In this document: piece by piece, positions 1-64,000 of the stretch
Position numbering within the stretch: position 1 is the stretch's first letter
How the letters are laid out: each line of letters starts with the position of its first letter
Source of the DNA: the human T2T-CHM13v2.0 reference genome, Homo sapiens
Assembly (NCBI RefSeq): GCF_009914755.1
Contig: NC_060935.1
Length of the DNA stretch: 64,000 bases
Reading direction: 5' to 3' (one strand)
The notes under the pieces: generated by a model
The model's database searches: none
What the model was told of the DNA's origin: nothing
What the model saw: only the letters and a program-made list of their open reading frames with translations
Program-made: the position numbers and the translations under genes

Positions 1-157
1 GGCGCACACCACCATGCCCGGCTAATTTTTGTATTTTTAGTAAAGATGGGGTTTCACCATGCTGGCCAGGCTGGTCTCGAACTCCTGAGCTCATAATCTG
101 CCCGCCTCGGCCTCCCAAAATGCTGGGATTACAGGCGTGAGCCACCGCGCCCGGCCC
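1..157 (-). mobile_element. Alu (partial, cut by the window edge)
   Basis: Alu consensus reverse complement. Confidence 0.95.
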
Positions 158-592
158 CTCTTTTTTTAAATTCCATTGGATTTCGGTTCTGTGCCAGGCA
201 ATATGCAGGGGAGGCATGTATATTAATTTTTGCAGTAACCCCTCAGGCAGTTAACATTGCCACGGTTCTCAGCTGAGTAGAGTAATGCTCAGGGCGGTTG
301 TGGGAGCTGCTGGAGGGGAAGCAGGCAGACCATTGGGCTTTGGCACCTGATGGCGCGGAGTCAGGGCCTCCCCTGAAGGGGAGGGGAGCTCCATGTCAGA
401 GAGAGTCTCAGCTGCCCAGAATGGGTCTCCGCGCTGGCCTCGCCGGGAGTCTGCCTTTATCATGCATGATGCACTTGGTGAGGAAGATGTGTGTGAAAGA
501 GACTGGAAGTGCTTGTAGGGAAGTTTGCGACTGTTAATATGTGAAGTATCCTACAAGGGCACATAGTAAAGATCCGTTTTCTTTCCTCGAAG

Positions 593-765
593 CTCCACAG
601 GCTCCCAGGATGGTCCCGTGAGCAACCCCAGCAGTAGCAACAGTAGCCAGGACTCGCTCCACAAAGCCCCAAAGAAGAAAGGCATTAAGTCCTCCATTGG
701 CCGCTTGTTTGGCAAGAAAGAAAAGGGCCGACCTGGACAAACTGGCAAAGAAGCATTAGGACAAG
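593..765 (+). CDS. PPFIA1: PPFIA1 (liprin-alpha1) internal coding exon, [57 protein letters not shown]
   Basis: AG at 591-592 and GT at 766-767. Translation matches the conserved liprin-alpha [18 protein letters not shown] motif, and the phase joins the next exon. Confidence 0.95.
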
Positions 766-1114
766 GTTGGTTGGTTTTCCGCACCCTTCTCAGCACCCAG
801 GGGTCGGGGAGGAAGGCACTGCCTTCGGTGCCATCAGTTCCCACGCGGTGCTCCAGGAGCCGTGTGCTCTCCAGGGAGCAGCAGCTGTGAAGGCATGGGA
901 GCTAGAGAGCAGCAGTTTATGCTCACTTGCCACTCAGGTACAACACATTTCCTGTCTTGAGCATTTCCGTCTTGGGCATTTGGTTGTCTAGTCAGAAACT
1001 TAGCCTTAAGAAATGATTTAAATCTGAACCTGCAAATATTCATCTGCCTATTTATGAAAACATAGAGCTTTGTCATGCTGATTTTTACTTCTGGGCTGTT
1101 CTGCTTCCTCACAG

Positions 1115-1208
1115 CTGGTGTTTCCGAGACGGATAACTCATCTCAGGATGCCTTGGGACTTAGCAAATTGGGGGGACAGGCTGAAAAAAATCGTAAACTT
1201 CAAAAAAA
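1115..1208 (+). CDS. PPFIA1: PPFIA1 exon, AGVSETDNSSQDALGLSKLGGQAEKNRKLQKK
   Basis: ctcacag acceptor and gtaagc donor; frame is continuous with both flanking exons. Confidence 0.95.
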
Positions 1209-1479
1209 GTAAGCTTTGTGTTATTTCTTCATCTCATTGAATGGTTTTCAGTTGTGCCTAAGCTCTAACTAGTGTTTGTTAATTATAATAGCTAGCTATG
1301 TATATATACATTATATTCTGAAAGCTTTACCTACAGCCTTAATTAAGCCGTACTTTCTGGAAGATTTAGTGTTTGTGAAATTTCGAAGAAACTCACACTG
1401 GTATCCCTATCATCTTGGAAAGCTGTCCAACCAGGAGATAGGGTGGGTGAGAGTTGGACTCAGCTGCCTGAGCACTGGA

Positions 1480-1680
1480 GTCGGCCCTGGCGCCTGCCCA
1501 GGTTCACTTTGTGACGTTGAGGAAGTGGCCTAGCATCTCTGTGCTTCAGTTTTCTCATCTGTAAAGTGGGGATCCTAGTAGTACATACCTTGTATGGCTT
1601 TTATGAGAATTAAATGGGATAATGTGCATACAGTTCTTTAAACAGTACCAGCAAGTCATAAACAAGTTGTAGCTGTGGCC
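1480..1680 (+). mobile_element. MIR
   Basis: MIR core ctctgtgcttcagttttctcatctgtaaagtgggga...gagaattaaatg. Confidence 0.75.
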
Positions 1681-2538
1681 AGTGCAGCGACTGTTGCTTG
1701 CCAGCATTCAGGATTTGCTCTTCATACTGCTGGTCTGTCCGAAACAGTCGCCATGCTGCATTTTTCTCTCTTCCGTAGATCGGGTAGTTTTATCTCAAAT
1801 AGACTCCTGATTTTATAGCCCGTTTATTCAGCTTTAATTCTAAACTAAGTCTGCTTCTGACAATAAGCTCTAATATTTGGGATGGCTTTGAACAAAGGAG
1901 AACAGGCATTGTGATGCCCCAGGGTGAGGACGTGGAGGAATCGGGTTTCTGTCCCTGGGCCTTCTGGGATGCGGGGTGAGTTGCGTGTTGGCTGACTGTA
2001 GATGAAGTAGATAGGCTGAGACAGTGCCCAAGTGAGCCAACAAATGTAGAACAAAACTAAACCCAGTTCTGCAATAAAATAGGCAGTTTGTGTAGTCCAT
2101 GGGATAAGGGCTGAGCTTGAGCAATGTGGAAGATGGTAATGCCAGGCTTACAGGGTGAAACTTGACGGGCTGTATGATGACTGTGACTGTGGGAAAAATC
2201 ATCTGGCCACTTTTAAGTGCCCTGAGAAACCAGTGCTCATCTGGAAATTGGGGCCCAAAGATGCACCAGAGCCTATGGGGACCCTCTCCCCTAGAGGCCC
2301 CTTTGCCTTTAGCCCCTAGAGTTGCCAGCTGATTTTTTTCTGTTGTGAAATCTATCTCATTTTAGTTTTCTTTTCAAAGCCTTTATAAATGCTGTATTGA
2401 TTATATTTTAGGTAAAATGCTTTTATGTTAACAGTACCATAGGAATACTCAGTTTTTTGGTTCCCTGTAAATGGAAATTTATAGAAACCACGTAACAGCA
2501 AAATCTGATTTGAACATTGCTATGCTTGAACTGTGTAA

Positions 2539-2840
<302 letters not shown>

Positions 2841-3169
2841 AAGAATGTTTTCAAATAACTTGGGTAATTGCCATTTGGCCCTGTGAAACTTAATGTTAGA
2901 GCTAAACTTTCTGCCTCCTGGAAACATGCTAGGAAAATTTCATTCCTTAGATTTTGCTAATGTTACTGTTTTTATGATAGTAAGTATGAGGAAGTGAAAT
3001 AAAACTTCTCTGTCCTTTATGTTGTGCTTGGGATCCATGTGGAAGTTCTGAAATGTACCAGCTCCTTAGTGGGGAAAATTTCCAAGTACAAAGATTATTT
3101 GTCTGACTATAGAGGGCAGTTTCGTTTCTTTCACTTAAACTGAGATAAAACTGATTTTAGAAAAAGTGC

Positions 3170-3477
<308 letters not shown>

Positions 3478-4032
3478 AAAATGTCTACATATAAATGTGA
3501 AAAAAAGTTTGCGTTTTCCAGAAAAAGTATTGTGTGAATACAGTTTAATATTTATGCCATCTTAAGAACGAACGTATATTTCTCAGAATTATTTTCTTCT
3601 TATTAACCCCTGATTTAACTCAAAGGTGTGTTTTAACTGCAAAATTTACACAGCCAGATGCTTTCACTTACAGAGAACTTAAGGAATCTGGTGAGTTTGG
3701 TGGCAAGCTGATTTCAAGTTTTGTAAGACACAGCATGGTGGGCGCGTTTGGTGCCTGGGATACGTAGTAATGAACCCGCAAGTCGGGGCTGGCTGTCCTA
3801 GAGCCATTCGTCAGCTTTGATAGCGCATAGTGCCTCCACAGCACTTTTAGAATTCCCCAGCGTTCTTGAAACACCATCTCTTGAAGTAACCTTGCTTTTA
3901 AAGTGTTCCCTTTTCATGTTCTCCTTTTTGTCTTCGTAGTGCTTTCTCAGGGTAAGCAGACTCGGGAGATTTGCTGGGCTGAGTGTGGGCAGTCACCAGC
4001 CACAGGCTCTATGCTGAGCTTCCTGAGAGGAT

Positions 4033-4289
<257 letters not shown>

Positions 4290-6176
4290 TGAGAAATGCT
4301 GACTCCATCCATTTCTCATCAGGGCGACCCTACATCTTTCCTCAGGACTCTGCCAGTGTGCCATGGCAATGGAGCATGGGAGGGGCTATGCCTGGGTCAC
4401 AGAACTGTACTTGTGGTGGTGGTGTTTTTTTATGGGTTTTGGAGAGGGTCCTGCTCTGTCACCCAGGTAGCAACTGTACCTGTGAAAGCAAGTCTTGTTC
4501 ACTCTATGCAGGGTGCCAGAGGATTGAAAAGCTTCAGTCTTAAGAAAGTAAGGCAATATATTTAGTTTCGATAGTTGAGAGAAAGTACTTCCTCCCATCC
4601 CTTACATACTGTTTGATCAGCAAAAACTCACACAAGCTTCTCATTATGAAAGACAACTTTACCGTTATGCTATGTCTTAATTATAAAATGCACAACATTA
4701 TTCACAAATTATATGACCTTTTTGCATTATAGCATTCTCAGTAGCAAGTGAAAGAGCCAAGTCTGAGATCAAGCAATAAAGGAGGAATGTAGTTGTTCAT
4801 GTAAATGAACGGCCCAGAGGGCCAGGGTGGAGTGGCTTCAGCCATCTCCAGGCTCTGGACTCTGCATCCCCTCGACACAGGGGCCTTCTTCCCGTGATTG
4901 GAACAGTCCCCCCAGAGAAAACAGGGGCTCTGGTGTTCCCACCTGGAGTGCCAGCCCAGGGGCATGGTCCCATGTTTGGTCTTACAGATCATGGACTGGT
5001 CTGATAGGGGAGGGGAGCCAGGACACACACCGAGGCCTGGGCCCGCCACCCAGATGGGGTCTCCTCTGCCTTCTCCCTAACTTCCTGTGACTCTTAGACA
5101 CATCCGTCTACCTCCACTGTCTTAACACTGTTTCCACTGTTGCCTCTGGACCCAGAAGCATCTCCATTCTGGAAAAGACTTTTTATAAAAGCTAGTGATC
5201 ATTGCCAGGAAGAGGGTACTGGTGAAGTCTAGGACAGTGTACACCAGTCTCCAAGTAATAGAAGTAAAGAATTATTTTTTGACAATTATTTTTATTTACA
5301 GTGAGTATCTATTACATGTTAAAAAACGAAGTCTCTGGCAGAGTGCCAAGGCTGAGCGTAAGTTGGGAACCCTCCTGACTTGGCAGCAGTCAGATCCTCC
5401 CTGCGCCTTGGCCAGGCCCCGGACGCTCAAAGCCTTAGCAGTTAACCAGATTGTTAGCGTTCAGAGCTTTTTCTGGGATTGATGTGGCAGGAATTACCTG
5501 TACTACTTCCTAGACCCACTGGTGTGTGAAGGAAGCTCTACTGGCTGTCTTTGAGTGGCATTTGTCCCAAGGGAACGGAAGGCAGGGTTTCAGCCACCAC
5601 CTGGTGATTGGCGCCATGCAGCGCGCCCTTCCTCCCAACCTCTTCATTTCGCATCTTGCGATACCACTTCATACTCCTAAGAAAAGTCTGCTGCTATTGA
5701 AATGTATTGAAGAGCCAATATCAAATTTTTAAAAATAAGAGATTCTATGGTATATGTCTTATGAAATTATTATAGAAAAAATGGACTAAAAGCAGCCTAG
5801 GGATGTTTGAATGACTTGGGGATATCTGTACTTGCAAACCAAATGTATGTGTCCTCTCCATTACAATGACACCTTCTCTCTGAGACTTTTTATTTTTTAA
5901 AACAATTAGCCTCTTTGAAAGCCTTGTAGGTAAACACTTGAGAAATAAGATGAGATTCACCAAGCTTATAGTGTTATTTCTGAAATACCTATGTTAGAGA
6001 GCATTATGTTAACCTCTGATTCTGTAAGGAGACGGGGATTCTGTAGAGAGTCAGAGGGAGTCATTCAGTATTTTCTCACTCAGGCATTCTTTGTAGTATG
6101 CACAGAACTAGTGTGAAATGGATGGTGTTGATACTGTTAAAGCTGTAGAAGATGAAAGGAAAATGATGAGCATGTA

Positions 6177-6473
6177 TAGTCGTCTCTCAGAGTCTATGGG
6201 GGATTGGTTCCAGGACCCCTCCTGAATACCAAAATCCATGGAAGCTTAAGTCTCCTGTATGAAATGGCATGGTATTTCCGTATCACGTAGGCATAATCTC
6301 CTGTAGACTTCAAATCATCTCTAGGTTCTTTACAATACCCAACGGAATGTAAGTGCTATGTAAATAGCTGTTGTACTGTATTGGTTTTTTTTGTTTTTTC
6401 CCACTGAATATTTTTGATCTGCAGTTGGTTGACTGTGTGGATGTGGAAGCCGCAGATACAGAGGGCAGACTGT
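6177..6473. mobile_element. MER2 (TcMar-Tigger DNA transposon derivative)
   Basis: gggggattggttccaggacccc...gatacagagggcagactgta termini with TA flanks. Confidence 0.8.
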
Positions 6474-6571
6474 ATACTGCTAGACTTTTGCAAATGCTCA
6501 GAACACTTCGTTAACTAATTTTATATATGTGTATAATAGTGGTTCCTTGATTTTGTTTTTGCTGGTTGTAA

Positions 6572-7015
6572 TTTTTTTTTTTTTTTAGAGATAGGGTCTC
6601 ACTCTGTTGCCTAGGCTGGAGTGCAGTGGCACAGTCATGGCCTACTGTAGCCTTGACCTCCTGGGCTCAGGCAATCCTTCCACCTCAGCCTCCCAAGTAG
6701 CTGAGACTACAGGCATGCGTCACCATACCTGGCTGATTTTTTTTTTTTTTTTTAATTTTTGTAGAGATGCATCTCATTATATTGCCCAGGCTGCTCTTGA
6801 ACTACTGGCCTCAAGCAGTCTTCCTGCCTCAGTCTCCCGAGTAGCTGGGACTACAGGGGTGTGTCACTACACCTTGCAAATTTTTAAAATTTTTTGTAGA
6901 GTTGGGGTCTCGCTGTGTTGTCTAGGCTGGTCTTGAACTCCTGGGCTCAAGTGGTCCTCCTGCCTTGGCCTCCCAGAGAGCTGGGATTACAGGTGTGAGC
7001 TACCATGCCTGGCTG
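6572..7015 (-). mobile_element. Composite AluJ (extra arms)
   Basis: Alu arm sequences repeated within about 440 bp. Confidence 0.85.
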
Positions 7016-7048
7016 ATTCTTTAATTTTCAATATCTTCTCCTTTATAG

Positions 7049-7130
7049 GCATGAATTGCTGGAGGAAGCCCGGAGACAAGGTTTACCTTTTGCCCAATGG
7101 GACGGGCCAACGGTTGTGGTCTGGCTAGAG
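7049..7130 (+). CDS. PPFIA1: PPFIA1 exon, start of SAM1 ([27 protein letters not shown])
   Basis: ttatag acceptor and gtacat donor; liprin WDGPTVVxWLE motif. Confidence 0.95.
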
Positions 7131-7241
7131 GTACATCCTTCATTTAACATGCAGTTGCGTGGGTTACAGTATGTGAACTTACTGTTCTACTTTGTAGACT
7201 GTACCTCACTGTGCTGCCTTCCTTCCGCTTTCCGCCTCCAG

Positions 7242-7442
7242 CTCTGGGTTGGGATGCCAGCCTGGTATGTGGCTGCCTGCCGAGCAAACGTGAAAAGCGG
7301 GGCCATCATGTCGGCCCTGTCCGACACAGAGATCCAGCGTGAGATTGGCATCAGCAACCCCCTGCACAGGCTGAAGCTGAGGCTGGCCATCCAGGAGATC
7401 ATGTCGCTGACCAGCCCGTCTGCCCCGCCCACATCTAGAACG
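7242..7442 (+). CDS. PPFIA1: PPFIA1 exon, SAM1 ([67 protein letters not shown])
   Basis: Pyrimidine tract plus cag acceptor, gtacgt donor; highly conserved liprin-alpha SAM1 sequence. Confidence 0.97.
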
Positions 7443-8444
7443 GTACGTTCAGAGACAACCCCTGCATTCTTTGGAAACAGGGAATGCCTCTCTGAAGGTA
7501 TCACTGCCCTGTTTACATTGCTTCTCCAGTTCCTTAACAGCATATGAAGTATAGTTCTAATTCAAAATTTTAGCATCACATACATTAGAACTTTTAATTT
7601 TGGGGAATTGGATGGTCAAAAGAAACTTTATTAAATGCTTTTATGAAAGATTGGCTAGAATGGCTTCATAGTATAAAAATATGAGCTTTTTTAAACATAG
7701 AAAAGCAATTACAAATTTAAATATGGAAATATGAAATACGAAAATACCAAAAAAAATTGGTAGAGATGGGGGTCTCGCTGTGTTGCCCAGGCTGGTCTTG
7801 CACTCCTGGGCTCCAAGCAGTCCTCCCACCTCAGCCTTCCAATGTGCTGGGATTACAGGCGTGAGCCACCACACCCAGCTGAGTTTATCAAAATTGAATC
7901 AGTCTAAGGGCCTCTTGAAGGAAAAAGTTAATATTTTAAGGACACATTTTATAATTAAATGTTTTGAATTTCATTTTTCAGTTTTCATGATTCAAACTGA
8001 GTAATTAACATTTGTACTATATATAAAGATATTTGCTAAGCCAATTATAGTGTATTTTTAAATGTTACTGGAATATAATATACATATAGAGAAATGCACG
8101 TATGAGTGAACAGTTAAATGAATCTGTAAAGTCAGCATCCCCTGTGTGGTCCACACCTACATTGAAAAATGGGATCTGACCAGGGCTCTGGAGGCCTCCT
8201 GCTCCTTCTGAGGCACTGCCCCTTCCCTAGGGATGAGTGCCTGGCTCCTGGTGCCATAGACTGCTCTGTTAGTTTCGTTCTTCATGTGTATAAACAAGAT
8301 CATGTAGTATTCACTCTCTTGTGTCTGGCTTCTTTCACTTAATGTTATGTCTGTGAATTCATCCGTATCATTCCATGTGTAAGTAGCATCTTGAGTAAAA
8401 TTTTTCTGTCTAGTTCAGAGGACTGGCTCTTCCAGGCTTCTTAG

Positions 8445-8975
<531 letters not shown>

Positions 8976-10326
8976 GAAAAGGTCCCTAAAGAATTCTAAT
9001 CCTCCCTTCCCCATCATTCCAGTTTGCGGACATTTTTTAAAATAAAAACTAAAGGGGAAAATAAAGATGAGATCACTGGTTGCCTTGTAACCAGTGTTTT
9101 ACTGTATTTGATTTATTTGGCCTGTAGGTGTTTTCCATTTGGGGAGCTAAAGACCCTGGGAGCTCAGGATTTCAAGCAGTTCACAAATCTGCAAATGTTC
9201 ATCCAACATGAGCTGTACTTATACAGTTTCTCTCCATGTGGGAAGTCCCTCAAAGTCCTTAAGAAGGGTTATCCTACTTGAAAAAGAAGAACTATGTTAA
9301 TAAAAACAAGAATGGTTATTGGGAGATAAGGGCAGGCCAACTCCAGATTTATAAAGTTGAGACTTTTTACACTGGCTGGATTCCCAGTCTCTGCTTTTAG
9401 TCTCCTCAGGAGAAAACAAATTCTTGTTGCAATGAAGAGCCTCACACATTTCTCCAAGGAGCACGTCAGCGCTGGATTTAGGGCTCCCAGTTACCTTACA
9501 AAAAAAGTTTTGAGGGGTTTTACTTGTTTTATTTATTTTTTTCTTCTTAATGAACAAATTATGGTGATGAACAATAAGCTTTGTCCTCCCCTGTTGCTCC
9601 AAGAGCTCCTTTCCCACAGCCTGCCTCAGGAGCAGTGTCTGAGCTCTTCCCTGGTTGTTTCACATGACAGTGGCCTTGCTGAAAATGAAGGTGCTGAGTG
9701 GTTTCTCCCATGTTTATCCACTGTCTTCAGTAATGATGGAGAACACCTCACATAAGGCAGACTCTTCACACCATGTCAAAATGCAAGGAAAAAATCTCCC
9801 TCAAGTAGACACACAGGCCACTGTCTGTCTCGTGTCTGGTTCTGATGGCTGCACAGAGCCATCGACACTGCTTAGCAGTGACCCCCTCTGCCCTGTGGCC
9901 TGCCTTCAGCCTTTCAGGCCGTCACGGAACATCTGCGAGAAAGCCCTCCAATAGCCAAAGCAAGAGTTTCATGCTGGGTTCTTTGTTGTTAATCTGCTTT
10001 AAATATATTGAATCAATAGTTACTTGAGAATTACTCAAAGTTTCCAGAAGTACACAACGTGTTTTCTTCTCTTGATATTTCACATACCTCGGGTAAGCAT
10101 GGCATCTAAAGCTCTCGTCATCGTGTGCTCTTCTCCTGATGGTGTTGACGACCCAGTGTTAACAGGGAATGGTTATTCTGTACGGGCATCTGAACTGAAA
10201 AGTGAGAAGAGCGAACTTTGCCTCCTCGGCCCCTTCTCTGTGCCTGTGGCTTATGCGTGTGCCCCTCTCCTCTTTGTCACTGCTTCCCTTGCCCTGGATG
10301 TGGTTGGTGCACTGGGGTCACCTTAG

Positions 10327-10389
10327 ACCACAGGAAATGTCTGGTTAACACACGAAGAGATGGAAACGCTCGCAGCCACGCCGCAAACG
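10327..10389 (+). CDS. PPFIA1: PPFIA1 alternative cassette exon, 63 nt (TTGNVWLTHEEMETLAATPQT)
   Basis: ttag...gttagt boundaries, phase 0/0, no stop. Resembles the GNVWVTHEEMENL linker of liprin-alpha2/3/4 (recalled). Confidence 0.85.
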
Positions 10390-10894
10390 GTTAGTCACGC
10401 CCCACAGCCTGCACTCCTCCCAGCGCGTTTTCCACTTAAGACCGTCTGGGTTCTTTGCCTTTTTGTTGAAAACAAAATGTTGTTTTCCATTCAGTCGTTC
10501 CAGATAAGTATTTCCTTTAGTTATTAGTTGAAATGTGTAAGTAGAATTTGTATTTTATTTTAGATTTTTTCCAGGAACTTCAAGTTGGTAGACTCTGTCT
10601 TTTAGAATAGCTTTAATCTAGCTCTCCTTTTGGAGAGATCTCAGTTGAGCCTCCATGTGACTGACTGTGTGGCCCTTTCTCCTTCCATGAATATGCTTGG
10701 CACGGAGAGAGTCTGCTCCTTGCATGAGAAGTTGAAATTGTTGGTTTTGCATGAGTTTTGCATGATGCTTTGATAGTCTGAACTTTTTCACTCAGTGAAG
10801 CTGCATCTTCCCTGCAGAGTTGCGTTGCCTGCATTACCGAGCTCACCAATACTAATAGTTATGTTCTTTTGCATTCCTAACCACGTAACCCCAG

Positions 10895-10921
10895 GAAGAT
10901 GAGGAGGGAAGCTGGGCTCAG
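10895..10921 (+). CDS. PPFIA1: PPFIA1 alternative microexon, 27 nt (EDEEGSWAQ)
   Basis: cctaac branch-like motif, ccag acceptor, gttgga donor, phase 0/0. Matches the EEGSWAQ motif of the liprin-alpha2 paralog (recalled). Confidence 0.8.
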
Positions 10922-12807
10922 GTTGGAGTCTTTCTCTAATATATTCTTCACTACATGTACAGCAGCAAAAAGCAATTGGAGTATGAAAACTTGTGTAATC
11001 TACTTTTTTTGATGTTTATAGCATCTTAGTTTATTCGGAGTACAGGATTGTTAATGATTTGAAAGCACTGGTCAAGCAAAACATAGCATCAAAGAGTACG
11101 TCTCATGGACAATTTTGAACATTTCTCATATGGTGCCATGGCAGTTATTTTTAATTAATATAGATTGCTTTGTTTAACATATGATCTTGTATACAAAGTC
11201 TTGTGGCTTAGGCAGCTTCTGAGATTATGTATGTAATTTCCTGGTAGGGTAATGTTATTACAAGATATACTGATAGGGAAATTGTGCTCTAATAAATTTC
11301 CAAACACAAAAATTGGCATAATGACTTTTCCTCTGTGCCTTTGTGTTGATTTTTTACTAAATACTATCCTAATACTATGTCCACTTAAAGATTTTCTTAC
11401 TAATGGAATCCTAAGGAATTAAGCCTCTTCTTGAGTACTGTATATTTGAATTTTCAGCTTCTCAATTCTTTAACTCACCAAAAACTCTATCCCAACTGTT
11501 TTGCATTCTGTATGTTCAGACAGCTTGCCGAAATGTCGTGCGACGCCACTGGCCTTCTGTGGTCAGGGTGTATGTCTCAGTGGCACATTGCAGCCATGAG
11601 GCGTGGACAGGCAGTTCTAGAGGCTTTCCCGAATGGACTGTATTTGAGGGCTTCAGAATAATCATTATATATCTGAAAAGAATCAAAAGGATTTTAAATC
11701 ATAATTTTCCTGATTACGAGGTGATGGTTGAAGCAGCTGTTTCCTTCTCTTGGTACTCCTAAAATCTAGCTCATTAGACTGTCCCCCCACCTTTTTTTAT
11801 TTTTATTTTTTATTTGTATTTTTTAACAAAATAGAGTAGCTATAATGTGATTCTGTGGGCTTTTTTCTCTCTTGATTTAAGCATTCTGTGCCTCTCCTCC
11901 AGATAAATAACCTCATTGTTTAACTTGTTAGATATCCCTTTATAGGACCAATAATGACCATAAATGAATTATACAGGGTACATTTCATAATTACTTAAAT
12001 TTCAGTATATTTTCCACCAAGGAGCAGAATTTGGTTAATACTTCAGTATGAAATTGCCTGAGTCAGGGACAGGAAGTGTAAATTAAATAAGCTTAACCTT
12101 GCTCTTTGCGGTGGAAATATAAACAAGACTGAGCTGTGGTGATGACTCCAGAACTAGCCGACATGCAGTCTAGTGGAAGCTCGTATCACTTTTCCCTCCT
12201 TCCTGTCTTCCAGATGGGACTGCCACCTGCTGCCAAGGGCAGTACACAGTGGCCAGCTCTTAAACCAGGGAGAACTTTGAGCTGCGCCGAGAGACTAGGG
12301 GAGGAAGACATCAAGGCGTGGTCAAAACCATTTATACCTCATTTAACAAAATTAGTAAGAGTGCTGGCTGCGTGGAGCATCTATGAGCAGGACACCCATG
12401 GTCCCCCCGTCATGGAGCTCCCATTTTATGGAGTTCATAAGACTGGGTTGTACTTGTGGCTGTTTCAGTGCTGGGAGTAAACACTGTGCAGTGGGTGTCT
12501 CTTCTAGTTCAGATGTTCTCTGGACTGACATCACCTGGTATGTTTTTTTTCCAGAAGGCTGCTAAGGCAGCCCAGGAGAAGAGGTGGGTCTCCCTGGGAT
12601 GGAGCCTGATCCTTCTGGGAGTTCATGTTATAGGCCACTTCAGGAGTCTGAGCAGAGCATATAATGAGGAAACAGAAACAAGTAGGGTTCTGCTTCCATG
12701 CAGTTTTCTATTTAGACAATTCCTTTGTTTAATTTCCCCATTTAAGAATACATAATCAGCAAGCAAGAGAATAATACCAGATATCCCTGCTACATGTATC
12801 AGGCCTA

Positions 12808-13108
<301 letters not shown>

Positions 13109-13489
13109 ATCAGGCCTGTAAGGGTAAGGTTTAGAAGAGTGAATCAAGCATGGTGATGCTGTTAGATAGCTGATAATTACCCAAAAATGTTTGGCATATT
13201 TCTCTCTTTTTAGAGAAGGTAGTGAAGCATTTTTTTCTAGTAGAATTTAAACATTCTTTGTTTAAATTAGAGAATTTGAGTTATTGCTTAACTTAAATTT
13301 AGAATTTGAGTTATTGCTTCTAGTTTGGACCAAATAACAAATGATACTGGAAGCCATAGTTTCAAGACCAACATGGTGTTAGTTGAGAGTCACTACAAAG
13401 ATACCATAAGGTAGCTATGACTGGTGACCATAACTTAGTCTTCCTCAGCTGCAGACTTCAGGTACCTCGGGTACCTTCCTTCGATATGT

Positions 13490-16276
<2,787 letters not shown>

Positions 16277-19200
16277 TATATATTCTGTTGTTGGGTGGCA
16301 TGTTCTATATTCTGTTGTTGGGTAGAGTGTTCTATATTCTGTTGTTTGGTGGCGTGTTCTATATTCTGTTGTTGGGTGGCATGTTCTATATTCTGTTGTT
16401 GGGTGGCATGTTCTATATTCTCTTGGGTGGATTGTTCTATATTCTGTTGTTGGGTGGATTGTTGTATATTCTGTTGTTGGGTGGTGTGTTCTATATTCTG
16501 TTGTTGGGTAGCGTGCTCTGTCTTCTGTTGTTGGGTGGCGTGTTCTATCTTCTGTTGTTGGGTGGCGTGTTCTATATTCTGTTTTTGGGTGGATTGTATA
16601 TTCTGGTGTTGGGTGGATTGTTCTATCTTCTGTTGTTGGGTGGAGTGTTCTATATTCTGTTGTTGGGTGGAATGTTGTCTATTCTGTTGTTGGGTGGATT
16701 GTTCTATATTCTGTTGTTGGGTGGTGTGTTTTATATTCTGTTGTTAGGTAGCGTGTTGTATATTCTGTTGTTGGGTGGCGTGTTCTATATTTTGTTGATG
16801 GCGTGTTCTATATTCTGTTGTTGGGTGGATTGTTCTATCTTCTGTTGTTGGGTGGCGTGTTCTATATTCTGTTGTTGGGTGGATTGTTCTATCTTCTGTT
16901 GTTGGGTGGCGTGTTGTATATTCTGTTGTTGGGTGGCGTGTTCTAAATTCCGTTGTTGGGTGGATTGTTCTATATTCTGTTTTTGGGTGGATTGTTCTAT
17001 ATTCTGTTGTTGGTGTAGTGTTCTATATTCTGTTGTTGGGTGGCGTGTTCTATATTCTGTTGTTGGGTGGCGTGTTCTATATTCCGTTGTTGGGTGGATT
17101 GTTCTATATTCTGTTGTTGGGTGGATTGTTCTGTATTCCGTTGTTGGTGTAGTGTTCTATATTCTGTTGTTGGTGTAGTGTTCTATATTCTGTTGTTGGT
17201 GCAGTGTTCTATATTCTGTTGTTGGTGCAGTGTTCTATATTCTGTTGTTGGGTGGCGTGTTCTATATTCCGTTGTTGGGTGGATTGTTCTATATTCCGTT
17301 GTTGGGTGGATTGTTCTATATTCTGTTGTTGGGTGGATTGTTCTATATTCTGTTGTTGGTGTGGTGTTCTATATTCTGTTGTTGGTGGAGTGTTCTACAT
17401 TCTGTTGTTGGGTGGCATGTTCTATATTCTGTTGTTGGGTGGATTGTTCTATATTCCGTTGTTGGTGTAGTGTTCTATATTGTGTTGTTGGGTGGATGTT
17501 CTATATTCCGTTGTTGGATGGCATGTTCTATCTTCCATTATTGGGTGGATTGTTCTGTATTCTGTTGTTGGGTGGCATGTTCTATATTCTGTTGTTGGGT
17601 GGCATGTTCTATCTTCTGTTGTTGGGTGGCGTGTTCTGTCTTCTGTTGTTGGGTGGCGTGTTCTGTATTCTGTTGTTGGGTGGCATGTTCTATCTTCTGT
17701 TGTTGGGTGGCGTGTTCTATCTTCTGTTGTTGCGCGGCATGTTCTGTATTCTGTTGTTGGGTGGCGTGTTCTGTATTCTGTTGTTGGGTGGCGTGTCCTA
17801 TCTTCTGTTGTTGGGTGGAGTGGTCTATCTTCTGTTGTTGGGTGGAGTGTTCTGTATTCTGTTGTGTGGAATGTTGTATATTCTGTTGTTGGGTGGATTG
17901 TTGTATATTCTCTTGTTCGGTGGCGTGTTTTATATTCTGTTGTTGAGTGGCGTGTTGTATATTCTGTTGTTGGGTGGTGTGTTCTATATTCTGTTGTTGG
18001 GTGGATTGTTCTATATTCTGTTGTTGGGTGGCGTGTTGTATATTCTGTTGTTGGGTGGATTGTTCTATCTTCTGTTGTTGGGTGGCGTGTTCTATATTCT
18101 GTTGTTGGGTGGCATGTTCTATCTTCTGTTGTTGCGTGGCGTGTTCTATCTTCTGTTGTTGGGTGGATTGTTCTATATTCTGTTGTTGGGTGGCTTGTTC
18201 TGTATTCTGTTGTTGGGTGGCATGTTCTGTATTCTGTTGTTGGTGGAGTGTTCTATCTTCTGTTGTTGGGTAGATTGTTCTATATTCTCTTGTTGGGTGA
18301 CAAGTTCTATATTCCGTTGTTGGATTGTGTGTTGTATATTCCGTTGTTGGGTGGTGTGTTCTATATTCTGTTGTTGGTGGCATGTTCTATATTCTGTTGT
18401 TGGGTGGAGTGTTGCATATTCTGTTGTTGGGTGGTGTGTTCTGTATTCTGTTGTTGGGTGGATTGTTCTATATTCCATTGTTGGTGGCGTGTTCTATATT
18501 CTGTTGTTGGGTGGAGTGCTGCATATTCTGTTGTTGGGTGGCGTGTTCTATATTCTGTTGTTGGGTGGCGTGTTCTATATTCTGGCGTTGGGTGGCGTGT
18601 TCTATATTCTGTTGTTGGGTGGCGTGTTCTATATTTTGTTGGTGGAGTGTTCTATATTCTGTTGTTGGGTGGAGTGTTGTATATTCTGTTGTTGGGTGGC
18701 GTGTTGTATATTCTGTTGTTGGGTGGTGTGTTCTATAATCTCTTGCTAGGTAGAGTGTTCTATATTCTGTTGTTGGGTGGCGTGTTCTGTATTCTGTTGT
18801 TGGTGGGGTGTTCTATATTCTGTTGTTGGTGGAGTGTTCTGTATTCTGTTGGTTGGAGTGTTCTACTATTGTTGGGTGGAGTGTTCTATCTTCTGTTGGG
18901 TGGAGTGTTCTGCTGTTGTTGGGTGGCGTGTTGTATATTCTGTTGTTGGGTGGCGTGTTGTATATTCTGTTGTTGGGTGGCGTGTTGTATATTCTGTTGT
19001 TGGTGTAGTGTTCTATATTCTGTTGTTGGGTAGTGTGTTCTATATTCTCTTGTTGGGTGGCGCGTTCTATATTCTCTTGTTGGGTGGCGCGTTCTATATT
19101 CTGTTGCTGGGGGGATTGTTGTATATTCTGTTGGGTGGAGTGTTCTATCTTCCGTTGTTAGGTGAAGTGTTCTATATTCTGTTGTTGAGTGGAGCATTCT

Positions 19201-21990
19201 ATCTTCTGTTGTTGGGTGGAGTGTTCTATCCTCTGTTGTTGGGTAGAGCATTCTATCCTCTGTTGTTGGGTGGAGGGTTCTGTCTTCTGTTGTTAGGTGG
19301 CATGTTCTATATTCTGTTGTTGGGTGGATTGTTCTATCTTCTGTTGTTGGATGGCGTGTTCTATCTTCTGTTGTTGGGTGGATGGATTGTTCTGTATTCT
19401 GTTGGGTGGCGTGTTCTATCTTCTGTTGTTGGGTGGATGGATTGTTCTGTATTCTGTTGGGTGGCATGTTCTATCTTCTGTTTTTGGGTGGAGCGTTCTA
19501 TCTTCTGTTGGGTGGCGCATTCTATATTCTGTTGTTGGGTGGCGTGTTCTGTATTCTGTTGTTGGGTGGCTTGTTCTGTATTCTGTTGTTGGGTGGCATG
19601 TTCTGTATTCTGTTGTTGGTGGAGTGTTCTATCTTCTGTTGTTGGGTAGATTGTTCTATATTCTCTTGTTGGGTGACAAGTTCTATATTCCGTTGTTGGA
19701 TTGTGTGTTGTATATTCCGTTGTTGGGTGGTGTGTTCTATATTCTGTTGTTGGTGGCATGTTCTATATTCTGTTGTTGGGTGGAGTGTTGCATATTCTGT
19801 TGTTGGGTGGTGTGTTCTGTATTCTGTTGTTGGGTGGATTGTTCTATATTCCATTGTTGGTGGCGTGTTCTATATTCTGTTGTTGGGTGGAGTGCTGCAT
19901 ATTCTGTTGTTGGGTGGCGTGTTCTATATTCTGTTGTTGGGTGGCGTGTTCTATATTCTGGCGTTGGGTGGCGTGTTCTATATTCTGTTGTTGGGTGGCG
20001 TGTTCTATATTTTGTTGGTGGAGTGTTCTATATTCTGTTGTTGGGTGGAGTGTTGTATATTCTGTTGTTGGGTGGCGTGTTGTATATTCTGTTGTTGGGT
20101 GGTGTGTTCTATAATCTCTTGCTAGGTAGAGTGTTCTATATTCTGTTGTTGGGTGGCGTGTTCTGTATTCTTTTGTTGGTGGGGTGTTCTATATTCTGTT
20201 GTTGGTGGAGTGTTCTGTATTCTGTTGGTTGGAGTGTTCTACTATTGTTGGGTGGAGTGTTCTATCTTCTGTTGGGTGGAGTGTTCTGCTGTTGTTGGGT
20301 GGCGTGTTGTATATTCTGTTGTTGGGTGGCGTGTTGTATATTCTGTTGTTGGGTGGCGTGTTGTATATTCTGTTGTTGGTGTAGTGTTCTATATTCTGTT
20401 GTTGGGTAGTGTGTTCTATATTCTCTTGTTGGGTGGCGCGTTCTATATTCTCTTGTTGGGTGGCGCGTTCTATATTCTGTTGCTGGGGGGATTGTTGTAT
20501 ATTCTGTTGGGTGGAGTGTTCTATCTTCCGTTGTTAGGTGAAGTGTTCTATATTCTGTTGTTGAGTGGAGCATTCTATCTTCTGTTGTTGGGTGGAGTGT
20601 TCTATCCTCTGTTGTTGGGTAGAGCATTCTATCCTCTGTTGTTGGGTGGAGGGTTCTGTCTTCTGTTGTTAGGTGGCATGTTCTATATTCTGTTGTTGGG
20701 TGGATTGTTCTATCTTCTGTTGTTGGATGGCGTGTTCTATCTTCTGTTGTTGGGTGGATGGATTGTTCTGTATTCTGTTGGGTGGCGTGTTCTATCTTCT
20801 GTTGTTGGGTGGATGGATTGTTCTGTATTCTGTTGGGTGGCATGTTCTATCTTCTGTTTTTGGGTGGAGCGTTCTATCTTCTGTTGGGTGGCGCATTCTA
20901 TATTCTGTTGTTGGGTGGCGTGTTCTGTATTCTGTTGTTGGGTGGCCTGTTCTGTATTCTGTTGTTGGGTGGAGTGTTGTATCTTCTGTTGTTGGATGGC
21001 ATGTTCTATCTTCTGTTGTTGGGTGGATTGTTCTATCTTCTGTTGTTGGATGGCATGTTCTATCTTCTGTTGTTGGGTGGATGGATTGTTCTGTATTCTG
21101 TTGGGTGGCATGTTCTATCTTCTGTTGTTGGGTGGAGCGTTCTATCTTCTGTTGTTGGGTGGAGCGTTCTATCTTCTGTTGTTGGGTGGAGCGTTCTATC
21201 TTCTGTTGGGTGGCACGTTCTGTATTCTGTTGTTGGGTGGCGTGTTCTGTATTCTGTTGTTGGGTGGCGTGTTCTATATTCTGTTGTTGGGTGGCGTGTT
21301 CTATATTCTGTTGGGTGGCATGTTCTATATTCTGTTGTTGGGTGGCGTGTTCTATATTCTGTTGTTGGTGGCGTGTTCTACTGTTGTTGGGTGGAGTGTT
21401 CTATCTTCTGTTGTTGGGTGGCGTGTTCTATCCTCTGTTGTTGGGTGGAGTGTTCTGTATTCTTTCGTTGGGTAGATTGTTCTATATTCTCTTGTTGGGT
21501 GGCATGTTATATTTTCTGTTGTTGGGTGGCGTGTTCTGTATTCTGTTGTTGGGTTACATGTTCTATATTCCATTGTTGGGTGGCATGTTCTATATTCTGT
21601 TGTTGGTGGCGTGTTCTATATTCTGTTGTTTGTGGAGTGTTCTATATTCTGTCGTTTGTGGCGTGTTTTATATTCTGTTGGGTGGTGTGTTCTGTATTCT
21701 GTTGTTGGGTGGCGTGTTCTATATTCTGTTGTTGGTGGCATGTTCTGTATTCTCTTGCTGGGTAGGGTGTTCTATATTCTGTTGTTGGGTAGAGTGTTCT
21801 ATATTCTGTTGTTGGGTGGATTGTTCTATATTCTGTTGTTGAGTGGCGTGTTCTATGTTCTCTTGTTGGGTGGCGTGTTCTGTATTCTCTTGTTGGGTGG
21901 CGTGTTCTATCTTCTGTTGTTGGGTGGCGTGTTCTACATTCCATTGTTGGGTGGAGTGTTCTATATTCTGTTGTTGGGTGGTGTGTTCTA
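16277..21990. repeat. Minisatellite/VNTR, 27-bp unit (consensus TGTTCTATATTCTGTTGTTGGGTGGCG), roughly 210 copies
   Basis: Directly visible tandem array; 9-aa periodicity (GGVFYILLL) in the ORF track. Confidence 0.98.
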
Positions 21991-22200
21991 TGAAACGTCA
22001 GGTCAAGTTTGTTAAGGGTTGTTAGTTTAGGTTTTCTATATTCTTAATTTTTTTCTTTTTTTGCTTCTTTCATCAGTTGCTATGAGAAAGAAGTGTTGAA
22101 TTTTTTCAACTATAATTGTGAATTTGCCTGTTTCCCCATTTAGTCCTGTTGGTTGTTGCTTTATCTCTTCTCTAAAACTATATTTTAACTGACTTTTACT
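21991..22200 (-). mobile_element. Continuation of the same L1 (endonuclease region) after the VNTR
   Basis: gtgttgaa...aactataattgtgaatttgcctgtttcccc matches antisense L1 ORF2 EN; the minus ORF contains TIIVE. Confidence 0.75.
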
Positions 22201-22635
22201 GATTTTGAAATGGATTTTTTCTTTAGGAAAACAAAGTGTTAAAATGTAAACCAACCAGAGATAATTTTAGTGAGCAGTGTTGAATTGAGCCTTCAAACTT
22301 GTTCATGAGTCGTGATCAATCTTTGTCACATTATTATACTAAAAACTATCTCAGAGAGGAAATTTATAGCCAGTTACAGTTTTTTTGTAGTTTGATTTAA
22401 AAGTTAAATTTATCACAACGAATCATATATTTTTCATGTTACTATTCCTGTTGTATAAAAATTTTACTAACAAATTTAAAAGGTGAGAAGAGATCAAATT
22501 ATTTTGCAATTATAAAATTATCATTAGTTTAGCCTTTGAGAATATAGGTAATAGATTAAAAATTCATTTTAAAAATGATATAAACTACTTTTGAGACTTC
22601 CTCTGTAACTGACCTTTTCCATTTATGAAAAGCAG

Positions 22636-22811
22636 ACACTCGCCTATGGGGACATGAACCACGAGTGGATCGGCAACGAGTGGCTCCCCAGCCTGGGCCT
22701 CCCCCAGTACCGCAGCTACTTCATGGAGTGCCTTGTAGACGCCAGGATGCTGGACCACTTGACCAAGAAAGACCTTCGAGGGCAGCTGAAAATGGTCGAC
22801 AGTTTTCACAG
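22636..22811 (+). CDS. PPFIA1: PPFIA1 exon, SAM2 ([59 protein letters not shown])
   Basis: aagcag acceptor and gtaact donor; conserved SAM2 sequence. Confidence 0.97.
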
Positions 22812-22897
22812 GTAACTTAATGGAGATAGTTCTTAATAATTGGCTAAGATTTTTCACTGTTACCATCTCTAAATCATCTCTCTTTTCTTCCAAATAG

Positions 22898-22995
22898 AAA
22901 CAGTTTCCAGTGTGGAATTATGTGCCTGAGAAGGTTAAATTATGACCGGAAAGAACTGGAAAGAAAAAGAGAAGAAAGTCAGAGTGAAATAAAAG
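22898..22995 (+). CDS. PPFIA1: PPFIA1 exon, [32 protein letters not shown]
   Basis: 86-nt preceding intron; tag acceptor and gttagt donor; frame continuous. Confidence 0.95.
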
Positions 22996-23619
22996 GTTAG
23001 TACATGACATTTAATTGATTCGGTTTACTCCTACTTGCTGGTGTGTTTGGAGCCTCAGTGACTTCCTATTTTTCAAAAAATCAAGAAAGGCTAAATTTAA
23101 GTGGAGAAAACTAACTAGTCTAGTGTCATTGCAGAGGAGGGCTGGATGAAGTTGAGTGCTTTTGAGATTCTCTTCCACAGCTAGAGAACTGTTCCCTGTG
23201 TTCTCACACATCAGTCTGGAGGTTAAATGTCTCCGGCTAGTCGTTTCCTGTGAGTTGAGAGTTTTCCTTTGGTCATGCCCTGTGTACTCCTTCACTCCGA
23301 AATGCTGTTCCACACTGTTAGATAACAACAGAGCAAAGCTCACTTGATGATTCAAGTGTGAGAAATATGACTGGGGGCTTATCCAAGGGGTTCAGGAGAA
23401 CAGGAGAGCACCGTGCAGTTCTGCTCCCGGAGGGGAAGGAGAGGCAGCGTCCGCATTTCAGCTGGTCCTTGAAGAAGGAGGAGGAGCTGCTTAGGGTAAG
23501 GAAAAGGCATTTCAGTTGGAAAACACAGGCCAGGGAGGCGTTAGAGGATGTGAGACATTCATCCAGAAGACGTGGAGTTGGTTCTCTTCTCCGTTGGGGA
23601 GTCCCTCACTCGTACTCAA

Positions 23620-24810
23620 ATTTATTTGTTTGTTTGTTTATTTATTTATTTAATTTATTTTGAGACAGGGTCTTGCTCTGTAGCCCAGGCTAGGCTGGAG
23701 TGCAGTGGTGTGATCACAGCTCACTACAGCCTTGAACTCCTGGGCTCAAGTGCTCTTCCTGCCTTAGCCTCCCTAGTAGCTCCTGGGAGTACAGGTGTGC
23801 TCCACCATGCCTGGAATTTTTTTTTTTTTTTGTAGAGACAGGGTCTCGCTATGTTGCCTAGGCTGATCTCGAACTTTTGGGCTCAGGGGATCCTCCCACC
23901 TTGGCCTTCCAAAGTGTTGGGATTACAGGTGTGAGCCACCACACCCAGTCAGAATTTGCTTTTAAAATTAGACAGTAAACATTAAGCTCAGAGTAATGAC
24001 TCCCAGAATTCCTGGAATGCAAGGAAGTCACCAATAACAATAATGATAAGAAGAGGCCAGTCTTACTAACAGTGAGTAGGTGCCAGGTGGTGTTCTAAGT
24101 ACTCAGGGGTTGCTTTCTTTCATCTTTACCTTAGCCCTGTCAGTCTAAGTGCTGTTTTCATCCCCACTTTATACTAAGAAAGAAACTAAGGATAAAAATA
24201 TGGTTGGGAGATGGCCCAGTTGAAGGGAAGTCTACTTGTGATTGAGTTAATGTGAATCAGGAGAAAAGTCGTAAGTCGACATTTATACAGTGTGTGTATA
24301 TGTATGGACTTTTATCCAGAAAAGGGCATTGGCAATGAAATATGTCCATCTGTTTTGTTTTCTGTATCTATTTTACATCTTTTTCCAATAGACAAAGATC
24401 TTTGGAAGTGTCTTTGGAAGTGATTGGTGATCATCTGCATATATTTTTAGAGTGGCTATTTTTAGATCTAATAGAGCAAATTGAATAATTTGTTAATTTG
24501 CATAAGATATTGTGGCTGGGCATGGTAGCTCATGCCTGTAATCTCAGCACTTTGGGAGGCCAAGGCAGGAGTATTGTCTGAGCCCATGAGTTCAAGACCA
24601 GCCTGGGGAACATAGTGAGACCCTGTCAGTACAAAAAAATTAGCTGAGCTTCGTGACACACGCCTGTAGTTCCAGCTCCTCAGGAGGCTGAGGTGGGAAA
24701 AATCACTTGAGCCCAGGAGGTTGAGGCTGCAGTGAGCTATGATGGTACCAGGCTGTATCCAGCCTGGGTGACAGAGCAGGACATTGTCAAGAAAAAGAGA
24801 GGAAAAAAAA
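23620..24810. mobile_element. AluJ minus (23620-23948), MIR-like (24040-24200), AluJ plus (24515-24810)
   Basis: Consensus similarity. Confidence 0.8.
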
Positions 24811-25339
24811 AGATTTTCTGCAAAGTCTCTAATGTGCTGGATGATATTGTTAAGTTTCTCTCATTTTAAAATGAGACAAAGACTTCGAGATTAGAAATGA
24901 GAGGTTTCTGTTGAATTGAGCAAAGTGTTCATATTATTATGGAGCCAGCTCCATCCGTGATGAAGTATTTCAGAAGACTCTCCAGTCTGTGTGTGAAGCA
25001 TGTTTATACATGTTAGGTATTCAAGTTCTTGCAGTCCTCTGGCTTCTGATCCCTGGATCCTCATCATCTTCTTTTCTCTAGAAATAATAACTTCATTCCT
25101 CTCGTGCTCACTGGAAGGATGAGTTCTAATGGGAGAGTCTCCCTGAGAGTGGAGCAGGGCCAGGACACCATTGTCTCAGTGCAGCAAATGGTTGTCTATT
25201 TAGCAGTGTCTCCCAGCACTTTTCTCAGGAGCCGAAGGATTAGGAACCATGGTAGGAATCTTTCTCCTGCATTACAGGGTACATGTGATAAAGATGGCTT
25301 TCTGAAGCCACTTTTATAATTGTCTTTATTCTTTTGCAG

Positions 25340-25515
25340 ACGTGCTTGTTTGGAGCAATGATCGAGTGATTCGCTGGATCCTGTCAATTGGCCTTAAAGA
25401 ATATGCAAACAATCTTATAGAGAGTGGTGTTCACGGAGCACTTCTGGCCTTAGATGAAACCTTCGACTTCAGTGCACTGGCACTGCTGTTACAGATCCCG
25501 ACGCAGAACACACAG
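25340..25515 (+). CDS. PPFIA1: PPFIA1 exon, SAM3 ([59 protein letters not shown])
   Basis: ttttgcag acceptor and gtgacg donor; conserved SAM3 sequence. Confidence 0.97.
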
Positions 25516-25929
25516 GTGACGCCAAACCTGTCTGTGTCTGCACTCATTGTTCAGTTGGCACCCTGATTATAGACAGCTAGTTATTCGAATAGAAAGAAAC
25601 TTTAAAAAAAAAAAAAAAAAAAAACTTCAGACAACTAGTTTTTGGTTTTTTTTTTTTTTTTTGGTCTATTGTCTTTCCCTTTTCTGTTGGAAGCATGAGA
25701 GTCCTGCAATAAACCAGATAAGGACGATCTTTCATTCCAGCCCATGTGCCTGATCAGAAGAGTGACATATATTTAGTTCTTACATGGAAAGAGAAGTGTT
25801 TTTAGGTGTGCCACATGAAGATTTTATTAATTTTGTTTTTATGGGTAATTGCCTTATGCCATTCTTTTTGACTCATGGGCTCATTTGAAAAACAGGGAAC
25901 TTTTATTCCTCTACAGAACATTGAATATG

Positions 25930-26848
<919 letters not shown>

Positions 26849-26953
26849 AGCAGTGAGGGAGTTTAAGTCTTGGTTTAAAAAACAATTACGATGCTAACAC
26901 CCTTCAAATTAGATTTGATGAAAGTTTTATTTGTTTTTCTTTGGTTATTTCAG

Positions 26954-27022
26954 GCTCGTGCTGTCTTGGAAAGAGAATTTAACAACCTTTTGGTCATGGG
27001 GACTGATAGAAGGTTTGATGAA
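26954..27022 (+). CDS. PPFIA1: PPFIA1 exon, ARAVLEREFNNLLVMGTDRRFDE
   Basis: tttcag acceptor and gtaagt donor; 69 nt, in frame. Confidence 0.95.
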
Positions 27023-27204
27023 GTAAGTTTTTGGCCTAATGTTCTTTAAATGTCTGAAATGTGTGTAAATGTTTAAATGTGTGTGAAATGTAAGCTGTTA
27101 TTATTATTATACTTGGGACATCATGTAGCTAGGCAGTCTCTCTGGATGTTAGAAGTCAGGCTTTGCTCTTATACATTTATTCACAAATGAGCCTTTAAAA
27201 ACTA

Positions 27205-27673
<469 letters not shown>

Positions 27674-28451
27674 TTATCCTACCCCAGTCCAGAGTGTACC
27701 CCCATACTCCTGTGCATGGGTGGGGTGGCATGTTTCAGAAGTATATTAAAAACACAAAATGTTAATTTCCCCTTAAAACCATGACTCATTTGTTCCACAC
27801 GATTAGGAGTCTCTTAATTGGACCTTAAGAAAAGTTGAGTTTGACAGAGAGAATAGAAGACCACCTCTAAAGATGAAGCACTTGTTGCTATATCCTGGCA
27901 TAAGATAAAATTGTTTCTAGTTAAAAATTGTTTGTAGAGCTGCATGTGGTAGGGGCACACCTGTAGTTCCAGCTACTTAGGAGGCTGCGGTGGGAGGATG
28001 GCTTGAGCCCAGGAGTTTGAGGTTACAGTGAGCTATAATCACACCACTGCATTCCAGCTCGGGCAACAGATCTAGACTCTGTCTGTAAAAACATAAATAA
28101 AAATGAAAAATAAACTATTTTTAAGATAAATAAAAACGTATTACGTTGCAAGAAAGTGATTCCTGCAAGGTGTAAGAAGTAGAACATGATGCTGTGGAGA
28201 AGGAGCACATCCTCATGGCCCAGCACCGACCTCATTTCGCCAGCTGAGGCCCAGCCGGACCATCACCATGCCCCGTTTCACGCTGAAGTTCCAGGTTGGG
28301 CAATATATTGTGTGGTCATCAAGAAGGGATTAAATACATGTGGACAAGAATACATTCTCGAGATCAGCAGTCATTTTAAAGGACATGTAACTTTACATCT
28401 CTGACCTTTATTTTTTAAATGAATCTTGTTTTTTGTTCCTTAATTTACCAG

Positions 28452-28617
28452 GATGATGATAAAAGCTTTAGGAGAGCACCTTCATGGAGAAAAAAGTTTA
28501 GACCAAAGGACATTCGTGGCTTAGCTGCTGGGTCAGCAGAGACTCTCCCTGCAAACTTCCGGGTGACTTCTTCTATGTCTTCCCCCTCTATGCAGCCAAA
28601 GAAGATGCAGATGGACG
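28452..28617 (+). CDS. PPFIA1: PPFIA1 exon, DDDKSFRRAPSWRKKFRPKD...KKMQMD. Read-through of the donor gives a short C-terminus ...MDGM* (TGA 28623-28625)
   Basis: ccag acceptor and gtatgt donor; in-frame stop just inside the intron; AATAAA at 28858-28863. Confidence 0.93.
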
Positions 28618-28857
28618 GTATGTGATGGGTCACACTAACCTGTCACTTGTTGGGAGCATGAGCAGCTTTCTGTCTGGAACATTAATAATGATCTAAAACG
28701 GCCTATTTAATATGTTACAAGGCACTTGAGTATGGTTGCATGTCCAAATATAAATGTTTTTAAATTAACTCTAACATTTGTTTATAAAAGTTTAACCATA
28801 ATAATAGAATTTTTAAAACACGCTTGTCTGGTTGAATCTTAGCATATTTTTCCAACT

Positions 28858-28863
28858 AATAAA
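28858..28863 (+). terminator. Intronic polyadenylation signal for the short PPFIA1 isoform
   Basis: AATAAA about 230 nt after the read-through stop, followed by GT/T-rich sequence. Confidence 0.65.
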
Positions 28864-29339
28864 GCTCAGTATTCGTCTGTGTTCTCAGAGAGAGACTGAG
28901 GCATACTTGTAAATTTGTGTCTGTGACAGGCCGTGCTAGAAAGCTCTTTCAGGAAATAGTAGTGTAGTAGTAGCTTCCAAACCACATAATTTACTGCTCT
29001 CCACACCAGAGAAAATAACTGAGTACATTTTTAAGAACACACAGTTTCCAGCTTGTGTGAGCTCTGCCTATGCTTTCTGCCCTCCCTGCTGCTGCTGTTC
29101 CGTGCAGTCACATGTCTACCCATTAGAGGGCAGGGAAGGGAGGAAGGTGAACCTCCAAGAAGTCCCCAGTGGAGCGAGGCAGCTATTGACTATACCAGCC
29201 AGAGAGAGAGCATCACTGCCATGATTTCACATGCAGTTTGGGATTTTCCCTTAGACGGCCACTTTGATTTGAGGTTAACAGTTGACCATGGCTTCCTTAC
29301 AGGTCTCTCAACTCTGCCCTTGTACTCATCTAATGAAAG

Positions 29340-29520
29340 GCAGTGCACAGGTTGAAGAGCCAGGCTGCCTAGGTTTGACTCCAGCTCTGCCACTAGGAGG
29401 TGCATGACCCTGAACAAGTCATTTAACTACCCTGGCCTCGGTCTCCCCATCTGTAAAATGGTCGTCATGGTAGTGTCTTCCTCATAGAGTAGTTGCGATG
29501 ATTGAATGCCTCATTCATTA
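29340..29520 (+). mobile_element. MIR
   Basis: tgaccctgaacaagtcatttaac...catctgtaaaatgg core. Confidence 0.75.
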
Positions 29521-29653
29521 AGCTGGTGAAGTTCTGAGCCCGTGTCAGTCGGGGCTGTTTGGCAGCCCCTGTGCTACACACAGGTCACTCATGCTCACTT
29601 CTGAGGCCAGTGAGCAGACTGGAGGAAAGGAAGTGGCATTAAAAACTGTGCTA

Positions 29654-31520
<1,867 letters not shown>

Positions 31521-32509
31521 AAAGTTGACTATTTTAATGGCTTTTTAATTAAGGGAATGTGGGGTAAACTCCAGCAGGTCTCCCAGGTTCTTAAGAGTCA
31601 GAGGGTTTGTGAAGATCATCTGTCCTCACCAACAGTCCCAACTGTCTTAATGTCTTTGCTGGAACCATGCAGGATGTTGATTAAGTGTTCCTGGTATACC
31701 TGTGGGAAAACAAAAAACATAACCGGGAGCAGCCAGTACCTGCTTCCGATTTGCAAAAACTTAAAATCCCAGTTGTTAATGGAAATCGGGCTTACTTATG
31801 GCCACACTGTGTTTCTTGAACAAGAACCAAAATCTGTGGTCTCTATGATTAATATTTCTGGTAGGAACTGAGACTGGGCTTCAGTTTTTAGATCAGCTTT
31901 CACCCCACTCCCTGGCCAACGCCCCACCCCTGCAGCCAGATCTCTGCACCTGCTCTGCTCCTCCCCAGGAGAAAAGGGCACCGGCTTCCCAGACACCCAG
32001 CTAGTGCTGGGTAGCAAGGTTCTCTCCCTCCTCTTAGACTGGTCTTGTACCCGACGTCGTTGGCCTCTGCGCTCAGTGGGGCTGGGCAGCATCAGCAGTG
32101 CCGCTTGGTGTTTCCTTCATACCAGTGTTAGAGATGGAGCACTTAGGGCAGGGAGAAAGCCCCATTGGTCTATGAATGCAGAGTTTAGTAAGAGATAAAG
32201 GGATCACTCTAAGTAGGGGTCATTTATGCAGATGTACATTTTGAAATTGTTACTGTACCATTTGGTGCTTGGTATTTCGGAGTAGTGTTCCAGAGTCTCC
32301 CGGGGCTCTTTGGGAGCTGGGGAGAGCCACCACTGGGTGACACTTGGATCTCTCTGGCTCCATCCCGCCCACTCAGGCAGCTCCCCTCAGGTCCCTCCGT
32401 AGGCACTGCTGTAGGTGTGAAGATGTGTGTCTACTTGTGCCCTCATGTGATGTTCTAAGACTAACTGCACGCTGTGTTTGCACGCTTCCTCTCGTGGCTG
32501 TTGAAACAG

Positions 32510-32568
32510 GCAATGTATCAGGAACACAGAGGTTGGATTCTGCTACAGTCAGGACTTACTCCTGCTAA
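32510..32568 (+). CDS. PPFIA1: PPFIA1 last coding exon, GNVSGTQRLDSATVRTYSC* (exon runs to 32580)
   Basis: acag acceptor; C-terminal VRTYSC PDZ-binding motif typical of liprin-alpha; TAA at 32566-32568; donor gtgagt at 32581. Confidence 0.96.
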
Positions 32569-33424
32569 AGTCTCCTGTTGGTGAGTAGAGAGCACCACAA
32601 CCCCTAGAGATGGCTCAGAGGCACAGCAGGAGTCATCGGAGCTGCAGTGCCAGACTAGGGGTGTGGACCATGAAAGCCAGTGCAGTTTTTGGGGAATTTA
32701 AAATATATATAGACACAAGCTCTCCGTACCCATTAAGATCATTTTGTTGTTACAATTGATCATAAAGAGGTTAGTGTGTCCTCTTTTTTTAAGGAAAAAA
32801 ATGTATTTTCACCTTTTCCTTAAACCTGAAAATGCTGACTCATTTTAATTGTCTGTGGATGTCATGGGGGTGGAGTGGGGAGGAGAGCAGAGCATGGCAG
32901 AGAGCGTCAGGGGAGAGTCTCTCCTCCTGACGTCGTTATGCACATTGCTGTGATTCCTAAGCTTGCTTTGTTTTAAATACACATTCTTGAATGAAACAAG
33001 CCCAAAGTTTTGTGGTTAATTATATATTATACTAAGTGTGACACTAATAGCCTTTCAGTTTGGAGAGACTGGTTCTTAAAACTGCGGACTCTGGCTGGTG
33101 AGTGGCCCGCCCTCTCCTTGCTGTTCTAAGCAATTTTAAGGTCTCCGTTGGAATATTTGACTGGTTTGTTCATCTTTTATTTGTAATTGGTAACATGGAG
33201 ACGTAAGCCAAAATGAAGTCAGCCAAGGAGCTGTCTCATTGATGTGCATAGCCCTTGATGTTCTAGCCAGTGATTCTCAGAGCAGCTACGGCACAGAAAG
33301 TGAGGGGTCCTGGAGGGGAGGGGTCAGTGTCGGGGGGACGTTTGGGCCCCAGCATCAGAAGTTCCCGTTCGTCAGTATGGCCCGGCCTGTACTGAGTGGT
33401 TTTTTGTTTGTGTTTATTTTCCAG

Positions 33425-34812
33425 TTTACCCACACTACTTCTACAGATGATTATGCAGCATTTGAATCCAACAAAGACTACATTTTGGAATCCAGTGGAA
33501 TCTTTAATCTTGTTAATACTTGTTATATGGACCCTAAGATATTTTATTACAGAGTTTTTAATTAGTGAAAAATTCATGAATACCATAGAGAAAATATTTT
33601 AGAATTTAATGTTTCTTATATTTATGTAAACTTATGACTCTTCATTTATATAGTTACTTACTTTTTCATGTATATCCAGGCTATAAATATCCTTTCAAAT
33701 CATGTTCTTATACCTAATTTTAGTCTTTCAAATGAATGTACTGTAATGCTTGTATGTATAAATCCTATGAATAGAGGGCTTTTGTAAATTATGCATTTAT
33801 TGTAATTATCATTAATTTTTTAATGATAAACCATGACAAAGGATTTTACGTTTATAAAATTATGACAGAAGCCATGTGCATTATCCTTTACGGACGCAGC
33901 CTAGCTCTACAGCAATCATCCTGAAATAAGCATACCTAATTTCAAGCAATTGTTGTATTTTCATGACTGACCTTAACTGTACTTTTTCTAGCAAGAGATG
34001 CTTTATTCTGCAGCATGAACAGATTTAAAATGGCTGGTGTTAAATATCAGCTCCTAATAAGATGTGGACTGAAAACACTATCACAACACTATGAGAAGCC
34101 CCTAGCACTGGTTAACGCTTTCCTAGCCTAGTCTCTGGATTTGGGGAGCTTGTCTTCAGTGGCTGAGACTGTGAGCTGGGAGCAGTTCTCTCAGCTGGAG
34201 AGACTCGGGATGGGGTAACCTGGGGACCAGTCTAGCCCCTGCACCCTCTTCCCTGCCTCTGCTCCTTGGGAGCGGGTGGAGAGACACCCATGTGGCTCCC
34301 CTTAGGGCCAGCACCAAGCACCACGCTCTCATCCTGCAAGTCGGCGCACACAGTGGATGAAGGCAGGAGACCCAGAAAGCAGTGCAGTGCAGCTCTAATA
34401 AAGGCCTTATTTTTCTTATGTAAATCATCTTTTTACATTTGTTTGTAAACATGTTTAAAGAACGAACCTAGTGGGACATTTTTAGACTTTGATGCTCTAG
34501 CCATTTTGGATTGTGTAAGTTGCAGATGTGGCTTTTACTTTTTAAATGGCATATTAACAAGCCAGCAAAGTGTGTCAGACCATGGCGTGGTATTTATTGT
34601 GCAGCAGATCCAGAGACAGAGGCAGCCTGTCTTTTCAGTTGGTTTCTGCTTTTAATTTACTTGTACAATTCATTGTTACTGTTCTGTTTTTCTATTAATC
34701 TTTTGTCAACTTCCTGATTATGTAACAAAGTATGTACAGTCTACTTTTGAACTATTTTTATCACAGTATTATTTATTGCTTTCTTTCAATAAAGTACTGA
34801 AGCATTTTCCAC
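33425..34812 (+). other. PPFIA1: PPFIA1 terminal non-coding 3' UTR exon
   Basis: ttttccag acceptor at 33424; AU-rich sequence with no obvious interspersed repeats; AATAAA at 34397, 34788 and 34902. The 3' end is approximate. Confidence 0.8.
34788..34793 (+). terminator. Polyadenylation signal (probable major distal PPFIA1 site; alternatives at 34397 and 34902)
   Basis: AATAAA preceded by U-rich sequence and TGTA motifs. Confidence 0.7.
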
Positions 34813-35837
34813 TGCCAATGAAGAATACTGAGAATAAGCTCTAACTGTTTTGGAAGGCAGTGTCACCATATGGAAATTGTATTACAGAAGTCAATTGACA
34901 GAATAAAGCAGCCAGGAGATGAAGTGCAGGTTCAGGGCGTCATCCTGCCCGCTGCTCTGGAGGTCCCGAGCCTGCATCACTGCAGGAGACAGGTGCCTGG
35001 TGTTAAATTGTTAAATGCAAATGTGGGGGCTCACATACACAGTCGGTGGGTAGGGCCCAAAGGCAGAGCCTAGGCCGTGGACCGCGCGCATGCACGCATG
35101 TCCCTTAACACCGTTTCCCAGCTCTGCTTCCTTCCTCGGTGCTGGCTTCACACTCCCACCTGCTCTCCCTGCCTGCTCACAAAGGTGGCTCCCAGGCCTG
35201 CACCCTTCCACACTGATGGCCTCTGGAAATCAGGAAGCCTGGTTCCCTAATAGCTCACATCCGGTCCTGAGTTGTGAAGCAGCCCAGGGTGGCAGAGGGG
35301 AGGCGACACGCTGACAGGCTGGGGGAGTCAAGCAGGGCCCACCCATGGAAGTTGGTGAGCTGAGGCTGAAGGGCTGGAAGCTGATGCCCAAGAGGAAAGC
35401 CAGACACCAGCAAGTGTCCCTTCCCCTCCTCCCACCTCAGTGTTGCCATTGAGCCTGGGATTCGCAGAGCCCATGGCCACCACCACCCCACCTGGAGCAG
35501 GCATCAGCGGCCACTGCCGACGTCACCTTGGTCTCCGTTTCCTCATTCTGTCTCCGTTGCTGACACCTCGTCTGAGTGGCACGTGCTGTCACGTGGGTCA
35601 GTGTGTCCTGGGACGTTTCTCTCAGGCAGCCATCGGGTGTTCAGTGCTTTCCTGTTTCGAACCTGTGTTTGCTGATCTTCCTGCTTAATGTAGGGAAAGC
35701 CTTGTTTTCTGTACTTTCTAGTTCTTGAGGTTAACTTCAGTGTGAGCTTTAAAACATAATGTAGTGCCTCCCTGCTTTTTTCCATTTAATAGTCCCTTTT
35801 GGCTGAACAAAGCCAAAGGCATGCGTCGAGTATCTTA

Positions 35838-40345
<4,508 letters not shown>

Positions 40346-40375
40346 ATGTTAGACTTGATGAAACACATACAGTAT

Positions 40376-42175
<1,800 letters not shown>

Positions 42176-42177
42176 TA

Positions 42178-42828
42178 TGTAAACCAAAAGTGACTCTTAA
42201 GCACCCCCAACCAACTGAATAGACCCTTCCCCCTTGGCCAAGAGGATGCCAAAGAAACCTGAAAAACTGGCCAGGCACAGTGGCTCACACCTGTAATCCC
42301 AGCACTTTGGGAGGCTGAGGCAGGTGGATCACGAGGTCAGGAGTTTGAGACCAACCTGACCAACAGGGTGAAACCCCGTCTCTACTAAAAATACAAAACT
42401 TAGCCGGGCATGGTGGCACAGGCCTGTAATCCCATCTGCTCAGGAGGCTGAGGCAGAGAATTGCTTGAACCTGGGAGGTGGAGGTTGCAGTGAGTCGAGA
42501 TCATGCCACTGCACTCCAGCGTGGGCAACAGAGTGAGATTCTGTCTCAAAAAAAAAAAAAAAAGAAAAGAAAATCTGAGTCCACCTATGCCCTGTAAGCC
42601 CCCGCTTTGAGTTGTCGCGCCTTTCCAGATGGAACCAATGTATACCTCACATGCACTGATTGATGTCTTATGTCTCCTTAAAATATATAAACCAAAGCTG
42701 TAACCCAACCACCTTGGGCCCATGTTCTCAGGACCTCCTGAGGCTGCCTCATGGGTCATGGCCCTTGCATTTAGCTCAGAATAAATCTCTTTTAATACTT
42801 TCCAGAGTTTGGCATTTTTTTGTCAATA
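42178..42828 (+). mobile_element. MER4-family LTR interrupted by an Alu (42270-42572)
   Basis: tgtaaaccaaaa...cccccaaccaactgaatagaccc start; gctcagaataaatctc...ttttttgtcaa end. Confidence 0.72.
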
Positions 42829-43014
42829 TGTATATGAAATATACCCTTAGGTTTTCTGTCTAATATGTTCTATGCTGTCCCCTGCTCCCACCCCACGATC
42901 ATCTGCTATATTTTCTTATCCGTTGCTGTTTAAAGACCCACCCCAAAATGTAACAGTAAAAAACAACCAAGATTTATTGCTTCTTTTGATTCAGTGGGTT
43001 GGCAATCTCGGTGA

Positions 43015-43880
<866 letters not shown>

Positions 43881-44255
43881 TGGCTTTCTTATTTAGTATT
43901 CATTTTTACAATCCCTTTGGAACTTACATTCTAGGTTCATTTTAATTAGGAAATGTTTCATTTTCTCTCTTCCTCACTGTGTGTGACGCTGTCTGTCTCC
44001 CTGTTCTGCAGTTGCCTCAACCTCTCTGTATTAGGGTGGGCTAAACATCTGGAACAAATGGACTCCAAACGCAATATCTTAAACACAACAGGATTTTCTT
44101 TTGCTTTCACGTAACAGGGCAGGGTGTATGTCCAGGTCAGGCAGAGGAGGAGAAAGGGATAGTAAGGAAGATCTGTTCCACGCAGTCTTGGAGGGATGCA
44201 GGCTGGTGGGCTCTGCCATCCTCAAAACAGGGCTTCCAAGGTTGTACCTGTCACC

Positions 44256-44680
44256 TGTAGTAGGCTGAATAATGGCCTCCAAATATGTCTGCATCCTAAT
44301 AGTCAGAACATGTGATGTTGCTTTACATGGCAAAAAGGAGTTAGCAGATGTCATGACATTAAGGATCTTGAGATGGGAGGATATTCTGGGTGGGTCTGAA
44401 ATGGGATCCCAAATGTTCTTGTAATAGGGAGGCAAAGAGACATATCCGTACAGAGAGAAAACAGGTGTGAAGATGAATGCATGGGTCTGAGGGATGCAAG
44501 AAGCTAGAAAGGCCACAGATGGTTCCTCCCCTAGAGTCTCCAAAAGGAACAAGCCCCACTGACACCTTGACTTTAGCCCATGAAACTGATTTCAGACTCT
44601 GGCTTCCAGAGCTGAAGAGCATATATTTGCATTGTTTTGAGGCACTGAGTCTGTCATAATGTGTTGCAGCAGCCTAGGAA
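44256..44680 (+). mobile_element. MLT1C/D-like MaLR LTR
   Basis: tgtagtaggctgaataatggcc...gacaccttgactttagccc...ttcagactctggcttccaga. Confidence 0.75.
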
Positions 44681-45049
44681 GCTGGTCCACGGTAGGAGGC
44701 AGCCCCGGGGAGGAATGATGGTCCAGGCTCAGAAGCCATGCATGTCACCTCCCCTCATGTTCCATGGGCGAGAACCTGGCCACATGGCAGCTCCCAACTC
44801 CAAGGGAAGCTGGGAAATGTAGTAGAGCTGGACACCCACATGTCCACTTAGTACCGAGGAGGGTGGGGGCGCTGGGTGGACAGCTACATCTCCGTCACAC
44901 GTGTTGTATTGAGTCCTACAGCCCTGCGTGGTGGTGCAAATGCCCCAGGTCCCATCTGCACTCTAAGTCAGGGACTGGTTTGCTCAGGTCCTGGACATAA
45001 GGCTGTCTGGACATCCCTCTTTGGCTGCATGGGTTTTTAAAATTTTTCT

Positions 45050-47582
<2,533 letters not shown>

Positions 47583-48539
47583 AATTCTTTAAACAATTTG
47601 TAACAACTTATGATGTATTCATTATCGAGTTAAATAAAATATTTGACGTGTTCATTTTATATGTGTATGAAGGTCATGATTTTACCTTTAAAAAAATGGT
47701 CAACACCTGACATTTCCTTCCGCCACCCGCACTTCCAATTCATCCTCACATCTGACAGTTTAGCTTTCTAAATGCCTCTTGCATCTATCCACTTCTCCCC
47801 ATCTTACCTGCCACCAGCGGTCTGCCCGAATTGGCTACATTAGGCTCTACCTGGCCCTTCTCCCATCCATCTTCCACACAGCAGCCAGAGTGATCTCATT
47901 ACAATTCAAACTTCATTATGTCTTATTTATTTATTTAGCGATGGCGGGCGGGGGCGAGGGTCTCACTATGCTGACCAGGCTGGTCTCGAACTCCTGGCCT
48001 TAGGCGATCCTCCCATGTCAGCCTCCCAAAGTGTTATGATTACAGGCGTGGGCCACTGCGCCTGGCCCAAACTTCATGATGTCTCTTATCAGCTTAACTT
48101 CCTCCGAGGACTTCCCGTGTCTCCCAGAATAAAGACCGAGGTCTTCGCTGTGCTCTATCGGCCTCTGCATGACCTGGCCCCTCTCACAACACAGCTCCGC
48201 TGCACCACTAGCCCTCTACCATGCTGAGCTGAGCCTCCTCCAGTTCCCCTGCTGCAAGACCGTTCCTGCCTTGGGACCTCTGTTGGCCCTGCTGTTGGAA
48301 CCTGCTGTTGGCCTGCCTGGAAAATTCTTCCCTCCTTACCTTGTTTACTCTTATAGGGCCTTCACATCTTGGCTAACATGTGAATCGCCCAAAGAAACCT
48401 CTGGTCTCCCAGGGGTTCAGGTCCTACCGTCTCCCCAATACGATGTTATGAAACTCTCACTTCTTGGCATTTATCTCATTTCCCAGGTGAGTACCCATGT
48501 GGTTTAACGCTTGACTCACCTTCTAGGCTGCTATGTCCC

Positions 48540-49960
48540 TGTGGCCGGGGCTCGCGTCCCTGGCACGCATGTGGCCCTTTCTTGGAGGGGAGGTGCATGG
48601 TGAGCGGACGAGGACGGCTGAGGGCGCGCGCGGAGGGAGGATGGAGAGATGAAGAGGCTCCCCGCTCCCGGACTCAGGGCACGTGCGTCTCCTCGGCTGG
48701 CTTCCTTCCCCCGGCCCCGGGCAGCGCCGCGGATCCTGAGACCCCGCCGCGGGCTGTGTGCTGCTCAGCGCCCATCCTCTGCGCGCGCAACGCTACTTCC
48801 GGGCGAGCTCTGCAGACTCGCCACAGGCCGGGATAGCGCTTAGCCAGCTGCGGGCGGACCCCCGGGACTCTTGCGGGCCAAGACGCGGGAGGAGGCGGGG
48901 CAGGGGGCGGGGTCGCGCGGGGACCCGGATGCGGCCCCGCCCCCGCCCTCGGAACCGGAAGTAGAGCCTGGTGCCTGGGAGCGGCTGGCGCGGCGGAATC
49001 CAGGGCCGACCCGGGCCGGACCGACCCCAGGCGGCGGTGAGCGAGCGCGGCGTCCGCCCGGGGTGCAGGCCGGGCTCTGCTTCTTCCCTCCTGTGGCGTC
49101 GCCTGGCCGCGAAAGGGGAAGGAAGCGGCGGCCGCAGCGGTCTCACCGCTCTTCCGCTTGCGGTTTCGGGGGCCGGGGCAGAGTGGCGAGGCTTTCCCGG
49201 CCTGGGGCGGGGCAGGGCGAGGGCCGGGGGTCCGCGAGGGCCACGAGGACGGGTCTGGGCCCAAGGAGGCCGGGCAGGGGGCAAGGGGGCACGGAGGGCT
49301 TGGGGCTGGGGTCCGCGGAGGAAGGTTAGAAAGGGGCCAAATTGGGGTATCAGCTCTGAGGGGAGGGTCCCTGGGCGCCGGGGGGCTCCAGGGCAGGAGA
49401 GGGGCCAGGCTGGGAGGGGTCTTGGGTCCGAGGGAATAGGAGAGGGGGATGGGCTCCGAGGGGGAGGGTATTAGGGCCCGAGGGAGAGGGGCTGGGCCTG
49501 TGGGGTTCGGGGGTCTGAGCGGAGGGGGCCGGGGTTCGAGGGGCCAAGGAAGGTGGGTGTGGGGGGTCTCAAGGAAAGGGCGAGGGGTCTGAGAGGGAGG
49601 TGTCTGGGTGCAGAGGGAAAGGGATGAGGTCCGAGGGGAGGAGATTGGGGTCTGACGGGAAGGGGTCCAGGCGCAGAGCTACTGGGATGGGGTCCGAGGG
49701 AAGGGAATTGGGGTTCGAGGGGAAGGGGTCGGGGCTCGGAGGAAAGGTATAGGGTCCGAGGGGAGGGGATTGGGGCTCCAGGGGAAGGGATCCAGGCGCA
49801 GGGAAAAGGGATGGGGTCCGCGGGGTCAAGGCGGTTGGGGTGCGCGACTTTGAGGGGCTCGCTGTGGGACGTGGCGGAGCAGCTGGGGATCCGCCCGGCC
49901 TGCACCTGAGCGGAGGTTTTGCAATCAGGTCAGTGGAGGCAGCGAGGCGCGGCTGCAGCT
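48540..49960. promoter_or_regulatory. CTTN: CpG island and TATA-less promoter of CTTN (GC boxes, ETS CCGGAAGT, NRF1-like TGCGCGCGCA)
   Basis: High GC and CpG density; GGGGCGGGG at 48904-48912; CCGGAAGT at 48955-48962; ACTTCCGG at 48795-48802. Confidence 0.92.
48960..49036 (+). other. CTTN: CTTN exon 1 (5' UTR; start approximate)
   Basis: Donor GCG|gtgagc at 49037 immediately downstream of the promoter motifs. Confidence 0.75.
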
Positions 49961-50606
49961 AGTCGTGAGGCTCTAAATTTGGAACCGTCCCTCCTTCGGG
50001 GTGTGTTTAAAATCACCAGAACGGTGCTTTGGGGCTTTCTGTTACGTTTCCATCACCTGGATAGTCTAAGGGATGCCTGATCCCTGAAGCTGGAAGGCCT
50101 TGGGTGAGAAGGGACAGGGCTTCCTCCCGCTGGAATCTGTGGACGTTTGGGGCCCCTTGGGGAGGAATTCATTTTCTGCTGAAGGAAGCTCCGGAGGCAT
50201 CCGGTGAGCGCTCCCTGGAATCCCATGCGCTCCCTTTGGGCTCAGTGTTGACTTGGCTGCGCAGGCTCTGTCGGGGGGACTTCACCCACTAGGTCCTTCA
50301 GGCATGATCCAGCCCTCAAGCCCGGCCGGGCCCAAGGCCGTGGCGCAGGAGGGGCTGGCCGCCTGCCCCTGTCTCCATTCACGTGTTTGACCGTGTGGGT
50401 GAGTCACTGGCTCCAGAGCACTGAGTCAGTCCTGTTTCTCCTCTGGTTAGAGAAGTATTCGCCAGATACTCAAGGAACAAGGAAGAGTCTTTTAAGTGGG
50501 ACTCAATAAAAAGTTGGGGAGGCAGGGTTGTTTTGATATTAGGTCCCCTAGAACTAGAAGCTAACCTTCTGCTATATCTTACTGAAAAGAAATTTCTTTT
50601 GACCTG

Positions 50607-52590
<1,984 letters not shown>

Positions 52591-52729
52591 ATTGTGTAGA
52601 GGAATTTTTCACTCTGTCTAGACAGCAAGATTACTTCACGTTTGTGCAATCTTGATTTGTACACTGACGTTTGCAAGGAAGGTTTAATGTTGAGGATGGA
52701 CAGAGTCATTATCTTCTTTTGAACCGTAT

Positions 52730-54145
<1,416 letters not shown>

Positions 54146-55142
54146 TCTAGAGGCTTTTTATCTTTGGATCCACAAAACAATCAAACTTATTTCCTATTGG
54201 TTATTTTTGTGATTGTTTTTTAAATTTCCAATATTGAGAGTATAAAATTGTGGATCTGAGCCTATCCTTAGCTGCTCATGAGTAGATTTTTATTATTTAC
54301 TTTATGATTGATTTATGTATGAGACAGGGTCTCTCTCTGTCTCCCAGGCTGGGGTGCAGTGGTGTGATCATGGCTCACTGCAACCTTGAGCTCCTGGGCT
54401 CAAGCAGTTCCCCCACCTCAGCCTCCTGAGTAGCTGGGACTACAGGTATACACGACCATGCCTGGCTAAATTTTTAGGCAGAGTTGTATAGATGCTTGCC
54501 GATTACACTAATAACTGCAGTAACCAGAATGTAGCAAGCAATCTGTAGAAGTTAGGATTGCCGAAGGGAACTGGGGAGAGAGATGGAGCAAACAGTTGGG
54601 TCAGAAACCAGATAGGAAATTAATTAATTACCAGGAGGGCCAGCCAGGCACCATCCCCTAGTTCCTAATGCGTGAGAAACCACTCTGCCTGTGACCGGCT
54701 TGTTCCTAGGGACAAGGGGATTTCATTCGTCCATGTGTGTTGTCTAGCAGTATGGTGTCCAGTTGAGGCTGATGTGTGGTCCTAGGGAAGGGGTCGTGTG
54801 CTTGGCCACCCTCTGGGGAGCTGGAGTCTTGCTCCCTGCGCGGTAACCGTGTACGTTCATTAGGAATGCAGCCCGCCTCCTCCTCGGCTCTCCAGCTGCC
54901 AGTCTCATGTCTTGATAGACAGTCACCATACTGGTTTTTCCTCCCGGCCATATCATGATCCTCTCAAGGAGTGTTTTTCTTATATTATTGTTTTAAAAAG
55001 CTCACAGTAACAATTTTATTTTATAATGTCATTAATTAGAATGAATAAAAAGTGAAAATCTCTAAGAATTATGGCAAACAGTAAATGCATACTAGCAATT
55101 AAGGCAATAATTTCTGTTTGCATTCATAAGAAACATCATGTA

Positions 55143-55475
<333 letters not shown>

Positions 55476-55686
55476 TTAAAACTTATTTCTTTAGTTTCTC
55501 TCTGTTGAACTTTTTTATTAGTAAAATGCAAGTCTTCCCATCCTCCTCTCAGATTTCATTACAAAACCTTGTTACGTTTGGGAAGATTTCTGAAGTTTTC
55601 TAAAAAGATCTCCACACAGAAGGGTTTGCCCAGGGAGCTGCTCAACATACATCCTTCTCAGCTTTTTACCCTTAATCTTTTTACAG

Positions 55687-55783
55687 ACGGAATCAGTCCC
55701 CAATGCCTGGAAATTCCTCATTGGATTACTGTGTTTTAAACAGAATTTCGTGAACAGCCTTTTATCTCCAAGCGGAAAGAAAG
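55687..55783 (+). other. CTTN: CTTN exon 2 (5' UTR, 97 nt)
   Basis: tttttacag acceptor and AAG|gtactt donor; supplies the -3 A Kozak context for the start ATG. Confidence 0.85.
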
Positions 55784-57719
55784 GTACTTGTGCATTGTGA
55801 ACATCCTAACATTCTTTTCCTGTGGATGGTAAGGGCAAAAATCCCTTTAACAGGAAACGGGGGAGGTTGCTGTTTCTGTGGATTTACTGGGAGAGAGATG
55901 ATAATATTCTGGAAGGAAATTTCATTGTTTAAAAAATAAAGTCAGGTTTCTGTTGCATATGACTTAGAGGAGACAATTGCAGAAAACTCTGGAATTGAGG
56001 AAGAGAACCATTCCTGTCCTCCCTGAGGGGAAATCTGGCCCCTTCCCCACCCCATGAACATGGGTGGGGCCCCCAGGCACAGGATTGTGAAGCTCGCAAG
56101 TGCCCACCCCGCTCGCTGGTGAAGCTGTGTCCGGGAAGATGAGCAGAGACTGTGCTCTGCTAATCTCTCCCCGATGAGCCTGAAAAAGTACCAGGCAAAG
56201 ACACCTGCCGCCTTTCTCCTTTGCCTTGGGGGTGAAGGTGGCCTCGCCAGCCCTGCAGGGACTCCCATCCTTTCTTGCAGCCACCTTCTCAGTGGTGGGA
56301 ACCATGGGCAGCTGAAGTCCTGCAGGCGGGCAGCCCCCTCGCCAGGGCAGCATGGTGCCATGGGGCGGCCGGAGACCAAGCATCCCGTTTCTCTTTCCTG
56401 CAGCCGTTGCTTCATTTATAAATGGGCGCGTTGGGACAAGATGGACTGGTTGTGCCTTTCCGTTCTGAGATTCTAGTTCATCTGTTTTCTAAAATCCTGG
56501 CAAAAGCAGATCACTCTGGAAATTCTTGCCATGCTTTGGGCATTGACAGAAGGTTCCAGGGGCACTGTTAGTCCTGCTACACCCCTTGGCAGACGGTTCT
56601 TCCCCAAGAGACAAAGTCGCACCTAGAAATTTGAGAGCACGCTGCCCTGATTGGTCCCTCACTGTCACATTGGATTTGGACTTGAGACCCAGCCAGGCTG
56701 GAGGGAGAGGAGCCAGATGGGACATTCTCAAGCTGCGAAGGGGTTTTGTCCAGTCCTGATTCAGGGCGCTAGAGTCCCAACATGGCACCTGAGAAAAAGT
56801 GAATTGGGTGTCCTCAGTTCAGACCCCTGGGCACAGCTTATGGTTGTTTGATTTAAAATAATCTCTCAGTTGCTCTGTGGCCTATGTGTAATTGTATTAC
56901 TATTTCTGTGGAAAAGGAATCACTTCTTTTTATACATAGTTTGAAAAAAAAAAAAAAACCTTAAAATTTTATATTTTACCACTGCAGTTACAAGAATTGT
57001 CTTGTTAGGGTTTACAGATGTGCCATTGTTCTGTATAACAGAGAAAACCTTCCAGTCTTCAAGGGCTGAGGGAGAAGGTGGCTGCCCACTTGCAGAGCTG
57101 CCTGATAGAGGAAAAGGTGGCATTTTATATTCCTGTTTTCTTCCAAGTAGAGAGTAAAGCAATTCTCCAATAAACTACTTGAAACATTTATTAAATTGTA
57201 AGTCTGAATTAGGAAAATTATTGTTATGGTTTCAGTAAGCACTTGAAATCAAAATGGGTGCACTTTTTAAAAATGTGTGATAAAATACACATACCATGAG
57301 ATTTACCATTAGTAACATTTAGTATATTTATAATACATAATCCAAAATGGTGCTTTTATTTTTGGTTGGAAACTATCATCATATGATTGAACAGAACAGG
57401 AATATGTTCTTAATGAATAAATAAGTGCACACACGACTTTTTTATTTTCCAGAAAATTTTCTCACTCAAGGTGAAGCCAAATAGTATTTCCAGTATATTT
57501 CTGACGTCAGGTGACGGCAGTGTTAGAACCCCGAGGTGAAATTTCTTTTACTCCTGTGGTTGTCAGTCAGGCTTATGGATCATGAAGGATTGGCTGGTCC
57601 TGCAGCCTCGTCCTCCTGGGTTGCCTAGAATCTCGGTAGTTTTGGCCAAAGGGCTCATCTGCTGGCCTCTGTGGATGGCGCCCTGAGGCCTCCGTAACCC
57701 TCCCCGGCTGCTCTTTCAG

Positions 57720-57806
57720 ATGTGGAAAGCTTCAGCAGGCCACGCTGTGTCCATCGCCCAGGATGACGCGGGGGCCGATGACTGGGAGACCGACCCTGAT
57801 TTTGTG
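57720..57806 (+). CDS. CTTN: Cortactin first coding exon, [29 protein letters not shown] (NTA domain, DDW Arp2/3-binding motif)
   Basis: ATG is the first codon after the ttcag acceptor; gtagga donor; cortactin N-terminus. Confidence 0.97.
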
Positions 57807-57939
57807 GTAGGAGCCGCCAGCCTTTGCTTTCCTCTTTCATGAAGTGGAAGTGGCTCTCCTGGGTTTTTCTTTGATGGGGTGGTGGTTTGTCTGTGTCACA
57901 ATCCAGGCTGTGAGATTTACTGGTCGCTTTTCTTTTCAG

Positions 57940-58013
57940 AATGATGTGAGTGAGAAGGAGCAAAGATGGGGTGCCAAGACGGTGCAGGGCTCCGGGCACC
58001 AGGAGCATATCAA
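57940..58013 (+). CDS. CTTN: Cortactin exon, [25 protein letters not shown]
   Basis: ttttcag acceptor and gtaaga donor; in frame. Confidence 0.96.
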
Positions 58014-58807
58014 GTAAGAGGCGTCGCCACCACCCTCCCGAGGGCCCCTCTGCGGATGGAGCCCCAGGTGCAACAGGGCCCATGGTCATCTGTGGAGGGA
58101 CAGCCCGTGTGGAAACTGCATTTATCTTCTTGACCTGATACCCATGCAGTAAATGAATATAAGACACACACATATATGTGTATTTGTGTAATGTGTGTGT
58201 TTATATGTGTATATTTAGATACTTCTGTGCTCAGTAATTTTTAAATTCCCATTGCAAACAATTTCCGTATTTATAATTTTAGAGTGTCCGCTTCTCAGTA
58301 TTGTGGCTTTTATCAGGGAACATTTGTCCCTAAGCTCTACCTTACAAGCGAGAGGTTTCTAAAGTATGAGATGTCTGAATAACTGAGACCTTAAATGCCC
58401 TGTCCCTTTTTTTATTATCTGGAAATGATTATGTGTTAATAGTGAGGTACTGTGAGCTTTGTGTTCTTATCGAAAGCCCAGAGTTGGGCACTGAGTGAAC
58501 CCTGTCATTGTTTCTCACTTGGCACTATCTAAAATGCCAGCTCTTGGGGCAGTTTTTTTTTTCGTCAGAAAGTGTAGATAAAAGGAACTTTTAAAATATG
58601 CTCAGACTTTTATTTTAGGCCACGCTGGGTTCAGAGTGGATCCTCCTTTCCCTGGCTGTGAAGGCAGCACCACTGACCCGGTGACCGCCTCAGTATCCCG
58701 GGAAGACTGTCCCGCTTGACCACGGTCCCTTCAGCTGAGAAAGATTTAGTCCTTCCTCCAGAAAAGAAGGCACAGCCTGCACAATGGCTTTTTATTTTGT
58801 TGTTAAA

Positions 58808-59122
58808 GATTTATTTATTTATTTATTTATTTATTTTGAGACAGGGTCTCACTCTGTCACCCAGGCTGGAGTGCAGTGGTGCAATCATAGCTCACTGCAG
58901 CTTTGACTTCCTGGGTTCAAGCGATCCTCTCACCTCAGCTTCCTGAGTAGCTGGAACCATGGGCGCACACCACAATGGCTAGCTAAGTGCTTTTATTTCT
59001 TGTAAAGATGAGGTCTTGCTTTTGTTGCTCAGGCTGGTCTTGAACTCCTGGGCTCAGGTGATTCTCCTGCCTCAGCCTCCCAAAGTGCTGGGATCACAGG
59101 TGTGTGCCGCCGCACCTGGCCC
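58808..59122 (-). mobile_element. AluJ
   Basis: Alu consensus with (ATTT)n tail. Confidence 0.88.
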
Positions 59123-60252
59123 CCAGTGGCTTTTTATACACAAGTTTTAGTCCCTCTCTGGCTTGCTCAGCACACTCCCTTCCACAGAAGCAGCTTCGGA
59201 ACTCCGGTGGCCGTGCGGCTGCCCAGGACAAGAGACTGGAATGGGGCTGACTTGGGAGTCCACTGTAGCCTTGGGTATTTGCTATGGCGTTAAGCAGACT
59301 CCTGAATTCGTTGAGTCATCATACCTCTTCTCATCTCTTCTGTTCCCTGTGGCTTCAAAACATGTCTCGGAGGGTGGCTTGGAGAAAAAACAACTCTCCA
59401 GTACAAAACCCTTGGGCTGGTTAGGATTCAGAGAGGAACACATGGGGAATAAGCCCATTCTTCATGCTCTGGGGCCTTCCCAGGTTTTAGGAGTGGTGTC
59501 TTTCTTTCTCCTGCTCATAAGGGTATTGGGCGGTTTCCAAGCCTGGTTTGTATTTCATCTTCAATTCTAGGATTGTCGTCCAGATGTCAAAGGTGGCGTC
59601 CTGGTGTCTCCTGGGCAGAAAGTCCGAATGCCAAAGTGGCCTTCTTATCACTCTGGGGTCTCTCAATGACAGCTGTGTCTGGCCTACCAGATTTGAGCAA
59701 ACCTTGTCATCTGTTTCATTATCTGCTGTATTAAAATTTTTTAATGGCATTTAGATGTTAAATTCTGAAACGCTTTCCTCTCATCTTTGAATGTATAAAA
59801 AAGCTGGAGTACTTCAAGTACAGACGAATCATCTGAATGTTCAGCACCACTGGACTTCTGCCAGTGGCCGAGGAAGGGACCATAGCCTCGTGTTTCCCCC
59901 TCTACCTCTGGATGATTACAGACTAGCTTTCCTATTTTCTGCGTGTGAAATAAAGGTCAGGCTTCAGTAGAGCCATCTTTAGCGGGGATTTGGGATGATC
60001 CCAGTGTCTGCCTTCAGATTCGTGTTCTGTCTCCCACAGAGCATGCGTCTGATACTGCAGACTGCCGAAGTGGGTGTACCAGCCGGCAGAATAGTCAGGA
60101 AGGCACAGTGCAGGGAGAGAATCGGTGAACATCAGATAAGCAGATTTACAAATTTACAAAGATAATGTCACCTGTTCTTATTTATCATACCAGGAGGCAA
60201 AGCTGCACGTCTGTTTTATTGATCTGTTCCTATTTTCATCTCTTCCATCAAG

Positions 60253-60382
60253 CATACACAAGCTGAGGGAGAATGTCTTTCAAGAGCATCAGACCCTTAA
60301 GGAGAAGGAACTTGAAACAGGACCAAAAGCTTCCCATGGCTATGGAGGGAAATTTGGTGTGGAACAAGACCGAATGGATAAG
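60253..60382 (+). CDS. CTTN: Cortactin exon, [43 protein letters not shown] (start of the first cortactin repeat)
   Basis: caag acceptor and gtaagt donor; GYGGKFGV repeat motif. Confidence 0.96.
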
Positions 60383-61567
60383 GTAAGTGGCCCGCGGCTG
60401 CCTATGCCAGGCTCCTGGTGTGCTTGGACCACTAGACTGGGTGGCAGAGTCGTCCCTCAGTCTTTCCTTAGATCAGCAGTTTTGAGTCCATCTGCTGAGG
60501 TTGCGATTTGCCCGGAGTAGACCCCTGTTGATTGGACTTACTCATGAAGTACTCTAGCTTTCTTCAAAGCTCTTTAGGAATCCTCAGAGGTGCTGGAGCA
60601 CGGGTGTTAGTGGGGAGGCCCAGAGAGGGAGATTGGCCCTCAGAGGCAGCCTTGTGATAGGACAGAAGTCCAGAAGCATCCTGGCTCTAGGTGTCATCAC
60701 TGTCAATGCCTGTGGTTCCAGTCTGTAGCCTAAGTCATGCCAGTCCGAAGACCAAAGTCAAATCTGTAGGTCCCCATGGTTCACAGCACACACGGAATCC
60801 AGCCAAAGGCCTGGCTAACATCCTTCATGCGTTCAGTGACCATCAGAGCAGTCTCCCTCGTGTAAATTCGGCGCGTACCAGGCTGGGGACAGTGCTCACT
60901 CTATTCGAGAGGTCTGGGCAAGCCTCCCAGCAGCTGTCATTGATGGGATGCAGACTGCCACGCAGACGTTGATTGAGGACGTTGGCCAAATGCATCCGGC
61001 TGCACCCGTGCTTTAGGTCCTCTCTACCTTAAGAAAGGGAGCCACGTTAGCTCAGGAGGGCTACCTTTTCCTTCCTGGAGAGAAGATGGAAGAGATCGCA
61101 GTGTGTTTGCATGTTTCTTCAGTAAAACAGACATCCTGGAGGTGAACTTTTGAGTCTGAGCAACATAAGCTTGTTCTGACCTGACAGATGCTTGCCTTTA
61201 CTCTGTGGAAAGAAGTGTGTTAGCCAGTGTCGGATTCCAGCCGGTAATTCCATACCCCTCTCCCACCTCATGCACCAGCCAGATGAACATTTGAGCTGGG
61301 CACGGGATGATGTTGCCGTGTCACAGTGAGCTGCACCTTGCTCTGTCCCCCGCAGAGTAGATGATGTGGTGGGCCGGCAGGGCACCCCAAACCACGACCA
61401 TAAATAGCCTGGGGGAGGAGTGGGGTGAGGGACCTTCTGCAGGAAAGAGACATGGATGTTGCTGCGTCACTACCACAGAGATGCCCTGACACCGAGAAGA
61501 GCAATGTGTGCAGAATCATCATCTTTGGAGTCTAAAAAAAGTCTGGTAGCTTTTAGGAGTGTAAACA

Positions 61568-61907
61568 GGCAGACGGACCCCTGAGTTCAGTGCAGCGAGC
61601 GAAGCAAGTGCACACGGACAGACGGAATCCATGTGTTCAGTGCAGCGAGCGAAGCGTGTGCACACGGACAGACGGAATCCATGTGTTCAGTGCAGCGAGC
61701 GAAGCGTGTGCACACGGACAGACGGAATCCATGTGTTCAGTGCAGCGAGCGAAGCGTGTGCACACGGACAGACGGAATCCATGTGTTCAGTGCAGCGAGC
61801 GAAGCGTGTGCACACGGACAGACGGAATCCGTGTTCAGTGCAGCGAGCGAAGCGTGTGCACACGGACAGACGGAATCCATGTGTTCAGTGCAGTGAACGA
61901 AGCAAGT
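61568..61907. repeat. 50-bp minisatellite, about 6.5 copies, CpG-rich
   Basis: Unit ATGTGTTCAGTGCAGCGAGCGAAGCGTGTGCACACGGACAGACGGAATCC recurs at 61631, 61681, 61731 and 61781; one copy is 48 bp. Confidence 0.97.
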
Positions 61908-62567
61908 AGATAGGAGCCTTTCCCACTGCAGACTGAGGCGAGCCCTGTGCTTAGGGGGCTTGTGGGGAGTTAGCGCAGAGAGACATTTATTCTAAAAATG
62001 GGGCTCCCTGCTGTGGGTTGGGAAAATTACATATTGGGGAAAAGAAAGGCAACGTGTCAGGAGAGCCTGGTAGGGAAGCTGCTGTGGCTTCTCTGCTGCT
62101 GCTCGGCCTGCACCTTTTTTCAGCGCGAATCTCGCTCACCCTAGAACCTGCAGCTCAGGCCTTCCCGAGTGCCAGGAGCTCCCTGGAAGAGCCCTCACTT
62201 CCCTCTCTCCTGTGCGGTCTCCACAGCAGCCTCTGCTTCCCTCATGAGCTGTCCTTGCCTCATCCTGCTGTCCTTCCCAGGGAGACTCCCCTCCGGGCTG
62301 GGCTTTTCAAGGGTCGGGACTTGTCATCCTCACCTTGTGCCTGGCTCAGTGCCACGTGCCCCCCCCTTAGGCCAGTGCTCTCATGGAACCAAGGAGGCTT
62401 ATGGAGCCTTGCTCTCACCTCTCAGCCGGCAAGTTGGAGAGCTGTCCTAGCAGGGCGAGTCCAGCAAGGGATGCTGCTGCTGCTCAGTCCCAGCTGGCAT
62501 CGGGGCCAGGTTAGCGCTCAGCTCAGGTCAGCACCATGGGACAGATACGTTGTCAAAAATAACTCAG

Positions 62568-62858
<291 letters not shown>

Positions 62859-64000
62859 TTAAACTCAGATTCCAAACCGAAGGGGAAACGGCTTAAGTTA
62901 TTTGTAACTTGCCCACTCCAGAAACTAAAAAAAAAATAAAAAATTGAAATCTCTGCGTTAAGACTTGAGGAATATGTGCTAGAGACTTCCAGAACAAAAG
63001 AAGACATTGAGGACAAGCACACGCGAGAGGAGCCTGGACGGGCTGTCAGGATTCTGTTTATGCTGGGGCCTGAGCACACTGCACCTTTCCCTTGCGGCCA
63101 GCGGTGGCTGCATCCATCACGCGGGGCAGGCTTCCTTCTTGATCCCTTGTCTCCTTGCATCCCGTAGCCCTGAGTCTACATATTCAGGCTTCAAGATACA
63201 ATCTCCCCAGCGTGATTGTTTAATAACAGATTTTGTCAATGTGAAATCGAAGGCAATTTTGGAGATGAATCCCTTTCAATCAAAAAGCTGGAAACTTTGC
63301 CTAGTTGTCATTCTGGGCATGTCTTTAGATCAGTTTTCCTGTAACTTCCTTCTGATGAAAACTCATGCTGGGGAATCCCTTTGGCACGTCTGCCTCTGCC
63401 ACTCCTTCATCTCTGTTTTCTGGGTGAGACCCCGGAGGACACGGATGGGCAGTCTCTGCCACAGAGGGTTTGGAGGTGATGGCTCATGTGGAAAGAGAGT
63501 CAGCTGCCAACCTCAAAACAAACGTGGGAAGAAGAGGGCGCAGCACAGGCCCAAGGCTTAGGGCAAGACCTGCTTTTTCAATAGGGGAAATAGTGGACAC
63601 TCTCTGAGTTGCCTGCTGCGTCAGCACCGGTGTGGGATGCTGCTTGGGTTAGCAGGTTAGCATGAGTGGCTCCACATGCTAGAGGGAGTGAGAAGAGGGG
63701 TCCCGATGTGCCGTGGACTTTCTCCACGCCCTCTGCTGGGCCATGTGCCCGCACTGTCTGTGAAGGAGTCCTTGACCCGGCTCTGCTGTGAGGAGGGAGC
63801 CTCAGAACCCTGGGGCCTCGGTGTCAGGACTGGAGCAGGGCCAGTGCTTTGAGGTAGGAGATCTTTTCCACTTTGTGGACCAGAGGGTCTCTCAATAGAA
63901 CTGCCGAACGGAGTTGCTGAATCACACAAGCAGCTGTGGACAGCACACCTGTGAATGGCTGTGGCTGTGTCCCAGAGGCGTTATTTACAGAAGAGCTGGG

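What the first reader, a model, noticed from the sequence alone, without database searches (positions are those of the whole stretch)
10327..10921. Hidden two-exon module (63-nt exon plus 27-nt microexon) restoring the neuronal-liprin SAM1-SAM2 insertion in liprin-alpha1
Seen: two short AG...GT-bounded, phase-0, stop-free segments that the ORF track misses, encoding TTGNVWLTHEEMETLAATPQT and EDEEGSWAQ. Knowledge (recalled): canonical liprin-alpha1 goes straight from PPTSRT to TLAYGD, whereas liprin-alpha2/3/4 carry a GNVWVTHEEME... insertion here. In liprin-alpha2 the VWV tryptophan of this insertion docks into the CASK CaMK domain, and alpha1 is usually described as lacking it. Inference: regulated inclusion could switch on CASK binding in liprin-alpha1 (VWL motif), with up to four in-frame combinations. 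These exons may already exist in minor annotated transcripts.
Basis: partly seen in the sequence, partly recalled or inferred. Interest (0 to 1): 0.85.

Follow-up and report, generated by a model that had tools for sequence, protein, structure and literature searches.

The report
Annotated CASK-binding insert exons of PPFIA1
The two short segments are real, already annotated alternative exons of the liprin-alpha1 gene that match the CASK-binding loop exons of its three sister genes, so the exons are not new, but whether they let liprin-alpha1 bind CASK remains untested.

Summary
They have AG/GT bounds, are in phase 0, and encode TTGNVWLTHEEMETLAATPQT and EDEEGSWAQ between the SAM1 and SAM2 exons of PPFIA1.

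They are not hidden. RefSeq carries both exons in 13 of 32 PPFIA1 mRNAs, including the curated NM_001378006.1. It carries the 63-nt exon alone in 3, the 27-nt exon alone in 0, and neither in 16, including the MANE transcript.

Shape alone proves nothing: the same intron holds 696 AG..GT stop-free segments. Paralogy is the real evidence:
- The 63-nt peptide matches exactly four places in the human genome, one in each PPFIA gene.
- All four genes keep a 63-nt plus 27/30-nt exon pair in the same place and phase.
- Differences between paralogues fall mostly on third codon positions, while the flanks are random.
- The exon aligns with the loop of liprin-alpha2 in the CASK complex 3TAC.

The V-W-L core fits the published psi-W-psi CASK motif. 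CASK binding and neuronal inclusion are inferred, not shown. The papers I could search describe alpha1 as lacking the insertion.

Verdict: already known exons whose functional consequence is plausible, little noticed and untested.

The parts
7242..7442 (+). Constitutive PPFIA1 exon encoding the C-terminal part of SAM1. It ends ...[10 protein letters not shown] and is the upstream splice partner of the module.
   Evidence: In all 32 mRNAs. Phase 0, AG/GT. 64 of 67 residues identical to the PPFIA4 exon and 61 of 67 to the PPFIA3 exon.
10327..10389 (+). Exon A: a 63-nt alternative cassette exon, phase 0, encoding TTGNVWLTHEEMETLAATPQT. It holds the V-W-L core of the putative CASK-interaction motif.
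   Evidence: In 16 of 32 RefSeq mRNAs. One match in each of PPFIA1-4 and nowhere else in the genome. Aligns with 3tac_B 118-136. Differences from paralogues are biased to third codon positions. Its 3' splice site has the lowest pyrimidine content (0.52) of the 17 exons compared.
10895..10921 (+). Exon B: a 27-nt alternative microexon, phase 0, encoding EDEEGSWAQ. It is annotated only together with exon A.
   Evidence: In 13 of 32 mRNAs and never without exon A. Counterparts are ESEEGSWAQ within a 30-nt exon in PPFIA2, DSEEGSWAQ in PPFIA4 and ETKEISWEQ in PPFIA3. Its donor CAG|GTTGGA matches 6 of 9 consensus positions.
10721..10764 (+). Cluster of three sense-strand TGCATG (Rbfox-type) motifs in the 505-nt intron between exon A and exon B. 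It lies 333-371 nt after exon A and 135-173 nt before exon B. This is a candidate splicing-control element by inference only.
   Evidence: These are 3 of the 16 plus-strand sites in the 64-kb window. Only 69 of 100,000 random placements of 16 sites put three within 44 nt. Two of the three sit in a short local duplication (print-out), so slippage could also explain the cluster.
22633..22811 (+). First SAM2 exon (TLAYGD...) and downstream splice partner of the module. It has two acceptors 3 nt apart, at 22633 and 22636.
   Evidence: The 22636 acceptor is used in 27 of 32 mRNAs and the 22633 acceptor in 5 of 32. 56 of 58 residues are identical to PPFIA2 and to PPFIA4.

Best explanation
The two segments are genuine, already annotated alternative cassette exons of PPFIA1 (liprin-alpha1). 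They are the paralogues of the exon pair that encodes the SAM1-SAM2 insertion loop of liprin-alpha2/3/4, so the pair goes back to the single ancestral vertebrate liprin-alpha gene. When exon A is spliced in, with or without exon B, a 21- or 30-residue flexible loop is placed between SAM1 and SAM2. [quoted passage not shown] That would give these isoforms a CASK-binding capacity that the ubiquitous insert-less isoform lacks. Inclusion is most likely favoured in neurons and skipping elsewhere.

Shown here: the exons, their annotation, their paralogy and their coding constraint.
Inferred: CASK binding, neuronal inclusion, and which factors control splicing.
For: Anatomy and annotation:
- Phase-0 AG/GT exons lie between the SAM1 and SAM2 exons.
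- 13 of 32 mRNAs have A+B, including the curated NM_001378006.1. 3 of 32 have A only.

Paralogy:
- The exon A peptide matches 4 of 4 scored places in the human genome, one in each PPFIA gene.
- The order SAM1 exon, A, B, SAM2 exon was seen whole in PPFIA3 and PPFIA4. In PPFIA2 I saw A, B and the SAM2 exon in that order; its SAM1 exon lay outside the stretch fetched.
- Exon A is exactly 63 nt in all four genes. Exon B is 27, 30, 27 and 27 nt in PPFIA1, 2, 3 and 4.

Constraint:
- Differences between PPFIA1 exon A and its paralogues at codon positions 1/2/3 are 6/1/13, 7/0/11 and 7/1/12. The 60-nt flanks match at only 17-24 of 60 positions.
- By my count on the print-out, 11 of 21 residues (GNVW.THEEME.L) are invariant in all four genes.

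Link to CASK:
- Exon A aligns with 3tac_B residues 118-136. In PMC6994669 (passages), 3TAC is the CASK-liprin-alpha2 structure, and the isolated loop binds CASK.
- The published motif is acidic-x-psi-W-psi-x-R with hydrophobic psi (bioRxiv 10.1101/2022.01.16.476467, passages). V-W-L fits the psi-W-psi core.
- Liprin-alpha3 carries V-W-M, and its W921A mutant is described as disrupting CASK binding (PMC11001580, passages). The residue after W therefore tolerates change.

Circumstantial:
- A 'larger neuronal isoform' of liprin-alpha1 is seen on blots of human induced neurons (PMC11001580).
- Liprin-alpha1 co-precipitates with the MALS-3/CASK complex from brain (PMC2171538).
- Mouse Ppfia1 is listed among genes with developmentally regulated microexons (PMC7821500).
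- PPFIA1 exon A has the weakest polypyrimidine tract, and exon B a weak donor, among the 17 exons compared. A UGCAUG cluster lies between the two exons.
Against: - No binding, structure or expression data for the alpha1 insert were available here.
- The literature I could read says CASK binds alpha2 and not alpha1 and that the insertion is not conserved in alpha1. I infer, but could not verify, that those statements rest on the insert-less isoform; Wei et al. 2011 is not held.
- Leu in place of Val after the tryptophan is unique to alpha1.
- Liprin-alpha2 also uses a secondary SAM-domain contact with CASK, which I did not compare residue by residue.
- Alpha1 lacks the six extra residues (CPVFLQ) present in the crystallised alpha2 loop.
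- The brain co-precipitation of alpha1 could come from heteromers with other liprins.
- The larger neuronal band could be due to the other cassette exons of 75, 117 and 30 nt.
- The microexon paper may refer to the other PPFIA1 microexon, the 30-nt one.
- PPFIA2 and PPFIA4 have no GCATG near their exon pairs.
- PPFIA1 has only one TGC upstream of exon B.
- Conservation of these exons in PPFIA1 orthologues of other vertebrates could not be checked with these tools (searches gave only fragments).
Confidence: 0.6

Rival explanations
1. The exons are real and conserved, but in liprin-alpha1 the loop does not bind CASK to a useful degree. It would instead serve another purpose: setting the SAM1-SAM2 linker length, tuning liprin-beta or LAR-RPTP binding, condensate formation, or docking another W-pocket partner.
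For: - Leu replaces Val after the tryptophan only in alpha1.
- Alpha1 lacks the CPVFLQ extension of the crystallised alpha2 loop.
- The literature states that alpha1 does not bind CASK.
- Exon B carries a second invariant S-W in all four genes, whose role I could not find described.
Against: - Every other core position (G, N, V, W, T, H, E, E, M, E) is identical to alpha2.
- The motif only asks for a hydrophobic residue after W.
- Alpha3 has Met there, and its tryptophan mutant is described as disrupting CASK binding.
- Deleting the loop of alpha2 had little effect on LAR binding (PMC6954185).
Confidence: 0.25
2. The exons are decaying relics of the ancestral gene, spliced in only as low-level noise and without function in liprin-alpha1. 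The RefSeq models would then reflect rare transcripts.
For: - MANE and 16 of 32 models skip both exons.
- Exon A has a poor polypyrimidine tract and exon B a weak donor.
- 15 of the 16 models that hold exon A are Gnomon predictions.
Against: - Frame, both splice-site pairs and 11 of 21 residues are kept (my count).
- Alpha1 is as similar to its paralogues (13-14 of 21 residues) as they are to each other (13-15 of 21).
- The same third-position bias is seen, while the flanks are random.
- One curated BestRefSeq record holds both exons.
Confidence: 0.08
3. The segments are chance AG..GT stop-free stretches in a long intron.
For: Such stretches are common: 696 in this intron, including 16 of 63 nt and 31 of 27 nt.
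Against: - The exon A peptide matches the genome in exactly four places, each in a PPFIA gene between the SAM1 and SAM2 exons.
- PDB matches to the liprin-alpha2 and alpha3 loops.
- RefSeq annotation.
Confidence: 0.01

Closest known systems
SAM1-SAM2 insertion loop (CASK-interaction region) of liprin-alpha2, PDB 3TAC chain B
   Same: - Same place between the ...TSRT end of SAM1 and the TLAYGD start of SAM2.
- Same first exon of 63 nt in phase 0.
- Same G-N-V-W-x-T-H-E-E-M-E core.
- Second exon ends in EEGSWAQ in both.
- Alpha2 also exists without the loop: the chain 3tad_A has the junction TSRT|TLAYGD, the same as canonical alpha1.
   Different: - Alpha1 has V-W-L, alpha2 has V-W-V.
- The alpha1 loop is 30 residues (21+9). 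The alpha2 loop is 37 (21+10+6), the last six coming from an upstream acceptor of the SAM2 exon.
- CASK binding is shown for alpha2 (literature) and is untested for alpha1.
Insertion loops of liprin-alpha3 (PDB 6KR4, 6KIP) and liprin-alpha4
   Same: The same two-exon layout, 63 nt plus 27 nt, at the same intron position and phase. Alpha3 shows that the residue after W can vary, since it has V-W-M.
   Different: - Alpha3 exon B is much more diverged (ETKEISWEQ, 5 of 9 residues identical to alpha1).
- The A-B introns are 160 nt in PPFIA3 and 619 nt in PPFIA4, against 505 nt in PPFIA1.
- In the literature these genes are described as carrying the insertion, and alpha1 is not.
CASK-interaction (CID) peptides of Caskin1, Mint1 and Tiam1
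   Same: A tryptophan flanked by hydrophobic residues enters the CaMK-domain pocket. The published motif is acidic-x-psi-W-psi-x-R (passages, passages).
   Different: - Liprin loops, including that of alpha1, have G rather than an acidic residue at -3 and H rather than R at +3.
- They rely on a second contact through the SAM domains.
- These proteins are unrelated to liprins. The resemblance is a short linear motif, not homology.
Neuronal microexon programmes (SRRM4/nSR100-dependent and Rbfox-dependent cassette exons). The properties of these programmes are recalled from general knowledge and come from no call.
   Same: - Exon B is 27 nt, in frame, and lies in a synaptic scaffold gene within a surface loop between folded domains.
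- A TGC lies 25 nt upstream of its acceptor.
- A UGCAUG cluster lies in the adjoining intron.
- Mouse Ppfia1 is named among genes with developmentally regulated microexons.
   Different: - No expression or binding data were seen here.
- There is only one upstream TGC, against three each in PPFIA2 and PPFIA4.
- The microexon paper may mean the other PPFIA1 microexon, of 30 nt.

Membership tests
Liprin-alpha SAM1-SAM2 insertion (paralogous exon pair of PPFIA2/3/4) | Lies between the last SAM1 exon and the first SAM2 exon, in phase 0 | tested here: met
   (phases, junctions PPTSRT | insert | TLAYGD). Searches show the same order in PPFIA3 and PPFIA4, and the order A, B, SAM2 exon in PPFIA2.
Liprin-alpha SAM1-SAM2 insertion (paralogous exon pair of PPFIA2/3/4) | Encoded by two short exons, 63 nt then 27-30 nt | tested here: met
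   exon A is 63 nt in all four genes, and exon B is 27/30/27/27 nt. The review PMC8044993 says the alpha2 insertion is encoded by two exons (passage).
Liprin-alpha SAM1-SAM2 insertion (paralogous exon pair of PPFIA2/3/4) | Sequence homology with the loop in solved liprin-alpha structures | tested here: met
   3tac_B residues 118-136 (E 0.00029), and 6kr4_E and 6kip_B (E 0.0006); 63-74% identity to the three paralogous exons.
Liprin-alpha SAM1-SAM2 insertion (paralogous exon pair of PPFIA2/3/4) | Maintained as coding sequence (purifying selection) | tested here: met
   differences at codon positions 1/2/3 are 6/1/13, 7/0/11 and 7/1/12 against PPFIA2, 3 and 4. Flanks match at 17-24 of 60 positions. 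This was tested between paralogues only, not between PPFIA1 orthologues.
CASK CaMK-domain ligands (CID motif) | Invariant tryptophan flanked by hydrophobic residues (psi-W-psi) | tested here: met
   V-W-L. Motif definition from bioRxiv 10.1101/2022.01.16.476467 (passages).
CASK CaMK-domain ligands (CID motif) | Acidic residue at -3 and arginine at +3 of the full motif | tested here: not met
   Alpha1 has G at -3 and H at +3. Liprin-alpha2 has the same two residues, and changing them to E and R raised its affinity about nine-fold. Liprin loops are therefore sub-optimal motif matches that rely on a second SAM contact.
CASK CaMK-domain ligands (CID motif) | Direct, tryptophan-dependent binding to the CASK CaMK domain | not testable with these tools
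   The two-protein predictor was off and there is no bench access. The literature seen says alpha1 does not bind; I infer this was for the insert-less isoform.
Neuron-enriched regulated cassette exon or microexon | Higher inclusion in neurons than in other cells | not testable with these tools
   Sequencing reads were off and supplements closed. The only hints are indirect: a larger neuronal alpha1 band and Ppfia1 in a list of genes with regulated microexons.
Neuron-enriched regulated cassette exon or microexon | Length of 30 nt or less, a multiple of three, with weak splice signals | tested here: met
   Exon B is 27 nt with donor CAG|GTTGGA, 6 of 9 matches. Exon A has acceptor pyrimidine content 0.52, the lowest of 17 exons.
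Neuron-enriched regulated cassette exon or microexon | Nearby binding motifs for neuronal splicing factors (UGC close to the acceptor, UGCAUG in flanking introns). The motif rules are recalled, not from a call. | tested here: inconclusive
   There is one TGC at -25 of exon B, against three each in PPFIA2 and PPFIA4 and none in PPFIA3. Three TGCATG sites lie within 44 nt between the exons (69 of 100,000 random placements), but there is no GCATG near the PPFIA2 and PPFIA4 pairs.

The most novel reading that the evidence does not exclude
Liprin-alpha1 is a fourth CASK-binding liprin-alpha. The textbook statement that alpha1 lacks the CASK loop would be an artefact of studying the ubiquitous insert-less isoform. 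In neurons, inclusion of exon A (with or without exon B), possibly driven by the UGCAUG cluster between the exons, would switch on W-dependent CASK binding. This would account for the larger neuronal alpha1 band and for alpha1 in the brain MALS/CASK complex. It would also add to the redundancy among liprin-alphas in presynapse assembly.
Probability: 0.5. Interest if true: 0.5.

Novelty: already known. Interest (0 to 1): 0.3.

Why it matters
Liprin-alpha1 is the ubiquitously expressed family member. In the papers I could read it is treated as the one liprin-alpha that cannot bind CASK. The genome and RefSeq show that the gene keeps the complete, constrained CASK-loop exon pair as alternative exons. 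If the insert-containing isoform binds CASK, then:
- isoform choice, not gene identity, decides whether liprin-alpha1 links to the CASK/neurexin pathway;
- experiments that use the standard alpha1 cDNA as a 'CASK-negative' control or rescue construct would need that caveat;
- variants in these two exons, which lie outside the MANE transcript, could be overlooked in clinical interpretation of PPFIA1.

If it does not bind, the conserved loop has some other, unknown role.

Tried and rejected
Chance. I counted AG..GT stop-free segments in the intron. I rejected it in favour of the paralogy argument.

Cross-species conservation of the PPFIA1 exons. One protein word search with the 67-residue SAM1 exon gave 12 of 12 scored candidates, all short fragments; 456 sample-only candidates were left out by the tool. 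I read 9 of the 12. Only one, P0003, a fish liprin-alpha2 fragment, runs from SAM1 into an exon-A-like peptide, and none is informative for liprin-alpha1. Full-length proteins were out of reach: the length window needs a query of about 700 residues or more, and spliced sequences may not be typed. I did not use the other two searches. No vertebrate genomes are in the collections.

Structure. I made no prediction.

Literature.
- None of the papers listed and read in passages describes an insert-containing liprin-alpha1 or its CASK binding.
- Three strings of the exon A peptide are printed in 0 held papers; figures are not held.
- Wei et al. 2011 and Zurner and Schoch 2009, the two papers most likely to settle what is already in print, are not held.
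- Supplementary tables of splicing atlases are closed and may list these exons.
- PMC9715400, PMC12273559 and PMC10136522 had nothing on the point.
- A table in PMC12221596 names 'Ppfia1 exon 10' as an Rbfox-linked event. I could not map that number to these exons.

Splicing-factor motifs. The shared CTAAC-like branch-point motif upstream of exon B in the four genes was considered. I dropped it as evidence because in PPFIA2 it lies too close to the acceptor. The UGCAUG cluster is kept only as a lead.

Rfam scan of 7000-23000. It found only a 7SL-like match inside a masked repeat, which is unrelated.
Full report
**1. What is in the sequence**

The window is chr11:70370001-70434000 of T2T-CHM13 and holds the 3' part of PPFIA1 (liprin-alpha1).
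- At 10327-10389, a 63-nt stretch preceded by AG and followed by GT translates to TTGNVWLTHEEMETLAATPQT.
- At 10895-10921, a 27-nt stretch preceded by AG and followed by GT translates to EDEEGSWAQ.
- Splicing the annotated coding exons in a script shows that both start in phase 0. They sit between the exon 7242-7442, which ends ...[10 protein letters not shown] (end of SAM1), and the exon 22636-22811, which begins [11 protein letters not shown]... (start of SAM2).
- A mechanical ORF list does not show them as such.

**2. Are they more than chance, and are they hidden?**

Shape alone is weak evidence. The 15,193-nt intron 7443-22635 contains 696 AG..GT, phase-0, stop-free segments of 21-90 nt, including 16 of 63 nt and 31 of 27 nt.

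They are not hidden. Of the 32 RefSeq PPFIA1 mRNAs:
- 13 contain both exons, among them the curated NM_001378006.1;
- 3 contain the 63-nt exon alone (XM_054370274.1, XM_054370293.1, XM_054370300.1);
- 0 contain the 27-nt exon alone;
- 16 contain neither, among them MANE NM_003626.5 and NM_177423.3.

The non-coding NR_045286.3 also lacks both.

NM_001378006.1 encodes 1267 residues against 1202 for MANE. The extra 65 residues equal the 63-nt and 27-nt exons plus 105 nt upstream of the window. That 105 nt matches the 75-nt and 30-nt cassette exons listed.

**3. What they are: paralogy**

- The 21-residue peptide, searched against the whole reference in six frames, gave four matches from four scored candidates: itself, and one each on chr19, chr12 and chr1. 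These lie inside PPFIA3, PPFIA2 and PPFIA4.
- The individual E-values are modest (0.005 to 0.05), but the context is decisive. In fetched stretches of the three genes, tblastn with the PPFIA1 exon peptides finds the exons in the order SAM1 exon, exon A, exon B, SAM2 exon. The PPFIA2 SAM1 exon lay outside the stretch fetched.
- For PPFIA3, exon B was not found by similarity. A scan of the intron found a 27-nt AG/GT segment, ETKEISWEQ, 160 nt after exon A with a good pyrimidine tract. It fits the nine residues that separate the exon A match from the SAM2 exon match in the liprin-alpha3 chains 6kip_B and 6kr4_E.
- Exon A is exactly 63 nt with AG/GT in all four genes. Exon B is 27 nt in PPFIA1, 3 and 4 and 30 nt in PPFIA2.
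- In PPFIA2, an acceptor 18 nt upstream of the SAM2 exon adds six more residues. These are present in the crystallised chain 3tac_B at 148-153. That accounts for the '37-amino acid insertion' of alpha2 quoted in PMC3678157: 21+10+6.
- The alpha2 chain of the liprin-beta complex, 3tad_A, has no loop and reads TSRT|TLAYGD, the same junction as canonical alpha1.

**4. Constraint**

- Between PPFIA1 exon A and the exon A of PPFIA2, 3 and 4, nucleotide differences at codon positions 1/2/3 are 6/1/13, 7/0/11 and 7/1/12.
- Amino-acid identity is 14, 14 and 13 of 21, the same range as among the other three genes (13-15 of 21).
- The 60 nt on either side match at only 17-24 of 60 positions.
- Eleven of 21 residues (G-N-V-W, T-H-E-E-M-E, L) are the same in all four genes; this is my count on the print-out.
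- In exon B, E4, S6, W7 and Q9 are the same in all four (same print-out).

Since the four genes share this exon pair, it was most simply present in their common ancestor, and PPFIA1 has kept it as coding sequence. This is an inference from paralogues. I could not examine PPFIA1 orthologues (searches gave only fragments). One fish liprin-alpha2 fragment does run from SAM1 into an exon-A-like peptide.

**5. How it most likely works**

- Exon A aligns with residues 118-136 of 3tac_B and with the loop of liprin-alpha3 chains.
- From passages of papers: the loop between SAM1 and SAM2 is essential for CASK binding, and the isolated loop binds CASK (PMC6994669).
- The V-W-V tryptophan (W981 of alpha2) enters a hydrophobic pocket of the CaMK domain (PMC8044993; PMC9500383; PMC10136522).
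- A preprint gives the motif acidic-x-psi-W-psi-x-R with hydrophobic psi. It notes that alpha2 has G and H in place of the acidic and basic ends, and that a second, independent contact runs through the SAM domains.
- Alpha1 reads G-N-V-W-L-T-H. That is identical to alpha2 except Leu for Val after the tryptophan. Alpha3 has Met there, and its W921A mutant is described as disrupting CASK binding (PMC11001580).
- The first SAM2 exon of alpha1 is 56 of 58 residues identical to that of alpha2.

I therefore think it likely, about two in three, that alpha1 isoforms with exon A bind CASK in the same way. This step is inferred, not shown.

**6. Regulation (inferred)**

- Among 17 exons compared (the eight A and B exons of the four genes and nine constitutive PPFIA1 exons of the window), PPFIA1 exon A has the lowest pyrimidine content upstream of its acceptor (0.52).
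- PPFIA1 exon B has a donor, CAG|GTTGGA, with 6 of 9 consensus matches. That is the joint lowest, tied with exon 7049-7130.
- One TGC lies 25 nt upstream of exon B. PPFIA2 and PPFIA4 have three each, and PPFIA3 has none.
- Three sense-strand TGCATG sites lie within 44 nt at 10721-10764, between the two exons. The whole window has 16 plus-strand sites, and 69 of 100,000 random placements give such a cluster.
- Two of the three sit in a short local duplication, so slippage is an alternative origin.
- PPFIA3 has GCATG sites 28, 50 and 223 nt after its exon B. PPFIA2 and PPFIA4 have none within 400 nt.
- That UGC and UGCAUG mark SRRM4- and Rbfox-dependent exons is recalled general knowledge, not a result of a call.

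Indirect support for neuronal inclusion:
- A 'larger neuronal isoform' of liprin-alpha1 appears on blots of human induced neurons (PMC11001580).
- Liprin-alpha1 is found in MALS-3 immunoprecipitates from brain (PMC2171538).
- Ppfia1 is named among genes with developmentally regulated microexons in mouse (PMC7821500).

Each of these has another possible explanation. The other cassette exons of 75, 117 and 30 nt could produce the larger band, and the 30-nt exon could be the microexon meant. Heteromers with other liprins could explain the co-precipitation.

**7. Comparison with what is known**

The exons are known to the annotation. In the literature I could search, alpha1 is described as lacking the insertion (PMC8044993) and as not binding CASK (PMC3678157, citing Wei et al. 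2011). No held paper prints the exon A peptide, and none of the papers from the ten searches describes an insert-containing alpha1.

This statement of absence is limited. The two key papers are not held, figures and supplements are not visible, and subscription journals are mostly missing.

**8. Verdict**

The feature is an already annotated alternative exon pair, the fourth copy of a known CASK-loop module. What is still open, and modestly interesting, is whether the insert-containing liprin-alpha1 binds CASK and where it is made. Interest is 0.3.

Noticed in passing
window 7598-11672, minus strand: The 4-kb terminal exon of the lncRNA CTTN-DT (NR_186321.1) runs antisense across both alternative exons and the intron between them. 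The gene table also puts an antisense lncRNA, PPFIA2-AS1, over the PPFIA2 exon A match. Whether antisense transcription bears on splicing of the module is unknown.
   Followed up: no
window 8968-12803: A stretch of about 3.8 kb with no masked repeat surrounds the two exons, in an intron otherwise dotted with repeats. This is compatible with conserved intronic control sequence, but I did not test it.
   Followed up: no
window 8484-8631, minus strand: The Rfam match to Metazoa_SRP (73.2 bits, gathering score 70) lies inside the masked repeat 8447-8774. It is most likely an Alu-type 7SL-derived repeat and not an SRP RNA gene. That reading rests on general knowledge.
   Followed up: partly
window 22633-22636: The first SAM2 exon has two acceptors 3 nt apart. 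5 of 32 mRNAs use 22633, which adds one codon, and 27 of 32 use 22636. PPFIA2 has a different alternative acceptor, 18 nt upstream, at the same exon.
   Followed up: partly
chr11:70347976-70348050, 70364877-70364993 and 70365948-70365977 (upstream of the window): There are three further PPFIA1 cassette exons of 75, 117 and 30 nt, each in 16 of 32 mRNAs. The 30-nt one is a second microexon. The curated NM_001378006.1 appears to combine the 75-nt and 30-nt exons with the two exons studied here; this rests on arithmetic.
   Followed up: partly
L005:4874-4903 (PPFIA3), with the stretches upstream of exon B in PPFIA1, PPFIA2 and PPFIA4: All four genes have a CTAAC-type motif shortly upstream of exon B, and PPFIA3 has TACTAAC. 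In PPFIA2 it lies too close to the acceptor to be the branch point, so I drew no conclusion.
   Followed up: partly
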